Shown: one piece after another, positions 1 through 64,000 of the stretch
Position numbering within the stretch: position 1 is the first letter of the stretch
How the letters are laid out: each line of letters opens with the position of its first letter
Assembly: GCA_945875635.1 (NCBI GenBank)
Contig: CAMCLD010000003.1
Span: 62,651 to 126,650 of the forward strand
Direction of reading: 5' to 3'
DNA: 64,000 bases
DNA from: an uncultured Prevotella sp.
Lineage (GTDB): Bacteria > Bacteroidota > Bacteroidia > Bacteroidales > Bacteroidaceae
The notes under the pieces: generated by a model
Told to the model about the DNA's origin: nothing
What the model saw: the letters and a program-made list of their open reading frames with translations, nothing else
Databases searched by the model: none
Position numbers and translations under genes: made by a program

Positions 1-255
1 CGTACATTCATTTATGACAAAGAACACCAGAAATACGTTGACGATATTGCCAACAGGCGCAAATCACTTGTATCAACAGGTGACAGAAGTGCAAAAATCA
101 GGACATACAACTTCCCTCAGGGACGTGTAACAGACCATAGAATCGGATATACCACACATGACCTACAAGGCTTTCTCGGTGGCAACATCCAAGACATGAT
201 AGATGCCCTAACTGTTGCAGAGAATGCTGAGAGGATGAAAGAAGCAGAACTTTAA
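1..255 (+). CDS. prfA: Peptide chain release factor 1, C-terminal part (5' end outside window)
   Basis: Frame 1 translates ...STGDRSAKIRTYNFPQGRVTDHRIG...EAEL*, the conserved RF1 C-terminal motif. TAA is at 253-255. Confidence 0.93.
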   Translation, partial: RTFIYDKEHQKYVDDIANRRKSLVSTGDRSAKIRTYNFPQGRVTDHRIGYTTHDLQGFLGGNIQDMIDALTVAENAERMKEAEL

Positions 256-274
256 ATACAGGAGTTTTAACACA

Positions 275-418
275 ATGGGATTTATCTATACAAAAAAGAA
301 GGATGAAGACAAACAACGAGAGAAGACCGTTCCCAGTGAGGAATTCGTCAATCTTATGATTAGAACCAAGAAATCCCCAGACAAGATAAAAGAAATACCC
401 AAGACAGAAAGCAAGTAA
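275..418 (+). CDS. Candidate 47-aa Lys-rich small protein, below the ORF-track cutoff
   Basis: ATG at 275 gives [47 protein letters not shown]. It fills the prfA-pyrF gap and stops 2 nt before the pyrF ATG. Confidence 0.45.
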
Positions 419-420
419 CA

Positions 421-1251
421 ATGAACAGACAACAATTAATTGAGCAGATAAGAACAAAGAAAAGTTTTCTCTGCGTTGGTCTTGATACAGACATAAAGAA
501 GATGCCCCCGCACCTTTTAAGCGACAAAGATCCAATATTTACATTCAACAAGAATATTATAGATGCGACAGCACCATACTGTGTTGCCTACAAACCAAAC
601 TTGGCATTCTATGAGGCGTTCGGACTGAAGGGTATAGATGCTTTTGAGAGGACTATTGACTATCTAAAGAAGAACTATCCAAATCATTTCATAATTGCGG
701 ATGCCAAGCGTGGTGACATAGGAAACACTTCTGCCATGTATGCCAAGACCTTCTTTGAAGAATATGATGTTGACGCTCTTACTATAGCACCATACATGGG
801 AGAAGACAGCGTCAAGCCATTTCTGGGATATGACGGGAAATGGGTTGTTCTTCTTGCCCTTACGAGCAACAAAGGTTCTCACGATTTCCAATTGACAGAG
901 GATTCAAACGGAGAGAGACTGTTCGAGAAAGTACTTAGAAAGAGTCAAGTATGGGGAAATGCGGACAATATGATGTATGTCGTCGGTGCGACACAGGGCG
1001 AAATGTTCAAAGATGTAAGGAAACACGTACCCAACCATTTCCTTCTTGTACCAGGTGTAGGTGCACAAGGTGGCAGTCTTCAAGAAGTCTGCAAATATGG
1101 CATGACTAAAGACTGCGGACTTCTTGTCAATTCTTCAAGAGGCATAATTTATGCAAGCAATGGTGAGGACTATGCAGAGGTTGCAGCATCAAAAGCCAAA
1201 GAATTGCAAGCAGAAATGGCAATAGAATTGGAAAAATTGGCTGATGAATGA
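421..1251 (+). CDS. pyrF: Orotidine-5'-phosphate decarboxylase
   Basis: LCVGLD, AYKPN and [10 protein letters not shown] (DxKxxD) motifs; VPGVGAQGG; NSSRGIIYA. Confidence 0.96.
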
Positions 1252-2476
1252 CAGTAAGATCATAAACGACCCCGTTTTCGGATTTATTAAGATTCCGAGA
1301 GGACTTCTACTGGATATTGTATGCCATCCTTTAATGCAGCGTCTTACAAGAATCAAGCAGCTTGGAATGTCTTCGGTCGTTTATCCTGGTGCGCAGCACA
1401 CACGTTTCCAACACTCTATTGGAGCATTACATCTCATGAGTGAGGCTGTCACATCTCTAATTCAAAAAGGCATATATATATTTGACAGTGAAGAGGAAGC
1501 AATTCAGGCTGCCATTCTCCTGCACGACATTGGTCACGGTCCATTCTCTCATGTGCTTGAACACACACTGATTGACGGGATATCACATGAGGAAATATCA
1601 CTTCTTATGATGGATCGTATAAATAAAGAGCTGGGAGGAAGACTAAACCTCGCCATTAAAATCTTTAAAGACGAGTATCCTAAGAGATTCCTCCACCAGC
1701 TTATAAGCAGCCAGCTGGACATGGATCGCCTTGACTATTTAAGGCGTGATAGTTTTTTCACAGGTGTCAATGAAGGCAATATCGGTTCTGCCCGTATCAT
1801 AAAGATGCTGAATGTTGTGGAAGATAACCTTGTTGTCGAATCGAAAGGTATATATTCCATAGAGAATTATCTAACGTCAAGGCGTCTAATGTATTGGCAA
1901 GTATATCTGCACAAGACTGCCGTGGCATGTGAAAAAGTCCTTATAAACGCTCTTAACAGGGCAAAGTTTCTCAGAATGACTGGGCACGACATCTTTGCAT
2001 CGCCCAGTCTTGACTATTTCCTCTGCAACAATATTGATGCCAGCCATTTCCATACTTCACCAGAGGCACTTGAGCATTATAGCCTATTGGACGATAATGA
2101 TATTTGGTGTGCACTTAAAGTATGGCAGAAGAGCAACGACAAGATACTTGCATTATTGTCAAGTGATGTCATAAACAGACACATTTTCAAGGTGGAAGTT
2201 AGTGACTCTCCTTTTCCTTCTGACTATGTCTGTCAAATTAAAGAGCAATTGGCTTCACATTTCAACATCAGTCCTGATGACACAAAACACCTATACAGCA
2301 TTGATACTGTCCAGAAAGACATGTACGACATAAACGATGACCATATCTCCATTCTTTACAAGGATGGCACATTAAGAGATATTGCAGAAGCCTCTGACAT
2401 ATTGAACATATCTCTGCTGTCACGAAAAGTAAAGAAGCATTATTTCTGTTACCAAAAAATTCCAGACTTAACATAG
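1244..2476 (+). CDS. HD-superfamily phosphohydrolase (dNTP triphosphohydrolase-like)
   Basis: [29 protein letters not shown] and DRLDYL motifs. Overlaps the pyrF stop. Confidence 0.85.
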
Positions 2477-2614
2477 GCTCATTGGGTAGAAAAGGGAAAC
2501 GTTGATGATGCATAGAAGAGCCATGTATCCACATCACATCCATCCATAAGCCTAAAATCAATAAAAAAACACATAAATATTTATATCTCTTCCATTAGTT
2601 TGACAAAAAATTAT

Positions 2615-2622
2615 TATATTTG
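2615..2622 (+). promoter_or_regulatory. Bacteroidetes -7 promoter element upstream of lpxD
   Basis: TATATTTG matches TAnnTTTG, 28 nt before the ATG. Confidence 0.65.
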
Positions 2623-2650
2623 CAAATTATAATATAAACCAAATATAACA

Positions 2651-3688
2651 ATGGAGTTTAGCGCAAAACAAATAGCCGAATTCATACATGGCAAAATAGA
2701 GGGTGACGAAAATGCAACCGTCAACACCTTCGCAAAAATTGAAGAAGGGAAAAAAGGAGCTATTTCCTTTCTGTCCAACCCCAAATATACACATTACCTT
2801 TACGACACAGAATCTTCTGTCGTATTAGTTGACGAAGCCTTGGAACTTACAAGGCAAACAAAAGCGACACTGATTAGGGTAAGCAATGCGTATGAGAGTG
2901 TTGCCAAACTACTACAGCTCTACGAATCCATGAAACCAAAAAAGCAAGGAATCGATTCCATGGCATTCGTATCCTCAACCGCAAAAATTGGTGAAGGCTG
3001 TTATGTCGGAGCATTTGCATATATCGGTGACAATGTTGAAATAGGTGACAATTGTCAAATATATCCTCATGCCACAATATATGACAACACTAAGATTGGC
3101 AACAATTGTATTATATATCCAAATGCATCAATATATCATGATTGTAGGATTGGCAACAATGTCACACTGCATTCCGGATGTGTAATTGGTGCTGACGGAT
3201 TCGGTTTCGCTCCTAGTCAGGACGGTTATGACAAAATTCCTCAGATTGGCATTGTAACAATAGAAGACAATGTCGAAATTGGTGCAAATACATGTGTTGA
3301 CAGATCAACAATGGGAAGTACATATATAAGGAATGGAGTAAAACTCGACAACCTGATTCAGATAGCTCATAATGTTGAAGTTGGCAAAAACACAGTGATG
3401 GCTGCTCAGGTTGGTGTTGCTGGAAGCACGAAGGTTGGAGAATGGTGCATGTTTGGCGGTCAGGTAGGTATGGCTGGACACATTACTATAGCCGACCGTA
3501 CTAATGTTGGAGCACAAGCAGGCATTCCCGGAAATGTCATGAAGCCTGATACTACAATACTCGGAACTCCCGCATACGATGCAAAAGGATTCATGAAATC
3601 CTCAGCTATTTTCCGTAAATTACCCGATATGTATGCACAGCTTAACAATCTGCAACAGGAAATAGAGAAATTAAAGAACAACCGATAA
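2651..3688 (+). CDS. lpxD: UDP-3-O-(3-hydroxyacyl)glucosamine N-acyltransferase
   Basis: Hexapeptide repeats, [26 protein letters not shown]. Confidence 0.96.
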
Positions 3689-3798
3689 ACAATGTTGCCA
3701 ATCCAATGGTAACAGAATAAAATGGATATACGACCATATTAATTAATTCAATGGGATAATGGAGAACGTGCCAAGCCCATGACATAAAACGAAATTAA

Positions 3799-5190
3799 AT
3801 GGAAACATCAAAGCAAAAGACTCTCAAAGGGAGTTTCTCCCTCTGTGGCAAAGGACTTCATACAGGCTTAAGTCTTACTGTAACATTCAATCCTGCAGCA
3901 GAGAACACGGGATATAAAATTCAAAGAATTGATTTGGAAGGAGAACCTATTATCGATGCTGTTGCGGAAAAAGTGATAGACACTCAACGGGGAACCGTAC
4001 TCGCAAGCGGAGATATAAGGATATCTACCGTAGAACATGGTCTCGCAGCTCTATTTGCCATGGGAATTGACAATTGTCTTATACAGGTTAATGGTCCGGA
4101 ATTTCCTATCCTTGATGGTTCCGCTGCCATGTATGTGGATAAAATCAACAATGTTGGCATTGTAGAACAGAACGCTCCTAAAGATTACTATATCATCAGA
4201 AAGAAAATAGAAGTCAAGGACGAACAGACAGGTTCATGTATCACGATATTGCCTGATAGCCAGTTCAGTATTACGGCAATGTGCTCTTTTGAGTCAAAGT
4301 TTATAAACAGTCAGTTTGCCACTCTTGATGACATGTCACATTTCCCACAAGAAATCGCACCTGCGAGAACTTTTGTTTTTGTAAGGGATATAGAACCTCT
4401 GCTCCAGGCAAACCTTATCAAGGGAGGAGACCTTGACAACGCCATTGTAATATATGAACGCCAGACGACACAGGACCGTCTTGACAAATTGGCAGACATG
4501 TTGCATGTGCCACACATGAACGCAAACGACTTGGGATATATCCAACACAAGCCTTTGGTATGGGACAACGAATGCACACGACATAAACTCCTTGACATTA
4601 TCGGTGACATGGCGCTTATAGGCAAACCTATAAAAGGGCGAATAGTAGCTACAAGACCTGGTCATACCATAAACAACAAGTTTGCAAGGTTGATGAGAAA
4701 GGAAATTCGCAAACACGAGATACAAGCTCCCATCTATGACCCTAATGAAGAGCCTATAATGGATAACAACAGAATAAGAGAATTGCTTCCACATCGTTAT
4801 CCTATGCAACTTGTTGACAAAATTACAGCTATTGGACCTACAAGCATAGTGGGTATTAAAAATGTTACAGCCAACGAGCCATTCTTTCAAGGACATTTCC
4901 CACAGGAACCAGTAATGCCTGGAGTACTTCAGGTTGAGGCGATGGCACAATGTGGTGGACTTCTTGTCCTCAATCAGGTTGAAGAACCGGAAAAATGGTC
5001 AACATATTTCCTGAATATAGACAATGTAAAATTCCGTCAGAAAGTAGTACCAGGAGACACTTTGCTTTTCAAAGTTGAACTGCTCCATCCCGTGCGTCAT
5101 GGAATCAGTTCCATGAAGGGTTACATGTTCGTTGGAGACAGAGTCGTATCAGAGGCTACATTCACAGCCCAGATTGTGAAAAACAAGTAA
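3799..5190 (+). CDS. lpxC: Bifunctional LpxC deacetylase / FabZ dehydratase
   Basis: N-terminal GKGLHTG, STVEH and RHKLLD (LpxC); C-terminal LPHRYP, FFQGHFP and MPGVLQVEAMAQ (FabZ). Confidence 0.95.
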   Translation: METSKQKTLKGSFSLCGKGLHTGLSLTVTFNPAAENTGYKIQRIDLEGEPIIDAVAEKVIDTQRGTVLASGDIRISTVEHGLAALFAMGIDNCLIQVNGPEFPILDGSAAMYVDKINNVGIVEQNAPKDYYIIRKKIEVKDEQTGSCITILPDSQFSITAMCSFESKFINSQFATLDDMSHFPQEIAPARTFVFVRDIEPLLQANLIKGGDLDNAIVIYERQTTQDRLDKLADMLHVPHMNANDLGYIQHKPLVWDNECTRHKLLDIIGDMALIGKPIKGRIVATRPGHTINNKFARLMRKEIRKHEIQAPIYDPNEEPIMDNNRIRELLPHRYPMQLVDKITAIGPTSIVGIKNVTANEPFFQGHFPQEPVMPGVLQVEAMAQCGGLLVLNQVEEPEKWSTYFLNIDNVKFRQKVVPGDTLLFKVELLHPVRHGISSMKGYMFVGDRVVSEATFTAQIVKNK

Positions 5191-5204
5191 TAATCATATA
5201 TATT

Positions 5205-5975
5205 ATGAATCAGATTAGTCCTTTAGCTTATATTAATCCAGAAGCGAAACTTGGAGACAACAATGTGATTGGACCATTTTGCTTCATTGACAAGGATACT
5301 GTAATAGGTGACAACAATATCCTTCAGAATAGTGTTACTATCAACAGCGGAGCCCGCATTGGCAACAACAATGAGTTTTTCCCAGGTGCAAGCATTTCAA
5401 CAAAGCCACAGGACCTTAAATACAAAGGAGAACTTACGACTTGCCAGATTGGAGACAACAATTCCATCCGTGAGAACGTGACCATTTCAAAAGGCACTGC
5501 TTCCAAGGGCACAACCATTGTTGGAAGTAACAATCTGCTGATGGAAAACATGCATATTGCGCATGACTGTGTTATTGGAAGTTCATGCATTATTGGAAAT
5601 TCCACAAAATTCGGAGGCGAAGTGATCGTTGATGATTTTGCCATTATTAGTGCTACTGTATTATGCCATCAGTTCTGTCACATAGGCGGATACGTTATGA
5701 TTCAGGGCGGATGCCGATTCAGTCAGGACATTCCTCCTTATGTCATTGTAGGAAAAGAGCCTTCACATTATTGCGGCATAAACTTAGTTGGTTTAAGACG
5801 TAGAGGGTATAGCAAGGAAACAATAGACAATATCCACAATGCATATCGCCTTCTTTATTCTAAAGGACTCATGAAAGAAGGTATTGATGAGATACGTAAG
5901 AATCTGCCACAATGCAAAGAGATTGATTATATCATTGATTTCGTTGAGAATTCCCAACGTGGCATCATACGATAA
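5205..5975 (+). CDS. lpxA: UDP-N-acetylglucosamine acyltransferase
   Basis: Hexapeptide repeats, PQDLKYKGE, HIAHDC, HQFC, GINLVGLRRRG. Confidence 0.95.
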   Translation: MNQISPLAYINPEAKLGDNNVIGPFCFIDKDTVIGDNNILQNSVTINSGARIGNNNEFFPGASISTKPQDLKYKGELTTCQIGDNNSIRENVTISKGTASKGTTIVGSNNLLMENMHIAHDCVIGSSCIIGNSTKFGGEVIVDDFAIISATVLCHQFCHIGGYVMIQGGCRFSQDIPPYVIVGKEPSHYCGINLVGLRRRGYSKETIDNIHNAYRLLYSKGLMKEGIDEIRKNLPQCKEIDYIIDFVENSQRGIIR

Positions 5976-6889
5976 TGAAGAAATATCTCATAGTTCTGAC
6001 AGGACCGACAGGAGTCGGCAAGACGGAGGTTTGCCTCCACCTTGCCGACTTTTTCAAGATACCCGTCATTAATGCTGACTCAAGACAGATATTTAAAGAA
6101 ATCCCAATTGGAACAGCGGCCCCTACTCCACTACAACAAAGCAAAGCCAAACATTATTTCGTTGGTACGCACTCCATAGACGACTACTACAGTGCTTCTG
6201 TTTACGAGGAAGAGGCGATGAGGATTATCGGAGAGATACATAAAACATCTGATATAGCTCTTCTAAGTGGTGGTTCCATGATGTATATAGATGCCGTTTG
6301 CAATGGCATTGACTATTTACCAACTATTGACGATGCCACACGCAACAAGATGAAAATTCGTCTAGAAGAGGAGGGACTTGACAGCTTAGTAAACGAGTTG
6401 AGCATTCTGGATCCAGAATACTGGGAAATTGTTGACAGGAAAAACCCACGCCGTGTTGTGCATGCTTTAGAGATATGCCACGTTTCAGGAAAAACATATA
6501 CATCATTCAGGAAAAACAAGAAAAAGCCACGCCCTTTCTCTATTATTAAAATAGGGCTTGAGATTCCAAGGGAAACTCTATACGAAAAGATTAACAAACG
6601 AGTCTTCCAAATGTTTGAGCAAGGGTTAATAAATGAAGCTCTTGCTGTTTATCCAAAGAGACATCTCAATTCACTCAATACTGTTGGTTTCAAAGAAACA
6701 TTTGAATATCTTGACGGACTGTCCACTCTTGAGGATACCATTACAAGGATTCAGAACAATACCCGCAAATATGCCCGCAAACAGATTACATGGTACAAGA
6801 AGGACAATGATATGCGGTGGTTTAGTCCTCACAATATTGAAGAAATCTTAAAATACATAAGCAAACAATCTTTATTAGACGTGAAATAA
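5975..6889 (+). CDS. miaA: tRNA dimethylallyltransferase
   Basis: GPTGVGKT, DSRQIF, IGTA, NPRRVVHALE, TRKYARKQITW. Confidence 0.95.
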   Translation: MKKYLIVLTGPTGVGKTEVCLHLADFFKIPVINADSRQIFKEIPIGTAAPTPLQQSKAKHYFVGTHSIDDYYSASVYEEEAMRIIGEIHKTSDIALLSGGSMMYIDAVCNGIDYLPTIDDATRNKMKIRLEEEGLDSLVNELSILDPEYWEIVDRKNPRRVVHALEICHVSGKTYTSFRKNKKKPRPFSIIKIGLEIPRETLYEKINKRVFQMFEQGLINEALAVYPKRHLNSLNTVGFKETFEYLDGLSTLEDTITRIQNNTRKYARKQITWYKKDNDMRWFSPHNIEEILKYISKQSLLDVK

Positions 6890-6890
6890 G

Positions 6891-6898
6891 TACCTTTG
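6891..6898 (+). promoter_or_regulatory. -7 promoter element upstream of the class A PBP gene
   Basis: TACCTTTG directly after the miaA stop. Confidence 0.6.
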
Positions 6899-6969
6899 CA
6901 CATACATAACATCCATGCCACATACATTATTAAGGGTAATAGCATTTAAAGTTTTAAAGGAAAGTATTC

Positions 6970-9495
6970 ATGAGTATCATAACATCAATAATGAATAGCA
7001 CATATTCATTATTTAGAAAAGTCAAGAGTCTTACCATCTGGTATTTGAATTTATATAAAGACAAGAAATGGTACACCAGAACCATCATAGGAATAACATC
7101 CTTTTTAGTTGCAATATTTCTATTCCTTGGAATGGTTGACATTAACTTCCTATGGCTATTTGGAAAATCACCGGGATTCTTGGACATTGCCACGCCACCT
7201 ACTTATGCAGCATCAGAGGTATATAGCTCAGACGGAGTATTGATAGGAAGATATTTCAAGGAGAACAGGACACCGGTAAAATATGAGGATGTCAATCCTG
7301 ACTTTTGGAAAGCACTCATAGATACAGAAGATGAGCGTTTCTATAGCCACTACGGCATAGACCCCATGGGTATCATTGGAGCCATGAAGGATGCCGTCAC
7401 TCACAATGATGCACGCGGAGCCTCAACAATAACCCAACAGTTGGCAAAGAATCTATTCCGTGTTCGTACAGAATACTCAACCGGATTACTTGGAAAGATT
7501 CCCGGCATCAGGATTCTTATCATGAAGAGCAAGGAATGGATAATTGCCACAAAACTTGAGCTGCTGTTTGACAAGAACGAAATACTGACAATGTATGCCA
7601 ACACCGTTGATTTCGGCAACAATTCATTTGGCATAAAAACAGCTGCCAAGTCATATTTCAATACAAGTCCTGCAGAACTGACTACAGAACAGATTGCTGT
7701 GTTAGTAGGAATGCTCAAGGCAACTACGACATACAATCCTATTCTGCATCCCGACAAATCTGAGAAACGTCGCAATGTCGTCCTCAGCAATATGGTTAGT
7801 CATGGTGACCTCTCAAAAGATGAATACGAAACCATCGCTGGTCAACCTATAAAGCTAAACATTCATAACGAGGATTCCTATGAAGGTCAAGCTCAGTATT
7901 TCCGTGAGGCTGTGGCAAAATATCTAAAACCATGGCTTGAAGAGAACAACTATGATCTCTACAGCAGTGGACTTAAGATTTATACCACAATAGACACAAG
8001 GATGCAGCATTATGCCGAACAGGCAGCATTAAAACAAATGCGGCAGATACAGAGAAATTTCAATAACCACTGGGGAAGCCAAGAGCCTTGGCGTGATGAA
8101 AATGGTAATCTTGTACCGGGATTCATCGAGAAGATTGCTAAATCATTGCCTCTCTACAAATCACTACAGGCAAAATATCCAAACAATCCCGACAGTGTTG
8201 ACTACTGGCTCAACAAGCCGCATAAGGTAAAGCTATTCGATTATGGCAAAGGAAGCATAGAAAGAGAGATGTCAACAATGGACTCCATACGGTATATGGT
8301 TAAGTTCATGCATTGTTCCATGGTGGCTATGGAACCGAATAGCGGTGAGATAAAAGCATGGGTTGGCGACATTGACTTTGACACTTGGAAATACGACAAG
8401 GTAAGAGCGCAAAGACAACCTGGTTCAACATTCAAACTATTTGTCTATACAGAAGCTATCAATCAGGGACTGACACCATGCGATAAACGCAGAGACGAAT
8501 ACATCTCCATGCAGGTTAAAGACAAGAAGACTGGGGAAATATCTACATGGGCACCAACTAATGCCAATGGAAGATTCTCTGGTGACAGCATATCCCTGAA
8601 AAGTGCATTCGCTAAGAGTATCAATTCCATAGCTGTTCGGCTGGGACAGGAGATGGTAATAGAGAACATTGCCAAGACAGCTAAAGACATGGGTATTCAA
8701 AGTCCTCTTGATGATGCACCATCACTTGCCCTAGGGTCAAGTGACGTTAATCTTCTGGAATTAGTGAACGCTTATTGTACCGTGGCAAATGATGGTAAGC
8801 ATAGAGAACCTGTCCTTGTTACGAGAATTGAGGATGCGAAAGGAAATGTCATTTTCCGTGGACCAGATTCAGACCATAAGGTTTTGTCAGACCGGACTGC
8901 ATTCCTTGTTCAAGAACTGCTGAAAGGTGGACTCAATGAACCTGGAGGAACATCTCAAGGTCTTAGAGCTTATATTACGCCTGATACCGATTGGGGTGGT
9001 AAGACGGGAACGAGCAATAACCATTCTGATGCTTGGTTTATTGGGGTGAGTCCTAAACTTGTCGTAGGAGCATGGGTAGGAGGCGAATACAGATGTATCC
9101 ACTTCAGGACAGGCTCGCTGGGACAAGGCTCTCGCACAGCCCTCCCTCTATGCGGTCTGTTCATTAAGTCTGTTTTCCATGACAGCCGTTTCAACAGCTA
9201 CCATGCTAAATGGTCACTATCTGAAAACAGCGACATTGAGCCATCTATGTACAATTGTGTAGGATACTATTCAAAACCTGTTGAGAACGACACCATACAT
9301 ATAATATATCGCGAGGAGGGAGAAGAAGACAAAGAGGACAATAGCGAGCTTGATGAAAACATAACATCTGAAAAGCCTGATGCAGACAATGCTCCAAATA
9401 ACAAATCAAGTGAGACATCTCCTGCCGCATCATCTAAGGAGAAAAAGACAAACGAGTCACAGCGCACAGCCAAACACGACTCTGAGGTAATGTAA
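6970..9495 (+). CDS. Class A penicillin-binding protein (transglycosylase/transpeptidase)
   Basis: One N-terminal TM helix. Transglycosylase motifs EDERF and GASTITQQLAKN; transpeptidase motifs STFK, SIN and KTG. Acidic low-complexity tail. Confidence 0.93.
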   Translation: MSIITSIMNSTYSLFRKVKSLTIWYLNLYKDKKWYTRTIIGITSFLVAIFLFLGMVDINFLWLFGKSPGFLDIATPPTYAASEVYSSDGVLIGRYFKENRTPVKYEDVNPDFWKALIDTEDERFYSHYGIDPMGIIGAMKDAVTHNDARGASTITQQLAKNLFRVRTEYSTGLLGKIPGIRILIMKSKEWIIATKLELLFDKNEILTMYANTVDFGNNSFGIKTAAKSYFNTSPAELTTEQIAVLVGMLKATTTYNPILHPDKSEKRRNVVLSNMVSHGDLSKDEYETIAGQPIKLNIHNEDSYEGQAQYFREAVAKYLKPWLEENNYDLYSSGLKIYTTIDTRMQHYAEQAALKQMRQIQRNFNNHWGSQEPWRDENGNLVPGFIEKIAKSLPLYKSLQAKYPNNPDSVDYWLNKPHKVKLFDYGKGSIEREMSTMDSIRYMVKFMHCSMVAMEPNSGEIKAWVGDIDFDTWKYDKVRAQRQPGSTFKLFVYTEAINQGLTPCDKRRDEYISMQVKDKKTGEISTWAPTNANGRFSGDSISLKSAFAKSINSIAVRLGQEMVIENIAKTAKDMGIQSPLDDAPSLALGSSDVNLLELVNAYCTVANDGKHREPVLVTRIEDAKGNVIFRGPDSDHKVLSDRTAFLVQELLKGGLNEPGGTSQGLRAYITPDTDWGGKTGTSNNHSDAWFIGVSPKLVVGAWVGGEYRCIHFRTGSLGQGSRTALPLCGLFIKSVFHDSRFNSYHAKWSLSENSDIEPSMYNCVGYYSKPVENDTIHIIYREEGEEDKEDNSELDENITSEKPDADNAPNNKSSETSPAASSKEKKTNESQRTAKHDSEVM

Positions 9496-9566
9496 GTAGG
9501 TACATGGCATTTCACAGGAAGGCAATATATATCCATTAACACCATATATAATAAGGAATTGCAATA

Positions 9567-10037
9567 ATGAAAGTGGAACTTATCGTTGTCGGGAAAACAA
9601 CAGACAAGTTATTATCTAAAGCAATAGAGGATTATACAGGAAGGATAAGCCATTACATGCATTTTTCCATTACTGTAATACCAGAGTTAAAGAACACTAA
9701 GAGCCTTACGGAGGAACAGCAGAAGGAAAAAGAGGGACAGTTGATTCTGAAAGCAATACAACCGTCTGACACTCTTGTCTTACTTGATGAGCATGGGAAG
9801 GAATTCAGAAGTATAGAACTTGCATCATGGCTTGAGAAGAAAAAGAGCACATCAAGGAAGCTTGTCCTCCTCATAGGAGGACCATACGGTTTTTCTCCTG
9901 AGGTTTATGCGCGAGGGAACGAAAAATTGTCACTGTCAAAACTCACGTTCTCCCACCAGATGATAAGGCTCATAATAACAGAACAACTATACAGAGCCTG
10001 CACTATCATTAAGGGTGAGCCTTACCATCATGAATAG
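9567..10037 (+). CDS. rlmH: 23S rRNA pseudouridine-1915 N3-methyltransferase
   Basis: SPOUT motifs LLDEHGK, IGGPYG, LSLSKLTFSHQMIR, GEPYHH. Confidence 0.95.
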   Translation: MKVELIVVGKTTDKLLSKAIEDYTGRISHYMHFSITVIPELKNTKSLTEEQQKEKEGQLILKAIQPSDTLVLLDEHGKEFRSIELASWLEKKKSTSRKLVLLIGGPYGFSPEVYARGNEKLSLSKLTFSHQMIRLIITEQLYRACTIIKGEPYHHE

Positions 10038-10125
10038 GCATTATCTGAATTGGCTAATCATACCGCCAAATGATGTTTTCTTAGACGCTTTTATATGCCA
10101 AATGATGTTTATTCAGACTGTCGTT

Positions 10126-12465
10126 TCAATTGAAGAAATTCCAGCTTAGTCCAAAACGGAATATTCTTTGGTTGATTGGATAGTGTGGAGTAAGGAAAGC
10201 TTCTCCTCCTTCAGAGTAATTAACATGGCTCATCATGACAAAGAACCTCGTATGTTTAAGATGGAAGTTGGCATAGAGGTTTACTATAGGATAGTTACCT
10301 GTTTTCACCCTTACGTCCTTATTCTCCTGTACAACAAACTGACCAACACCCGGACAATACTCCGGTGCGAAATACTTAGTAAAATACCGCAGGTCAGCAC
10401 CAAAGTCACACTTCAGGACCTTGGCTATCTTAAACCTGAGATATAGATTAGAATATATATTGATGTCTGGAACGGCGACAGCATCCTCGTCACTTGAATG
10501 CTGATAGGTTATCTCGTTCTCCCAATTAATCTTTCCGAATGTGAAATCCTGCTTCAGTTGTACAGTCAAAATATTGAGACTGCTTGCCTGTCTTACACTT
10601 ACATCAGTGGAAACAGGTATCATGTCATTTCCCGACTGCACTAAATTGTATGTCTGTGCCAGATATGTGTAATTGCTAATCTGGTCAACAGCAAGCCTAA
10701 GGGATGTTCTTGTCAATCCGAAATTCAGCACTCCCTCTACACGTGAATGCACTATGTCATCAAGGTTGTCATTCTGCCATGCGAAATGCTTGCTTTGGAA
10801 TTTCTCATAATAAAAAAATGGTTTATATTTATGGAACATTCCATTAGCCTCAAGGCGCACACTATCTCCGAACAATGGAAAGTTCAGGTCTGCATTGGCA
10901 GATACGTTTATATCACCGGCTTCATCTCCAGCTACACCAATTTCTCCTGTAGCCACATAGTGCAGAGTCCTTCCCTGTGCCTTTGTGAGTTGTCCACCAA
11001 CGTAGTACGAGTTTTCCGTATAGCCATTATATCCTCTTTCTGTATTTGGCAGAGTGAAATGGCGCAGGCTGTTTGTTCCATATATTTTAACTCCTGCTTT
11101 AGCCCATTTGTTGAATCCTTCAAGAAGGGCAATGCCAACTGTATTCTTCAAATGCCAGTGTCTGGTCTTATCGAATATTGAGTCACCAAGAAATTTACCT
11201 ACTTCTCCAAAATCATTCAGATAAAAACCATCAGGTGTATCGTAGGCCTGATATATTCGCCGCAGATTCTCAAAATTAAGTGTATGTATTATACTCGTCA
11301 CTGGTACATACTCGTCCTTTAGCCAAGTAGTATCATTATTGGCACTTTCTGATATTGCGATAAGGCTGTCAGCCTCAGCTTTTCCATTCACGACAATCCT
11401 GCCTTCATCTGCAGTCACTCCTACTAACGGAGAGTCGCCTTGGACAACAGCATCGTCTGGTCTGCCGGCTGAACGCATCTGCTTGTCATATTCTTCTTCG
11501 TCAAAATCCTCATTGTTCTTTTCAGCAAGACGTCTTGCACGCTCCTTAGCCTCCCTTGCTTCTTGCTCTTTCTTTGCCTTGATGGCAAATTTCCTTGCCT
11601 CTATCTCTTCTGGAGTCATCGGCACTTTCCTCATGAATCCGAAACTGTAACGATGGTTGAAGAATACAGACTTGCTGTCGTTTCTATTCCAGTTTCTACT
11701 GAGAACGGTAGGTATCTCCTCCTCTGTGAACGACTCGTTGAAGCTCTCTGGCGCTGTGATATACTCATCATTGGTTATACCACCATTTTCAGCGACTTTC
11801 TGATAATTGAGTCCAGCAAGGAAATGAGCCTGATATCTGTCTCCGAGATACGAACCGTAAAGAGAGTAGTTAAAATGAGATGTGCTCTGGTTGCTGTAAT
11901 ATCCACGACCATATATATAGTCGAACTTAAATCCCACACCAAGTCTCTTGCCGGCATTGACGGCAAACAGTGCTTTGAAATGGTCCTCACCATTTGTCCT
12001 GTCACCAGCTGAGTTATATGACAAATTGGTTATTGGAGACAAGGTGTTTGTAAAATGGAATTCCTCTGGCTTAAAACCGAAGAAGTCGTATGGATTGCTG
12101 AATATAAAATCACCGAAATCGCTTCTGTCTATGAAGATTCGATTTATTCGCGGAGAGCCAACATTCCCCAACGTATTATACTCGCCATGCAAACCCGTCG
12201 TGAAAATTGTATTCATGAACATGTGGGATAGAGTGTCTGGAGTAGTACTTCTGATATCTCCGAAACGCTTATCGACGGTCCATACCTTTAGTCCCTTTGG
12301 AATCTCCTTATGCTGACTCTGAATACTGTCAGAACGTCCTTTGTTTGGGCGGTCAAAACCAGACGGAGTATATATTCCGTCATCTGTCAACTGGTTGTAG
12401 TCCTGAGCATAAGCCGTCTGAAAAAATGTGACGGCAATCATTATTGGCAATAAAACTTTTCTCAT
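10126..12465 (-). CDS. Outer-membrane beta-barrel protein (putative porin family)
   Basis: Signal peptide MRKVLLPIMIAVTFFQTAYAQ, alternating beta-strand pattern, C-terminal FRFGLSWNFFN. Start placed at 12465 because of an ATGA overlap with the upstream gene (ORF track uses 12489). Confidence 0.75.
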   Translation of the reverse strand: MRKVLLPIMIAVTFFQTAYAQDYNQLTDDGIYTPSGFDRPNKGRSDSIQSQHKEIPKGLKVWTVDKRFGDIRSTTPDTLSHMFMNTIFTTGLHGEYNTLGNVGSPRINRIFIDRSDFGDFIFSNPYDFFGFKPEEFHFTNTLSPITNLSYNSAGDRTNGEDHFKALFAVNAGKRLGVGFKFDYIYGRGYYSNQSTSHFNYSLYGSYLGDRYQAHFLAGLNYQKVAENGGITNDEYITAPESFNESFTEEEIPTVLSRNWNRNDSKSVFFNHRYSFGFMRKVPMTPEEIEARKFAIKAKKEQEAREAKERARRLAEKNNEDFDEEEYDKQMRSAGRPDDAVVQGDSPLVGVTADEGRIVVNGKAEADSLIAISESANNDTTWLKDEYVPVTSIIHTLNFENLRRIYQAYDTPDGFYLNDFGEVGKFLGDSIFDKTRHWHLKNTVGIALLEGFNKWAKAGVKIYGTNSLRHFTLPNTERGYNGYTENSYYVGGQLTKAQGRTLHYVATGEIGVAGDEAGDINVSANADLNFPLFGDSVRLEANGMFHKYKPFFYYEKFQSKHFAWQNDNLDDIVHSRVEGVLNFGLTRTSLRLAVDQISNYTYLAQTYNLVQSGNDMIPVSTDVSVRQASSLNILTVQLKQDFTFGKINWENEITYQHSSDEDAVAVPDINIYSNLYLRFKIAKVLKCDFGADLRYFTKYFAPEYCPGVGQFVVQENKDVRVKTGNYPIVNLYANFHLKHTRFFVMMSHVNYSEGGEAFLTPHYPINQRIFRFGLSWNFFN

Positions 12466-12695
12466 CTGTGCATAAAGCGTAAGGCACATTCCACAATCTT
12501 GAATACCATCGAGCCAAGGATGATGTATGTACCCACCCTTTCTTCAGCAAAGAAATATACACACATGCCTACTATGGCCCCTATCATGAATATTATGTTC
12601 AGCCACTGACGCATCAAAGTAGTAATGTCTCGTTCCTGCTCATTTCGTCTATGGCGTTCTGGAAACTCTGTTTTCGTTATTTCGTTATCTGTCAT
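12462..12695 (-). CDS. Small two-TM hypothetical membrane protein
   Basis: 77 aa with two hydrophobic helices. Its TGA overlaps the ATG of the next gene. Confidence 0.7.
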   Translation of the reverse strand: MTDNEITKTEFPERHRRNEQERDITTLMRQWLNIIFMIGAIVGMCVYFFAEERVGTYIILGSMVFKIVECALRFMHR

Positions 12696-12768
12696 GATTC
12701 ATTTCTTTTTTTTAAAAACCGTCAGTCATTCTCCACCCTCACATTAGGAAGTAGAGGATGTCAGACAA

Positions 12769-13821
12769 TTATAGGATATAAGCTTTGATATCCTTGAAAA
12801 GTTCATCTTTCCTGTCAATAGTCTTTTTCCTGAATTTACCACATATTGGATATAACCGAGTATGTTTCTTGTTGACAGCCACATCGTCAGTAATCCATTC
12901 CTCAGCCTTGTACCTTTCCGTTTTGTTGCCTTGGGTATATGTGTAATTAACACGCTGCATAATGACCTCAAGATGTTCGTCCGTGCATACCGTCTGTAAT
13001 ACATAATTCAGTTCTGCCCTGTCCAACGATATGAACGTATGGGAAAACACCAGCCATTCCTGCATAACGACCGCTATCTTGTGCTCATTCTCGTTTACCA
13101 AAGCTATCTTGCTGCGTTCCAGCATATCCTTTCCTCTTGTCAATGTGTTATAGAATGACAGCATCTCCTTGTAAATCTGGGATGAACTCTTGCCTGGAAC
13201 ATCAAGACTGAGTTTCCAGCAAACATCTCCATCAACAACAGGAACGGCATCCATGGCAAGATATTTGTCATTGAGCTGTGTGTCATCTTCCTTTCTGGTT
13301 TCTTCTTTGACAATAGCTATTTCCGACTCCTCCGGTGCTTTCCAATTATTAGTGACATCTTCTTCTCTTGTCTTATCGGTAACGCCAGAGTCCTCTTTGG
13401 ATTGTATATTCTCAATTACATCTTTGGTATTGGCTTCAGCTTCTCTTGCATTTTCAGTTGCCTCCACACTAACCTTCTCAGCTGCTTTACGTGTCTCTTC
13501 TGCTTCTGCCCTCATCTTCTCAGCTGCTTTACGTGCCTCTGCAGCTGCGGCTTCAGCAGCTTCTTGTGCTGCCTTGGCTGCCTCCTGCGCTGCCTTTGCC
13601 GCTTCTTGTGCCGCTTTTGCCTTGGCTTCGGCTTCAGCTTGCAGAACAGACAATCGACTCTGACTGTCATCTACCGACTGTGCACTTGCAGCCAGGGAGA
13701 AAGATACAAACAACAAAACGAATGATAAAAACAAGAAATACATCCTACCTTTTCCCACCATGGAATAATGACACTTCCTGTTCTGCCCATCAAGCTTGGA
13801 TGAAACGATTATATTCTCCAT
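12769..13821 (-). CDS. Exported protein with an Ala/Glu/Lys coiled coil and a DUF4468-like C-terminal domain
   Basis: Signal peptide ending LAASAQ, (AAQEAAK)3 repeats, C-terminal YLAMDAVPVVDG...AEEWITD. The true start may be M21 or M27. Confidence 0.7.
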   Translation of the reverse strand: MENIIVSSKLDGQNRKCHYSMVGKGRMYFLFLSFVLLFVSFSLAASAQSVDDSQSRLSVLQAEAEAKAKAAQEAAKAAQEAAKAAQEAAEAAAAEARKAAEKMRAEAEETRKAAEKVSVEATENAREAEANTKDVIENIQSKEDSGVTDKTREEDVTNNWKAPEESEIAIVKEETRKEDDTQLNDKYLAMDAVPVVDGDVCWKLSLDVPGKSSSQIYKEMLSFYNTLTRGKDMLERSKIALVNENEHKIAVVMQEWLVFSHTFISLDRAELNYVLQTVCTDEHLEVIMQRVNYTYTQGNKTERYKAEEWITDDVAVNKKHTRLYPICGKFRKKTIDRKDELFKDIKAYIL

Positions 13822-13899
13822 ATAAATTAATATCTATTATTTTACCCTATGATTGTTATCTTCCGATTAGCAAGTTCTATATTTGCTTACAATAGGATG

Positions 13900-13907
13900 C
13901 AAAAATA
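13900..13907 (-). promoter_or_regulatory. -7 promoter element for the DUF4468-like gene
   Basis: Minus-strand TATTTTTG. Confidence 0.5.
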
Positions 13908-14108
13908 CTATATTTTATCGAGATTGTATGCATCTGTAAGTAAAAATTAACTCATTTTTTAATCACCTCTTGTTTGACATAACAGTTCCATCTGTTATTT
14001 TAACGTTAGTGTTAGAGCTTAAGTCTCACCGGTAAGTATTACACTTCTATTTGGACATCGCAACTTACAAGTAGATATGGCCAAGCATCACTTTACTCGT
14101 TTCCTTCT

Positions 14109-15122
14109 TTACTCCCTCATACCTTTTATCGTGATATAGATAATTACCGGAGCTCCGATTAATGGTGTAACAGAATTAAGGGGTAGCATTCCACCTGCCA
14201 CGGGGACAGAGCATATCACATTGCACACCAAAGCAATGACGGCACCAAAAAGGATTGTGAACGGAAGAAGCACACGATGGTTGTCTGTCTTTATAAAAAG
14301 ACGTGAGATATGTGGTACAGCCAGTCCAATGAATGAGACAGGACCACAGAAGGCAGTTACTACAGATGTCAACACTCCGGTTATCACCAATATGGAATTA
14401 CGTAATCGTTTCGTATTGAATCCAAGATTCTCTGCATAATATTCTCCCAGGAGAAGCGCATTGAGCGGTTTCACCATGAAGACAGAAGCTGTAAGTCCTA
14501 ATGATACGAGTATAACAAATAAAGGCATACGTTGCATTGACACGCCAATGAAGCTTCCCATGCCCCAAACAATATACGACTTGACACCTTCAGCCACTGC
14601 AAAGGAACTGGTAATTGTCGTTACAGCCGAGGTGAGATAACCTATCATCATTCCAGCTATTAGCAATGTTACATTGCCCCTAAGGAAATTAGAGAGCATG
14701 AATATTATTATAGTAACACACATGGCTCCCATGAAAGAAGCCATCAAGACAGCAATAAATCCTCCAAGTGACATGCTTCCAATAGACACACTGCCTCCCA
14801 TAACGAGCATTACTATGGCAACACCCATGCCCGCACCTCCATTAATGCCGAAAACAGAGGGACCTGCAAGAGGATTACGGAAAGCTGTCTGCAACAGCAA
14901 TCCACTTGATGACAATGCCGCTCCTGCAAACATGGCTGTCAATGCCTGTGGAAGCCTGACAGAAGTTACTATATAATGCCATACTGGATTGGTATCGGAG
15001 GTTCCTGACAATATTCCCAATACATCTGAAATGGGAATACGGACAGCCCCAAGCATCAAGCTGACAGCAAACAGTACTAAAAGCAATAAAGTCAATATCA
15101 AGAACTTAAAACTATTCATCAT
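14109..15122 (-). CDS. FecCD/BtuC-family ABC permease (iron-chelate or cobalamin)
   Basis: RLPQALTA, FRNPLAGPSVFGINGGA, LLLGEYYAENLG, GPVSFIGLAVPH. Confidence 0.92.
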   Translation of the reverse strand: MMNSFKFLILTLLLLVLFAVSLMLGAVRIPISDVLGILSGTSDTNPVWHYIVTSVRLPQALTAMFAGAALSSSGLLLQTAFRNPLAGPSVFGINGGAGMGVAIVMLVMGGSVSIGSMSLGGFIAVLMASFMGAMCVTIIIFMLSNFLRGNVTLLIAGMMIGYLTSAVTTITSSFAVAEGVKSYIVWGMGSFIGVSMQRMPLFVILVSLGLTASVFMVKPLNALLLGEYYAENLGFNTKRLRNSILVITGVLTSVVTAFCGPVSFIGLAVPHISRLFIKTDNHRVLLPFTILFGAVIALVCNVICSVPVAGGMLPLNSVTPLIGAPVIIYITIKGMRE

Positions 15123-15157
15123 GTTTCATCTTTAACAAAGACGTTGCAACCAGAATG

Positions 15158-16270
15158 TCACTTCGTCACTTTCCTATAATAGATTGTCTTGCCATTTCCA
15201 AGCTCTGGATGGACAATCGCCACAAGGTCGCGAAGAAGCAAATCTGGTCTGAAAGATATATCGTCAAAATACGGCACAGACAATGTATTGACAGTCCATA
15301 TGTTTCTTTCACGCCATGCTCTCATCATCCTGTATGCATCGTTCTCATTACCAATACTTTCATAAGAGATGTCATCATCCATAACATTGAACAACCACAC
15401 ATCAGACTCGCCAGCTTTGTCCAAGACTTCCTCAACTGACTTAGGAAGACTACCTCCATGAGTATCTGATGAGAACGGATAAGAACCTCCTGCATCTATT
15501 ATGGCATGTGCCATACTGCTATTTCCACCTGGCACATACCAAGTACCACCCATCACACGCTCTGTTATGACAGACGGATGTGATGAGGCAGCCCGAGCCT
15601 GTTCACTCAATCTCTGGTATTCACTTTCTACATTGCTGAACAGAGAGTCTGCCTCACGCTCTTTACCGAAAAGTATTCCATAAAAGCGCATCCATTCCGC
15701 CCGTCCCAATGCCGATGTCTCCATATAATCGGCACATTCTACAATTGGAGCTCCTGCTTCCTCTATTATTCCATAACCTCCACTATTCTCGTATGGTGTA
15801 ACGAAAATGGCATCTGGCGTCAAACTGATTATCTTTTCAACATCTGGTGACAATGACGCCCCACAATCCATTACTTTTAACCTATCGATTCCTGTTTTGA
15901 CAACAGGCGACACGATGTATTCCTTGTCAGCTATACCCGCAATCCTGTTTCCTGCTCCAAGACTGAAGGCAAGAGATACGTGAGGAGACGAGAAAACGAC
16001 GGCTCTGTCAAACGGAATGTATAAAGCCGTACCATCTGGCAAATCAGATGAAATAGCAGAGTCTTTCCTTTCAACAAGGACATAACGGTGCAGGACTTTT
16101 GATGAATCCCACGGGCTGACAAGCGTTGCAACACGGAAATTCCCCACCATATCAATGGATATATTCCTTGCATATTTGAAGCCGTCACCTCTTCCAATAA
16201 CATTATTCTCATTGGCACATGACAGAATAAGGAAGAGAAACAACATAAAAGCACATACTTTCCGAATCAT
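15158..16270 (-). CDS. BtuF/FecB-type substrate-binding lipoprotein
   Basis: Lipobox ILSC; EKIISLTPD; YMETSALGRAEW; PDLLLRDLV. Adjacent to the permease. Confidence 0.88.
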   Translation of the reverse strand: MIRKVCAFMLFLFLILSCANENNVIGRGDGFKYARNISIDMVGNFRVATLVSPWDSSKVLHRYVLVERKDSAISSDLPDGTALYIPFDRAVVFSSPHVSLAFSLGAGNRIAGIADKEYIVSPVVKTGIDRLKVMDCGASLSPDVEKIISLTPDAIFVTPYENSGGYGIIEEAGAPIVECADYMETSALGRAEWMRFYGILFGKEREADSLFSNVESEYQRLSEQARAASSHPSVITERVMGGTWYVPGGNSSMAHAIIDAGGSYPFSSDTHGGSLPKSVEEVLDKAGESDVWLFNVMDDDISYESIGNENDAYRMMRAWRERNIWTVNTLSVPYFDDISFRPDLLLRDLVAIVHPELGNGKTIYYRKVTK

Positions 16271-16274
16271 GATA

Positions 16275-16282
16275 CAAAGTTA
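16275..16282 (-). promoter_or_regulatory. -7 promoter element only 4 nt before the start codon
   Basis: Minus-strand TAACTTTG-tatc-ATG. Confidence 0.6.
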
Positions 16283-16408
16283 ATGCAAGACTGAATAAGG
16301 ACAAAATAAAAAACAATGTTTTTTTTACAACTCATGAAAAGACGAGGAGATTGAATCATAATATTGAAAAAATATACGTCAGAAAAGGCATATTTCAAAT
16401 ATAATTAG

Positions 16409-16416
16409 TAACTTTG
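16409..16416 (+). promoter_or_regulatory. -7 promoter element for the DASS transporter gene
   Basis: TAACTTTG in the divergent intergenic region. Confidence 0.6.
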
Positions 16417-16460
16417 CCGCTGTTTTTAATGTGAACTAATTATCAAACCTACATAACATA

Positions 16461-18422
16461 ATGGATACAGAAAAGACAAGTCTCTTAGACAACAGCTACT
16501 CAAAAAAGAAAATGCTTGAGTTAGCTGTGATTTTGTTAGTGACAGCAGTAATATGGTGTCTTCCTCTTGACTCATTCGGAATAGAGGGACTTACAATCAT
16601 CCAACAGCGTGTAATTGCAATTTTTGTATTTGCCACCCTGTCATGGCTTACGGAAGCCATACCATCATGGGCGACATCGCTTGCCATCATCACAATAATG
16701 TGCTTTACGGTGTCAAACAACAGTCTGTCGTGCTTTAAGGAAACTTGTGCAAAACTGCAAGCAAACGACAAGGAACTGCAAGTTACAAAGGACATTAAGT
16801 TCACAAGCGGCATCTACGACTCTGACAAAATAGTGTTCGACAGGAACGAGAAGACTCTAATACTGAACGGCAAGAATATCATCATGAAACTGCCAGAGAT
16901 GAAAAAGGGTGAAACAGTGCTGGTGACATATCTCGCAAAGGAAGGAGAGAAAGGCTATTTGGCTGGCTCAAAGAACACCGTCGTTAAAGGCGGCAAGACA
17001 ACTGACGACAGCAAAACATTAATGGCAAGTGTCACAAAAGACGGCCCTGTTTACTTCACTACAAAAGGAGGAGCACTCCACCTGAAATCAATAGAACTGC
17101 TGGAAAGTAGTGGGAAAGACTCCAAGAGTGACAGGAAATGGGATTTTGAAGACATGAGTGATGATGACCTGCGCTCGCTTGCAGCAGACAACCAGACATG
17201 GATATGCAAAGACAACGCATACAGCAACAAGGACTTGATAGAAGGTGCAGATTTTGGTTCTGAGCTGAGCTCGACTGAAATTATGGCTACTTTCGCCAAT
17301 CCTGTAATCATGCTTTTCCTCGGAGGCTTTATCCTTGCCATTGCTGCAACAAAATCAGGACTTGACGTATTGCTGGCAAGAAGCCTTATAAAACCTTTCG
17401 GAAACAAGAGCGAGAATGTTCTGCTGGGCTTCCTCCTTATTACTGGAGTATTCTCTATGTTTGTATCCAACACCGCCACGGCTGCCATGATGCTTACATT
17501 CCTCACGCCAGTGTTCGCCGCTCTTCCAGCAAGCGGAAAAGGAAGGATTGCACTTACTCTGTGCATTCCTGTGGCAGCAAATATCGGTGGAATAGCAACA
17601 CCTATCGGTACTCCTCCCAATGCCATCGCCGTTCAGGCTCTCAACGACACGCTTCACATGAGCATTGGTTTTGGACAATGGATGATGGTCATGTTCCCAT
17701 TTGTCATCCTGATGCTTTTCATATCATGGTTTATCATCAAGAAACTCTTCCCATTCTCCAAAAAGACCATAGAACTTGACATTACAGGAAATGTACATAA
17801 AGGATGGAGAATGTGGGTCGTTTCCATAACATTCATCGTAACAATACTCATGTGGCTTCTTGACCGTGTCACAGGTGTTGACGCCAACACAGTGGCACTC
17901 ATACCAATGGGAGTATTCGCAATCACTGGTGTCATAACAGCAAAAGACCTTCAGTCTATTGACTGGAGCGTTATCTGGATGGTGGCAGGAGGATTCGCAC
18001 TCGGACTTGGACTTAACTCTTCAGGACTTGCCGCTGCGGCTATTGACTCTATACCATTCGCAAAATGGAGTCCGCTGATGATTTTGATAGCTTCAGGTCT
18101 TATCTGCTATGTTCTTTCAAACTTCATATCAAACACAGCCACAGCCGCACTTCTCGTGCCGATACTTGCAGTCGTATGTACTGGAATGGGAGACTTGCTT
18201 GGCTCTATAGGTGGTACCAGCACTATCATCATTGGTATTGCTTTGTCTGCATCAAGTGCCATGTGCCTTCCTATTTCCACACCTCCCAATGCCATTGCAT
18301 ACTCGACAGGACTTGTAAAACAGAACGACATGCTGAAAATAGGACTTATCATAGGTGTACTCTGCATGGTGATTGGTTATGGAATACTATATCTTGTAGG
18401 CATATCCCACTTGTTCGGATAA
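16461..18422 (+). CDS. DASS/SLC13 anion:sodium symporter with an inserted soluble domain
   Basis: WLTEAIP, MLFLGGF, VSNTATAAM, TPIGTPPNA, ISNTATAALLVP and ISTPPNAIAY motifs. A hydrophilic stretch spans about aa 93-265. Confidence 0.9.
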   Translation: MDTEKTSLLDNSYSKKKMLELAVILLVTAVIWCLPLDSFGIEGLTIIQQRVIAIFVFATLSWLTEAIPSWATSLAIITIMCFTVSNNSLSCFKETCAKLQANDKELQVTKDIKFTSGIYDSDKIVFDRNEKTLILNGKNIIMKLPEMKKGETVLVTYLAKEGEKGYLAGSKNTVVKGGKTTDDSKTLMASVTKDGPVYFTTKGGALHLKSIELLESSGKDSKSDRKWDFEDMSDDDLRSLAADNQTWICKDNAYSNKDLIEGADFGSELSSTEIMATFANPVIMLFLGGFILAIAATKSGLDVLLARSLIKPFGNKSENVLLGFLLITGVFSMFVSNTATAAMMLTFLTPVFAALPASGKGRIALTLCIPVAANIGGIATPIGTPPNAIAVQALNDTLHMSIGFGQWMMVMFPFVILMLFISWFIIKKLFPFSKKTIELDITGNVHKGWRMWVVSITFIVTILMWLLDRVTGVDANTVALIPMGVFAITGVITAKDLQSIDWSVIWMVAGGFALGLGLNSSGLAAAAIDSIPFAKWSPLMILIASGLICYVLSNFISNTATAALLVPILAVVCTGMGDLLGSIGGTSTIIIGIALSASSAMCLPISTPPNAIAYSTGLVKQNDMLKIGLIIGVLCMVIGYGILYLVGISHLFG

Positions 18423-18446
18423 GGCGAATTTAGAATAACAGCAAAC

Positions 18447-18519
18447 TGGAATACAAATCCCACTAAGGCAGCAATAAGAAAACAATGCCTTTCTTTAGGA
18501 TTTGTATTCCAATTTTTTT
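18447..18519. terminator. Long inverted repeat between convergent genes, probable bidirectional terminator
   Basis: TGGAATACAAATCC (18447-18460) / GGATTTGTATTCCA (18498-18511), inner AAGGCA/TGCCTT, followed by a T-run. Confidence 0.6.
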
Positions 18520-18544
18520 CTCAAATCTAATAACCGATTTGGGG

Positions 18545-19162
18545 TTATAGGTTGAATGCATATTTTACAGTCTCATACACCTCGAGAAACATCATAAGGA
18601 CAGGAATCAAAGGTGCAACACAACGTATGCCCCAGACTATAGCATTGAATATGGAAGTGATATTACCAAAGGTTCCACAAATAACGCCATAGGAAATAGA
18701 ACATACTGCAACCGTTGCCGTGAGTGTTGAAACTATCGATTTTGAGAATGGACCAGGAAAGAGATCTCCATTGACATTGGCAAGAACAGCATGTGGCAAG
18801 CATGTAAGGAGAAACATCATCACCATAACTATAACCATCTCTCCAAAAACTATTCGCAGAGCCAGTTTGTGCTGGAAGAGGAAGGGTTTCCTAACATCAT
18901 CTCTATTCTTCCCAAAAGATAGCAGGCCGCTTTTAACCAATAGACCAAGACCAACAGACAACAATAACAGCCATGCCAGAGGCTCTGAAATAACATTGGA
19001 CACAGAAGTGGCAAACAACCATCTCACTCCATCGCTTCCCATAAGGGAATTGACAGAAAGGTCTGGTCGAAGAGTGCTTATCATCCATGAAAGAATTATG
19101 ACAAACAACTCAAGGCATATTAGCGACACAAACGAATAAGTCAGAATCCTGTTAGTCTTCAT
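18545..19162 (-). CDS. Short AbgT-like membrane protein
   Basis: VNSLMGSDGVRWLF...PLAWLLLLSVGLGLLVKSGL resembles the AbgT N-terminal motif; LFPGPF..SIV; about 5 hydrophobic segments; 205 aa. Confidence 0.6.
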   Translation of the reverse strand: MKTNRILTYSFVSLICLELFVIILSWMISTLRPDLSVNSLMGSDGVRWLFATSVSNVISEPLAWLLLLSVGLGLLVKSGLLSFGKNRDDVRKPFLFQHKLALRIVFGEMVIVMVMMFLLTCLPHAVLANVNGDLFPGPFSKSIVSTLTATVAVCSISYGVICGTFGNITSIFNAIVWGIRCVAPLIPVLMMFLEVYETVKYAFNL

Positions 19163-19877
19163 CGGGTTCGAGATTGTCTATATCTATAATCCTTAGCTCA
19201 AGTGCTCTTACGACAAGACGCGTTGCATTTATATTCATTCCGCCATTGCCATTTGGAAACAGTTTCTGAGACAACTCGTTTTGGCGTTTCTCAAGACTCT
19301 TGACACCGAATGGCATACCTCGAAGATTGGTAATCTGCTCCTTTGTATATCCAAGAGCAAGATGACGCAGGAATCGCTCGTCATATTCGTCTATCTCATA
19401 TTCAACCATCGCTTCCTGATGCATCAACTGCGAGCCTACACTCTGCTTGAATCTGTTGACTATACGTTCAAGAATAGGCTGATTGAATACAAGACGCTTT
19501 CCAGACATGACACTTGCGACATCTCCACGAGTTAGGAGTTCTCCACTCTTAAGACAAATGCCGTCAGCTCCAGCATCCAAGACATCAACCCATAGCTTTT
19601 CGTTAAGTATCTCACCTGTAAATATGAGTACTTTAATGGAAGGATAAGCATCCTTCGTCTGGCGACAAATCTCTACGCCAACAGTAGTGGAGCCTCCAAG
19701 TCCTAAATCTAGAAGGACAAGGTCTGGTTTCTGATGTCTAATGAGTTTCCAATAAGCTATCTCATTCTCTGCCGTGCCTATTATCTCTGCTTCCGGAATA
19801 TCATTTTTGAAAATTCCTTCCGTTCCTTTCAATTCCAGAGGTACATCCTCAACTATAATAACTTTGAATTTTTCCAT
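19152..19877 (-). CDS. Response regulator (REC plus NarL/LuxR-like output; DUF5932-type)
   Basis: IIVED, LVLLD57, T87 and K110 are intact; C-terminal RFLRHLALGYTKEQI helix-turn-helix-like region. Confidence 0.88.
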   Translation of the reverse strand: MEKFKVIIVEDVPLELKGTEGIFKNDIPEAEIIGTAENEIAYWKLIRHQKPDLVLLDLGLGGSTTVGVEICRQTKDAYPSIKVLIFTGEILNEKLWVDVLDAGADGICLKSGELLTRGDVASVMSGKRLVFNQPILERIVNRFKQSVGSQLMHQEAMVEYEIDEYDERFLRHLALGYTKEQITNLRGMPFGVKSLEKRQNELSQKLFPNGNGGMNINATRLVVRALELRIIDIDNLEPDED

Positions 19878-19898
19878 ATTACATTCATTATTTCTTTT

Positions 19899-22800
19899 TC
19901 ACGTTATATCATTCTTTTTATACGGCAATGTGATTACCATCGACAGGCTTCCATCATCTGTTGACGAAGCGGAAATGCCACAACCTCTCATTCCTGTGCA
20001 CTCACCTATATCTCTGACTATCTGACGACAGATAAGGAAAGGTATATTATCCGCTATAGTGGTAAAAAGAGAAGATGCTTGTGATTCTGTAACTTTAATA
20101 TTGCTCATTTCTATTTCAACGCATACATACCTACCGCTGACTGATGACGAAATAACCATAGCCTCCTTATTGTCATTTCTTCGTTTAAACAGTTCGAACA
20201 AATAGCACAACATCTCCTCGTCTGCAAGAACTTTTTCCATTGTATCAGCCCCCTTCACAGGAATCTTCACCTTGTGGCATGTCGGTTTGATCGTGTCCAG
20301 TTGTCTCATTGCCTGCTGCGACAATATATGATACAATTCCTTATAATATGAAACAACCTCTACAACAGCCGTGTTGTCAACTTCCATATTGTCTATAAGC
20401 TGTCTGACTCGAGATGGATAATACATTGTCTCATGTTTTATGGTTGAGAGACAGTTATCCAAGACGCTATTGCTTACATACAAGCGTTCGTGTTCATAAC
20501 GAGCTCTATTGCACTCGTCCTTCATCAAATCTATTGCAGTCTGTGCATCCTCAAGCGTTGAGGCTGAAAGCCTTAGTTCTGACATGATTTTGCTTACAAC
20601 CTCACGTAATTCATCAGGGAAGTCATCAGAAGGAATTTTCTCCACTTCCCTTAGTTTGTCCGAGAGGGGAACATCGCTGTCAAGAATTCCATTTATAAGT
20701 TTCACCTTCTCAAGGCAGAATCTGTAGAATATGTGATGACGGTAATAAAGGAAATAATATGCTGGCACTATTGACAGGAAGAGCAATGCAAGGATTGCCA
20801 TCGTAATGTATTTGTTGGTCTCAGACTTGCTCATGACCCGACAATACTCACCGATGCTTGTATCTGCGGTCACCTCTCTGAATAGCTGGGTATATACCTT
20901 ATTATTATATCTATATAGTTGCCATTCATGAAGAGCAAGCGCCGCCACAGCCGTTTCGTTACGAACAGAAAGAACGACATTATAGTTTACCTTTACACCT
21001 TCGTGCAACCATTTTATCTCAGGTGGCACGGCTGTCACATCTCCATACATTCTCAAGAGACTTTTTTTGTCATCATGTGTCTTCAGATAAAACTTGTTCA
21101 AATAAGCAAGGCAACTATCTGCATAATGAAGAGCCTCTTCGTATCTTCCTTCAACATTGCAGGCATATACCGAATCTGCAAATTCCTCTATCTTACTTGC
21201 ATATAGGAAAGAAGGCGAAAGAAAAAGCAATATCGTAACAAGTTTACGCATACCACCTTTAGGAAGCCTGAAGAATAAGCGAGTACCTTTTCCCTTCTCA
21301 CTTTCTGCAGAAATCATGCAGACGTTGAATATCTTACTGATTTTCTTATATTTGTTTATTATTCCAAGACAGTTAAGAAGCCCAAAGCCATGTGATTTAG
21401 AGGAAGCGACGTCTGCAATATCTTCAGATGCATTAAGGATAGGCTTGTGGTCAAACAAAGTTGACAGTTTGTCACTTTCCATACCAACACCGTTGTCTGT
21501 CACAGATATTTCCACAAAGGAGTCTGTCTCACGTGCATCAACCTCCACGCGTCCATCCTTACCCGTAAATTTACGGGCATTGTCTGAAATAGTATTGAGC
21601 ATAAACAGAGTAAGAGCCTTGTCTGCCTTGACTATAACATCCGTGGGATGCACAACAAGCTCAACCCCTTTCAATTTGAATGACATCATGTTCCTGTTAA
21701 CAATATCAAACAATTCTTGCAAAGGGAAGCTCTCAATGTGAAGGCTCACTTTACCATGTCTCAACTTTATCCATGCCGTCAACACATCGTTGCATTCATT
21801 TATCTTGTCAACAAGCTCTTTCATGTATTCATAACGCTCGAGGCGTCTTTCTGCCGTAGCACGGTCCTTCTCTATACGGACTGTCTCATTAAGAATCCTG
21901 TCAATGAATGTACTTATATAATTAACAAGCGACATCTTTGCGCGTTGCTCCTCATGATACCGTTTCTGACTTACGACACTGGCTTGTATGCCATTATACT
22001 CATCTTCAAGCTCGCTTTTTTCTTCTTCAAGTTCAGATACTTTAGACAGGAATTTGTTTTCCCATCTTTTCAAAGGGTCTAAGAGTGGAGATATAGCATC
22101 CTTACGATAGTTCTTTTTTCTCAACCGGTCGAAAATAAGGAGCAATATAATCACAAGTATTGTCATTGTCGCAATAGCGGCAATCATCCAATTGAGCACG
22201 TTGGCTGTCCTGTCAAGTTGCGAGGCACGAGCCTCAAGGAACTTGTCCTGACGAGTCTCTTCCTGTAGGTCAAGATAGACATTCCTGTTATAGTCACTTG
22301 CCTGTTTGTTGTTTAGTGCTGAATACACGACACTGAGCTGCTCGCGTATGGATGCTATAAGGTCTGGTGCCTGCATTATTGCCTTGTTTGAATCGAGTGC
22401 TTTGTTAAGGCAGTAAAGAGCTGATTCATAATCATTAATCTGCCAGTAACATTGTGAGAGTGTCCTATACGCTCCTGCAATCTGATAGACATCACCATAT
22501 TTTTGGAAAATGCCCAACGAACGTTCTGCTAAATTTCCCGCAAGTAAAGTGTCGGGCATATAGTCAGTATTAATGTATGCAATGGCTGACAAGTTATTTT
22601 CAATAAGACTATCTCTAACAGAAGGTAGTATCAGATGCTCGCTAATTGCCTGTAGAGAATTTGCTTCCCAGAATGTGTATCCCTGCTTTTGTGCAATGGC
22701 ATAGCATTTGAGAAGATAGTCAAACTCCTGCTGATATACAGATTCCTGACTGCCTTTTGTAAGCAAGCCTCCGGAGCCAATCTGATAAAAGAAAGCAAGC

Positions 22801-23471
22801 TGCTGAGCCGTGTCAAGGGTTAAATAGTCTGTTTCCTCAATTATGTCCAATGCTTTTATTGACTGGGAAATCAGACCTATATAATAATAATAAGTTGAAG
22901 AGACAAGAGAAAATTCAGAAACGGCATAGGAAAGTCTCGTTTTCTGCCTCTCGGTTAGAATGTTGTAGTCTTTCCTAATCCTTGAGATACGTCTTTTTGC
23001 AGATTCATAACAATCATAGAAGTCCTTGTTATGTGATTCGCGCTGACAGAGACGCATCAACTGGACATCAGCTACCAAAAGCTCTATCTGGTTATCCGTA
23101 ATACTCTTTATGGTATCTATTTGTGAATATGCCTTATTATAGTTCATCTTAGAGATATTCACAAAAACAAGATTGTTCAATGCCTCTGCTGCACCACTAC
23201 CCTTTCCGGCTGTCGCTTCGTATGCACGGTTAGCATAGTGAAAGGTGGAATCAAGGTTCTTATAATGATAATGGTATGAGAGGTCGTTGTATTTATCCAC
23301 ATTTACCACATCATCGTCACTACATGAAACGAGAGAAGCAATGGCAAAGAAAAACAACAGATAAAGCACAAGGAGGTAAGACCTTGTAAACAAAAGCCTT
23401 ACCTCCGTAGTGCCATATTGAGATGCACTTAACCTCTTGCCTTCGCAATGTAACCAAGAGCCTCTGCGCAT
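19899..23471 (-). CDS. Tandem membrane sensor histidine kinase (DUF5112/DUF5113-type); start uncertain
   Basis: Lipobox-like LVSC50, TPR-like helical region, TM 425-447, HATPase motifs ([24 protein letters not shown]), second hydrophobic segment 741-758, TM 889-910, KHETMYYP, degenerate second HATPase fold. Confidence 0.82.
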
Positions 23472-24097
23472 TTATCGGAAATTGCTTTCCAGTCACCAGC
23501 TGCTACAACATCCTTCGGGAAAAGTTTGGAACCCATACCTACACAATAGACTCCTGCCTTTATCCATGATGTAAGATTCTCCTCGTCTGGAGACACGCCA
23601 CCTGTAACCATAAGTTTTGACCAAGGCATAGGGGCCTTGAGACCTTTAACCAATTTTGGACCAAGTACATCGCCAGGGAACACCTTGCACAAGTCACATC
23701 CCACTTCCTGTGCGAAACCAACCTCAGACACAGAACCGCAACCTGGAGTATATGGAACCAAACGACGGTTGCATATCTTAGCTATCTCTGGATTGAACAA
23801 CGGACCAACAACGAAACAAGCTCCCAACTGAATATATAAAGCAGCTGTGGCAGGATCAACAACAGAGCCTACACCGAGTGCAAGTTCCGGACATTCCTTG
23901 GCTGCAAACTTAACAACCTCTGCAAAGACCTCGTGTGCGAAATCTCCACGATTGGTGAACTCAAAAGCACGTACTCCTCCATCATAACAAGCTTTGACTA
24001 CATTCTTGGCAGTCTCAGCATCTTTGCTGTAGAAAACAGGAACCATGCCCGTACTTCCAATTTTTGAAAGAACTTCTATTTTATCAAATTTAGCCAT
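23429..24097 (-). CDS. eda: KDPG/KHG aldolase
   Basis: [36 protein letters not shown]. Confidence 0.95.
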
Positions 24098-24111
24098 AAA
24101 TTATGTTATTT

Positions 24112-24200
24112 TAGTTGACAAGTAAACAAGTTGACGAGTTGAGAAGTTATTACTTACTCTTGTCCTATTATCCTTGCTTGAATTATCAGCTCGTCAACTA
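24112..24200. repeat. 8-bp-period array with an inverted partner between kdgK and eda
   Basis: TTGACAAG TAAACAAG TTGACGAG TTGAGAAG (24115-24146). CTCGTCAACT (24190-24199) is the reverse complement of AGTTGACGAG (24129-24138). Confidence 0.7.
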
Positions 24201-24209
24201 ATTAATTAT

Positions 24210-25235
24210 TTATCTCTGAACGCGACCAGAAGCATCACCACCTGCAAGTGCCTCAACTTCAGATTTTGAAACCATATTGAAATCACCAGGGATAGTATGC
24301 TTAAGAGCGGATGCTGCAACTGCGAATTCAAGAGCTTTGCCTTGGTTGTCTGGATATGTTAACAATCCATGGATAAGACCGCCTGAGAAAGAGTCACCAC
24401 CTCCAACACGGTCGATAATCGGCATGATATCATAACGCTTGCTCTGATAGAATTCCTTGCCATCGTATATAAGAGCTTTCCATCCATTGTGTGTAGCAGA
24501 GAATGATTCGCGGAGAGTGGAAACGACATACTTGAAGCCAAACTCCTTCATCATGCCCTGGAATATTCCATAATATCCCTCTGCATCCGTCTTTCCACCC
24601 TCTACATCAGCCTCTGGCTTGAAGCCAAGACAAAGCTGGGCATCCTCTTCATTGCCAATACAAACATCAACATACTTCATGAGAGGTTTCATAATACTTT
24701 GGGCTTTTTCCGATGTCCACAACTTCTTACGGAAGTTAAGGTCAACAGAAACTGTAACGCCATGACGCTTTGCTGCCTCGCAAGCAAGCCTTGTCAATTC
24801 GGCTGCCTTGTCGCTAATTGCTGGAGTTATTCCGCTCCAATGGAACCAGTCTGCACCTTCCATTATAGCATCGAAATCGAAATCAGATGGGTCTGCCTCT
24901 GCTATAGAACTACCTGCCCTATCATACACAACCTTTGAAGGACGCATTGAAGCACCTGTCTCAAGGAAATAAATGCCAAGTCTATTGCCACCACGAGCCA
25001 CAAAGTCTGTATGCACTCCAAAACGACGGAGGGCATTCACAGCACACTGACCAATCTCGTGAGAAGGAACTTTACTAACAAAGTAAGCGTCATGACCATA
25101 ATTGGCAACACTTACTGCAACGTTAGCTTCGCCACCTCCATAAACAACATCGAAAAACTCGCTTTGAACAAATCTTTTCTGTCCTGGTGAAGAAAGCCTA
25201 AGCATTATCTCACCCAATGTAACAACTTTTGCCAT
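24210..25235 (-). CDS. kdgK: 2-keto-3-deoxygluconate kinase (PfkB family)
   Basis: GEIMLRLS, GGGEANVA, DLNFRKKLW, DRVGGGDSFSGG. Confidence 0.93.
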   Translation of the reverse strand: MAKVVTLGEIMLRLSSPGQKRFVQSEFFDVVYGGGEANVAVSVANYGHDAYFVSKVPSHEIGQCAVNALRRFGVHTDFVARGGNRLGIYFLETGASMRPSKVVYDRAGSSIAEADPSDFDFDAIMEGADWFHWSGITPAISDKAAELTRLACEAAKRHGVTVSVDLNFRKKLWTSEKAQSIMKPLMKYVDVCIGNEEDAQLCLGFKPEADVEGGKTDAEGYYGIFQGMMKEFGFKYVVSTLRESFSATHNGWKALIYDGKEFYQSKRYDIMPIIDRVGGGDSFSGGLIHGLLTYPDNQGKALEFAVAASALKHTIPGDFNMVSKSEVEALAGGDASGRVQR

Positions 25236-25385
25236 TTTTGTTTTGCTTTAAAATAATTAGTTTGTTATGTTTTAGATAAATAAATTCGTTAAGGTTATAT
25301 AAGTTTACGCTACAGGAGTATCTATCTTGCATTCAAACCTCAAGGAGTTGCAGAAAAAAACATAGTCCTTCCTCCTATCAGTGGA

Positions 25386-25393
25386 CAAAGGTA
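25386..25393 (-). promoter_or_regulatory. -7 promoter element for kdgK
   Basis: Minus-strand TACCTTTG. Confidence 0.55.
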
Positions 25394-25456
25394 ACAAAAA
25401 AAATCATTCTACGAAAGAAAACCCCAAAAAAAGACTTGACAGAGTAAAAATTTAGC

Positions 25457-25496
25457 ATTGTGATTTCGCACAATTCAACAATTATTAGTAATTTTG
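25457..25496 (+). promoter_or_regulatory. Palindromic operator candidate plus -7 element of the LacI-family gene
   Basis: ATTGTG-ATTTCG-CACAAT (25457-25474) and TAATTTTG (25489-25496). Confidence 0.45.
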
Positions 25497-25595
25497 CAGA
25501 AATGGTGCCTATTACATGACCTTGATTCATGCTTGTCACCAACAGTCAATGACAAGTTACAGGTGGAACATGAGCAATTGGATAAAAGAAACACA

Positions 25596-26660
25596 ATGAA
25601 AGAAAGAATTAGAATAAAAGATATCGCAATCAGGGCTGGTGTGTCTGTTGGTACTGTTGACAGAGTTTTGCACGACAGACCAAATGTTTCGAAACAGGCA
25701 AGGACAAAGGTAGAGAAAGCCTTGAAAGAGGTGAACTACCAGCCTAACATGTATGCGAGCGCACTTGCATACAACAAGGCATACACATTCTATTGCTTAC
25801 TTCCAAGTAACCAATATGAGACATATTGGGAAGAGATTGAACACGGTATAAGAAGGGCTGTGGATTTCAGACGCGACTTCCACGTTAAAGTAGTGACACT
25901 TTATTACCAAAGATTCAACAATGATTCTTTCCAAGAGCAATGTACCCAATGCCTTGAGGCTTGTCCAGATGGAGTCATCATGGTACCAACAGAATTGGAG
26001 ACAAGCATGCCCTTTGCCGAAAAGCTTAAAGAACGAAACATCCCTCTCATCCTCCTTGACTCATATATCCAGGAACTTGAACCTTTGGCATTTTTTGGAC
26101 AAGACTCATTCCATAGCGGTTGCTTTGCGGCTAAAATGCTGATGCTCATTGCACGTGGACAGAAAAGGATAATGCTTTTCAAGCAAACAATGCACGGAAG
26201 AGTTTCATCAAGGCAACAGTCAAACAGGGAAATAGGACTGCGCAACTATCTCAATGAAAATCATCCAGAAGTTGACATCGTTGAGTTAGACATTCCTATT
26301 GAGGAAGATAGAAGCAGATATGACGAACTAATGGAGAAGTTCTTTCTCGCCAATCCAGATATTAAGCATTGCATAACACTCAGTTCCAAAGCACATATAG
26401 TGGGTGACTTCTTGCTCCGCACCAACAGGAAGGATGTTCAAATTATGGGATATGATATCGTAGAGAAAAACGCGAAGTGCATGAATAAAGGTTCCATATC
26501 GTTCCTTATTGCACAGCATGCTTACATGCAAGGATTTTATTGCGTTGACGCACTCGTAAAACACAAAATTCTAAAAAAACAGATTGAACAAAAGAATTAC
26601 ATGCCTATTGAACTGATTTCTAAAGAGAACATTGCATTCTACCATAGGGAATCCATATAA
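25596..26660 (+). CDS. LacI-family transcriptional regulator
   Basis: IKDIAIRAGVSVGTVDRVLH helix-turn-helix, YQPN hinge, sugar-binding fold. Start placed at M35 of the tracked ORF. Confidence 0.92.
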   Translation: MKERIRIKDIAIRAGVSVGTVDRVLHDRPNVSKQARTKVEKALKEVNYQPNMYASALAYNKAYTFYCLLPSNQYETYWEEIEHGIRRAVDFRRDFHVKVVTLYYQRFNNDSFQEQCTQCLEACPDGVIMVPTELETSMPFAEKLKERNIPLILLDSYIQELEPLAFFGQDSFHSGCFAAKMLMLIARGQKRIMLFKQTMHGRVSSRQQSNREIGLRNYLNENHPEVDIVELDIPIEEDRSRYDELMEKFFLANPDIKHCITLSSKAHIVGDFLLRTNRKDVQIMGYDIVEKNAKCMNKGSISFLIAQHAYMQGFYCVDALVKHKILKKQIEQKNYMPIELISKENIAFYHRESI

Positions 26661-26728
26661 AAGGCATTCATAGAAAACATTAAAGTTTCACAAGCTAGAA
26701 TCAAAATAACCCTTTAAAAATTAATCTA

Positions 26729-28225
26729 ATGATACAAACAGAATTTATCAGAATCAATCCCGCAGACAGCGTAGTAGTATGCCTGCGAGCAATGTCGAAA
26801 GGAGAAATTATCAGCATTGACAATTTCAATGTCGAGCTTTTGCAGGACACACCTGCAGGTCACAAAGTATTGTTGAAAGACACTTCCAAAGGAGAAGATA
26901 TTATTAAATATGGTTACCCTATCGGACATGCAGCAGAAGACCTGAAAGCTGGAACATGGGTCAACGAGAACAATCTCAAGACAAATCTTGCTGGAACTCT
27001 CTCTTATGAGTATAATCCCGTTAATGAGACTCTAAACATAGCAAAGGAAGACAGGACGTTCAAAGGTTATGAGAGAAAGAATGGCGAGGTGGGTATAAGA
27101 AACGAGATATGGGTCGTACCTACAGTAGGTTGCGTTAATGGAATAGCAGAGAAACTTGTAGAGAAGCTTAAGGAGGAGACAAAGTGTGCTGGTATTGATG
27201 CTATCCATGCATGGCACCACAACTTTGGATGCTCACAACTAAGTGGAGACCATGAGAACACACGCAAGATTCTAAGAGACATCGTATTGCATCCTAATGC
27301 TGGAGGCGTGTTGGTTTTGGGACTTGGATGTGAGAACAACCAACCGGATGACTTTATGCAAACCCTTGGCGACTATGACAATGAGAGAATAAAGCTGATG
27401 GTTTCACAAAAAGTTGAAGGTGACGAAATTGAAGAAGGAATGAAAATCCTTCGCAACATATACAAGATTGCCTCTACTGACAAGAGAACAGATGTCCCCT
27501 TAAGCAAATTGCGTATTGGTTTAAAATGTGGTGGCAGTGACGGCTTCAGCGGAATCACAGCCAATCCTTTAGTAGGAGAACTGTCTGATTACATAGTAGC
27601 TCAGGGCGGAACGTCAATTCTTACAGAGGTTCCAGAAATGTTTGGAGCAGAAACAATACTAATGAATAGGTGTGAGAACAAGGATTTGTTCAACGATACT
27701 GTGTCACTAATAAATAACTTCAAGGATTATTTCCTTTCCCACGGAGAGCCAGTTGGAGAGAATCCTTCACCCGGCAATAAGGCAGGTGGCATTTCAACTC
27801 TTGAGGATAAAGCATTGGGATGTACACAGAAATGCGGAAGGGCTCCTGTCAGTGGTGTTCTTGAATATGGTGACAGACTTAAGAACAACGGTCTTAACCT
27901 GCTATCCGCTCCTGGCAACGACCTTGTCGCATCGACTGCTCTTGCCTCTGCCGGATGCCAGATTGTTTTGTTCACCACAGGAAGAGGCACACCATTCGGT
28001 ACGTTTGTGCCGACAATGAAAATATCCACAAACAGTCTTCTCGCATCAAGGAAATCGAACTGGATTGATTTCAACGCTGGTGTACTTGCAGAGGGCATGG
28101 ATATGAAAGAGCTTCTTCGTCAGTTTATTGAAAAAGTAATATCTGTGGCAAGTGGCGAACTTACACGCAACGAAGAGAATGGTTATCGCGAGATTTCTAT
28201 CTTCAAGAATGGTGTGACGCTATAA
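26729..28225 (+). CDS. uxaA: Altronate dehydratase (UxaA family)
   Basis: SAF domain (PAGHKV, IIKYG), GIRNE, HNFGCSQL, GLGCENN, LKCGGSDGFSGITANP, FTTGRGTP. Confidence 0.93.
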   Translation: MIQTEFIRINPADSVVVCLRAMSKGEIISIDNFNVELLQDTPAGHKVLLKDTSKGEDIIKYGYPIGHAAEDLKAGTWVNENNLKTNLAGTLSYEYNPVNETLNIAKEDRTFKGYERKNGEVGIRNEIWVVPTVGCVNGIAEKLVEKLKEETKCAGIDAIHAWHHNFGCSQLSGDHENTRKILRDIVLHPNAGGVLVLGLGCENNQPDDFMQTLGDYDNERIKLMVSQKVEGDEIEEGMKILRNIYKIASTDKRTDVPLSKLRIGLKCGGSDGFSGITANPLVGELSDYIVAQGGTSILTEVPEMFGAETILMNRCENKDLFNDTVSLINNFKDYFLSHGEPVGENPSPGNKAGGISTLEDKALGCTQKCGRAPVSGVLEYGDRLKNNGLNLLSAPGNDLVASTALASAGCQIVLFTTGRGTPFGTFVPTMKISTNSLLASRKSNWIDFNAGVLAEGMDMKELLRQFIEKVISVASGELTRNEENGYREISIFKNGVTL

Positions 28226-28250
28226 AATAAACCAACACACAAATAAATTC

Positions 28251-29531
28251 ATGAGCAACACGAAAGGTATCATAGCATTATCACCATTAATTGTCTTTGT
28301 ACTGCTTTATCTCGTCACCTCTATCATCATAGGTGATTTTTACAAAGTACCCATAACTGTAGCATTCATGGCATCTGGCATATATGGCATCGCCATATCA
28401 AAGGGAATTCCTTTTGCCAACAGGATTGACATTTTCAGTGAGGGGGCAAGCACAAGCAACATGATGATGATGATATGGATATTTGTTCTGGCTGGTGCCT
28501 TTGCAAACTCTGCAAAGACAACGGGATGCATTGATGCTACCATCAACTTGACATTGTCTGCACTTCCTCCCGGAATGGTCATGCCAGGATTGTTTCTTGC
28601 TGCATGTTTCATATCTCTGTCTATAGGAACGAGTGTCGGCACTATAGTGGCACTCACTCCTATAGCAGCAGGTATGACTGAATATGTGGATCAAAGTCCG
28701 CAATTCATAACAGCCATTGTCGTGGGAGGTGCTTTCTTCGGAGACAACCTGTCTTTTATTAGTGACACGACAGTCGTGGCGACAAGGACACAAGGCTGCA
28801 AGATGAGTGACAAGTTCAGGGTCAACTCCTATATTGTCATGCCAGCTGCCTTTGTTGTCCTTATTATATATACTTTCATCGGACTGGGATTGTCAGCTCC
28901 CTCTGATGTGCCGACAGCAGACTTGTTCAAGGTTATACCATATATAGTAGTATTGGTGGCAGCAATTGCAGGCATGAATGTCATGGCAGTACTGACAACA
29001 GGACTCATCCTTACTGGTATTACAGGAATTGCATGCGGGTGCTACGATATATATGGATGGCTTGGAAGTATGGGCGAAGGTATAGTCAATATGGGTGAAT
29101 TGATTATTATCACGATGCTTGCAGGTGGTCTGCTTGCCATTGTCAAGGCAAATGGCGGCATTGATTATATTATTGAGAAGATTGGCACGCACATTAATGG
29201 CAAACGCGGCGCAGAACTATCGATTGCCACACTCGTAAGCATTGTCAACCTATGTACAGCAAACAATACAGTTGCCATTCTTACAACAGGAGGGCTGGCA
29301 AAGAAGATAGGAGACAAATATGGTCTTGACAACCGTAAGTGTGCTAGTATTCTTGATACTTTCTCGTGTTGCATACAGGGTATCATCCCATACGGTGCAC
29401 AGTTGTTGATGGCTGCAGGGCTGGCGAAGGTCAATCCTGTCAGCATTGTACCGTACATATATTATTCTTTCATAGTTGGAGGTTTTGCGATATTATCAAT
29501 TTTAATCCGATATCCAAGACACTACAGTTAG
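28251..29531 (+). CDS. NhaC-family transporter
   Basis: SIGTSVGTI, GGAFFGDNLSFISDTT, LDTFSC, IIPYGAQLL; multiple TM helices. Confidence 0.85.
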   Translation: MSNTKGIIALSPLIVFVLLYLVTSIIIGDFYKVPITVAFMASGIYGIAISKGIPFANRIDIFSEGASTSNMMMMIWIFVLAGAFANSAKTTGCIDATINLTLSALPPGMVMPGLFLAACFISLSIGTSVGTIVALTPIAAGMTEYVDQSPQFITAIVVGGAFFGDNLSFISDTTVVATRTQGCKMSDKFRVNSYIVMPAAFVVLIIYTFIGLGLSAPSDVPTADLFKVIPYIVVLVAAIAGMNVMAVLTTGLILTGITGIACGCYDIYGWLGSMGEGIVNMGELIIITMLAGGLLAIVKANGGIDYIIEKIGTHINGKRGAELSIATLVSIVNLCTANNTVAILTTGGLAKKIGDKYGLDNRKCASILDTFSCCIQGIIPYGAQLLMAAGLAKVNPVSIVPYIYYSFIVGGFAILSILIRYPRHYS

Positions 29532-29542
29532 TATTTCTGAAA

Positions 29543-30352
29543 ATGAACATTGTAGAAAGAAACTTATTCAGATTGTTAAGGGCAGGAGCATTCACTGACA
29601 CCGAAAGCATTGAGCCCATGTCTCCATACAAATGGAGAAGCCTTGTTGGAAGTGCCATCCATCAGGGGTTGACCGTGGAATTACTCAAAGGCATTGAGAC
29701 AAAGAATTCTGACAAATGGATGAACATTCCGGAACAACTATGTTGTGACCTACGGCGTAACATTGATGAAGCTCACAAACAGAAAAGGACATTAACGGAG
29801 AACGACATCAGGTTTTCCAGCAAAATGAAAAACCACAAGTTAAAATCACTAATCAACAACGAGCTCCACAACATTGACACATCGGTTGAATCTATTGACC
29901 TGCTTGAGATTATAATATCCAACCTGACAGACATGCTGAATAGCGATATTTATCTTGAGGGTATCATTAATCTCGGGCAATATCTCAGGAACAAAGGTGA
30001 CAAGGTGGATTTCGTGAAGATTGACCGTTGGCTTGATCAGTTGGGAATAAGAAAGATGGCAGAACTACAAGGAAGCATCCTTATAAGATTATTTGGATTT
30101 GAGAAAGACGAGATTCCGTACCTCAGGGCAGTAAGAAATGAGGCTGAAACGATAGCCATTAATGCCATTGCTAAAAAGAACAGCTATATAGCCAATAATA
30201 TAGATTCAGATAAAGATAATCAACAGGAAAGAGACAATAGAATTAAAAAGAATGTAAATAGAAATTTCAAATATTATAAATATGCCCCTTTGGAGACAAC
30301 ATGCAATGTTGTCTATAATATAGGTCGCTCAATAAAAGACATTGAGGAGTGA
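29543..30352 (+). CDS. Hypothetical protein, possibly a degenerate member of the uncharacterised nucleotidyltransferase family
   Basis: Start at 29543 (MNIVERNLFRLLRAGAF) avoids the NhaC overlap. Helical sequence with GIINLGQYLR and LIRLFG; no catalytic motif recognised. Confidence 0.6.
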   Translation: MNIVERNLFRLLRAGAFTDTESIEPMSPYKWRSLVGSAIHQGLTVELLKGIETKNSDKWMNIPEQLCCDLRRNIDEAHKQKRTLTENDIRFSSKMKNHKLKSLINNELHNIDTSVESIDLLEIIISNLTDMLNSDIYLEGIINLGQYLRNKGDKVDFVKIDRWLDQLGIRKMAELQGSILIRLFGFEKDEIPYLRAVRNEAETIAINAIAKKNSYIANNIDSDKDNQQERDNRIKKNVNRNFKYYKYAPLETTCNVVYNIGRSIKDIEE

Positions 30353-30405
30353 GTATTTAAAGAAAAAATAACATCATGAGCACAATGTATGTTATAATCT
30401 TTTAT

Positions 30406-30413
30406 TAACTTTG
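30406..30413 (+). promoter_or_regulatory. -7 promoter element for the DUF2723 gene
   Basis: TAACTTTG. Confidence 0.6.
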
Positions 30414-30455
30414 CAGCCATATTTTGATTATACAAAAAGTCAATTAACTATATAA

Positions 30456-33400
30456 ATGATGAAACAGTTTAGATTGGTAGATAACATAGTTGGATGGATA
30501 GCATTTGCAATTGCAGCATTCGTCTATTGCTCTACCGTTGAGCCGACAGCCAGTTTCTGGGATTGTCCCGAGTTTATTGTCACAGGATACAAACTTGAAA
30601 TAGGACACCCGCCCGGAGCTCCTTTCTTCATGCTTACAGCCAACCTGTTCTCTCAGTTGGCAAGCGATCCATCTCAGGTCGCATTGATGGTAAACATAAT
30701 GAGTGCTCTGTTGAGCGCATCATGCATCTTGTTCCTCTTCTGGAGTATTACCCACCTGACAAGGAAATTGTTGCAAGGAAAGGGGGAAGAATTGTCTTTA
30801 TCTAAACTTATAGCAATTGAAGGCTCTGGACTCGTAGGAGCATTGATTTATACTTTCAGCGATACATTCTGGTTTTCAGCCGTAGAGGGTGAGGTCTATG
30901 CCTACTCCTCCGCATTCACTGCTGTTGTATTCTGGCTGATTCTCAAATGGGAAGACAATGCTGACAAGCCTCATAGCGACAGGTGGTTGGTGCTAATCAC
31001 ATTCATGACGGGACTGAGTATTGGTGTCCACCTGCTTAACCTTCTATGTATCCCAGCCATTGTACTTGTTTATTACTACAAGAAATGTCCTAATGCCAAC
31101 CTCAAGGGCTCCCTCATGGCACTGGCAATCTCCTTCGTCATTGTAGCTGCCGTACTGTACGGTGTAGTTCCAGGAATCATCACTGTTGGAGGATGGTTTG
31201 AACTTTTCTTTGTAAACACAATGGGAATGCCTTTCAACACTGGCGTGATAGTCTATATCATCCTGCTGATATCTGTAGTCGTATGGGCTATTTATGAAAC
31301 CTATAACGACAATAGTCTCTCTCGTCAGAACATAGCGTTCACTGCATCTGTAGGCATGCTTGGAATACCATTCTATGGATATGGTTGGTCCGCGTTTTTT
31401 ATTGGAATTGTAATTCTGGCTCTTCTGTGGCTGGTTCTAAGAATAAAGAAAGAGGGTAAGACACTTGTTACTGCACGTTTAAAGAACACAGCTTTGCTTT
31501 GCATGCTAATGCTAATGATAGGTTATTCCACCTATGCCGTTATTGTCATTCGCTCATCTGCAAATCCTACCATGGATCAGAACTCGCCGGAAGACATATT
31601 CACACTTGGTAATTATCTGAGCCGTGACCAGTATGGAGACCGTCCCTTGTTTTACGGACAGGCTTATTCCTCTGAAATGGAGATAGAGGATATGGGCGAT
31701 GGCTCACAACGTTACAAGACTGAGAAGGGGTCTCCGATTTATCAGCGAAAGGAAAAGGTAAACGACAGCGAAGCCGATTCATATTTCATTGTCAGGAACA
31801 AAACAAAATACCTTTACAAGCAGAACATGGTATTCCCAAGAATGTACGACTCATCACACGCTGCAAACTATGAGTCATGGCTTGGTGGAATAAAAGGCAG
31901 GGAAGTTGACGGAGTCATTATACCCACCCAGATGGAAAACATAAAGTTTTTCCTCTCCTATCAGTGTAATTTCATGTATTGGAGATACTTTATGTGGAAC
32001 TTTGCAGGAAGACAGAACGACATTCAAGGAAACGGAGAACTTGAGCACGGCAACTGGATTACAGGCTTCAGCTTTATCGACAACATGATGTATGGCGATC
32101 AGAGTAAACTTCCTGATGAACTCAAGAACAACAAAGGACATAATGTTTTCTATTGTCTCCCACTGCTTCTCGGACTAATAGGATTGTTCTGGCAGGCATG
32201 GAAGGGAAAGCGTGGAATACAGCAATTCTGGGTGGTTTTCTTCCTGTTCTTCATGACCGGACTCGCAATTGTGATATATCTTAATCAGACACCTTCACAG
32301 CCACGTGAACGTGATTATGCTTACGCAGGCTCTTTCTATGCTTTTGCAATATGGTGTGGAATGGGTGTTGCCGCAATTATCGACTACTTAAAGAAATTCA
32401 GGCTCAACAATGTTGCCGTTTCAGTGACAGTGTCCTTGCTCGCATTGATTGTACCTATCCAGATGGCTTCTCAAACATGGGACGACCATGACAGAAGCGG
32501 AAGATATACGTGCAGGGATTTCGGAAGCAACTATCTTGCATCATTACAAGAAAAGGGCAATCCTATCATCTATACGAATGGCGACAACGACACTTTCCCA
32601 TTATGGTACAACCAAGAAGTTGAGGGAGTCAGAACAGACGCAAGAGTATGCAATCTATCATACCTTCAGACAGACTGGTACATAGACCAAATGAAGCGTC
32701 CGGCATACGACTCACCATCACTGCCAATATCTTGGAACAGAATTGACTATGTAAGTGGAACGAACGAATTTGTCATGGTTGACCCAAGCCTCAAGGAGCA
32801 GATTCTTGAATATTACAAGAGCTATCCTGACGAAGCAGCAAGGACATACGGCAAAGAGCCATTTGAACTGAAGAACATTCTCAAATACTGGGCACGCTCA
32901 AAGAATGAAGAAATGCATGTCATTCCTACAGACACCATTTATCTTACAATTGACAAGAATGCTGTTCGGAAAAGTGGTATGCTTATGGCTGCCGAAGAAA
33001 TTCCAGACAAGATGGTTATCTCTCTTGTTGGCAAACAGGCTCTATACAAAGGCGACCTTATGATGCTTGAGATGATCGCCAATTGTAATTGGACAAGGCC
33101 TATATATGTTGCTCTTACTGTAGGTTCGGAGAATTACATGAACCTTGGAGACAATTTCGTGCAAGAGGGACTTGTTAACAGGATTACTCCTTTCACGACA
33201 AAAGCTCCCGGTGCCAAGACATTTGACACGGAAAAGACTTACGATGCTGTAATGAACAAGTTCAGATATGGTGGGTTGAGCAAACCTGGCATTTATCTCG
33301 ACGAGACCGTCATGCGCATGTGCTATACACACAGGAGACTTCTCGCACAACTTTCATTACAACTTATAGCTGAGGGTAAGAAAAGCAAAGCATTGAAAGT

Positions 33401-33764
33401 GCTTGAGAAGTCTGAGAAAGAAATACCTTTCTATAATGTTCCTATCGGCACATATATAAGTGGTGGAGAGCAGATGGCACATGCATATATTCTGCTTGGA
33501 AAAAATTCCAAAGCGATAGAAATCCTCGACAAGATAATGAATAACAGTATGCAGTATGCCAACTGGTATCTATCATTGCAAGGCAAGGGATTTGCAATGT
33601 CACAGTCTGATTGCATGATGCATTTCCAGATTATGATGACTCTTATGCAATATTATAACGACCTTGATACGAAACGGGCTGACAAATATAGTGCCATTAT
33701 AGAAAAAATGGTTGCAACATACGAGGCTAAAGGTGGCAGAATGCCAGATTATTATAATAATTAG
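30456..33764 (+). CDS. DUF2723-family polytopic membrane protein (GT-C-like, TMEM260 homologue)
   Basis: FWDCPEF, HPPGAP, SAVEGEVYA, GVHLLNLL, RERDYAY and NGDNDTFPLWY motifs; about 13 TM helices plus a large soluble C-terminal domain. Confidence 0.88.
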   Translation: MMKQFRLVDNIVGWIAFAIAAFVYCSTVEPTASFWDCPEFIVTGYKLEIGHPPGAPFFMLTANLFSQLASDPSQVALMVNIMSALLSASCILFLFWSITHLTRKLLQGKGEELSLSKLIAIEGSGLVGALIYTFSDTFWFSAVEGEVYAYSSAFTAVVFWLILKWEDNADKPHSDRWLVLITFMTGLSIGVHLLNLLCIPAIVLVYYYKKCPNANLKGSLMALAISFVIVAAVLYGVVPGIITVGGWFELFFVNTMGMPFNTGVIVYIILLISVVVWAIYETYNDNSLSRQNIAFTASVGMLGIPFYGYGWSAFFIGIVILALLWLVLRIKKEGKTLVTARLKNTALLCMLMLMIGYSTYAVIVIRSSANPTMDQNSPEDIFTLGNYLSRDQYGDRPLFYGQAYSSEMEIEDMGDGSQRYKTEKGSPIYQRKEKVNDSEADSYFIVRNKTKYLYKQNMVFPRMYDSSHAANYESWLGGIKGREVDGVIIPTQMENIKFFLSYQCNFMYWRYFMWNFAGRQNDIQGNGELEHGNWITGFSFIDNMMYGDQSKLPDELKNNKGHNVFYCLPLLLGLIGLFWQAWKGKRGIQQFWVVFFLFFMTGLAIVIYLNQTPSQPRERDYAYAGSFYAFAIWCGMGVAAIIDYLKKFRLNNVAVSVTVSLLALIVPIQMASQTWDDHDRSGRYTCRDFGSNYLASLQEKGNPIIYTNGDNDTFPLWYNQEVEGVRTDARVCNLSYLQTDWYIDQMKRPAYDSPSLPISWNRIDYVSGTNEFVMVDPSLKEQILEYYKSYPDEAARTYGKEPFELKNILKYWARSKNEEMHVIPTDTIYLTIDKNAVRKSGMLMAAEEIPDKMVISLVGKQALYKGDLMMLEMIANCNWTRPIYVALTVGSENYMNLGDNFVQEGLVNRITPFTTKAPGAKTFDTEKTYDAVMNKFRYGGLSKPGIYLDETVMRMCYTHRRLLAQLSLQLIAEGKKSKALKVLEKSEKEIPFYNVPIGTYISGGEQMAHAYILLGKNSKAIEILDKIMNNSMQYANWYLSLQGKGFAMSQSDCMMHFQIMMTLMQYYNDLDTKRADKYSAIIEKMVATYEAKGGRMPDYYNN

Positions 33765-33771
33765 TTTATTT

Positions 33772-33820
33772 ACAAGCACACTGGAACATCATGACATTGC
33801 AGCATAACCAGTGTGCTTGT
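33772..33820. other. 13-bp perfect inverted repeat between co-oriented genes
   Basis: ACAAGCACACTGG (33772-33784) / CCAGTGTGCTTGT (33808-33820), with no U-tract. Confidence 0.65.
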
Positions 33821-33848
33821 CTGTTAGCAATTCACGCCAAGAGTAACT

Positions 33849-34460
33849 ATGATAATAGAACAACCGGCAAGATGGTTAAGGTGGCTATATCCCAAAGCTA
33901 TCTGGAGGATGAATCCAGAAGAACATTCCGTGTATCTGACCTTCGATGATGGTCCGATACCGGAAAGCACACCTTTCATACTTAAGACTCTTGATGATTT
34001 TGGAATTAAAGCCACATTCTTTATGGTTGGCGACAATGTTAGAAAGCATCCTGATTTATATAAACAAATTATAGACGCAGGACATCAGGTTGGTAACCAT
34101 ACATACAACCACATTGGAGCTTTCAAGCACTGGGCTATAACATACGCTGTAAACACAGAGAAAGCCAACAAACTCATCAAAGCCCATTTGTTCCGACCTC
34201 CGCATGGATGGATGAGACACAGTGAATACTGGTGGTTGGGAAAGTATTATAAAATAATCATGTGGGATCTTGTCACACGCGACTATTCAAAATGGCTTAC
34301 GGCTGATGATGTCCTCAACAATGTCAAGAAGTACTCGCGCAATGGTTCCATCATAACTTTCCATGATTCACTTAAGAGTATTGACAAACTAAGGTACGCT
34401 CTTCCAGCATCAATCAAGTGGTTGAAAGAACAAGGCTACGAATTTAAAATCTTTGAGTGA
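33849..34460 (+). CDS. Polysaccharide deacetylase (NodB/CE4)
   Basis: LTFDDGP, GNHTYNH, FRPPHG, IITFHD. Confidence 0.92.
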   Translation: MIIEQPARWLRWLYPKAIWRMNPEEHSVYLTFDDGPIPESTPFILKTLDDFGIKATFFMVGDNVRKHPDLYKQIIDAGHQVGNHTYNHIGAFKHWAITYAVNTEKANKLIKAHLFRPPHGWMRHSEYWWLGKYYKIIMWDLVTRDYSKWLTADDVLNNVKKYSRNGSIITFHDSLKSIDKLRYALPASIKWLKEQGYEFKIFE

Positions 34461-34467
34461 CAAAATA

Positions 34468-34500
34468 ATAAGCGTCCCGAAATTACAACGGGACGCTTAT
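34468..34500. terminator. Intrinsic terminator between convergent genes
   Basis: 12-bp stem ATAAGCGTCCCG / CGGGACGCTTAT. Confidence 0.75.
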
Positions 34501-34557
34501 CATATCATTATTATTCAATTGCATCTATAAGCATCGTCAGTCATTAACAAAGTGCAA

Positions 34558-36108
34558 TTATTTTGCGTATGCTACACTTCTTGTTTCACGAATGACTGTA
34601 ATCTTAACCTGACCAGGATAGGTCATCTCATTCTGTATTTTGGTTGCTATCTCGCCGGAGAGTTTCTCTGTCTCATTATCATCCATCTTGTCAGCACCAA
34701 CTATAACACGGAGTTCACGTCCTGCCTGTATCGCATATGTTTTGGTGACGCCTGGATAGCTCATGGCTATTGCCTCAAGGTCATTAAGACGTTTAATATA
34801 AGCCTCTACAATCTCTCGACGGGCACCGGGACGAGCACCAGATATCGCATCACAGACCTGAACTATAGGAGCGAGCAGTGTGTTCATCTCCATCTCGTCA
34901 TGATGTGCTCCAATTGCATTGCATATATCAGCTTTCTCCTTATATTTCTCTGCAATCTTTGCTCCATAGAGTGCATGAGGCAATTCGCTTTCATCATCTG
35001 GCACCTTACCAATATCATGAAGCAATCCGGCACGTTTCGCTTTCTTGGGATTTAGTCCCAGTTCTGAAGCCATGACAGCACACAGATTTGCGGTTTCTCT
35101 TGCATGCTGTAGCAAGTTTTGACCGTAGCTACTTCTATACTTCATCTTTCCGACTATACGCACGAGCTCAGGATGAAGACCATGAATACCAAGGTCAATT
35201 GCTGTACGTTTACCGGTTTCTATAACTTCATTGTCAAGTTGCTTCTTAACCTTTGCAACGACTTCCTCAATACGTGCTGGATGAATTCGTCCGTCAGCCA
35301 CAAGCTGATGGAGTGCAAGACGGCAAACTTCTCTTCGTATAGGATCAAAAGCAGAAATGACAATTGCCTCAGGTGTGTCATCAACAACAATTTCCACACC
35401 AGTAGCAGCCTCCAATGCACGTATGTTACGTCCTTCCCTTCCTATAATCCTTCCTTTCACCTCGTCGTTTTCTATATGGAAAACGCTGACCGAGTTCTCA
35501 ATGGCTGTTTCTGTTGCCACTCTCTGAATAGTCTGGATTACTATTTTCTTTGCCTGCTGGTTTGCATTCAGCTTAGCCTCATCTATAATCTCATTGATAT
35601 AGCTTGCTGCATCAGTCTTTGCCTCATCCTTAAGGCTCTCTATCAAACGGTTCTTTGCCTCTTCTGCGCTAAGTCCTGACAATTCCTCGAGCTTTTCTCT
35701 TTCCTGCGACTGCATTTTCTCAAGTTCTGCCTGTTTGTTCTGCAGCATTTTTTTCTCGTTGTCAATTCTCTGCTGCATTTGGTCAACTTCTTGTTTGCGC
35801 CTTGACAAATCCTCCTGCCTTTGGTTAAGAGAAATCTCCCTTTGCTTGAGTCTGTTCTCTCCTTGTTGAATTTTCTGGTTACGCTGTTGAACTTCCTTTT
35901 CCAATTCCGTTTTCTTGTTAAGGAATTTTTCTTTAACCTCAAGGAGTTTCTTTTCTTTTAATACTTCGGCGGTTTTCTCAGCCTCTTTCTCAGCCTGTTC
36001 CACCATTGCTTTATATTTTCCATTCAGTACATATCGGAAAATAAGATACCCTCCAGCACATCCAACAACAAGACATGCCAATGGGACGATAATCGTTGTT
36101 AAATCCAT
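34558..36108 (-). CDS. rny: Ribonuclease Y
   Basis: N-terminal TM, coiled coil, KH domain ([13 protein letters not shown]), HD domain (LLHDIGK), [13 protein letters not shown]. Confidence 0.96.
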
Positions 36109-36148
36109 TACTATGATTCTTTTATAAAATTATTAGATTATATTGTTC

Positions 36149-36448
36149 TCACTTCTTAACACCAAGCGTTTCCTCTATCTCAGAAGTTAGTTTTGTGAGA
36201 ATGCTACTGAAAGGCTTCGTATCATTCCTTCCACATTCTTTCTCATAGCGGAAGGCAATGTCTAAAAGTGCCATATACAAGATGTCTTTATCGGATTTCA
36301 TTCCCTTATAGATACTTGCATATGAATTCACTATGTCTGTTATGAACTTGGCTGCATCTCTATAATAACGCTCATCATCCAGATAAGTGTTGACATGCAG
36401 GTCAGTATCATATATATGTAACTTGATATGAAGTTTTTCTTCAGCCAT
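36149..36448 (-). CDS. zapA: Cell division protein ZapA
   Basis: About 99 aa, YYRDAAKFI...DILYMALL, in the conserved position next to rny. Confidence 0.75.
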   Translation of the reverse strand: MAEEKLHIKLHIYDTDLHVNTYLDDERYYRDAAKFITDIVNSYASIYKGMKSDKDILYMALLDIAFRYEKECGRNDTKPFSSILTKLTSEIEETLGVKK

Positions 36449-36455
36449 ACCACAA

Positions 36456-36749
36456 TTATTTGTCACTTAGGAGATTTATACACTTGTTCACATCGCGTAT
36501 GAGTCTTGCAATCCTTTTCTGCGCCGACTCGAGATCTACATCAGTAATCTCAAGCATCTTTGCCATCATAAGAGTCTCATACTCCTTTTTAGCATTGGCA
36601 AGAGAAGTAGTGAGTTCCCTTATCTTCGCATCCCTTTCGTCAACCATAGAGTATAAGTCATTGTTCTCCTTCTGTAACTCTTTGTACTGGAGGAGCATCT
36701 GCCTTACTCTTGTTGAGAAAGTGTTGATTAGTTTCTCATTCGCTTCCAT
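36456..36749 (-). CDS. Coiled-coil protein (ZapB-like) upstream of zapA
   Basis: 97-aa heptad-rich sequence ending LIRDVNKCINLL. Confidence 0.7.
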   Translation of the reverse strand: MEANEKLINTFSTRVRQMLLQYKELQKENNDLYSMVDERDAKIRELTTSLANAKKEYETLMMAKMLEITDVDLESAQKRIARLIRDVNKCINLLSDK

Positions 36750-36829
36750 TAGTCGTAGTTTTAAAAATTAATGGCAAGTCATGCTTTCATCATACCTTGT
36801 AAATAACAATCAATGCTTTTCAACATTCG

Positions 36830-37456
36830 TTACTTTGCAGCATCATCCTTTTTGGGTTCTTTTTTAGCAAGCATAACGACCTGATAGACAAAGTCTGTCA
36901 CCCATTGCTGTGAGAAAGCCAGACGTGCTGAGTATTTTCTGATACCAATAACGGTCTTCATGACCCCGGCATCGGAGAAATCGTTTTTGTTGAAGACATC
37001 GTTGATTGTCTTTTCTGTCATTGCATAAATAGCCTTCTTAAAGAAACCCGGCACTCTAAGCTTGAACTTCATTAAGTTACCTGTCAGCATCATCAGGTCC
37101 TGAGTAAAACCCTGAAACTGTATCAGATATGGCTGCACGTCTTGCAACTTCCTGCAATTTTTCTTGATGCTGTTGTCTATCTCTTCGAAAAACAAGTCTT
37201 TAGTACCATACAGGTCTTTGAGCATCTTCTTGCATCTTGTTTTCTCCCCTACTCCCAATTTGTTGTTTAGGGTCGGGACGTGCAAAGTTGACTTGAACAT
37301 TCTTAGGTCTGGAAGCATTGCAAGGTTAGTAATTCCAAGTCTTGCTGCAAGCGAAGCTTGGAAGTACACTCTTACCAGAGTCATGTAATCCTCCATGCCG
37401 CCAGACTTTTCCTTATCTTCAGTCTTATTTCCAAAAATTTTTGATAGAATTCCCAT
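36830..37456 (-). CDS. Hypothetical protein
   Basis: 208-aa ORF in the same orientation as its neighbours, with upstream -7 elements at 37525-37532 and 37598-37605. Confidence 0.7.
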   Translation of the reverse strand: MGILSKIFGNKTEDKEKSGGMEDYMTLVRVYFQASLAARLGITNLAMLPDLRMFKSTLHVPTLNNKLGVGEKTRCKKMLKDLYGTKDLFFEEIDNSIKKNCRKLQDVQPYLIQFQGFTQDLMMLTGNLMKFKLRVPGFFKKAIYAMTEKTINDVFNKNDFSDAGVMKTVIGIRKYSARLAFSQQWVTDFVYQVVMLAKKEPKKDDAAK

Positions 37457-37658
37457 TATTTATTATTAGTAATTATATAATCTACTTGCCCACGATGAAA
37501 CATGGTCAAATGTCAATTTGGTTACAAAATTACAAAAAAAAATCAGTATGCAACCATATAAAGACCTATTTTTTATATACTTCGGCAACAATAAAAGCAA
37601 AAGTAATAAGTTATGAGAAAAAAAAAGCTCATTTACTCATTAATAATTTATTTTTTTG

Positions 37659-37666
37659 TACCTTTG
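37659..37666 (+). promoter_or_regulatory. -7 promoter element for the wcaJ-rfbA-wzc locus
   Basis: TACCTTTG. Confidence 0.6.
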
Positions 37667-37791
37667 CATTCGACATGTAAGAAAATGATGAGAGTTGAAG
37701 ACCAACCATGTCTGACGTTGTTAATATATGTCGCTTTTAGATGTATCACACACGTGTATAAAAGAATCATAACTATAGAGACATACCTGGT

Positions 37792-39204
37792 ATGACGAAA
37801 AGGAACGGCACTTCATTAATCCAATTGATGGTAATTATTGGGGATATTATCATCCTCAATATTCTCATGCATATATTGGTTTCCATATATCCAGACTTTA
37901 TCCCTCCTTACGAGGACAACACCAAGATTATTCTATTTTTCTGTAACCTGTCGATGATTGTGGCACAGTTTTTTTTCCATCCAATCGTTACAATCAGGAA
38001 TATCGACTTTGACAGGATAACACTAAGGGTAATGTATCTTGTGTTGACACAAGCCACACTCTTTTTTATCACCACTAAGATTATATACAACAGCGGAGGA
38101 CTCTTTGAATCAACTCTTAAGTTTGCTCCTATGCTTTTCTGCTCTATCCTGTTCGCAAGAATCATTGAAAGGGGATTGCTGTCGCTAATTAGGAAAAGAG
38201 GCAGAAATGTAAGGAGGATAATGTTCATTGGCAGCGACCCAGCCAACCTTATGGTTTATAACGACCTTACCAAGGATGAGGGTATGGGTTACATGGCAGC
38301 TGGTTACTATAGCAACAACGATATAGAGAACTGTCCGGAAGGACTAAAGAAACTGGGAACCATTGATGAATTCTGGCGTTACATTAAAGAGAAGGATGAT
38401 GAGGGTAAAATACCGCATACAGACGACCTGTTCTGCAGCGTCTCGCATACAGAGGCGAGTTTTCTTAAGGACATCATGAGATATTGCGACAAGCACCTCA
38501 TAAGGTTTTATTATGTTCCAAGAATGTTATATAGCATAAATCTTGGACTCAAATCAGAAAGGGTTGGTACTATTGACCTCTACACAAACCACAAGGAGCC
38601 ATTGTCGGAACCAATCTGCCAGTTCGAGAAAAGGTTTTTCGACATTGTTACATCATTGATGGTGTGTCTCTTCCTCCTACCTTTCATCCCTCTTATTGCG
38701 CTTATTATTTATGTTCAGTCGCCGGGACCTATTTTCTTCACACAGAAAAGGACAGGTATAGACGGCAAGACATTCAAGTGCTTCAAGTTCCGCTCAATGC
38801 ATGTCAACAAGAATGCTGACACTGTACAGGCTACAGAAGATGACCCTCGGAAGTTCCCATTCGGTAACTTCATGAGGAAATACAACATCGACGAGTTCCC
38901 ACAGTTCTTCAATGTGCTTATAGGCGACATGAGCATTGTAGGACCGCGACCTCACATGCTTCTACATACGGACGTATATTCCAAGCTCATAGACAAATAT
39001 ATGGTACGCCACTATTACAAACCCGGCATCACAGGATGGGCACAGGTAACGGGTTTTCGTGGTGAGACAAAAGAGCTTTGGCAAATGGAGGAAAGAATAA
39101 AGAGAGATATTTGGTATATTGAACATTGGTCGTTCTCACTTGACCTGAAAATTGTGTTCATGACCGCAAAAAGCCTAATCATCTCTGACGAGAAAGCATA
39201 TTGA
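37792..39204 (+). CDS. wcaJ: Undecaprenyl-phosphate glucose phosphotransferase (priming transferase)
   Basis: N-terminal TM helices; KRFFDI, SPGPIFF, FKFRSM, IDEFPQFFNVLIGDMSIVGPRP, KPGITGWAQV. Confidence 0.88.
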   Translation: MTKRNGTSLIQLMVIIGDIIILNILMHILVSIYPDFIPPYEDNTKIILFFCNLSMIVAQFFFHPIVTIRNIDFDRITLRVMYLVLTQATLFFITTKIIYNSGGLFESTLKFAPMLFCSILFARIIERGLLSLIRKRGRNVRRIMFIGSDPANLMVYNDLTKDEGMGYMAAGYYSNNDIENCPEGLKKLGTIDEFWRYIKEKDDEGKIPHTDDLFCSVSHTEASFLKDIMRYCDKHLIRFYYVPRMLYSINLGLKSERVGTIDLYTNHKEPLSEPICQFEKRFFDIVTSLMVCLFLLPFIPLIALIIYVQSPGPIFFTQKRTGIDGKTFKCFKFRSMHVNKNADTVQATEDDPRKFPFGNFMRKYNIDEFPQFFNVLIGDMSIVGPRPHMLLHTDVYSKLIDKYMVRHYYKPGITGWAQVTGFRGETKELWQMEERIKRDIWYIEHWSFSLDLKIVFMTAKSLIISDEKAY

Positions 39205-39293
39205 CACATTATTATATATATACCATTAGGAATGCGGGAAGTCATACAGATCATCCGTTCAACATTGCAACAAAACGATAAAACATAAAAGAC

Positions 39294-40169
39294 ATGAAAG
39301 GAATAGTATTGGCAGGAGGTTCGGGAACACGCCTCTACCCTATCACAAAAGGAATAAGCAAGCAGCTGATACCAATATTCGACAAGCCGATGATATATTA
39401 TCCCATATCTGTATTGATGCTTGCCGGTATCAGGGATATCCTTATCATATCCACACCTCATGACTTGCCTGGATTCAAAAGACTTCTCGGTGATGGCAAG
39501 GAACTGGGATTAAGATTTGAATATGCAGAGCAGCCTTCTCCCGATGGACTTGCACAGGCATTCATAATCGGTGAGGAGTTCATCGGCAACGACTCGGCAT
39601 GTCTTGTCCTTGGTGACAACATCTTCTACGGCTCGGGGTTTTCAGCTCTTTTGAAGGAGAGTGTCAAGGCTGCCGATGAGAACAAGGCTACTGTATTCGG
39701 CTATTATGTAAACGACCCCGAGAGATATGGAGTGGCAGAATTCGATTCTGACGGAAATTGTCTAAGCATCGAGGAGAAGCCAGAGCACCCCAAGAGCAAC
39801 TATGCCGTTGTCGGACTGTATTTCTATCCCAACAGCGTCGTGGATATTGCAAAGAACATAAAGCCAAGTGCCAGAGGGGAACTTGAGATTACTACAGTAA
39901 ATCAAGAGTACCTCAAACGCAGACAACTGAAGGTTCAGACATTACAGCGCGGCTTTGCATGGCTTGACACCGGCACGCACGACAGTCTTTCCGAGGCAAG
40001 CACTTTCATTGAGGTTATTGAAAAGAGACAAGGTCTCAAGGTCGCCTGCATAGAAGAAATAGCATACAAGAAGGGTTGGATTGACAAAGAGCAGCTAAGA
40101 GCACTTGCACAAACTATGGCAAAAAACGATTATGGAAAGTATCTGCTTAAATTGATAGATAATAAATAA
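39294..40169 (+). CDS. rfbA: Glucose-1-phosphate thymidylyltransferase
   Basis: [39 protein letters not shown]. Confidence 0.96.
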
Positions 40170-40181
40170 ATTGAAATAACA

Positions 40182-42683
40182 ATGGAAGAAATCAAGAACT
40201 ACGATGTCGAACCAGCCAAGACAGAAGAGGAGGGTTCCTCTTTTGATTACAGGGCGATTATAAAGGCTATAATTCTTAACTGGTATTGGTTCGTATTGTC
40301 CATCCTCGTATGTATGGGAGGCGCATACCTTTACCTCAGGTACACAACTCCTATATATCAGGCTTCTGCGAAATTCCTCATTAAAGAAAGTGAGGGAAAC
40401 AGCTACCGTAAAGGAAGCTCGCTTTCTAACATGTCTGAACTCGGTATCATCTCAAGTACAAACGGTTTTGACAATGAGATGGAGATACTCCACTCCCATT
40501 CCTTGGCTGCACAGGCTGTAAAGAAGCTTAAACTATACACGAGTTACAGCCTTAAAGGCAAGATAAAAGACAGAATCGTATATTCCACACAACCAGTATC
40601 TGTGGATATAGACGAGTATCATCTCGACAAGCTGAACGCACCCATAAACCTTAACATCAAGCGTCAGGGAACAAGCTATCTCGTTGAGGGAACTTACTGC
40701 GTGCCTATTGACGATAACAGCTTCGAGGGACCATTCTCCATCAAGAAGACTTTCACACAACTACCGGCAAATATCTATACAAGAGCCGGAACAATCTCGC
40801 TGAGCCATAACAACGGACACAGACTCAGGGATGGAGAAGTGGAGATTGTTAGCATCAACTCTCCCAAAAGGGCAGCATACAAATTCAATGGAGCCCTTGC
40901 CATCTCACCATACGGGAAGACGACGACAATTGCACAACTTGTACTTACCGACGAGATACCACAGCGTGCCATTGACTATCTGCGCCAGCTTGTTTCTGAA
41001 TATAACCGTCAGGCTAATGATGACAAGAACTATGTAGCCATGAAGACGGAAAAATTCATTGACAGCAGGCTTGATAAAATCAGTGCAGAGCTGGGAGCAA
41101 CAGAAGGTGAACTTGAAAGCTTCAAGCAGGACAACAAGATGGTTGAACTGAAGATGAATGCATCACAATCGCTTGCTAATCAGGATGCCACATCGAAAAG
41201 ACTTACTGAGACAGAGACCCAGATTGCATTGCTCAACAGTATTGACGAATTCATGAGAGAGTCAAGCAAGACTTATCAGGTATTGCCGTCTAATGTAGGA
41301 CTAACTGACCCGGCAAGCGCACAACTCATAGACAAATACAACGAACTCGTTCTTGAAAGGAACAGACTTCTGAGGAGCGCATCTGAAAATTCGCCTGTCG
41401 TAGAGCCTATCACGGAGCAGATTAAAGAACTGAACCATAACATCAGCAGGGCAATCCGGCAGATGAGAAAGAACCTTGAGATTGAGAGGAATGCTATTGT
41501 TGCCGAACTTAACAAGTTCAATAATCTCATTGAGGAAACACCTGAACAGGAGAGGAAACTGACACAGATAGGAAGACAGAGGGAAGTCAAATCAGGTCTT
41601 TACCTAATGCTTTTGCAGAAGAGAGAGGAAAACTCGATTTCGTTGGCAGCGACTGCCGACAAGGGAACCCTTATCGACGAGCCTCAGTTCATAGGAATGG
41701 TAAGCCCCAAGAGATCCATGATATGGCTTATCGGACTTGCAATAGGTATTGTCATTCCTGGTCTGATTCTGTTCCTCATAAACTTCTTCCGCTATAAGAT
41801 AGAGGCACACGAAGACGTGATAAAACTTACAAAACTCCCCATCATCGCTGACGTGCCCATTGCAAGCGACAAGGTAAAGAAGAAGGCAGACATAGTTGTA
41901 CAGGCAAACCAGAACAACCAGATTGAAGAGGTGTTCAGGACAATGCGTACAAACCTGCAGTTCATAATGAGAGAAAACGATAAGGTGATTATGTTCACAT
42001 CCAGTATTGCAGGAGAAGGAAAGACCTTCAATTGTGCCAACCTGGCGGTAAGCTTCGCCCTTTTGGAGAAGAAGGTTATACTGCTTGGACTGGATATCAG
42101 AAAGCCACGTCTCGGCAAACTCTTTGAACTTAGTGACACAAGCAAGGGAATCACCAAGCTTCTGACAAAAGAGAATCCTTCAGCAGAAGACATACGCAAG
42201 GAAATCGTTCCTTCAATGGTAAACGAGAACCTTGACCTATTGCTTGCCGGTCCTATACCACCTAACCCAGCAGAACTCCTTTCACACGAGAGCCTAAACA
42301 CTATATTCAATTATCTTAGGGAAGAGTATGACTACATTCTCGTGGATACAGCTCCAGTAGGTCTTGTAACAGATACTTTCCAGATTGGCAGGGTTGTTGA
42401 CGCAACAGTATATACATGTCGAGCCGACTACACGCCAAAAGACAGTATCCGCATTGTCAATGACATCGCCAACGACCAGAAACTTCCAAATATATGCATC
42501 ATTATCAATGGCATAGACATGTCTAAGAAGAAATATGGATATGCATACGGCTACGGAAGATATGGCAAGTATGGAAGGTATGGCAACTACGGAAGATATG
42601 GTCATTATGGTTCGTACGGCAGATATGGCAACTATGCCAACAGCCATTACGGAAACAAGAAGGATGATTCCATAAAGCGATAA
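40182..42683 (+). CDS. wzc: Polysaccharide co-polymerase / BY-kinase
   Basis: Two TM helices, periplasmic coiled coil, Walker A AGEGKT, A' LDIRKP, B LVDTAP, C-terminal Tyr cluster. Confidence 0.92.
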   Translation: MEEIKNYDVEPAKTEEEGSSFDYRAIIKAIILNWYWFVLSILVCMGGAYLYLRYTTPIYQASAKFLIKESEGNSYRKGSSLSNMSELGIISSTNGFDNEMEILHSHSLAAQAVKKLKLYTSYSLKGKIKDRIVYSTQPVSVDIDEYHLDKLNAPINLNIKRQGTSYLVEGTYCVPIDDNSFEGPFSIKKTFTQLPANIYTRAGTISLSHNNGHRLRDGEVEIVSINSPKRAAYKFNGALAISPYGKTTTIAQLVLTDEIPQRAIDYLRQLVSEYNRQANDDKNYVAMKTEKFIDSRLDKISAELGATEGELESFKQDNKMVELKMNASQSLANQDATSKRLTETETQIALLNSIDEFMRESSKTYQVLPSNVGLTDPASAQLIDKYNELVLERNRLLRSASENSPVVEPITEQIKELNHNISRAIRQMRKNLEIERNAIVAELNKFNNLIEETPEQERKLTQIGRQREVKSGLYLMLLQKREENSISLAATADKGTLIDEPQFIGMVSPKRSMIWLIGLAIGIVIPGLILFLINFFRYKIEAHEDVIKLTKLPIIADVPIASDKVKKKADIVVQANQNNQIEEVFRTMRTNLQFIMRENDKVIMFTSSIAGEGKTFNCANLAVSFALLEKKVILLGLDIRKPRLGKLFELSDTSKGITKLLTKENPSAEDIRKEIVPSMVNENLDLLLAGPIPPNPAELLSHESLNTIFNYLREEYDYILVDTAPVGLVTDTFQIGRVVDATVYTCRADYTPKDSIRIVNDIANDQKLPNICIIINGIDMSKKKYGYAYGYGRYGKYGRYGNYGRYGHYGSYGRYGNYANSHYGNKKDDSIKR

Positions 42684-42715
42684 TACAATACAAAAAAAAA
42701 CATATTCTAGGAAAC

Positions 42716-43135
42716 ATGACTATAGCTGTAGATTTCGACGGAACGATAGTAGAGCATAAATATCCAAAAATAGGAGAAGAGAAACCTTTCGCCACCGATG
42801 CGCTGAGAATGCTCATCAAAGACCATCATAGACTCATACTATGGACTGTGAGAGAAGGAAAACTTCTTGACGAGGCAGTAGAATGGTGCAGAAAGAGAGG
42901 GGTGGAATTCTGGGCTGTCAACAGGGATTATCCAGAGGAAAACGGTCCGGAAGGAAACAAGCATTTCTCAAGGAAAGTGAAAGCAGACCTCTTCATAGAC
43001 GACTGTCAGATAGGCGGACTTCCTGGATGGGGCGAGATTTACCACATGATAAGCAGTGGAAAACCATTCGTTCCGCACAACACCGATGAACCTTACGATA
43101 CAGGAAAAAAGAAAAAGAGATTCTGGCCATTCTAA
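42716..43135 (+). CDS. Small HAD-superfamily phosphatase (BT0820-like)
   Basis: AVDFDGT (DxD), ILWT, RK, FIDD motifs. Confidence 0.82.
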   Translation: MTIAVDFDGTIVEHKYPKIGEEKPFATDALRMLIKDHHRLILWTVREGKLLDEAVEWCRKRGVEFWAVNRDYPEENGPEGNKHFSRKVKADLFIDDCQIGGLPGWGEIYHMISSGKPFVPHNTDEPYDTGKKKKRFWPF

Positions 43136-43156
43136 CATATCCAGGAGCAATAAGAC

Positions 43157-43852
43157 ATGAAGAAAAGAATATTATTAGCATCACTCATCCTGGCACTCAC
43201 TACAAGTGTACACTCTCAGGATCTGTTCTCTAAGATAAAGAAAGGAGTAAACGAAGCGATAGACCTTATAGACCAGGATATAAAACCTACTGGAAAGCAT
43301 GGTGTCCTTGACCTTATAATAGCTCCGAAGATAGGACTGTCGGCTAACACACTCTCTGGAACGACAGGCAAGATTGAGCCTGGTATCATGGCAGGATGTT
43401 ATATAGAGATTTTCCCTCTCGAACAGCTTGCCGTTGACATGGAGATATGCTACGGACACCAAGGCATCAACGATGTGCCGCATCATTTCGATGGATTGGG
43501 ATATGGAGAATATGACATATCTCTAAACTATATGAACACATCATATATGTGCAGATGGTATCCCATTGCAGAAAAGCCACTTAGCATATACAGCGGACTT
43601 ACTATCTCCAACCTCGTCAGTGCACGTATTAACGGTAAAGGAATACATCAGGGTATAAAAGGAGATCTTCACAAGGGTGATTTCTCCATACCTATTGGTG
43701 TCTCCTACGAGTGGGGACAGTGGCAGGCTGACATCAGATACAACCATGGACTTAAGAGAATAGTCTCAAGTCCTGAAATGAAGTCCATTTTGGGAAAAGG
43801 CACAAATTCCTCTCTCGCTCTATCAATAGCCTACAAGATTGGAATCCTCTGA
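43157..43852 (+). CDS. Outer-membrane beta-barrel (porin-family) protein
   Basis: Signal peptide; IPIGVSYEW, ADIRYNHGL, C-terminal LSIAYKIGIL. Confidence 0.75.
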   Translation: MKKRILLASLILALTTSVHSQDLFSKIKKGVNEAIDLIDQDIKPTGKHGVLDLIIAPKIGLSANTLSGTTGKIEPGIMAGCYIEIFPLEQLAVDMEICYGHQGINDVPHHFDGLGYGEYDISLNYMNTSYMCRWYPIAEKPLSIYSGLTISNLVSARINGKGIHQGIKGDLHKGDFSIPIGVSYEWGQWQADIRYNHGLKRIVSSPEMKSILGKGTNSSLALSIAYKIGIL

Positions 43853-43873
43853 TTCATCCTGTATATCATCCTT

Positions 43874-43917
43874 ATAGAAATGGCTTTTCCATATCAGGAA
43901 AAGCCATTTCTATTTTC
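43874..43917 (+). terminator. Intrinsic terminator
   Basis: 17-bp stem ATAGAAATGGCTTTTCC / GGAAAAGCCATTTCTAT, 6-nt loop, then TTT. Confidence 0.8.
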
Positions 43918-44054
43918 AACAGTTTTTACATGTTTTGTGTACCATTGGATTAACACTAACTCCATAATTGTTCTATATTCCACAAAAAATATCAAAATTA
44001 ATTTTTATTGATATTTGAGAAAGTGAATTAACTCCAATAATAAAGATAAAAGTA

Positions 44055-44062
44055 TAACTTTG
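44055..44062 (+). promoter_or_regulatory. -7 promoter element for the efflux cluster
   Basis: TAACTTTG. Confidence 0.6.
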
Positions 44063-44131
44063 CACCGTTACTATGAGAATTAAGATACACAATACGAATG
44101 TGGGATTTTGACTGTAGTGATTTGGAAAAAG

Positions 44132-45637
44132 ATGGGAAAGATGAGAAAGATGAGAAACAAAATATCAATAGGCATATTGCTTCTATTCATGCCGGCATCA
44201 ATGTCAGCACAGGAAGTGTTTACTCTCTTGAGATGCAGACAACTTGCTTTGGAAAACAACAAACAGCTCCGAGTAAGCACTCTGAAAGAGGACATTGCCA
44301 ATGACAAAACGCAGGCTGCAAAAACACTGAATTTGCCGAGGCTTACAGGAATGGCAGCCTATCAGCGTACAAATAGGGAAATTTCTATATTGAGCAACAG
44401 CCAGAAAGCAGAACTGTCATCCATGGGAACAAACATGGCATCGACAGTTTCGTCACAATTGTCTGCATCAATCAACTCCATGGTACAGGATGGAAGGCTG
44501 TCAATGCAGACCGCACAGGAATTAGGTGCTCTGATGGGTGAAATGGGAGGAACACTTGCCGAAGCAGGAGACAAACTGGGGAATACCATAAAGGACGCTT
44601 TCCACACGGATACAAGGGACATGTTTGTGGCAAGTCTGTTGCTAACACAGCCTATATATATGGGTGGAGCCATCAAGGCAACCAACGAGATTGCGAGAAT
44701 TGGCGAGGAGATGGCAAGAAATTCCACATCAAATGCTACTAACAATGTACTTTTCGCAACGGACAACGCCTACTGGCTTACTGTATCACTGAAAAGCAAG
44801 CTGCGCCTTGCCCAGGACTACCTCCTGCTGACAAGGAAACTGAGCAGCGATGTGCACAAGATGATTGACGAGGGAGTGGCTACCAAAGCCGATGGACTGA
44901 AGATTGACGTTGAGGTAAACAATGCTGAGATAATGGTGACACAGGCAGAAAACGGAGTAAGCATAGCCAAGATGTACCTATGCCAGCTTTGCGGACTTCC
45001 ACTGCGCAAAAACATCACCCTTGAGCACGAAAACTCAGACGAGTTTATTCCATTGGATAACGTTCAGAGGGATTTCAATGACTCTACATTCTCTAACCGT
45101 CCAGAAACAAGGATTTTACAGAACACCATAGACATCAGTAAGCAAAGCGTAAGCCTCGTAAGTGCAGCCTACAGACCACATCTTTCGCTTGTTGGTGGAT
45201 TCTCGGCAATGAATCCAAGTCTTGTCAATGGCTTCGAACGCAAATTCAGGGGAATTTGGAACATAGGCATCAACGTAAGCATGCCTATCTGGTCATGGAA
45301 CGAGGGAAGGCACAAAATCAATGCAGCAAAGACAGCGACAGCAATAGCAGAGCTCGAACTTGCAGATGTTAGAGAGAAGATATCACTTCAGGTGGAACAG
45401 GCGCAGTTCAAAATTGACGAAGCACGCAAGAGGCTGATAGCTGCAAAACGGAATCTGGAAAGTGCAGAGGAGAATCTCAGGTGTGCAAATATAGGATTCA
45501 AGGAGGGAGTAATGACGCTGACAAATGTCATGGAGGCACAGACGGCCTGGCATAAGGCGCACAGCAACAAGACAGAAGCAGAGATTGACGTAAGGCTGTC
45601 CGACGTAGCGTTAAGGATGGCATTAGGAAAGTTATAA
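44132..45637 (+). CDS. TolC-family outer-membrane efflux protein (start among ATGs at 44132, 44141 and 44150)
   Basis: Signal peptide ending SMSAQ, ALENNKQL, TQPIYMGG, NVMEAQT. Confidence 0.9.
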   Translation: MGKMRKMRNKISIGILLLFMPASMSAQEVFTLLRCRQLALENNKQLRVSTLKEDIANDKTQAAKTLNLPRLTGMAAYQRTNREISILSNSQKAELSSMGTNMASTVSSQLSASINSMVQDGRLSMQTAQELGALMGEMGGTLAEAGDKLGNTIKDAFHTDTRDMFVASLLLTQPIYMGGAIKATNEIARIGEEMARNSTSNATNNVLFATDNAYWLTVSLKSKLRLAQDYLLLTRKLSSDVHKMIDEGVATKADGLKIDVEVNNAEIMVTQAENGVSIAKMYLCQLCGLPLRKNITLEHENSDEFIPLDNVQRDFNDSTFSNRPETRILQNTIDISKQSVSLVSAAYRPHLSLVGGFSAMNPSLVNGFERKFRGIWNIGINVSMPIWSWNEGRHKINAAKTATAIAELELADVREKISLQVEQAQFKIDEARKRLIAAKRNLESAEENLRCANIGFKEGVMTLTNVMEAQTAWHKAHSNKTEAEIDVRLSDVALRMALGKL

Positions 45638-45650
45638 TAAATAGTGTAGC

Positions 45651-46634
45651 ATGTCAGAAAAAAAACAAACAAACAGTATCATACTTGCCCTGGTTGCGTT
45701 CACGGCAGTGGTAGGTATAGCCGGACTTATTGGATACATGACGATACCGCAGGAAGAAGATATTATCCAAGGCGAGATTGAGGTAAGCGAATACCGAGTG
45801 TCCTGCAAGTTACCAGGCAGAATAGTGAAAATCAATGTGAAGGAAGGCGATTATGTGCACAAGGGCGACACTCTTGCTATAATAGAAGTGCCCGAGGTTA
45901 ACGCACAACAGCAAGCTGCAACGGCAACAGAGGGTGCAGCCAATGCATTGAGTGACTTAGCCAATGCTGGTACACGCAGAGAAGCCATCGAGAGCGCGTA
46001 CCAGATTTACGAACAATCACTTGCGGCAAAAGAACTTGCACTAAACACCTACAACAGAATGCAGAGACTGTTCGATGAAGGTGTCATGAGCGCACAGAAG
46101 CGCGACGAGGCTTATGCAGCATTCCAAATAGCAGAGGCACAGAGCAAAGCAGCACAGTTGCAATACGAACTTGCAAAAAGCGGTGCTCGCGAAGAGGAAA
46201 AACGGGCAGCAAAGAAACAGGCAGAAGCTGCAATGGGAGCCGTCAATGTAGTGAAGAGCCTGCTGAGAGAAACAGTACAGATTGCAACAGAGGACGGTGA
46301 GGTTACAAGCATCTACCCGAAGGTTGGCGAACTTGTGGGTATGGGTTCTCCTATAATGAGTATTTCCATGAACAACGATATGTGGGCAAACTTCAATGTC
46401 AAGGAGGACAAGCTAAAGGATTTTCAGATGGGCAAGACTATTAAGGTATATATACAGGCTCTTGACAAGGACATAGACATGAAAATCTACAGTCTGAAAG
46501 ACCAGGGGAGCTTTGCTGTATGGAAAGCTACCAAGACAACAGGTCAGTACGACATAAAGACATTCTGTCTAAAAGCACGTCCATGCAAAAATGAGCCAAT
46601 GTTGAGAGCCGGAATGACAGCTGTTATAAGATGA
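45651..46634 (+). CDS. HlyD-family periplasmic adaptor
   Basis: N-terminal TM, lipoyl half-motifs (KLPGRIVKINVKEGDYV, DGEVTSI..KVGELV), coiled coil. Confidence 0.92.
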   Translation: MSEKKQTNSIILALVAFTAVVGIAGLIGYMTIPQEEDIIQGEIEVSEYRVSCKLPGRIVKINVKEGDYVHKGDTLAIIEVPEVNAQQQAATATEGAANALSDLANAGTRREAIESAYQIYEQSLAAKELALNTYNRMQRLFDEGVMSAQKRDEAYAAFQIAEAQSKAAQLQYELAKSGAREEEKRAAKKQAEAAMGAVNVVKSLLRETVQIATEDGEVTSIYPKVGELVGMGSPIMSISMNNDMWANFNVKEDKLKDFQMGKTIKVYIQALDKDIDMKIYSLKDQGSFAVWKATKTTGQYDIKTFCLKARPCKNEPMLRAGMTAVIR

Positions 46635-47803
46635 GAGGCTTGATAGGTAACATATATAACTCTGCAATACGGGAAGCAGGAATCGTCAAATCCAGTCCCG
46701 TCTATTGGTTCTGCACCCTGCTACTGCCAATTGGGGTCGTGATATTCTTCACGTCATTACTGTCGGAGGGTGTGCCTACGGACATGCCTTGCGGTGTAGT
46801 AGATATGGACAATACAACCATCACGAGAAACATCATACAGAAGCTTGATGCATTCCAGACAACAAGGATTTACAAGCATTATCCAGACCCAAGACAAGCA
46901 CGACTTGCCATTCAACGTGGAGAAATTTATGCCTATATATACATTCCACACGGCACTACGGAAGAAATGATTAGCTCCAGGCAACCACACATTACATTCT
47001 GCTACAGCAGTGTGTCAATGGTGGCAGGAAGCATGATGTACCGTGACCTTAAGACTATTACTCAACTCACGTCAGCGTCATTGGGACATGCGAAATTGTC
47101 GGCTCTTGGCAAGACTGAGCGTGAGATAAAGGCATTCATACAACCTATCACCATCGACGTTCACGCTTTGGAGAATCCCCAGACCAACTACAATGTCTAT
47201 CTGAGTACTGTAATGGTTGCCGGTGTATTGATAATATTCATGTCACTTCTCCCTGGGTACTCCCTGGGTATGGAGATGAAACACCGGGAAGGCAAGCACT
47301 TCATGAAGATAGCAGGCAACAATGTCTTTGCTGCCGTTACTGGCAAAATGCTGCCATTGATGATGACGTTCACATTCATAATGACATTTTTCTACTGGTA
47401 CATATTCGGAAGACTCGCTTTCCCACATCATTGCGGAGCATTGACTATGGTTGCAATCTGCCTGCTTACAGTGACGGCATCATTAGGATTGGGTGTTTTC
47501 ATGTTCGGACTCATACCTCTTCCACGCCTGTCCATGAGTGTGTGCTCGCTATGGGCTGTACTGGGCATGTCGCTCTCAGGTGCCACATTCCCAGTCTTCG
47601 CCATGAATCCAGTCATTGAGGGATTGTCATGGCTGTTTCCACTACGCCATTACTACATGTGCTACCAGTTGTGCATTCTCAATGGCTATCCCATACACGA
47701 TGCATATCCGTATATCCTTTCTCTTGTCATCTTCTCTGCACTGCCCATTCTTGTGCTGCCTAACATAAAAAAGGCGATGAACGAATATGAATACATACCT
47801 TAA
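46631..47803 (+). CDS. ABC-2-type permease (YbhS/YbhR-like)
   Basis: GVVDMDNT, ARLAIQRGEIYA, LSGATFP, FPLRHY. Confidence 0.88.
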   Translation: MRGLIGNIYNSAIREAGIVKSSPVYWFCTLLLPIGVVIFFTSLLSEGVPTDMPCGVVDMDNTTITRNIIQKLDAFQTTRIYKHYPDPRQARLAIQRGEIYAYIYIPHGTTEEMISSRQPHITFCYSSVSMVAGSMMYRDLKTITQLTSASLGHAKLSALGKTEREIKAFIQPITIDVHALENPQTNYNVYLSTVMVAGVLIIFMSLLPGYSLGMEMKHREGKHFMKIAGNNVFAAVTGKMLPLMMTFTFIMTFFYWYIFGRLAFPHHCGALTMVAICLLTVTASLGLGVFMFGLIPLPRLSMSVCSLWAVLGMSLSGATFPVFAMNPVIEGLSWLFPLRHYYMCYQLCILNGYPIHDAYPYILSLVIFSALPILVLPNIKKAMNEYEYIP

Positions 47804-47815
47804 CATGCTGAAGAA

Positions 47816-49006
47816 ATGGGGAAAAAGTACAACATAATTAGAACTGTCCATCATGTATTGAGGAATGTTTGCGATGAACTTGCATACAACCTCAAGCGGA
47901 TGTTTCGTGACCAGGCTCTTCTTACGTTTGCAATTATCGTTCCGCTACTCTATCCTTTAATCTATTCCTGGATATATACCAATGAATTCGTGCGCGACAT
48001 ACCTTTGGCAGTTGTTGACATGTCCCATTCACAAACAAGCCGCGAGTTCCTGCGCCGACTTGATGCAACACAAGAAGTAAAAGTTGCATACAACTGTGAC
48101 AACATGAAAGAGGCAAGAGAACTTTCAGGAAAGCAGAAAACAAGAGGGATTATATACATACCTGCGGATTTCGACATAAAGATAAACCGTGGAGAACAGG
48201 CTCAAGTCAGTGTTTATTGCGACATGGCTTTAATGTTGACTTACAAGAACATACTGCTCGCATCACAAAGCGTTGCCTTAGACATGGGTAAAGACATGAT
48301 GATACATTCGTCCGGAGCCATGACGGCACATGACGAGGAAGTAACGACAACGCCTGTCATCATCGATGAAGTGCAGTTGTTCAATCCTACTGGAGGCTAT
48401 GGCAACTCGCTCATACCAGCTGTCCTCATCATAATCATACAACAGACGTTACTGCTGGGCATAGGACTTACCAGTGGTAGTGACCGTGACAAGCAAAGGT
48501 TAGAAAACATTGGAATACAAGACGGAAGGCACGTTTTCTATCGTTTCATCGGCAAGGCTGCGGCATTCATAATGTTGTTCTTACCATTGTCAATGTATAT
48601 ATGTATGGCTGTGCCGCAGTTCTTCTCCTTCACAGCCATAGCCAGACACTCCGACCTTATGTACCTGATTTTTCCTTACGTCATGGCATGCACAATGTTT
48701 GCCATGACAATATCATTCTTCGTGAGCACAAGGGAAAGCGTACTGCTTGTCGTAGTGTTCACATCCGTGCCTTTTCTTTTCCTTACCGGCATCAGTTGGC
48801 CAGAAAGTAACATACCTGCATTCTGGAAAGGCATCTCATACTTTATACCATCCACTTTCGGAGTAAGAGCGTATCTTAGCCTCAGTTCCATGGGAGCATC
48901 GACAAATGAAATTCTGCCCGAAATCAGGATTCTATGCATACAGGCTCTTGCCTATTCCATCACAGCATTCCTCAGCATGAAATATTATCTCGGAAACAAA
49001 AGGTGA
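47816..49006 (+). CDS. ABC-2-type permease (YbhS/YbhR-like), second paralog
   Basis: AVVDMSHS, FNPTGGY, LTGISWP, IPSTFG. Confidence 0.88.
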   Translation: MGKKYNIIRTVHHVLRNVCDELAYNLKRMFRDQALLTFAIIVPLLYPLIYSWIYTNEFVRDIPLAVVDMSHSQTSREFLRRLDATQEVKVAYNCDNMKEARELSGKQKTRGIIYIPADFDIKINRGEQAQVSVYCDMALMLTYKNILLASQSVALDMGKDMMIHSSGAMTAHDEEVTTTPVIIDEVQLFNPTGGYGNSLIPAVLIIIIQQTLLLGIGLTSGSDRDKQRLENIGIQDGRHVFYRFIGKAAAFIMLFLPLSMYICMAVPQFFSFTAIARHSDLMYLIFPYVMACTMFAMTISFFVSTRESVLLVVVFTSVPFLFLTGISWPESNIPAFWKGISYFIPSTFGVRAYLSLSSMGASTNEILPEIRILCIQALAYSITAFLSMKYYLGNKR

Positions 49007-49067
49007 CAATACCAACCTACTACTCAAAAAAAAGAGTGGAATATTTGATAAATTGGAAATTAATCAG

Positions 49068-49075
49068 TACATTTG
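49068..49075 (+). promoter_or_regulatory. -7 promoter element only 4 nt before the start codon
   Basis: TACATTTG-catc-ATG(49080). Confidence 0.6.
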
Positions 49076-49079
49076 CATC

Positions 49080-49880
49080 ATGATATTCTATTTGTCAGGT
49101 ACTGGAAACTCGCTTTGGGCGGCAAGACAAATATCACGTGTCACCCACGACAGTCTCATCACAATGACGGAGACTGGCAATGCTGATTTCATAAAGGATG
49201 CCAGGAAAGGCGAACCAATAGGTTTTGTGTTTCCAGTACATGGTTGGAGACCACCAAGGATAGTGCTTGAATTCATCAACGCAATAGATTCGGGAAGCAT
49301 GTCTGACCGTTACGTATATGCAGTGGTTACGGCAGGTGACAATATTGGAGAGACTATCGACATCCTGTCAAGAGAACTGGAGAAGAAAGGATGCAAGCTC
49401 AATGCTGCCACATCACTCATTATGCCAGAGTCATATATCGGACTGCCGTTCATGGACACCGACACTCTGGAAAAGGAGAATGGCAAGATTCAGACATCAA
49501 GGAGAAGCCTAAAGGAGTTCATCAACCGTATCGCAAAGAGGCAAGACGGCATATACGGACTTGTAACAGGCAAATGGCCACGTGTCAACACCAGACTACT
49601 TGGAGGGGTATTCACTAAATGGCTCATCACAGACAAGCCCTTCAGCATCGAGGTGGAGAAATGCCTGAGATGCGGAAAATGTGCAGAGAAATGCCCAGTG
49701 GATAACATCAGGCTTTCCAATGGTGGTTATCCGGAATGGAGACACAATGGCAGGTGCATGACTTGCTTTGCCTGCTATCACCATTGTCCTGCCAAAGCCA
49801 TAAGATATGGAAACAGGACAAAAGGCAAAGGACAATATTATTTCGGAAAGAACTTCATGATTTCCGATTTCGACATATAG
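49080..49880 (+). CDS. EFR1-type flavodoxin-ferredoxin protein
   Basis: FYLSGTGNS, GFVFPVHGW, and two CxxCxxCxxxCP clusters (CLRCGKCAEKCP, CMTCFACYHHCP). Confidence 0.88.
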   Translation: MIFYLSGTGNSLWAARQISRVTHDSLITMTETGNADFIKDARKGEPIGFVFPVHGWRPPRIVLEFINAIDSGSMSDRYVYAVVTAGDNIGETIDILSRELEKKGCKLNAATSLIMPESYIGLPFMDTDTLEKENGKIQTSRRSLKEFINRIAKRQDGIYGLVTGKWPRVNTRLLGGVFTKWLITDKPFSIEVEKCLRCGKCAEKCPVDNIRLSNGGYPEWRHNGRCMTCFACYHHCPAKAIRYGNRTKGKGQYYFGKNFMISDFDI

Positions 49881-49893
49881 AATACTAATAACA

Positions 49894-49936
49894 TGTCAAC
49901 TCGTCAACAGACAGTTTGGCGGAGACATGCGAAACT
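49894..49936 (-). repeat. Short repeat-element fragment (8-mer units plus a 17-bp motif)
   Basis: TGTCAAC TCGTCAAC matches the 24112 array in reverse. CGGAGACATGCGAAACT (49920-49936) is the exact reverse complement of 53600-53616. Confidence 0.6.
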
Positions 49937-49992
49937 ATAATTATATAATAAACGCAATAGATAACAGCTAAATTAAAAGAATTTATATCAGT

Positions 49993-51771
49993 ATGAAAAG
50001 AGTTATAGCATCGATAGCAATTGCAATGTGTGTCGTAGCATCATGGGCCGTCAAGGCTGACCCGACACCAACTGTTGTAACACAACCAGACGGAACACAG
50101 CTGACAATTATTGTTCATGGGGACGAGGACTGCAACTGGTACACTACCTCAGACGGAGTACTCCTCTACCCTATTGGCAATTCTTATTTCGTGGCAAGCA
50201 TTTCAGCCAATGGGGAAATAGCTCCTACTACATTGCTTGCACACGAGAGAAGCATGCGCTCCGACAATGAGACATCCATTATAGCGAAACAGGACAAGGC
50301 TGCTTTCTATTCAGCCATAAAAGGCAGGCAACAGCAATATCGTGCAAGAAGGATAAGCATCGGCACGGCAGCAACAAGCTACTTCCCACACACAGGAAGC
50401 CCAAAGGCTCTTGTCATCCTTGTTGAATTCAGCGACACTCTTTTCTCTGTTTCCGAGCCTTCTGTCGTTTTCGACGAGTATCTTAACCACGAAGGCAGCA
50501 GCATGCCAGACCATAGCAACTACGAGAGGAGAAACCATGGCAGCGTAAAACAGTACTTCAACGACATGAGCAATGGAGCATTCACTCCGCAGTTTGATGT
50601 TTACGGACCTGTCAGAATGGAAAAGCCATCAGCTTACTATGGTGAGGGCACTGACAATATGACCAGAATAAAGGAGATGATTGTTGCTGCATGCGACAGC
50701 ATAGACAAGGATGTGGATTTCACAGAATACGATCAGGATGGAGACGGATTTGTTGACCTCGTTTATGTGATTTACGCAGGCTACTCACAAAGCGTGGGAG
50801 GCAACTCAGTAGATTGTATCTGGCCTAAGTCAGGTACTCTTGGCTCTGTCAGCAACACCTTTGACGGCATGAAAATCAACAGATTTGGCATAAACAACGA
50901 GCTTAACTACTATCCGGGACGGAAGTTCAACAGCTATCCAGAGATTACTAAACGAATTAACGGAATAGGTCTCTTCTGCCATGAATTCTCACACACACTC
51001 GGTTTTCCTGACCTTTATTGCGAACTGGAAGTTGACAACCAGGAACTTGAATACTGGGACCTTATGGATGGTGGCGAATATGTTGACAATGGATACACAC
51101 CGGCACCATACTCCCCATGGGAAAAGGAAGTGGCAGGTTGGACAACCATCGATGAGATAACAGAGGCTAAGCAGATAACACTTGCCGACGGACAGGCTGT
51201 GAGAATAAAGAGCGACACAAACGATGAATACATCATACTGCTCAACATGCAGAACAATGGATGGGCAAAGGCTATGCTCGGACATGGAATGCTTGTATAT
51301 AGGATTGACTACCCATACGACAGCGTCAACCTCTTCGACAAACCAAATGCCATCACATCGGGCAAGCCTGCCGTAACACTTCTGCCTGCCGACGGATTGC
51401 TGATATCTTCATATAGAGTATATGACTCTGAGCCAAGCGACACGAAACCATACAGCATAACGGAATATATCAACAGCCATTATGGAGACCCATATCCCGG
51501 AACCTCAAATGTTACGGAAATAGAGAAATTCCAGATGAACGAATGCGTGATAGAGAAACCAATATACAATATCACTGAGAACTTGGAGGAGGGAACGATA
51601 TCATTCGAATATTTCAACAAAATAATCAACGGCATCGACAACATATCCGATTTGCATAGCCAAGATGCTAAACAGACTGTTTACAGCATTGACGGAAGGA
51701 ACTTGGGCACAGACTTCTCAAAGCTTGCAAAAGGCATATACATCGTGGGCGGAAAGAAAATATTGAAATAA
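49993..51771 (+). CDS. M6-family (immune inhibitor A-like) metalloprotease with a probable T9SS C-terminal domain
   Basis: Signal peptide, QPDG propeptide, DQDGDGFVD, FCHEFSHTLG (HExxH), WDLMDGG; C-terminal VYSIDGR...KGIYIVGGKK. Confidence 0.9.
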   Translation: MKRVIASIAIAMCVVASWAVKADPTPTVVTQPDGTQLTIIVHGDEDCNWYTTSDGVLLYPIGNSYFVASISANGEIAPTTLLAHERSMRSDNETSIIAKQDKAAFYSAIKGRQQQYRARRISIGTAATSYFPHTGSPKALVILVEFSDTLFSVSEPSVVFDEYLNHEGSSMPDHSNYERRNHGSVKQYFNDMSNGAFTPQFDVYGPVRMEKPSAYYGEGTDNMTRIKEMIVAACDSIDKDVDFTEYDQDGDGFVDLVYVIYAGYSQSVGGNSVDCIWPKSGTLGSVSNTFDGMKINRFGINNELNYYPGRKFNSYPEITKRINGIGLFCHEFSHTLGFPDLYCELEVDNQELEYWDLMDGGEYVDNGYTPAPYSPWEKEVAGWTTIDEITEAKQITLADGQAVRIKSDTNDEYIILLNMQNNGWAKAMLGHGMLVYRIDYPYDSVNLFDKPNAITSGKPAVTLLPADGLLISSYRVYDSEPSDTKPYSITEYINSHYGDPYPGTSNVTEIEKFQMNECVIEKPIYNITENLEEGTISFEYFNKIINGIDNISDLHSQDAKQTVYSIDGRNLGTDFSKLAKGIYIVGGKKILK

Positions 51772-51810
51772 CAATCAAACAATAATTACAATACATAACA
51801 ATCATCTAAT

Positions 51811-53559
51811 ATGGAAAAGAACACGGAACTTATAGCTCAGTGCGAAGAAAGAGCTAAACAATGGTTGTCTCCTGCTTTTGACGAAGAGACAAGACAAGCT
51901 GTACAGGCTATGCTTGACAATGAGGACAAGACAGACCTCATAGATGCATTCTATCAGAATCTGGAATTTGGTACTGGCGGACTCAGAGGTATCATGGGAG
52001 TTGGAACAAATCGCATGAACAAATACATAGTAGGCATGGCAACTCAGGGTTTTGCCAACTATCTGCTGAAGGCTTTCCCAGGCAAGGAAGACCTTGCAGT
52101 GGTTGTAGGACATGACTGCCGCAACAACGGAAGACTGTTTGCCGAGACCGTTGCCGACATTTTCTCAGCCAACGGAATAAAGGTATATCTCTTCGAGAGC
52201 CTCAGACCAACGCCTGAAATCTCATTCGCCATAAGGCAACTGCACTGTCAGGCTGGCGTCAACGTAACGGCAAGCCACAACCCACGTGAGTACAATGGCT
52301 ACAAAGCATACTGGGAGGATGGTGCGCAAGTACTCTCACCACACGACACTGGAATCATAAGCGAAGTAAACAAGGTAACGATTGATGATGTCAAGTTCGA
52401 AGGCAACAAGGAACTGATAGAAATCATCGGAGGCGAGATGGACTGGGACTATGTACAGGCTGTAAAAGAGGCAATGGTTGACCAGGATGTCATCAATAGA
52501 CAGAAAGACCTTAACATCGTTTATTCACCAATGCACGGAACTGGGCGTGTCATCGTGCCTCTGTGCTTACGCTCATGGGGATTCCAGAACATACATGTCG
52601 TTCCTGAGCAGATGGTCATAGATGGTAACTTCCCTACTGTCGTTTCTCCTAACCCAGAGAATTCAGAGGCAATGACTCTCGGCATGAAACTTGGAACACG
52701 CCTGAACGCTGACCTCGTAATAGCATCAGACCCAGACGCTGACCGACTCGCTATTGTGTGCCGAGACAACAAGGGCGAATGGATTATCATTAACGGAAAC
52801 CAGACCGCAATGATGCTCTCATATTACATCATTGAGAACTCGAAAAAACTTGGCAAGCTGAAACCAACTGATTTCATGGTTAAAACCATTGTCACAACAG
52901 AGGTCATTGCTGAAATAGCAAAACGTAACAATGTTGAACTGCGCGACTGCTACACTGGTTTCAAATGGATTGCAAACGAAATAGCTGTCAGCGAGGGTAA
53001 GCAGAAATATATTGGCGGAGGTGAAGAGTCATTCGGCTACCTGCCATACGACAAGGTACGCGACAAAGACGCACCTGCATCTATCTGTCTCATCTGCGAG
53101 ATTGCAGCATGGGCAAAGGACAACGGCAGGACTCTTTACGACCTGCTCATGGACATTTACGTAGATTATGGCTTCTCGAAAGAGTTTACAGTGAATGTGG
53201 TTAAACCAGGAAAGACAGGTGCCGATGCCATCAAACAGATGATGGCTGACTTCAGGAGCAATCCTCCAAAAGAACTGGGTGGTTCAAAGATAGTACTGTG
53301 GAAAGACTATCAGACCCTTGAGGCTACCGACGAGAACGGCAACGTAACCAAGCTCGACATGCCTACTACAAGCAACGTATTGCAGTGGTTCTGCAACGAC
53401 GGTACTAAAGTCAGTGTGCGTCCTTCTGGTACAGAGCCTAAGATAAAGTTCTATATCGAGGTTAAAGACAACACAATGAAGTGTGCTGGATGTTATGACA
53501 GCTGCTGCAAGGCTGGAGAGGAAAAGATAGAGGCTATAAAGAAAAGCCTTAACCTGTAA
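51811..53559 (+). CDS. pgm: Phosphoglucomutase/phosphomannomutase
   Basis: FGTGGLRG, TASHNP, DPDADR, GGEES, RPSGTEPKIK. Confidence 0.92.
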   Translation: MEKNTELIAQCEERAKQWLSPAFDEETRQAVQAMLDNEDKTDLIDAFYQNLEFGTGGLRGIMGVGTNRMNKYIVGMATQGFANYLLKAFPGKEDLAVVVGHDCRNNGRLFAETVADIFSANGIKVYLFESLRPTPEISFAIRQLHCQAGVNVTASHNPREYNGYKAYWEDGAQVLSPHDTGIISEVNKVTIDDVKFEGNKELIEIIGGEMDWDYVQAVKEAMVDQDVINRQKDLNIVYSPMHGTGRVIVPLCLRSWGFQNIHVVPEQMVIDGNFPTVVSPNPENSEAMTLGMKLGTRLNADLVIASDPDADRLAIVCRDNKGEWIIINGNQTAMMLSYYIIENSKKLGKLKPTDFMVKTIVTTEVIAEIAKRNNVELRDCYTGFKWIANEIAVSEGKQKYIGGGEESFGYLPYDKVRDKDAPASICLICEIAAWAKDNGRTLYDLLMDIYVDYGFSKEFTVNVVKPGKTGADAIKQMMADFRSNPPKELGGSKIVLWKDYQTLEATDENGNVTKLDMPTTSNVLQWFCNDGTKVSVRPSGTEPKIKFYIEVKDNTMKCAGCYDSCCKAGEEKIEAIKKSLNL

Positions 53560-53598
53560 GCCTCAACACAGTGTTAATCCTTATTTAGTTAATTTCTA

Positions 53599-53706
53599 AA
53601 GTTTCGCATGTCTCCGACATGCTGTCAGGAGTTTCCTTGAGCTTAGCGAACCAACGGTCACTGGCAGAAGGGAAAAGGAGTTCCCTTGAGCTTTGCGAAA
53701 AAACTT
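53599..53706. repeat. Intergenic element with an internal hairpin, a 24-bp direct repeat and imperfect terminal inverted repeats
   Basis: GCATGTC-TCC-GACATGC hairpin. 53627-53650 and 53676-53699 match at 22/24. Ends are AAGTTTCGCA and TGCGAAAAAACTT. Confidence 0.65.
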
Positions 53707-53737
53707 GAATTAATTATTTATCATCACTAAACAGAAC

Positions 53738-53775
53738 AAGGTGCTTCCCATTATGGTAAAGCACCTTTTTTGTTT
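53738..53775 (+). terminator. Intrinsic terminator after pgm
   Basis: AAGGTGCTT / AAGCACCTT stem followed by a T-tract. Confidence 0.75.
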
Positions 53776-53870
53776 GCTGCCTGCAAACCATTTGCATGCC
53801 ATTACGAGTTGGAAAGAATCTGCTTCCGTAAGTCAGAGCAAATAATTGCATTGCCAGTAAGATTAATAAT

Positions 53871-53918
53871 CTATCAGCCGAAAGGTTATTAACCTATCGC
53901 CCGAAAGGTTATTAACCT
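53871..53918. repeat. 23-bp tandem duplication containing the palindrome AGGTTA-T-TAACCT
   Basis: CTATCAGCCGAAAGGTTATTAAC / CTATCGCCCGAAAGGTTATTAAC (21/23). Confidence 0.75.
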
Positions 53919-54117
53919 TATCAGGTAGTCAAACGTTTCCATACAGACTTGGACCATTATTCATTTCCAAGACAAAAGGTTAGCGACCGTTGTTGACACT
54001 ACCCTTAAATCAAATCCATACTTATTACAATATTCTCACAAGCCACAGACAACGATAATCGTGGAGAACAGTCGCTATGTTATAGGTGGAAATTTCAATA
54101 GCATCAATTGTGATTTA

Positions 54118-54149
54118 TTTGGTGAAATGGATAATAATATATATCTTTG
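54118..54149 (+). promoter_or_regulatory. Bacteroidetes -33/-7 promoter for the DUF418 gene
   Basis: TTTG (54118-54121), 20-nt spacer, TATCTTTG (54142-54149). Confidence 0.7.
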
Positions 54150-54177
54150 CACAAGATAAGACAAGACAAAAGGAAAC

Positions 54178-55335
54178 ATGGAACAAAGTGTCAAACCTAA
54201 ACGCATCAACGTTGTTGACGCACTCCGCGGATTTGCCGTTGTCGGCATTATAATCATACATTTCCTTGAACACCTAAACTTCTATTCCTTCCCGGAACCA
54301 ACGGCTTTCGACCAAGGATTGTGGGACACTGTATTCTACATTGGTGCAAACAAGATGTATGCAATATTTGCGTTGCTGTTTGGACTGAGCTGCTACATAC
54401 AGCACCACAACGCAGAGAAACGTGGCGAGGACTACCGCTTGCGATTCGCTTGGCGCATGGTGCTGCTCTTCGGATGGGGTATGTTAGATTTGGTGTTCTT
54501 CAATGGTGATATCCTATGCACCTACGCTGTCCTCGGACTGTTGCTAATACCTTTGGTGAAGGCATCAGACAAGGTATTGCTTGCGGTGGCAGCCATACTG
54601 TTCCTGCAACCGATAGAGATGTATTACATCGTCAAGGGGTTGATGGTTCCTGACGCAATGCCGATGGACCTTGGCTATGCCCATTTGTGGGGAGTGTGCT
54701 ATGAAGCATGTGCCAACGGCAGTTTCCTCGATGTGGCAAAGGCTGGATTGACAACAGGACTACCCATCAACTTCGGCTGGGCAATAGAGCACGGTCGCCT
54801 TACCCAGACGCTGATGCTTTTTGTAGTAGGCATGTTGATGGGGCGCAAACGGCTATTCTTCAACGAAGCAGGAAAGCTCCTGTTCTGGAAAAAGGCGATG
54901 GTAGGTTCCCTCGTAATGTTTGCCGCAACTCAGGTGTTGCTCCTCGTGATACCTTTTGACGGATTGGTTCCCTGTGTCGGCAAGAGTCTCGACATACAGC
55001 TCAACGCATGGAGGAATTTCGCCATGATGATATTCTATGTTGGTGGCATCACCCTGTTGTACTATACGACAAATGTCCGGAAAGCAATTTCCCGTCTTGA
55101 ATGTATAGGAAAGATGAGCCTTACCGACTACCTTCTGCAGAGCATTATAGGCGGTTTCCTTTTCTATAACTGGGGACTTGGTCTTCATACGGTCAGCAGC
55201 CATCGGATAAGCTTCGTCCTTGGCATCCTGTTCTGCATCTGCCTTTATTACTTCTGCCGTTTCTGGACGGGCAGGTTCCGTAGGGGACCTTTAGAGGGCC
55301 TTTGGGCAAGGGCGACTCAGATAGGAAGGCACTGA
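54178..55335 (+). CDS. DUF418 (YeiB-like) membrane protein
   Basis: VDALRGFA, FALLFG, GDILCTYA, GKMSLTDYLLQS, RGPLEGLW. Confidence 0.87.
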   Translation: MEQSVKPKRINVVDALRGFAVVGIIIIHFLEHLNFYSFPEPTAFDQGLWDTVFYIGANKMYAIFALLFGLSCYIQHHNAEKRGEDYRLRFAWRMVLLFGWGMLDLVFFNGDILCTYAVLGLLLIPLVKASDKVLLAVAAILFLQPIEMYYIVKGLMVPDAMPMDLGYAHLWGVCYEACANGSFLDVAKAGLTTGLPINFGWAIEHGRLTQTLMLFVVGMLMGRKRLFFNEAGKLLFWKKAMVGSLVMFAATQVLLLVIPFDGLVPCVGKSLDIQLNAWRNFAMMIFYVGGITLLYYTTNVRKAISRLECIGKMSLTDYLLQSIIGGFLFYNWGLGLHTVSSHRISFVLGILFCICLYYFCRFWTGRFRRGPLEGLWARATQIGRH

Positions 55336-55359
55336 CCAAAGGGTAAAGTTAGCTGATTC

Positions 55360-55458
55360 ATGGAGATATACGATGGCATATACAAGAGTGGAATAAAGGA
55401 TTTCAAGGATATATACAGAATGGGTATGGAGAAATATCTTGAAAGATTAGAATATTGA
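55360..55458 (+). CDS. Candidate 32-aa small ORF or gene remnant
   Basis: MEIYDGIYKSGIKDFKDIYRMGMEKYLERLEY*; it ends inside the terminator arm. Confidence 0.3.
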   Translation: MEIYDGIYKSGIKDFKDIYRMGMEKYLERLEY

Positions 55459-55485
55459 ACCCACTTTTTTAATTGTGGGTTCAAT
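55454..55485. terminator. Terminator hairpin between convergent genes
   Basis: ATTGAACCCAC / GTGGGTTCAAT, 11-bp stem. Confidence 0.7.
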
Positions 55486-55489
55486 TCCT

Positions 55490-56590
55490 TTATTTCTTGA
55501 TTTTCACAATCTTCGTTGGCTCTTGCTCCTTGTTTCTCCTGTTCACGACAGTCACGACAGACTGCGCAAGCGAGAGGAATGACTGTCCTGTAACGGATGT
55601 CTCGTCAAGGGCTGCCGGTGTGCCGTTGTCTCCGTTCTCACATATGCTCTGCACAACAGGGATTTGTGCAAGCAATGGTATTCCCATTTCCTTTGCCAAG
55701 TCCTTGCATCCATCCTTTCCGAAGATATAGTACTTGTTTTCTGGCAGCTCTGCGGGAGTGAACCACGCCATATTTTCCACCAGTCCGAGTATTGGTACGT
55801 TAACCTTGTCGTTGGTGTACATGTCAATGCCTTTCCTTGCATCGGCAAGCGCAACCTTCTGTGGCGTGCTGACGATTACCGCACCTGTGATGGCAAGGGT
55901 CTGCAACAGTGTAAGATGGATATCGCTTGTACCAGGAGGAGTGTCAAGGATAAAGTAATCGAGTTCTCCCCAGTCGGCATCTGCTATCAGCTGTTTCAAT
56001 GCTGAGGTTGCCATTCCACCTCTCCACAGTGTTGCTGTCTTTGGATTTACGAAGAAACCTATACTCAGCAGCTTCACTCCATATTTCTCGATAGGTTCAA
56101 TCAGCTGTCTGCCTTCCTTCTCCACTGCATATGGTCTTGCATCTTCCACACCGAACATCTTTGGCATAGAAGGACCGAATATGTCTGTATCAAGAAGACC
56201 AACTTTATAGCCCAGACGGGCAAGAGCTATTGCAAGGTTGGCAGATACCGTGCTCTTGCCTACCCCACCTTTTCCAGAGCTTACTGCCACGATGTTCTTA
56301 ACCTGTGGCAGCAATTTGCCCACTTCCGGACGTGGAGCCGATTTGAACTCAGTGGCTATTGTCACATTGACATCGTTACTTATATAATAATGTATGGCTG
56401 CCTCGGCTGCCTTTACAGTTGACTTGAGGAATGGGTCTGTTTCTCTTGGAAAGATGAGCGAGAACTCCACATTCATGCCATCAATATGCAGATTGTCTGC
56501 CACCATGCCTTCCTCCACGAGGTTCTTCTTTGTTCCAGGATAAACCACTGTGGCAAGGGCATCCATGATAAGTTTTGGATATAATGTCAT
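55490..56590 (-). CDS. mrp: Mrp/ApbC-family P-loop NTPase (Fe-S carrier family) with an N-terminal DUF59-like domain
   Basis: SGKGGVGKST, DTDIFGPS, WRGGM, LDTPPGTSD, VSTPQ, ENMAWF. Confidence 0.9.
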   Translation of the reverse strand: MTLYPKLIMDALATVVYPGTKKNLVEEGMVADNLHIDGMNVEFSLIFPRETDPFLKSTVKAAEAAIHYYISNDVNVTIATEFKSAPRPEVGKLLPQVKNIVAVSSGKGGVGKSTVSANLAIALARLGYKVGLLDTDIFGPSMPKMFGVEDARPYAVEKEGRQLIEPIEKYGVKLLSIGFFVNPKTATLWRGGMATSALKQLIADADWGELDYFILDTPPGTSDIHLTLLQTLAITGAVIVSTPQKVALADARKGIDMYTNDKVNVPILGLVENMAWFTPAELPENKYYIFGKDGCKDLAKEMGIPLLAQIPVVQSICENGDNGTPAALDETSVTGQSFLSLAQSVVTVVNRRNKEQEPTKIVKIKK

Positions 56591-56622
56591 AATAACTTTA
56601 TATTAATTGGTTTCATTTTCAA

Positions 56623-57936
56623 CTAAGAGAGCAACAATTCCTTGAATGCCTCAAAGCTATTAGGCATAGGTACAGACTGTTTTTGTCCTTTCATGAAAGC
56701 GGCAAGCCTTTTTGGAATAGGTATGTCTGCCTTTATTGTCCCATCAACAGTCTGTTTGAACTTGGCTGGATGGGCTGTCTCGCAGAACACTCCTACCTCA
56801 TGCTCATCAAGTCCCTGACGCAGTGCCAACCATCCACAGGCTCCATGTGGGTCAAGCACATAGCCGTAAAGGTCATGACACTGTCTCATTCCTGCCTTTA
56901 TCTGCTCGTCGTCATATGCAAATCCACTAATATCCTGGGTTATTGCGGAATGTGATTTGCCATACAGGTCGAGTATGCGGGCAAAATTACTGGGAGCACC
57001 GACATCCATGGCATTTGCCACTGTCTGAATAGAGGGTTGAGGCTCATAGTTGCCTGTGTTGAGATAATGGAGGAATACGTCATTGGAATTGTTGGCCGCT
57101 ATGAATCGCTTGACAGGAAGCCCCATCCTTTTAGCAATCAACGCTGCACATATATTGCCAAAATTTCCACTCGGAACGCATATTACGAGGTCCTTCTCCA
57201 GACCTGCACGCTTCATCTGTGCATAGGCATTGAAATAATAAAAAGACTGGGGAAGGAAACGTGCCACATTGATAGAGTTGGCACTGGTTAGTTTCAGTCT
57301 TGAATTAAGTTCCTCGTCCATGAACGCATTCTTCACGAGTGTCTGGCAATCGTCAAAGACACCATCCACCTCAATGGCAGTTATGTTCCTGCCAAGGGTT
57401 ACAAACTGGCTTTCCTGTATGGCACTGACCTTACCTTTGGGGTAAAGCACATAGACATGGATTCCATCAACTCCAAGAAAACCATTGGCTACGGCACTTC
57501 CGGTGTCTCCACTTGTGGCCACCAACACATTGACTTGCTGCTGTCTGCCTTCTGTCGCATTTTCCTTGTTGATGAAATATTGCAGCAGTCGCGCCATGAA
57601 CCTCGCACCAACATCCTTGAATGCGAGTGTGGGACCATGGAACAGTTCGAGTGTATAGATGTTGTCTGATACTTTCACTACAGGACACTCAAAGTTCAGC
57701 GTGTCATAGACTATTTTCCGAAGGCAGTCGCCATCTATATCTTCTCCAAAAAGAGCATCGGCTACTGTATAGGCTATTTCCTGAAATGACAGCTTGTCTA
57801 TGCTGTCGAAGAAACTGCAAGGCAGGGACTTTATAGTCTCCGGCATGTACAGTCCTCTGTCCGGAGCAAGTCCTTTTACCACTGCCTCATGTAGGTTCAC
57901 CAATGGTGCATTGTTATTTGTACTATAATATTTCAT
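56623..57936 (-). CDS. thrC: Threonine synthase
   Basis: GLAPDRGL, ELFHGPTLAFKD, ATSGDTG, SANSINVAR, PSGNFGN, ETAHPAKF. Confidence 0.96.
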   Translation of the reverse strand: MKYYSTNNNAPLVNLHEAVVKGLAPDRGLYMPETIKSLPCSFFDSIDKLSFQEIAYTVADALFGEDIDGDCLRKIVYDTLNFECPVVKVSDNIYTLELFHGPTLAFKDVGARFMARLLQYFINKENATEGRQQQVNVLVATSGDTGSAVANGFLGVDGIHVYVLYPKGKVSAIQESQFVTLGRNITAIEVDGVFDDCQTLVKNAFMDEELNSRLKLTSANSINVARFLPQSFYYFNAYAQMKRAGLEKDLVICVPSGNFGNICAALIAKRMGLPVKRFIAANNSNDVFLHYLNTGNYEPQPSIQTVANAMDVGAPSNFARILDLYGKSHSAITQDISGFAYDDEQIKAGMRQCHDLYGYVLDPHGACGWLALRQGLDEHEVGVFCETAHPAKFKQTVDGTIKADIPIPKRLAAFMKGQKQSVPMPNSFEAFKELLLS

Positions 57937-57941
57937 AACTT

Positions 57942-58184
57942 AAGTTTCGAATTTGCTCAACTTCTGTAGTTAAAAGGAGTTATAAGAAGTTATCGCTCCC
58001 TGTGGTCGCTAAGGAAGATAAAGGACAATTCTTTTGCAAACGAGAGCAGAGCCAAGCTCGTTTGAGCTATGCCGAGTGCAGCTAAAGAATCGACGAAGAC
58101 AATAGTAAAAGCCATGTTTTAACATACGTCATTTATCTCCTTATATCTTCATTTATCTCCTTTTTACTACTTGCGAAAGTTGAA
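57942..58184. repeat. Composite intergenic repeat element between apgM and thrC
   Basis: 57942-58028 aligns without gaps to 62089-62175 (68/87). Hairpin CAAACGAG/CTCGTTTG (58037-58064). ATTTATCTCC repeats (58131, 58151). Ends are AAGTTTCG and CGAAAGTT. Confidence 0.75.
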
Positions 58185-58213
58185 TTTCATAATGTTCTAA
58201 TTAAATGAAAAGA

Positions 58214-59458
58214 CTATTCATCAGACATGAATACCTGCATGAATTGCTGAAGACGTATCAAGCCGTATGAACCAGACACGCAGGATATTTCGTCGAATGT
58301 ACGCACATCATCGGGAGTCATTCCCTTTTGCCATATTAGGAAAGGAACAGGTTCTCCTACATGGATGCGAAGCTCTACCGGTGTCAGATGGTCTGGCAAG
58401 ACTGCTATCCTGACACCTTCATCCATTCCGACGACTGCCTCGTAGATAGGCTTGACGATGCGCCTGTCGAGGTTTTCTATAGTTTTGAGCTTAAGCGGCA
58501 AGTCTCCATCGTGACCAGCCTCGTCGCTTGCCTCGACATGAAGGAATACGAAATCGTCTGTCTTAAGTGCCTCTATTGCTGCTTGCGCCTTGTTTTCATA
58601 ATTGGTATCTGCCTGTCCTGTCATGCCATCAACAATTATTGTCCTGAGTCCTGCATATTTGCCTATGCCCCTTATAAGGTCAACGGCTGATATAACGGCA
58701 CCTCGCTTAACCTGTTTCCATGTCTGCTGCAATGTTAGCATATCAGGACGGTATCCCCCACTCCACGGCCATATTGAATTTGCCTTTAAGTGCCTGTTTG
58801 CATTGAATGGATGTTTGTCGAGCAATTCATGCGACTTGACAATCAGGTCGTTTATCAAGTCGGCTGTTTCCTGTGGACTCATCCTTCCCATGCGCCTTTC
58901 CTTGTCAGCCTGTTCAGGAGTCAGAGACAAGGGTTTGACCAACAGAGGTTTCCACGCTTCATTTGGATGGTCGTGTGGAGGGAAGCATTCTATATATTTG
59001 CTTGCACCCTTTATCACAAGCAAGTGTCTGTACTGGATGCCTGTGATGAATCTCACCTTGTCACTGCCAAGATGAGTGTTGAGGTAGTCAATAAGCACAC
59101 CGCCTTCAGCTGTGGAAAGGTGACCTCCATGGTGATTCACAATCTTACCATCAGAGATTGTGATGATATTGCATCTGATAGCGAAATCATCATCTGTCAT
59201 ATCATAACCAATGGAGGCGGCTTCAAGTGGTCCCCTACCTTCATATACATCATCAAGATTATAGCCAAGTATGGCTGTATTTGCCACTTCCGAACCTGGC
59301 TGATAGCCTGCAGGGACAGTGACGAGACGTCCTGTTCGTCCCTCAGAAGCCAGTTTGTCCATATATGGAGTGTCGGCATATTGCATAGGTGTCTTGCCAG
59401 CAAGCCTCTCAACAGGATAGTCTGCCATGCCGTCGCCTAATATGATAATATGTTTCAT
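58214..59458 (-). CDS. ApgM-type cofactor-independent phosphoglycerate mutase-like protein; proposed homoserine kinase
   Basis: LGDGMAD, PGSEVAN, HVEASDEAGHDG and LPDHLTP metal-binding motifs; sits between thrA and thrC. Confidence 0.85.
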   Translation of the reverse strand: MKHIIILGDGMADYPVERLAGKTPMQYADTPYMDKLASEGRTGRLVTVPAGYQPGSEVANTAILGYNLDDVYEGRGPLEAASIGYDMTDDDFAIRCNIITISDGKIVNHHGGHLSTAEGGVLIDYLNTHLGSDKVRFITGIQYRHLLVIKGASKYIECFPPHDHPNEAWKPLLVKPLSLTPEQADKERRMGRMSPQETADLINDLIVKSHELLDKHPFNANRHLKANSIWPWSGGYRPDMLTLQQTWKQVKRGAVISAVDLIRGIGKYAGLRTIIVDGMTGQADTNYENKAQAAIEALKTDDFVFLHVEASDEAGHDGDLPLKLKTIENLDRRIVKPIYEAVVGMDEGVRIAVLPDHLTPVELRIHVGEPVPFLIWQKGMTPDDVRTFDEISCVSGSYGLIRLQQFMQVFMSDE

Positions 59459-59469
59459 AACTGAAATGA

Positions 59470-61905
59470 TTAGATATTGGCTATTGACATGATATTTGCA
59501 AACACACCTGCCGCCGTAACGCTGGCACCGGCTCCATAACCCTGTATCTGCATGGGGTATTCCTTGTATCTCTCTGTGGTAAGGAGGACAATGTTGTTGG
59601 AGCCTGCAAGATTATAGAAAGGATGGTCGTGGGCTACTTCCATGAGTTCGACACTTGTCCTGCCCGCTTCCATGCGTGCAACAAAACGCCAACGCATGTG
59701 CCTGCTTTCAAGTTGCTTGCGACGTTCTTCAAATGATGCGTCCAATGCGGGGAGTTTCTGCCAGAACTCATCAACACTTCCATTGAAATACTCGTCTGGA
59801 ACAAACAGATGCTTCTCCACGTCTGACTGCTCTACCTTATAACCAGCCTCACGCGTCAGTATGACCAGCTTACGGACTACATCCATACCGCTGAGGTCTA
59901 TCCTCGGGTCTGGCTCTGAATATCCTTGCTCTTTTGCACGCCTTACCGTTTCAGAGAATGGAACTTCGGCAGAGAGTTCGTTGAAGATAAAGTTTAGCGT
60001 TCCACTCAACACGGCTTCTATCTTGAGTATCTTGTCACCAGAATTCCTCAAGTCGTTTATGGTTCCTATTATTGGAAGACCGGCACCAACATTAGTCTCA
60101 TACCTGAACTTGACTCCCCTTGCAAGAGCCGTCTGTTTAAGTCGGCTGTAATTCTCATAATCACTTGACGCAGCTATCTTGTTTGCGGCAATGACAGATA
60201 TGTTATGCTCCAGAAATGTCTGATACAATGTGGATATCTCAGAGGAGGCAGTGCAGTCAACAAACACGCTGTTGAATATATTCATCTTCAGAATGTTGTC
60301 GCACAACGTCTTTGGGTCGCTCTCATCCGACTGGTTCAGTTCCTGTTCATATTCATCAAGGTTCAGTCCGTCACGGTCATATATAGCCTTATGTGAACTT
60401 GCTATGCCCACGACGTTGAGCTTGAGGCGGCTATGCTCCTTCAACTCTTCATATTGTGACTTTATCTGCTCTATGAGCTTGCTTCCTACTGTTCCTATTC
60501 CACAAATAAAGAGGTTGAGGACTTTATATTCGGAAAGGAAGAAGGAGTCGTGGATGACGTTAAGGGATTTGCGCAGGAACTCGGAATGGACTACAAAGGA
60601 TATATTGGTCTCTGAGGCTCCCTGGGCACAGGCAATAACGCTGACTCCACTTCTGCCAAGGGTTCCGAACAGCTTTCCAGCTATGCCAGGTGTATGTTTC
60701 ATGTTCTCACCCACAATGGCTATAGTGGCAAGATTGCTCTCCGCATGCATTGGGAACATGGCTCCCGTCTCTATCTCTTTTGAGAACTCACTGTCAAGGA
60801 CTCTCACTGCTTCCGAGGCATCTTCATCCCTGACACCTATGGATGTTGAATTCTCAGACGATGCCTGTGACACCATGAAAACGCTGATGCCGTTTTCTGC
60901 CAAAGCAGTGAATATTCGCCTGTTGACACCTATGACTCCCACCATTGACAGACCAGTAACGGTGATAAGCGTTGTGCCTTTAATGCTCGATATTCCCTTG
61001 ATGGGCTTACGGTCGTTCTCTATCTTGTTCTTGATTATTGTGCCTGCCGAATTGGGATTGAAAGTATTTTTTACCTTTATAGGGATATTCTCGACACAAA
61101 CAGGATATATTGTAGGGGGATATATAACTTTTGCACCAAAATTGCAAAGTTCCATCGCTTCAACATAACTAAGCTCGTTTATCGTGTAAGCGGTCTTGAT
61201 AACGCGAGGATCGGCTGTCATGAAGCCGTCAACATCTGTCCATATCTCAAGGACTTCGGCTCCTAATGATGCAGCAATGATAGAGGCGGTATAGTCGCTG
61301 CCGCCACGTCCCAGATTGGTAGTCTCATCATTATCCTTATCCATTGAGATGAAACCAGGAAGGACGGAAATACGGGGCAAGACGGTAAAGGTCTCTTTGA
61401 CAAGACGCTTGGTAAGCTCAGAGTCAAGTATATGCTTGTTGTTCTTGCGCTGGGTCTTGATAAAATCCCTTGAATCATACCATTTGGAACCTTTGATAAG
61501 CGTTGAGACAATATTTGAACTAAGACGCTCACCATAACTAACTATGGCATCTTGTGTCTTCTCACTTAAATCATGTATCAAATAAACACCAAAATAAATG
61601 GAACGCAACTGTTCTAACAACGCATCTACAATATTGAACAGTTTCTCCCGGGATTTCGTATCGTCAATGATAGTGTCTATCATCTTATGATGACGTTCAA
61701 CTATAATCTCGAACTCTGACTTCCAACGGTCATCACCGCGCTTGGCAAGAAGGGATGTCTCAAGAAGCTTGTCGGTTATTCCACCCAGTGCACTTACTAC
61801 TACCACTACTGGCTGGTGCTTTGCTTCATTTTCAACAATTCTCCTTAAACTTAAAATACTCTTCACGGAACCAACGGATGTTCCGCCAAATTTTAAAACT
61901 TTCAT
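59470..61905 (-). CDS. thrA: Bifunctional aspartokinase / homoserine dehydrogenase I
   Basis: KFGGTSV, LGRGGSDY, WTDVDG, ACT domains, GIGTVGS, ETNVGAGLP, GAGASVTA. Confidence 0.96.
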   Translation of the reverse strand: MKVLKFGGTSVGSVKSILSLRRIVENEAKHQPVVVVVSALGGITDKLLETSLLAKRGDDRWKSEFEIIVERHHKMIDTIIDDTKSREKLFNIVDALLEQLRSIYFGVYLIHDLSEKTQDAIVSYGERLSSNIVSTLIKGSKWYDSRDFIKTQRKNNKHILDSELTKRLVKETFTVLPRISVLPGFISMDKDNDETTNLGRGGSDYTASIIAASLGAEVLEIWTDVDGFMTADPRVIKTAYTINELSYVEAMELCNFGAKVIYPPTIYPVCVENIPIKVKNTFNPNSAGTIIKNKIENDRKPIKGISSIKGTTLITVTGLSMVGVIGVNRRIFTALAENGISVFMVSQASSENSTSIGVRDEDASEAVRVLDSEFSKEIETGAMFPMHAESNLATIAIVGENMKHTPGIAGKLFGTLGRSGVSVIACAQGASETNISFVVHSEFLRKSLNVIHDSFFLSEYKVLNLFICGIGTVGSKLIEQIKSQYEELKEHSRLKLNVVGIASSHKAIYDRDGLNLDEYEQELNQSDESDPKTLCDNILKMNIFNSVFVDCTASSEISTLYQTFLEHNISVIAANKIAASSDYENYSRLKQTALARGVKFRYETNVGAGLPIIGTINDLRNSGDKILKIEAVLSGTLNFIFNELSAEVPFSETVRRAKEQGYSEPDPRIDLSGMDVVRKLVILTREAGYKVEQSDVEKHLFVPDEYFNGSVDEFWQKLPALDASFEERRKQLESRHMRWRFVARMEAGRTSVELMEVAHDHPFYNLAGSNNIVLLTTERYKEYPMQIQGYGAGASVTAAGVFANIMSIANI

Positions 61906-61975
61906 TCTTATTACTATGACTTTTGTTAATATTAATGTTGCCCCAAAACAATAGGGGAAAACACAAACTTGAATA

Positions 61976-61983
61976 CAAAAGTA
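61976..61983 (-). promoter_or_regulatory. -7 promoter element for thrA
   Basis: Minus-strand TACTTTTG. Confidence 0.55.
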
Positions 61984-62088
61984 ATAATAATAATGTCAAC
62001 TGACAACAATTTGAGTCTTTTTTATTGAAAAAAAATATTATTTACAAGATAAACTTACACTTGATTGCAGGGAACAACAAACTAATAC

Positions 62089-62175
62089 AAGTTTCGGCAG
62101 TGCTCAACATAAGTAGTTAAAGGAAGTTGAAAGTAGTTATCTCTCCCTGAGGTTGCCAAGGAGGTTAAAAGACAA
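62089..62175. repeat. Second copy of the 87-bp dispersed repeat
   Basis: Ungapped 68/87 identity with 57942-58028, same orientation. Confidence 0.8.
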
Positions 62176-62181
62176 AAGTCT

Positions 62182-62407
62182 AAGGTTTTAAGGGTTTCAG
62201 GTCTTAGGTTCTATGGTTTCAGGTCTTAAGGTTTTAAGGTTTCAGGTCTTAAGGTTTTAAGGTTTCAGGTCTTAGGTTTTAAAGGTTTCAGGTCTTAAGG
62301 TTTTAAGGTTTCAGGTCTTAAGGTAAATAACCTCACGACCTCATAACCTTACAACCTCATAACCTTACAACCTCATAACCTAACGACCTCACAACCTCAT
62401 AACCTAT
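62182..62407. repeat. Head-to-head tandem arrays: six ~23-bp units, then ten 8-bp units
   Basis: (AAGGTTTT AAGGTTTC AGGTCTT)x6 at 62182-62319; (YRACCTHA)x10 at 62328-62407. Confidence 0.92.
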
Positions 62408-62453
62408 CTCATCTGGTTTCCCTAACTCTTTTATTCTAATGTCAATTGTGGTG

Positions 62454-63998
62454 TCAACCTTTCAGCTCAGCCAATGTCTCCTTCAAGGCTGCAATCTTCT
62501 CCTCTGAGTCGCTCTTTTTCTTACGCTCAAGGGCTACAACAGCTTCAGGGGCATTGGCAACAAACTTCTCATTGGAAAGCTTTTTGTTAATGCCTGCGAG
62601 GAATGACTCAAGGTGTTTCAACTGAGTCTCAATTTTCTCTATCTCAACAGACACGTCAATCTTGTCGCCAAGAGGTACTGCATACTCGGCTGTACCAACC
62701 ATGAAGGAGGATACCGTACCTTTCTTCTCCGCCACTACATCAATAGCATCAAGGTTTGCCATCTTGAAAAGCACTGAATTATATTGCTCTAAGGCATTGC
62801 TGCCGACAATCTGAAGTGAGAGTGCTTCACGGGGAGAAATGTTCTTTTGATTGCGGATTGTGCGGACACCTCCAATAATCGTCTTAAGTTTTTCGACATC
62901 GGATATTAATGCTGTCTCATCTGCTGAAGGACTGGAAAGTTCTAATTTATCTCTCATAATAGAGTCGCCATCTCTGCGCTCATATATATTCTGCCAAAGC
63001 TCTTCTGTTATAAACGGCATGAAAGGATGGAGCATCTTTAGCAAAACCTCAAAGAATCTCAAGGTCGCATCGTAAGTGTCCTTGTCAAGTGGCTTCTGAT
63101 ACTCTGGCTTTATCATCTCAAGATACCAACTGGAGAATTCGTCCCAGAATAGGCGATATACTGCCATGAGTGCTTCTGATATCCTATATTTCCTGAACAG
63201 GTCATCAACCTCAGCATTGGTTTCCTTCAACTTGGCTTCAAACCATTTTACAGCTATCTTGTTCCCTGTCGGCTGCTCTGCTTCTTCTGTATTCCAACCC
63301 TTTACAAGACGGAAGGCATTCCATATCTTGTTGTTGAAGTTGCGACCTTGCTCGCAAAGGCTCTCGTCAAACAGAATATCATTGCCTGCCGGAGCTGAAA
63401 GCATCATACCCATACGAACGCCATCGGCACCGAATTTTTCTATAAGTTCAATTGGGTCTGGAGAGTTGCCAAGGCTCTTTGACATCTTACGACCTAATTT
63501 GTCGCGAACTATTCCTGTGAAATATACATTCTTAAATGGTATCTTGCCCATATATTCCTCACCAGCCATTATCATACGGGCAACCCAGAAGAATATTATA
63601 TCTGGAGCTGTTACCAAGTCGCTTGTGGGATAATAGTATTCTATCTCTGAATTTCCCGGATTGTTTATTCCATCGAATAGGGATATAGGCCACAACCATG
63701 AAGAGAACCATGTGTCAAGGGCATCATCATCCTGACGTAAGTCTTTGATTTCAAGGCTACTGTTGCCAGACTTTTCACGTGCAAGTTCAAGAGCTTCATC
63801 TACTGTCTCTGCAACAACGAACTGTTCGTCTCCATAATAATAAGCTGGTATTCTATGACCCCACCACAACTGACGGGATATACACCAGTCCTGAATATTC
63901 TCAAGCCAGTTCTTGTATGTTGTCTTATATTTTGCAGGATAGAAATTCATATCACCATTCATAACAGGTGGCAACGCAATATCTGCAAAATGTTGCAT
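62454..63998 (-). CDS. valS: Valyl-tRNA synthetase, C-terminal part (5' end outside window)
   Basis: [41 protein letters not shown]-terminal coiled coil. Confidence 0.97.
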
Positions 63999-64000
63999 AC

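Follow-up and report, generated by a model that had tools for sequence, protein, structure and literature searches.

In the window, that is, the whole stretch of 64,000 nucleotides that was analysed, a gene for a DASS (VcINDY-type) symporter is found whose 653-residue product carries an additional domain in the loop between its third and fourth transmembrane helices (Table 1). A Peripla_BP_2 gene and a FecCD permease gene, transcribed divergently, are its only conserved neighbours and lie beside insert-bearing and insert-less orthologues alike; a search of the iron-stimulon literature for this FecCD neighbour returned nothing relevant. On the other side, eda, kdgK, a gene for a LacI-type regulator and uxaA follow at a distance of 5-10 kb, beyond a convergent two-component system.

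Table 1. Features of the insert-bearing DASS locus; coordinates refer to the window, residue numbers to the 653-residue protein.
Feature	Position	Strand	Basis
Peripla_BP_2 (15158-16270) and FecCD permease (14109-15122), divergent from the DASS gene	14109..16270	-	Pfam
DASS (VcINDY-type) symporter gene, insert-bearing, 653 aa	16461..18422	+	ORF; TIGR00785; PF00939 and PF03600; VcINDY match
Three N-terminal scaffold helices (aa 15-32, 47-65, 70-90), before the insert	16503..16730	+	AF2 model (low confidence); hydrophobic windows; weak VcINDY alignment
Inserted domain, aa ~96-261, ~165 residues, missing from 75 orthologues	16746..17243	+	alignment with insert-less orthologues; insert-only model
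Segment A, aa 97-214, canonical module positions 41-159 (L.ANG.EL ... KGG..L.SI.L)	16749..17102	+	canonical profile A5, 72.9 bits
Linker, aa 215-224 (ESSGKDSKSD), canonical C-terminus to canonical N-terminus	17103..17132	+	between the two A5 matches; length varies among homologues
Segment B, aa 225-259, canonical positions 1-37 (W227-D-F, helix DLRSLAAD, W247, Y-N)	17133..17237	+	A5 match, 25.0 bits
Host loop remnant GADFGSEL, then TM4a (IMATFANP...)	17244..17267	+	aligned counterpart of G[AE]xFGELL in insert-less orthologues
SNT motif 1, S336-N337-T338, HPin tip	17466..17474	+	invariant in family; same in insert-less orthologues; aligned to VcINDY SNT
SNT motif 2, S557-N558-T559, HPout tip	18129..18137	+	invariant in family; same in insert-less orthologues; aligned to VcINDY

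Judged by its sequence, the protein belongs to the DASS family (SLC13, TC 2.A.47), transporters that include human drug targets and are used as a structural model of elevator-type transport, and is a predicted Na+-coupled symporter of di/tricarboxylates resembling VcINDY. It passes the curated family model TIGR00785 ('dass'; 258.3 bits, cut-off 198.6), matches the Pfam families Na_sulph_symp (PF00939, 151 bits) and CitMHS (PF03600), and aligns with VcINDY (4f35) over residues 274-638 (E 2.4e-38). Besides the two SNT motifs, both PPN motifs (P385-P-N and P608-P-N) are kept, which are likewise family-invariant and aligned to VcINDY, and the homology to VcINDY and other bacterial DASS Na+/dicarboxylate symporters (4f35, 5ul7) covers the full TM4-TM11 as well as all of these motifs. 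Presumably, the protein also shares the elevator architecture of VcINDY with its scaffold and transport domains. All four substrate/Na+ motifs, together with their flanks, are identical in insert-less Prevotella and Hoylesella orthologues, and outside the insert only two clade-specific substitutions were found, one of which (E268) adjoins it. Towards the N-terminus, residues 52-79 align weakly with VcINDY 36-63, and the three helices modelled there are taken as TM1-TM3 of the eleven-helix topology of DASS proteins, while query residues 79-274 face just chain residues 63-75 of 4f35.

The insertion point in the TM3-TM4 loop is fixed exactly by comparison with the 75 orthologues that lack the insert (...FK-G[EG] / ~165 aa / G[AE]xFGxxL...). 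As the sequence-only reading had stated, this loop is short in VcINDY-type transporters (about 12 residues in VcINDY itself and about 10 in the orthologues), whereas here it holds a folded domain of ~165 residues; the bounds proposed in that reading, 16737-17255, differ from those of the alignment by a few codons. Residues ~96-261 are hydrophilic (mean Kyte-Doolittle value -0.65) and find no match in Pfam or NCBIfam. An AF2 model of the insert alone is confident (pLDDT 85.9, pTM 0.84) and shows a beta-sandwich of about 13 strands plus one helix, with lower pLDDT values of about 70 in the linker region. The description of a DASS protein with complete motifs and a hydrophilic, beta-rich loop domain of ~170 residues was thus borne out, and the disorder that had been named as its possible undoing is not predicted. 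In the full-length AF2 model, the membrane part is poor (pLDDT <50) and unusable owing to a shallow alignment of too similar sequences. When the insert model was compared with the PDB by Foldseek, the top ranks went to CBM15 (1gny), CBM6 (2v4v/1w9s) and CBM35 (2w46), that is, beta-jelly-rolls that resemble the insert as all-beta sandwiches of similar size; all of these hits have E>=0.04 and TM-scores <=0.44, and none of the matches, generic CBM-like sandwiches throughout, reached E<=1e-3, in a type of search in which a permuted chain handicaps sequential aligners.

A precedent for the site exists in LaINDY, a DASS exchanger of Lactobacillus acidophilus, in which a small TM3-TM4 'extrusion' is located on the periplasmic side of the scaffold 'near the dimer interface' (PMC7553777). 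By analogy with LaINDY and with the topology of DASS proteins in general, the Prevotella insert would sit on the periplasmic face of the static scaffold (TM1-4 and TM7-9), close to the dimer interface. The two transporters share the insertion site, but the addition in LaINDY is a short sequence and, unlike the Prevotella insert, not a domain in its own right that recurs elsewhere. It is the sole precedent found at this position; to our knowledge, no folded extra-membrane domain in a scaffold loop of a DASS/SLC13 protein has been described, a literature search of partial scope having given no report of one. With this location in mind, and with E268 beside the insert as a clade-specific change, one might picture the two modules of a dimer meeting over the scaffold interface, where they would either lend stability to the dimer or, upon a periplasmic signal, control access to the outward-facing sites. 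We consider such a cap improbable: the membrane part was modelled too poorly to yield an assembly, and dimerisation is not a known property of the canonical module.

The affinities of the domain are shown by its relatives. A profile built from the insert gave 178 matches at E<=1e-3, all except five of them in non-transporter proteins; about 150 such proteins carry the module, most with a signal-peptide-like N-terminus. In these secreted Bacteroidales proteins, the canonical module either directly follows the signal peptide or is repeated in tandem. When 81 proteins with the module were screened against Pfam, Pectate_lyase_4 proved to be its commonest partner (14/81); CBM77 is present in 8, several contain other beta-helix domains of the pectin type, and in the majority of relatives no catalytic domain was recognised. 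The genome under study itself encodes one other copy, located N-terminally on a PL1-CBM77 pectate lyase (G000 C8:41599-44400). Against the secreted module, the re-permuted insert (see below) matches all 159 profile positions, at 31-40 % identity and with the same signature residues. These profile matches establish homology between the insert and an accessory module found on secreted proteins of Prevotella and other Bacteroidales, much as the earlier inspection had proposed. In comparison with the canonical secreted form, the transporter copy is circularly permuted, rich in lysine and embedded in a membrane protein. The family has no Pfam or NCBIfam entry and no public name on record. Its sole solved sequence relative is 8wc1_A ('Pectate lyase family 9'), a marginal match (E 5e-4). 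A relation to CBM77 (PF18283), which had been suspected from a visual resemblance to the CBM77 at the C-terminus of this genome's pectate lyase, was rejected (no Pfam match; hhalign probability 1.5 % for the canonical module against a CBM77 alignment), as was an assignment of 8wc1 to CBM77.

The relationship between insert and secreted module is one of reversed order. In secreted relatives, a WDF...L.AD..W segment is followed by L.ANG.EL...SI.V, whereas in the insert the latter comes first. Against profile A5, which comprises 161 positions and was built from secreted modules only, the native inserts match as two pieces in swapped order (72-94 bits and 21-27 bits); once re-permuted in silico, they give a single end-to-end match over profile positions 1-159 of 161 with 108-132 bits, and BLASTP with the re-permuted sequences yields 31-40 % identity over about 160 residues. 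Seen from the other side, positions ~130-172 of the insert profile are found directly upstream of ~5-128 in 94 of the 148 secreted matches (median gap 6 residues), and none of the 148 relatives displays the segment order of the insert, except for 19 matches that span the junction of a tandem array. Sequence comparison thus shows that the insert is a single complete module in genuinely circularly permuted form, opened between canonical positions 38 and 41, and confirms the swap of segments that had been recognised by eye.

We propose that the periplasmic TM3-TM4 loop of a DASS symporter acquired one complete beta-sandwich module of ~160 residues. The transporter copy starts at canonical position ~41, runs to the canonical C-terminus, continues through a linker of 10-16 residues and ends with canonical positions 1-38, which is exactly the arrangement to be expected if a stretch spanning the boundary of two tandem modules had been picked up in frame. 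Arrays whose junctions reproduce this order occur in 19 proteins, and the tandem-junction origin suggested by the sequence-only reading is accordingly plausible, if unproven. The permutation would also set the two ends of the insert side by side and in this way meet the requirement for insertion into a loop. Overall, a DASS symporter with one complete, circularly permuted module of the secreted type in a periplasmic scaffold loop is the reading to which we assign a probability of roughly 75 %.

Had the insert been a general trait of Bacteroidetes DASS proteins, this would have spoken against the earlier reading, but it is not. It was found at only five (L007-L011) of the 80 related loci, while the other 75 have the ~10-residue loop in orthologues that are 68-81 % identical; the insert is confined to a small clade of rumen/gut Prevotella. 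These same-site genes come from five independent genomes, including that of the cultured Prevotella lacticifex JCM 34664, which already refutes a chimeric contig or a frame error as the source of the fusion. Such an artefact, to which we give practically no credence, would furthermore be hard to square with the 90 %-identity cluster of a near-identical relative (P0003), which has 72 members including a 653-residue one present on 261 contigs, or with a reading frame that is open throughout and uniform in GC content.

Insert-bearing sequences group in the tree, in keeping with a single origin, although the clade uniting all of them has a support of only 0.65. Nested within it with a support of 0.999 is an insert-less sequence (L020), apparently a single secondary loss, from which it follows that the insert can be lost and is dispensable for the transporter. 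This loss fits the notion of a tolerated passenger, that is, a module that settled in a loop where the static scaffold can accommodate it, adds no function and persists for no other reason than that its misfolding would poison membrane insertion. The scarcity of clade-specific substitutions in the core and the extrusion that LaINDY tolerates in the same loop point in the same direction, as does the pace of change, the insert evolving 2-4 times faster than the core (dN/dS 0.17-0.35 versus 0.04-0.12, from the few usable ratios, since synonymous sites are saturated in most pairs). However, pN lies far below pS in every pair, so that the insert is under purifying selection and has been retained across lineages whose synonymous sites are saturated. 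The signature residues of the family (W227-D-F, W247, TK.., LNG, KKG, DG.V, KGG) are still in place, and the composition has become rich in lysine, with a pI of 8-9 in seven of eight inserts as compared to a median of 4.9 in secreted modules, a shift that suggests adaptation to the new setting. On balance, a mere passenger appears possible but rather unlikely.

As to function, it had been suggested that pectin fragments or uronates are captured by the module in the periplasm and then imported through the DASS core to supply the uxaA/kdgK/eda pathway. The idea draws on the pectate lyases among the module's relatives, on the carboxylate nature of the would-be substrates and on the uronate genes downstream. 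Nevertheless, these genes are separated from the transporter by the convergent two-component system and do not adjoin it at other insert-bearing loci (L087-L089), which led us to reject a synteny link to pectin or uronate genes; the conserved neighbour is instead the FecCD-type ABC system. Moreover, SNT and PPN motifs that, flanks included, equal those of insert-less orthologues give no hint of a new substrate, and we regard uronate capture and import as very unlikely. In our reading of the sequences, the insert would entail no change of substrate: the transporter would still move the same carboxylate as its insert-less orthologues, and the module, held on the immobile part of the protein, would offer a surface in the periplasm to which a glycan, an anionic ligand or a partner protein could bind or dock. 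We put this forward tentatively, at less than even odds.

A more ambitious version, which we deem unlikely, casts the module as a working periplasmic receptor on the immobile scaffold. By binding a ligand such as a partner protein or anionic oligosaccharides, for instance those released from pectin, it would feed, gate or localise dicarboxylate uptake. Transporters that cooperate with a periplasmic binding unit offer a model for this idea, namely TRAP systems such as SiaQM-SiaP and those ABC importers to which a substrate-binding domain is fused. The TRAP membrane domain has been compared with VcINDY (PMC9971032), and TRAP systems with their dependence on a substrate-binding protein (SBP) would be the functional analogue of a receptor-bearing DASS protein. 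The likeness ends at the binding unit, which in TRAP and ABC systems is an SBP of the Venus-flytrap type with a demonstrated role, whereas in the Prevotella protein it is a lyase-type beta-sandwich fused into a loop, with a putative one. If the domain does bind a ligand, the protein would exemplify a secondary transporter that gained a receptor in cis, and the receptor reading, if true, would amount to a tethered-receptor design for secondary transporters made by natural circular permutation.

Irrespective of its function, the insert offers a clean natural case of a domain insertion that was solved by circular permutation, with canonical, tandem and permuted forms available for comparison. As a rigid domain of 18 kDa on a static scaffold, it could also serve as a natural cryo-EM fiducial for a small transporter. 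Finally, the case defines a sizeable, hitherto unassigned module family of secreted Bacteroidales proteins, with 178 clusters at 50 % identity and many pectate lyases among them. A C-terminal tail resembling '...G.Y..NGKK...K' is present in 42 of 147 secreted relatives, but Por_Secre_tail was matched in only 1 of 81 module-bearing proteins and the NCBIfam sorting-domain models in none of ten secreted relatives, and we therefore do not claim these proteins as T9SS cargo. A link to the 'CALG' domain of Caldicellulosiruptor is also possible.

The 653-aa protein can be described, with good support, as a VcINDY-type DASS symporter in which a periplasmic loop of the scaffold holds one lyase-associated secreted module, complete but circularly permuted. 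It matches the NCBIfam model TIGR00785 ('DASS family sodium-coupled anion symporter'; 258.3 bits, cut-off 198.6) as well as Pfam Na_sulph_symp and CitMHS, and both SNT motifs (336-338, 557-559) and both PPN motifs are intact. In a phmmer search of the PDB, VcINDY residues 75-439 aligned with aa 274-638 (E 2.4e-38) and, weakly, residues 36-63 with aa 52-79, so that about 195 query residues stand opposite about 12 in VcINDY. The insert within this stretch is hydrophilic, is encoded by DNA of uniform base composition and matches no family in Pfam or NCBIfam; the loop insert had been correctly located and described from the sequence alone.

A word-based search confined to aa 80-280 retrieved a family of DASS proteins with the same insert (649-654 aa; 43-96 % identity in the insert, 69-98 % overall). 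A genome scan covering one genome per prokaryote species yielded 80 loci, only five of which carry the insert (uncultured rumen or gut Prevotella UMGS937, RGIG10298, RUG212, and hRUG878, and Prevotella lacticifex JCM 34664), and it is therefore not general among Bacteroidetes DASS proteins. The remaining 75 loci encode insert-less proteins of 452-491 aa (mostly 483-491) that are 68-81 % identical, except for a Vibrio sequence (L086) at 48 %, and orthologues of this kind occur in Prevotella, Hoylesella, Alloprevotella, Capnocytophaga, and Tannerella. Alignment with them reveals a clean insertion of ~165 aa between ...FK-G[EG] and G[AE]xFGxxL-S-x-[DE]IMATFANP.... At 90 % identity, the near-identical protein P0003 falls in a cluster of 72 members, one of which was seen on 261 contigs, which rules out the fusion as an assembly artefact. 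In the window's own genome an insert-less orthologue is absent, and only a distant DASS paralogue was found.

A tree built from the membrane core places the insert-bearing sequences together (support 0.65), with the insert-less L020 nested beside the L009/L010/L011 subgroup (support 0.999). Outside the insert, only E268, which adjoins it, and H399 are clade-specific, and H399 is also present in L020. This locus, from uncultured Prevotella sp. SRP225648_co1_919, encodes a protein of 483 aa with the loop FKGDG-YGTIL, from which the inserted domain seems to have been removed precisely in a secondary event; one gain followed by one loss is the simplest reading of the insert's history.

The insert-less orthologues of Capnocytophaga (Flavobacteriales; L026, L033-L035, L037, L040, L060) share 77-78 % identity with the Prevotella protein and fall within the Prevotella/Hoylesella radiation, beside P. 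phocaeensis; Tannerella likewise has insert-less orthologues (L066, L071). This branching suggests that the transporter moved laterally among oral Bacteroidota. Prevotella-type DASS genes (74-79 % identity) on contigs labelled Oscillospiraceae and Paratractidigestivibacter (L017, L056) probably reflect mis-binning in the respective MAGs.

Searched in six-frame translation, the genomes of 40 relatives gave matches to the insert in long open frames of four other genomes within the genus, and the window's own genome gave one more. Scanning that genome in all six frames with an HMM confirmed just two module copies, namely the DASS insert and a 933-aa pectate lyase. In the latter, the module forms the mature N-terminus, followed by PL1, a Gly/Ser-rich linker, and CBM77 (see the table). 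Among 1.84 billion representative proteins, a profile built from eight DASS inserts (A2) matched 178 at E<=1e-3, comprising five DASS proteins or fragments and otherwise non-transporter proteins, about two thirds of which begin with a signal-peptide-like hydrophobic stretch and some of which contain tandem copies. In a Pfam census of 81 module-bearing proteins, the commonest partners were Pectate_lyase_4 (14), CBM77 (8), CHB_HEX_C_1 (6), and Mfa_like_1 (4), with single cases of other pectin-type beta-helix domains; the majority had no Pfam domain at all, and none corresponds to the module itself. Among the A2 matches, P0157 (479 aa) consists of six tandem 66-residue repeats that each match only profile positions 4-55 (the L.ANG.EL...F part); it is an array in which a module fragment is repeated. 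Beside a pectate lyase gene of another genome (G021), a long open frame of a degenerate ~30-residue repeat (GTPNRTGIFPLLECRSRS...) is probably an intergenic DNA repeat array and not a gene.

Features of the transporter locus, its relatives and the module-bearing lyase
Feature	Location	Strand	Length	Remarks
DASS symporter gene	window 16461-18422	+	653 aa	carries the insert
Peripla_BP_2 + FecCD pair	window 14109-16270	-		conserved neighbour, divergent from DASS gene
AbgT-like ORF	window 18545-19162	-	205 aa	family match mid-profile only (253-345 of 502)
Module-bearing pectate lyase	C8:41599-44400 (own genome, outside window)		933 aa	signal peptide; module aa 27-187; Pectate_lyase_4 473-637; CBM77 819-926
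Insert-less DASS gene	L020 3765-5210		483 aa	
Degenerate repeat frame	L002 2466-3368	-		

In 94 of 148 non-DASS matches, A2 positions ~130-172 (WDF...D..L.AD..W...Y.N) lie directly upstream of ~5-128, with a median gap of 6 residues, and in none of the 148 does the segment order of the insert occur as a separate arrangement. A single match from ~7 to beyond 155 was obtained in 19 proteins and spans the junction between two tandem modules. For a formal permutation test, a profile of 161 positions (A5) was built from 26 canonical modules only. Against it, the native inserts match in two pieces of swapped order, profile 41-159 on insert residues 3-120 (72-94 bits) and profile 1-38 on residues ~126-167 (21-27 bits). 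Once the C-terminal piece had been placed first in silico, each of the eight inserts gave a single end-to-end match (A5 1-159, 108-132 bits) and BLASTP identities of 31-40 % to canonical modules over ~160 residues. The insert therefore amounts to precisely one module, opened between canonical positions 38 and 41, and its old C- and N-termini are joined by a linker of variable length (10-16 residues). Because the residues at the new ends follow one another in the canonical chain, the two ends have to be adjacent, as insertion into a loop requires. The sequence-only reading had proposed both the reversed order and its origin at a tandem junction; the order is borne out by these matches, and capture of such a junction would lead directly to the permuted arrangement; tandem arrays do exist.

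Modelled alone, from an alignment including tandem-junction segments, the insert is predicted to be folded rather than disordered (pLDDT 85.9, pTM 0.84), with ~13 strands and one helix and its lowest confidence in the linker. A Foldseek search of this model against the PDB yielded no match at E<=1e-3; ranked highest were CBM15, CBM6, CBM35, and a GH146 beta-sandwich (TM-scores <=0.44). By sequence, the canonical profile marginally matches 8wc1_A ('Pectate lyase family 9', 178 aa; E 5e-4) and more weakly 8x8h_A ('Pectate disaccharide-lyase'). An assignment to CBM77 was rejected upon comparison with that family. Seven of the eight inserts are Lys-rich (pI 8-9); the window's own has a pI of 5.4, and the canonical modules have a median of 4.9.

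The DASS scaffold comprises TM1-4 and TM7-9, and the transport domain TM5, 6, 10, and 11 with two hairpins (Sauer et al. 2020, PMC7553777). By homology, the module would be periplasmic, in agreement with the exported nature of its relatives, and would sit near the two-fold axis on the part that stays static during elevator movement; the full-length model is poor in its membrane part and carries no information on the insert position. We tentatively lean towards a role in periplasmic binding or docking, with the transported substrate unchanged (probability roughly 0.3-0.4). The main rival, a tolerated passenger, is somewhat less likely. Synonymous differences far outnumber nonsynonymous ones in every pair compared, and dN/dS, for pairs with unsaturated dS only, is 0.17-0.35 in the insert and 0.04-0.12 in the core.

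Prevotella and Hoylesella orthologues with and without the insert do not differ in the four motif regions matching the Na+/substrate holders of VcINDY, which makes a switch to uronates or oligogalacturonides unlikely. The capture-and-import design suggested earlier, based partly on proximity to uxaA/kdgK/eda, is accordingly very improbable: eda, kdgK, a LacI-type regulator gene, and uxaA lie 5-10 kb from the DASS gene, beyond a convergent two-component system, and these genes are absent near it in other insert-bearing loci. No earlier description of a module-bearing DASS transporter was found in the literature searched.

The Peripla_BP_2/FecCD neighbour is common to insert-bearing and insert-less orthologues and kept in many Prevotella; no adjoining ATPase ORF was seen in the 150-aa ORF list. 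Fur-family genes (L087) and a ferritin gene (L089) near the DASS gene in two loci hint that the function of the orthogroup is connected with metals. On the other side of the gene, the AbgT-like ORF overlaps the start of a response-regulator gene (DUF5932), upstream of a 1190-aa DUF5112/DUF5113 histidine kinase.

Follow-up and report, generated by a model that had tools for sequence, protein, structure and literature searches.

A tandem sensor kinase of the Bacteroidaceae predicted to divide ATP binding and the acceptor histidine between the two halves of a single chain

In the FasB/FasC/FasA system of Streptococcus pyogenes, FasB and FasC heterodimerise through their DHp domains (PMC12675982). 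FasB supplies the working kinase domain and FasC, a proposed pseudokinase, supplies the essential histidine, H246, from which a single regulator aspartate is phosphorylated (PMC12675982). The tandem sensor kinase described here resembles this pair in that the ATP function and the acceptor His are found on different partners that serve one regulator. However, the Fas kinases are separate proteins with a gene each, a His (H284) is retained in FasB, and the regulator is ComE-like (PMC12675982). The tandem kinase, in contrast, is one four-pass chain in which the two halves are degenerate in complementary ways throughout the family, and its regulator is NarL-like with a DUF5932 output domain. In the CheA3/CheA4 split kinase of Rhodobacter sphaeroides, ATP binding and the phospho-accepting His also reside on different modules, which have to form a complex (PMC3591291). 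These are two separate soluble proteins of the CheA class, in which the His belongs to a P1 domain of the HPt type and not to a DHp (PMC3591291). Furthermore, the bistability argument made for split kinases depends on the free and complexed forms differing (PMC3591291), whereas the covalent fusion in the tandem kinase fixes the stoichiometry at 1:1. Since its modules are contained in one open reading frame (ORF), the tandem kinase is not a split histidine kinase as Amin, Porter and Soyer (2013) use the term; it would work like one without being a member of the class. The HK1/HK2 pair of Mycobacterium tuberculosis likewise carries the ATP domain and the His on different units. Shrivastava et al. 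reportedly found in 2007 that HK1 (Rv0600c) carries the ATP-binding domain and that the phosphorylatable His is in HK2 (Rv0601c). A published listing names the system HK1/HK2-TcrA (PMC9321153). It consists of two adjacent genes that resemble one kinase cut in two, and not of a kinase duplicated in tandem, in which DHp and CA would each occur twice.

The double sensor kinases TodS and TmoS contain two complete cores in one soluble polypeptide, linked in a phosphorelay by an internal receiver. The tandem kinase likewise has two cores per chain, but each of them is incomplete, there is no receiver, and the protein is located in the membrane. With the homodimers HK853, CpxA, WalK and EnvZ it shares the DHp hairpin, the CA fold and TM and stalk helices paired in register. 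Homodimeric histidine kinases are known to work asymmetrically, and the fold matches described below included hemiphosphorylated CpxA (5lfk). Compared to these canonical homodimers, the asymmetry of the tandem kinase would be hard-wired: each pseudo-dimer would have a single ATP site and a single His, and its two periplasmic domains differ from each other. The division of work between kinase protomers (cis or trans, and why one CA is active at a time) is a long-standing question, which has been hard to approach since the two halves are identical. The tandem kinase family would be a naturally occurring case in one chain, with each function confined to one half, making every mutation protomer-specific. 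Split and heterodimeric kinases are known, FasB/FasC and CheA3/CheA4 among them; what is new here is the covariation evidence and the complementary single-chain layout.

The window analysed is a 64,000-nucleotide stretch from an uncultured Prevotella sp. (contig CAMCLD010000003.1), and all of the features described below are on its minus (-) strand. The kinase ORF spans 19899..23471 and encodes 1190 aa counted from the first ATG. The true start is probably a TTG at residue 27 (nt 23393), giving 1164 aa, which agrees with a database protein of that length. The domain order is DUF5112/TPR, TM, kinase core 1, TM, DUF5113, TM and kinase core 2. Pfam matched DUF5112 (residues 58-323, 348.5 bits), TPR (310-361), HATPase_c (624-738, E = 1.6e-13) and DUF5113 (759-911, 201.4 bits); both DUF matches scored above the gathering score, and the order is as in relatives. 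There was no Response_reg match to the 1190-aa kinase in Pfam, so it is not a hybrid histidine kinase.

The tandem kinase is a four-pass membrane protein. It starts with a lipoprotein-type signal or anchor (residues 27-50, 23322..23393) in which the lipobox LVSC is followed by SDDD, and an N-terminal lipobox was found in 100 of 118 close homologues. Periplasmic domain 1 (residues 51-424, 22200..23321) is all-helical and TPR-like, comprising DUF5112, TPR and a partial DUF5113-like end (364-447), and leads into TM2 (residues 425-447, 22131..22199). The cytoplasmic core 1 consists of the DHp1 hairpin (21765..22073), with helices at 467-535 and 540-569 separated by a turn, and of CA1 (residues 578-738, 21258..21740). 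It is followed by TM3 (residues ~742-759, 21195..21248), which is signal-peptide-like, by the all-helical DUF5113 of periplasmic domain 2 (residues 760-888, 20808..21194) and by TM4 (residues 889-910, 20742..20807). An earlier note made from the sequence had placed TM helices at 425-447 and 889-910; both are present, but TM3, which splits core 1 from periplasmic domain 2, had been overlooked. TM3 begins just 3-4 residues past the end of CA1, a tether that limits the reach of CA1 to H1013 and counts against the mechanism that we favour below. Neither an internal lipobox nor a conserved internal start that would separate the modules was found in this orthologue, and there is no Cys after TM3; a lipobox-like motif at that point was rare, with about 12 cases in 118 Prevotella-type homologues. 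The kinase and His modules are encoded by a single ORF without interruption, both in this genome and in about 159 orthologous loci. We considered an assembly or fusion artefact and rejected it, as hundreds of species carry the ORF intact.

Unit 1 keeps the ATP site and lacks the acceptor His. The earlier note had listed a full catalytic set in CA1, and all of it could be read in the sequence: the N-box NTISDN631ARKF, G1 D659NGVG663, G2 H694GFGL698 (with G695 and G697) and GKGT at 727-730 (with G727 and G729). The predicted invariance of these boxes was borne out by 372 database homologues, unfiltered by motif, in all of which N631, D659, G661, G663 and G697 were present. The DHp1 helix lacks an H-box, as had been claimed: residues 510-529 carry no His, and H506 sits upstream. 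Position 506 is variable, again as expected, with Asn in 317/372 homologues and His in 12/372, and H506 was consequently rejected as the phosphoacceptor. Unit 1 matched HK853, ZraS and WalK by both sequence profile and fold. A class I Bergerat-fold CA with N, G1 and G2 boxes was found in unit 1 only, and the DHp hairpin of this unit, with T521 and N528, lacks a conserved His.

Unit 2 shows the opposite pattern. The DHp2 hairpin (20295..20615) comprises helix 953-1027, kinked at 1016, and helix 1033-1059, and carries an invariant H-box, KHETMYYP, within LSTIKH1013ETMYYPSR, in agreement with the earlier reading; its His codon is at nt 20433-20435. H1013, E1014 and P1019 were found in 371/371 homologues, in agreement with the predicted conservation. 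Conservation along the protein peaks in helix 1 of DHp2, with a mean column identity of 0.91 in close and 0.81 in distant homologues, compared to 0.50 for CA2. Of the two units, only unit 2 has a class I DHp, i.e., a hairpin with a conserved His in an H-box, H1013 being located on helix 1 of the predicted hairpin. The residue at His+4, where the canonical phosphatase residue is T or N, is Tyr (HETMY). CA2 (residues 1066-1184, 19920..20276) is a degenerate, CA-like α/β sandwich with a shortened lid. It keeps a conserved segment, LICRQIVRD...RGCGI, and has the CA fold with none of the N, G1 and G2 boxes, which had been predicted to be missing and were absent from every orthologue examined. CA2 is thus predicted to be unable to bind ATP through the usual residues. 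The same conservation pattern was seen in 19 orthologues from other genera at 28-48% identity. AlphaFold modelled unit 2 (pLDDT 90.8) as a helical hairpin followed by an α/β sandwich, and Foldseek matched this model to the KdpD, WalK, EnvZ, ZraS and CpxA cores with a probability of 1.00 at 10-13% identity; by predicted fold, unit 2 is a histidine-kinase core. This match came from the fold search only; no kinase was found when unit 2 was compared to the PDB by sequence, whether as a single sequence or as a 79-sequence profile.

Despite these differences, the two units are homologous (hhalign probability 92.9%, E = 3.7e-7, 183 columns), and the periplasmic end and TM of unit 1 also match DUF5113. 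As read from its sequence, the protein is a fusion of two homologous kinase units that have decayed in complementary ways, unit 1 keeping the ATP site and unit 2 the His. This complementary pattern is not due to chance, because in Pfam HATPase_c matched unit 1 only and HisKA matched neither unit of the 1190-aa protein, and because the pattern is kept family-wide.

The relationship between the two halves was analysed by DCA on 514 family members (Meff 300, which is low for DCA). The strongest couplings in the cytoplasmic stalks were between the units, connecting the DHp1 and DHp2 hairpins, with top scores of 2.1-2.45 compared to ≤1.03 after shuffled pairing. Bands for a four-helix bundle were preset from the AlphaFold hairpin turns as i+j = 1567.5 ± 8 (antiparallel) or j-i = 492.5 ± 8 (parallel). 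A hypergeometric enrichment of top pairs in these bands was rejected as a statistic, since shuffled alignments also placed ~40% of the weak top pairs there due to column variability. It was replaced by a count of reciprocal-best pairs with row permutation, for which the corrected P values are moderate: 26 of 56 reciprocal-best inter-unit pairs fell within the bands, compared to 13.2 expected by permutation (P = 1e-4). The result was replicated in a Prevotella-type subset (P = 0.014, with the same top pairs) and in a Bacteroides-type subset (P = 0.004), which were split by protein length, a two-cluster split of the alignment having isolated just one outlier. The contacts predicted between DHp1 and DHp2 are V530-1040, N517-1055, V516-1051, D555-R1023 and I499-A990, and these pairs offer direct and cheap tests of the bundle. 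Further predicted pairs are 509-1156 and, for the TM helices, 426-887. Mutual information agreed with DCA, and the pair tables show compensation of size and charge. Cross-unit couplings between CA and DHp were also found, including CA2-DHp1, as well as couplings between the two periplasmic domains and between TM2 and TM4, for which the best diagonal (461) equals the homologous offset; in principle, such couplings between homologous positions (parallel band, TM2-TM4) might stem from constraints common to both units and not from contact.

Taken together, the couplings fit the register of one bundle and support the pseudo-heterodimer proposed in the earlier note; they indicate that the DHp1 and DHp2 hairpins would pack together as a hetero four-helix bundle. 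The TM2-TM4 and periplasmic couplings suggest that the periplasmic domains may form one paired sensor rather than two sensors for separate signals. Because the helical stalks of the two halves covary and would pack, the protein probably functions as a single asymmetric kinase built into one chain. We therefore favour, with a probability of roughly 0.7, a single-chain four-pass inner-membrane kinase in which the DHp1/DHp2 hetero-bundle, with TM2 paired with TM4, imitates a homodimer with one active site. With TM2 coupled to TM4 and the DHp hairpins in register, a signal-dependent shift of the paired TM and stalk helices would allow CA1 to phosphorylate H1013. The phosphoryl group would then be passed from H1013 to D57 of the downstream REC-DUF5932 regulator, and the phosphorylated regulator would change transcription. 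Autophosphorylation on His with transfer to a receiver Asp is supported by the adjacent regulator and its invariant D57. The retained CA2 probably serves as a structural clamp for DHp1. Judged by covariation, a bundle within one chain looks the same as one that is swapped between chains. A stricter version, in which the kinase is complete as a monomer, is tentative and a little short of an even chance. Here, the hetero-bundle would be intramolecular, CA1 the sole ATP site, H1013 the sole acceptor and CA2 the clamp on DHp1, with the two non-identical TPR-like periplasmic domains paired across a pseudo-two-fold axis. If so, the kinase would signal without having to dimerise and could weigh one periplasmic input against a second, different one.

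Since histidine kinases usually form homodimers, we considered a conventional arrangement in which the complementary loss is real and there is no hetero-bundle: DHp1:DHp1′ and DHp2:DHp2′ homobundles would be stacked, with CA1 reaching H1013 through space, just as CheA P4 acts on a separate P1 domain. DCA does not separate intra-unit contacts between two chains from those within a hairpin, and the pTM of the full-length AlphaFold model was only 0.56, both of which are compatible with homobundles. However, the strongest stalk couplings are between the units and on a one-bundle register, and the CA2-DHp1 and TM2-TM4 couplings fit one-bundle geometry as well, making the homobundles unlikely.

The cognate response regulator (19152..19877) consists of a NarL/VraR-like receiver, closest to VraR, DevR and NarL, and a DUF5932 output domain. 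Its gene is located directly downstream of the kinase in 96/99 loci (17/19 + 79/80), and its identity across genera is 66-85%. The intact D57, T87 and K110 noted earlier were confirmed, and together with D11 they were invariant in 18 orthologues from different genera. The output domain matched DUF5932 only in Pfam and no solved structure by sequence; the motif GYTKEQITNL...VKSLEKRQNEL, read by eye, suggests a possible LuxR-like HTH. NarL-like regulators usually pair with HisKA_3 kinases, and the presence of one beside a HisKA-like box is a point against our preferred explanation.

The tight linkage of one such gene per genome to one regulator also bears on a reading in which unit 2 is a pseudokinase that acts as phosphatase or scaffold only, the unit-1 ATPase is regulatory without transfer to H1013, and the regulator is phosphorylated by another kinase or by acetyl phosphate. 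DivL and RetS are pseudokinases with retained DHp functions, both were among the fold matches, and the Tyr at His+4 makes the chemistry of the box unusual. Against this stand the linkage itself, the covariation of DHp1 with DHp2, and the absolute invariance of H1013, E1014 and the full CA1 catalytic set in one polypeptide, and we find this reading improbable.

It is less probable still that unit 1 is self-sufficient, autophosphorylating a non-canonical residue (H528 in homologues that have it, or else a Tyr, Ser or Thr, for instance T521) with a possible relay to H1013: DivL, a fold match, has Tyr at its acceptor site, and hhalign pairs H528-E529 with H1013-E1014, but this protein has N528 and T521, most genera have Asn at 528, and 366/372 homologues have Pro at 521. 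The acceptor level is set at 521 by the DCA offset of ~492 and also by the HMMER alignment to PDB kinases, with 528 at His+7. H528 was rejected as the acceptor in this protein, and the register makes it unlikely in general. Among the 372 homologues, position 528 is Asn in 209, His in 105 and another residue in 58. The H528-E529 pair thus occurs in about 30% of homologues, some of which might have a second acceptor, counting against the preferred single-acceptor scheme.

The DUF5112/DUF5113 architecture is common to >6800 relatives. The family was present in 196/251 Bacteroidaceae genomes and 31/35 genera; of 301 genomes sampled evenly over the phylum, the one from which the window was taken was the sole carrier. 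The gene is single-copy in most Bacteroidaceae, making this a nearly universal single-copy two-component system of a family (Prevotella, Bacteroides, Phocaeicola) that comprises dominant gut and rumen bacteria. A literature search on DUF5112, DUF5113 and DUF5932 returned one unrelated mention and none of the kinase, and the literature searched held no signal, regulon or name for the family. In Prevotella-type loci, the module includes a third conserved gene (18545..19162), found in 78/80 loci, which encodes a 205-aa membrane protein with weak similarity to AbgT.

The tandem kinase occupies a single open frame of 1190 codons on the minus strand (window 19899-23471). A database protein of 1164 residues that is 99% identical to it starts with MFTRSYLL, corresponding to a TTG codon at residue 27 (nt 23393) of this frame; read from this TTG, the gene no longer overlaps the KDPG-aldolase gene upstream of it. 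Residues are numbered throughout in the 1190-residue frame, matching the earlier note. Pfam searches gave DUF5112 (residues 58-323), TPR (310-361), HATPase_c (624-738) and DUF5113 (759-911), all on the minus strand, and no HisKA domain; in NCBIfam, residues from about 540 to 740 matched many kinases, all below threshold. The topology was derived from hydropathy and an AlphaFold model (mean pLDDT 83.8). On the same strand, an N-terminal lipoprotein-type signal ending in LVSC50 is followed by the all-helical periplasmic domain 1 (51-424), TM2 (425-447) and cytoplasmic core 1 (467-738). The signal-peptide-like TM3 (about 742-759) begins just 3-4 residues past the final strand of core 1 and leads into unit 2, with the all-helical periplasmic domain 2 (760-888), TM4 (889-910) and cytoplasmic core 2 (953-1184).

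The two units are homologous copies of a single kinase. Profile-profile comparison matched residues 470-745 to 940-1190 (probability 92.9%, E = 3.7e-7, 183 columns); in this alignment, degenerate stretches of unit 2 lie opposite the N-box, G1 and G2 regions of unit 1. A further match to the DUF5113 model covers residues 364-447, which form the end of periplasmic domain 1 and TM2, and the orthologues from Bacteroides and Phocaeicola (1400-1525 residues) have a complete DUF5113 in both periplasmic parts. Because DUF5113 matches both parts, the duplicated unit is DUF5113, TM, DHp and CA, with DUF5112 added at the N-terminus. In a model of unit 2 by itself, built from a 79-sequence alignment (pLDDT 90.8), a long helical hairpin leads into an alpha/beta sandwich. 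The sequence profile of unit 2 had no match in the PDB; by Foldseek, the model resembled the DHp-CA cores of KdpD, WalK/YycG, an EnvZ chimera, ZraS, CpxA and HK853 (probability 1.00, E = 1e-7 to 1e-5, 220-240 columns, 10-13% identity). For unit 1, these structures were matched by profile as well as by fold. In CA2, the stretch from the last strands to the long helix is short (1126-1140); the CA1 ATP lid, by contrast, comprises 35 residues (660-695), modelled with low confidence.

The N-terminal signal (residues 27-50, window 23322-23393, minus strand) has the lipobox LVSC followed by SDDD. Since 100 of 118 close homologues have a lipobox at the N-terminus, a lipidated cysteine, instead of a TM helix, may be the first membrane anchor. 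A lipobox-like ..SC also ends the TM3 equivalent in many Bacteroides/Phocaeicola-type orthologues (loci L024, L025, L037, L041, L042 and others), where it may have been left over from the duplication. The Prevotella protein has none at the end of TM3 (window 21195-21248), and only about 12 of the 118 close homologues do.

All motifs quoted in the earlier note were found in the sequence at the positions it gave, and their conservation was tested on three sets of homologues. In the first (118 homologues, 44-55% identity), N631, D659, G661, G663, G697, H1013, E1014 and P1019 are invariant. The second consisted of 19 orthologues from other genera of the same family (28-48% identity), drawn from whole genomes with ORF length as the sole selection criterion. 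Unit 1 holds the single DxGxG of each of these proteins, and unit 2 of each has the box LDNCLS.[IL]KHE..YYP; the N-box Asn, DxGxG and glycine-rich G2 loop are absent from unit 2 in all 19. The third set, 372 database proteins of >1000 residues assembled without motif-based selection, has the unit-1 catalytic residues in every member and H1013, E1014 and P1019 in 371 of 371, one further sequence being gapped there. Six fetched loci that failed a strict motif filter keep the His, in KHEAMYYP, KHETMFYP or KHETMYFP. The earlier note had predicted a conserved H1013 and conserved unit-1 N and G boxes, a variable H506 and missing G boxes in unit 2. The first were invariant in all three sets, position 506 is Asn in 96 of the 118 first-set homologues, and no unit-2 G box was found among the 19 orthologues.

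The unit-1 position that corresponds to H1013 depends on the alignment. Hhalign placed N528-E529 opposite H1013-E1014 with low column confidence, while HMMER alignment of the family profile with the PDB kinase 7z8n put the canonical His at position 521. In the AlphaFold model, the hairpin turns lie at 536-539 and 1028-1032, an offset of about 492, and the offset from covariation agrees; therefore, H1013 is level with 521, and 528 is His+7, often Thr or Asn in canonical kinases. Position 521 is Pro in 366 of the 372 third-set proteins and Thr in the window protein. Residue 528 (window 21888-21890, minus strand) is Asn in 209 (56%), including the window protein, His in 105 (28%) and another residue in 58; the His always precedes an invariant Glu and is concentrated in Prevotella-type sequences. 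Residue 528 may be a regulatory residue at His+7. Whichever alignment holds, the window protein has no His at either position, and the unit-1 hairpin has no conserved His in the 372 proteins.

Covariation between the hairpins was analyzed in 515 family sequences aligned to the profiles of both units, by mean-field direct-coupling analysis (80% reweighting, Meff 300; Frobenius norm with APC) over residues 470-575 and 950-1062. As controls, intra-hairpin pairs were recovered at i+j of about 1075-1080 in unit 1 (529-546, 533-543, 519-558, 526-554) and about 2061-2069 in unit 2 (1015-1051, 1016-1053, 1007-1054). The top scores overall were inter-unit pairs. Those at i+j 1565-1572 (530-1040, 517-1055, 516-1051, 512-1053, 510-1062, 513-1058, 526-1039, 534-1037) join unit-1 helix 1 to unit-2 helix 2 in antiparallel fashion; 555-1023, 565-1016, 564-1012 and 571-998 join unit-1 helix 2 to unit-2 helix 1; and pairs at j-i 490-499 (499-990, 492-983, 501-994, 503-996, 481-980, 471-961) show that the two stalks run parallel. 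The inter-unit sum, 1571, lies midway between the two hairpin sums, the value that would be expected for two hairpins in register in one four-helix bundle. Residue compensation is seen at 530-1040 (V-V, I-A, L-A), 555-1023 (D-R, D-K, T-K) and 565-1016 (T-M, A-I).

With the pairing of unit 1 and unit 2 shuffled, no inter-unit score exceeded 1.03, compared with a maximum of 2.45 before shuffling. A naive band-enrichment test was biased, since shuffled data also favoured the bands through column variability, and was therefore replaced by reciprocal-best inter-unit pairs with partner permutation, using bands set in advance by the hairpin turns of the AlphaFold model (sum 1567.5 ± 8, difference 492.5 ± 8). 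In this test, 26 of 56 pairs fell in the bands against 13.2 expected (P = 1e-4), as did 13 of 21 with a score ≥1.2 (P = 0.0013). The Prevotella-type (Meff 213, P = 0.014, top pairs unchanged) and Bacteroides-type (Meff 88, P = 0.004) subsets were each significant alone; thus, deep phylogeny is not the cause of the couplings. By APC-corrected mutual information, 15 of the 25 top inter-unit pairs were in band.

When the CA domains were included, the strongest CA-DHp couplings were cross-unit. Helix 1 of DHp1 (503-514) couples with both long helices of CA2 (509-1156, score 2.54, then 507-1154, 504-1093, 507-1147 and 507-1087); CA1-DHp2 couplings are weaker (590-1021, 600-1046, 605-1002, 657-999). 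Such cross-unit couplings agree with the geometry of the bundle, in which a CA domain emerges from helix 2 of its own unit, next to helix 1 of the partner. For the membrane and periplasmic residues, the inter-unit block has its best diagonal at exactly the homologous offset of 461, the TM2-TM4 pairs 426-887, 429-890, 436-897 and 443-903 share one helical face, and 12 of 58 reciprocal-best pairs were in band (P = 0.018). CA2 (window 19920-20276, minus strand) keeps a strongly conserved segment, LICRQIVRD...RGCGI (1148-1168), with C1164 in 20 of 20 sequences of a diverse-genus alignment. No CA-DHp covariation is stronger than that of this segment with DHp1 residues 503-514; being both conserved and covarying, it is under selection for something besides ATP binding.

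The covariation supports a pseudo-dimer in which units 1 and 2 occupy the two protomer places. It thereby supports the DHp1-DHp2 pairing in the pseudo-heterodimer of the earlier note (P = 1e-4 in the band test), and is equally compatible with intrachain pairing and with a swap between two chains. We consider a single-chain asymmetric kinase the probable arrangement (roughly 0.7): CA1 would bind ATP and phosphorylate H1013 on the partner hairpin, inside the DHp1:DHp2 bundle, and the phosphoryl group would pass from H1013 to D57 of the adjacent regulator. A conventional dimer with two stacked homobundles is unlikely given the inter-unit pairs that outscore the intra-hairpin ones. That unit 2 serves as a phosphatase or scaffold only is more doubtful still, H1013 being invariant. 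Autophosphorylation of unit 1 on a non-canonical residue is very improbable.

The regulator gene (19152-19877, minus strand) begins 21 nt past the kinase stop; the kinase is directly followed by it in 17 of 19 diverse loci and in 79 of 80 of the Prevotella type. Its receiver is closest to VraR, DevR and NarL, and D57, T87 and K110, described as intact in the earlier note, are all invariant, as is D11. The C-terminal output domain, DUF5932, has no sequence match in the PDB; its motif suggests a LuxR-like HTH. Between genera, the regulator is 66-85% identical, far above the conservation of the kinase; its mean column identity is 79% across genera whose kinases share only 28-48%. Within the kinase, conservation peaks in helix 1 of DHp2 (mean column identity 0.91 and 0.81), which would be the docking place of the regulator.

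No account of DUF5112, DUF5113 or DUF5932 was found in the literature searched. The closest described systems by function are two-protein ones, including HK1/HK2-TcrA of M. tuberculosis. The latter is listed in PMC9321153; in S. pyogenes, FasB and FasC heterodimerize, the pseudokinase FasC supplying H246 and FasB the kinase domain (PMC12675982), and CheA3/CheA4 is a split kinase (PMC3591291). Split kinases are defined by two distinct proteins, unlike the present family, and since the family has no receiver domain it is not a hybrid kinase either. In this family, two complementary kinase cores are covalently fused in tandem and threaded through the membrane. The genome of the window has one DUF5113 protein. 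Within the same family, 196 of 251 genomes and 31 of 35 genera have DUF5113, with two matches per ORF in nearly all cases. The named control Bacteroides thetaiotaomicron was positive, and an even sample of 300 other genomes from the phylum gave no match above cut-off. A 50%-identity library gave 368 clusters at E ≤ 1e-30.

The gene for a 205-residue membrane protein (18545-19162, minus strand) with weak similarity to the central part of AbgT transporters overlaps the stop codon of the regulator; as 78 of 80 Prevotella-type loci have this gene directly after the regulator, it is part of the module. Upstream on the same strand (window 23429-28225) are genes for KDPG aldolase and 2-keto-3-deoxygluconate kinase, and beyond them a divergent LacI-type regulator and an altronate-dehydratase-like gene. 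In 52 of 80 Prevotella-type loci, the next gene upstream of the tandem kinase is the aldolase. A DASS-type transporter (window 16461-18422, plus strand) has a hydrophilic insert of roughly 170 residues in one loop.
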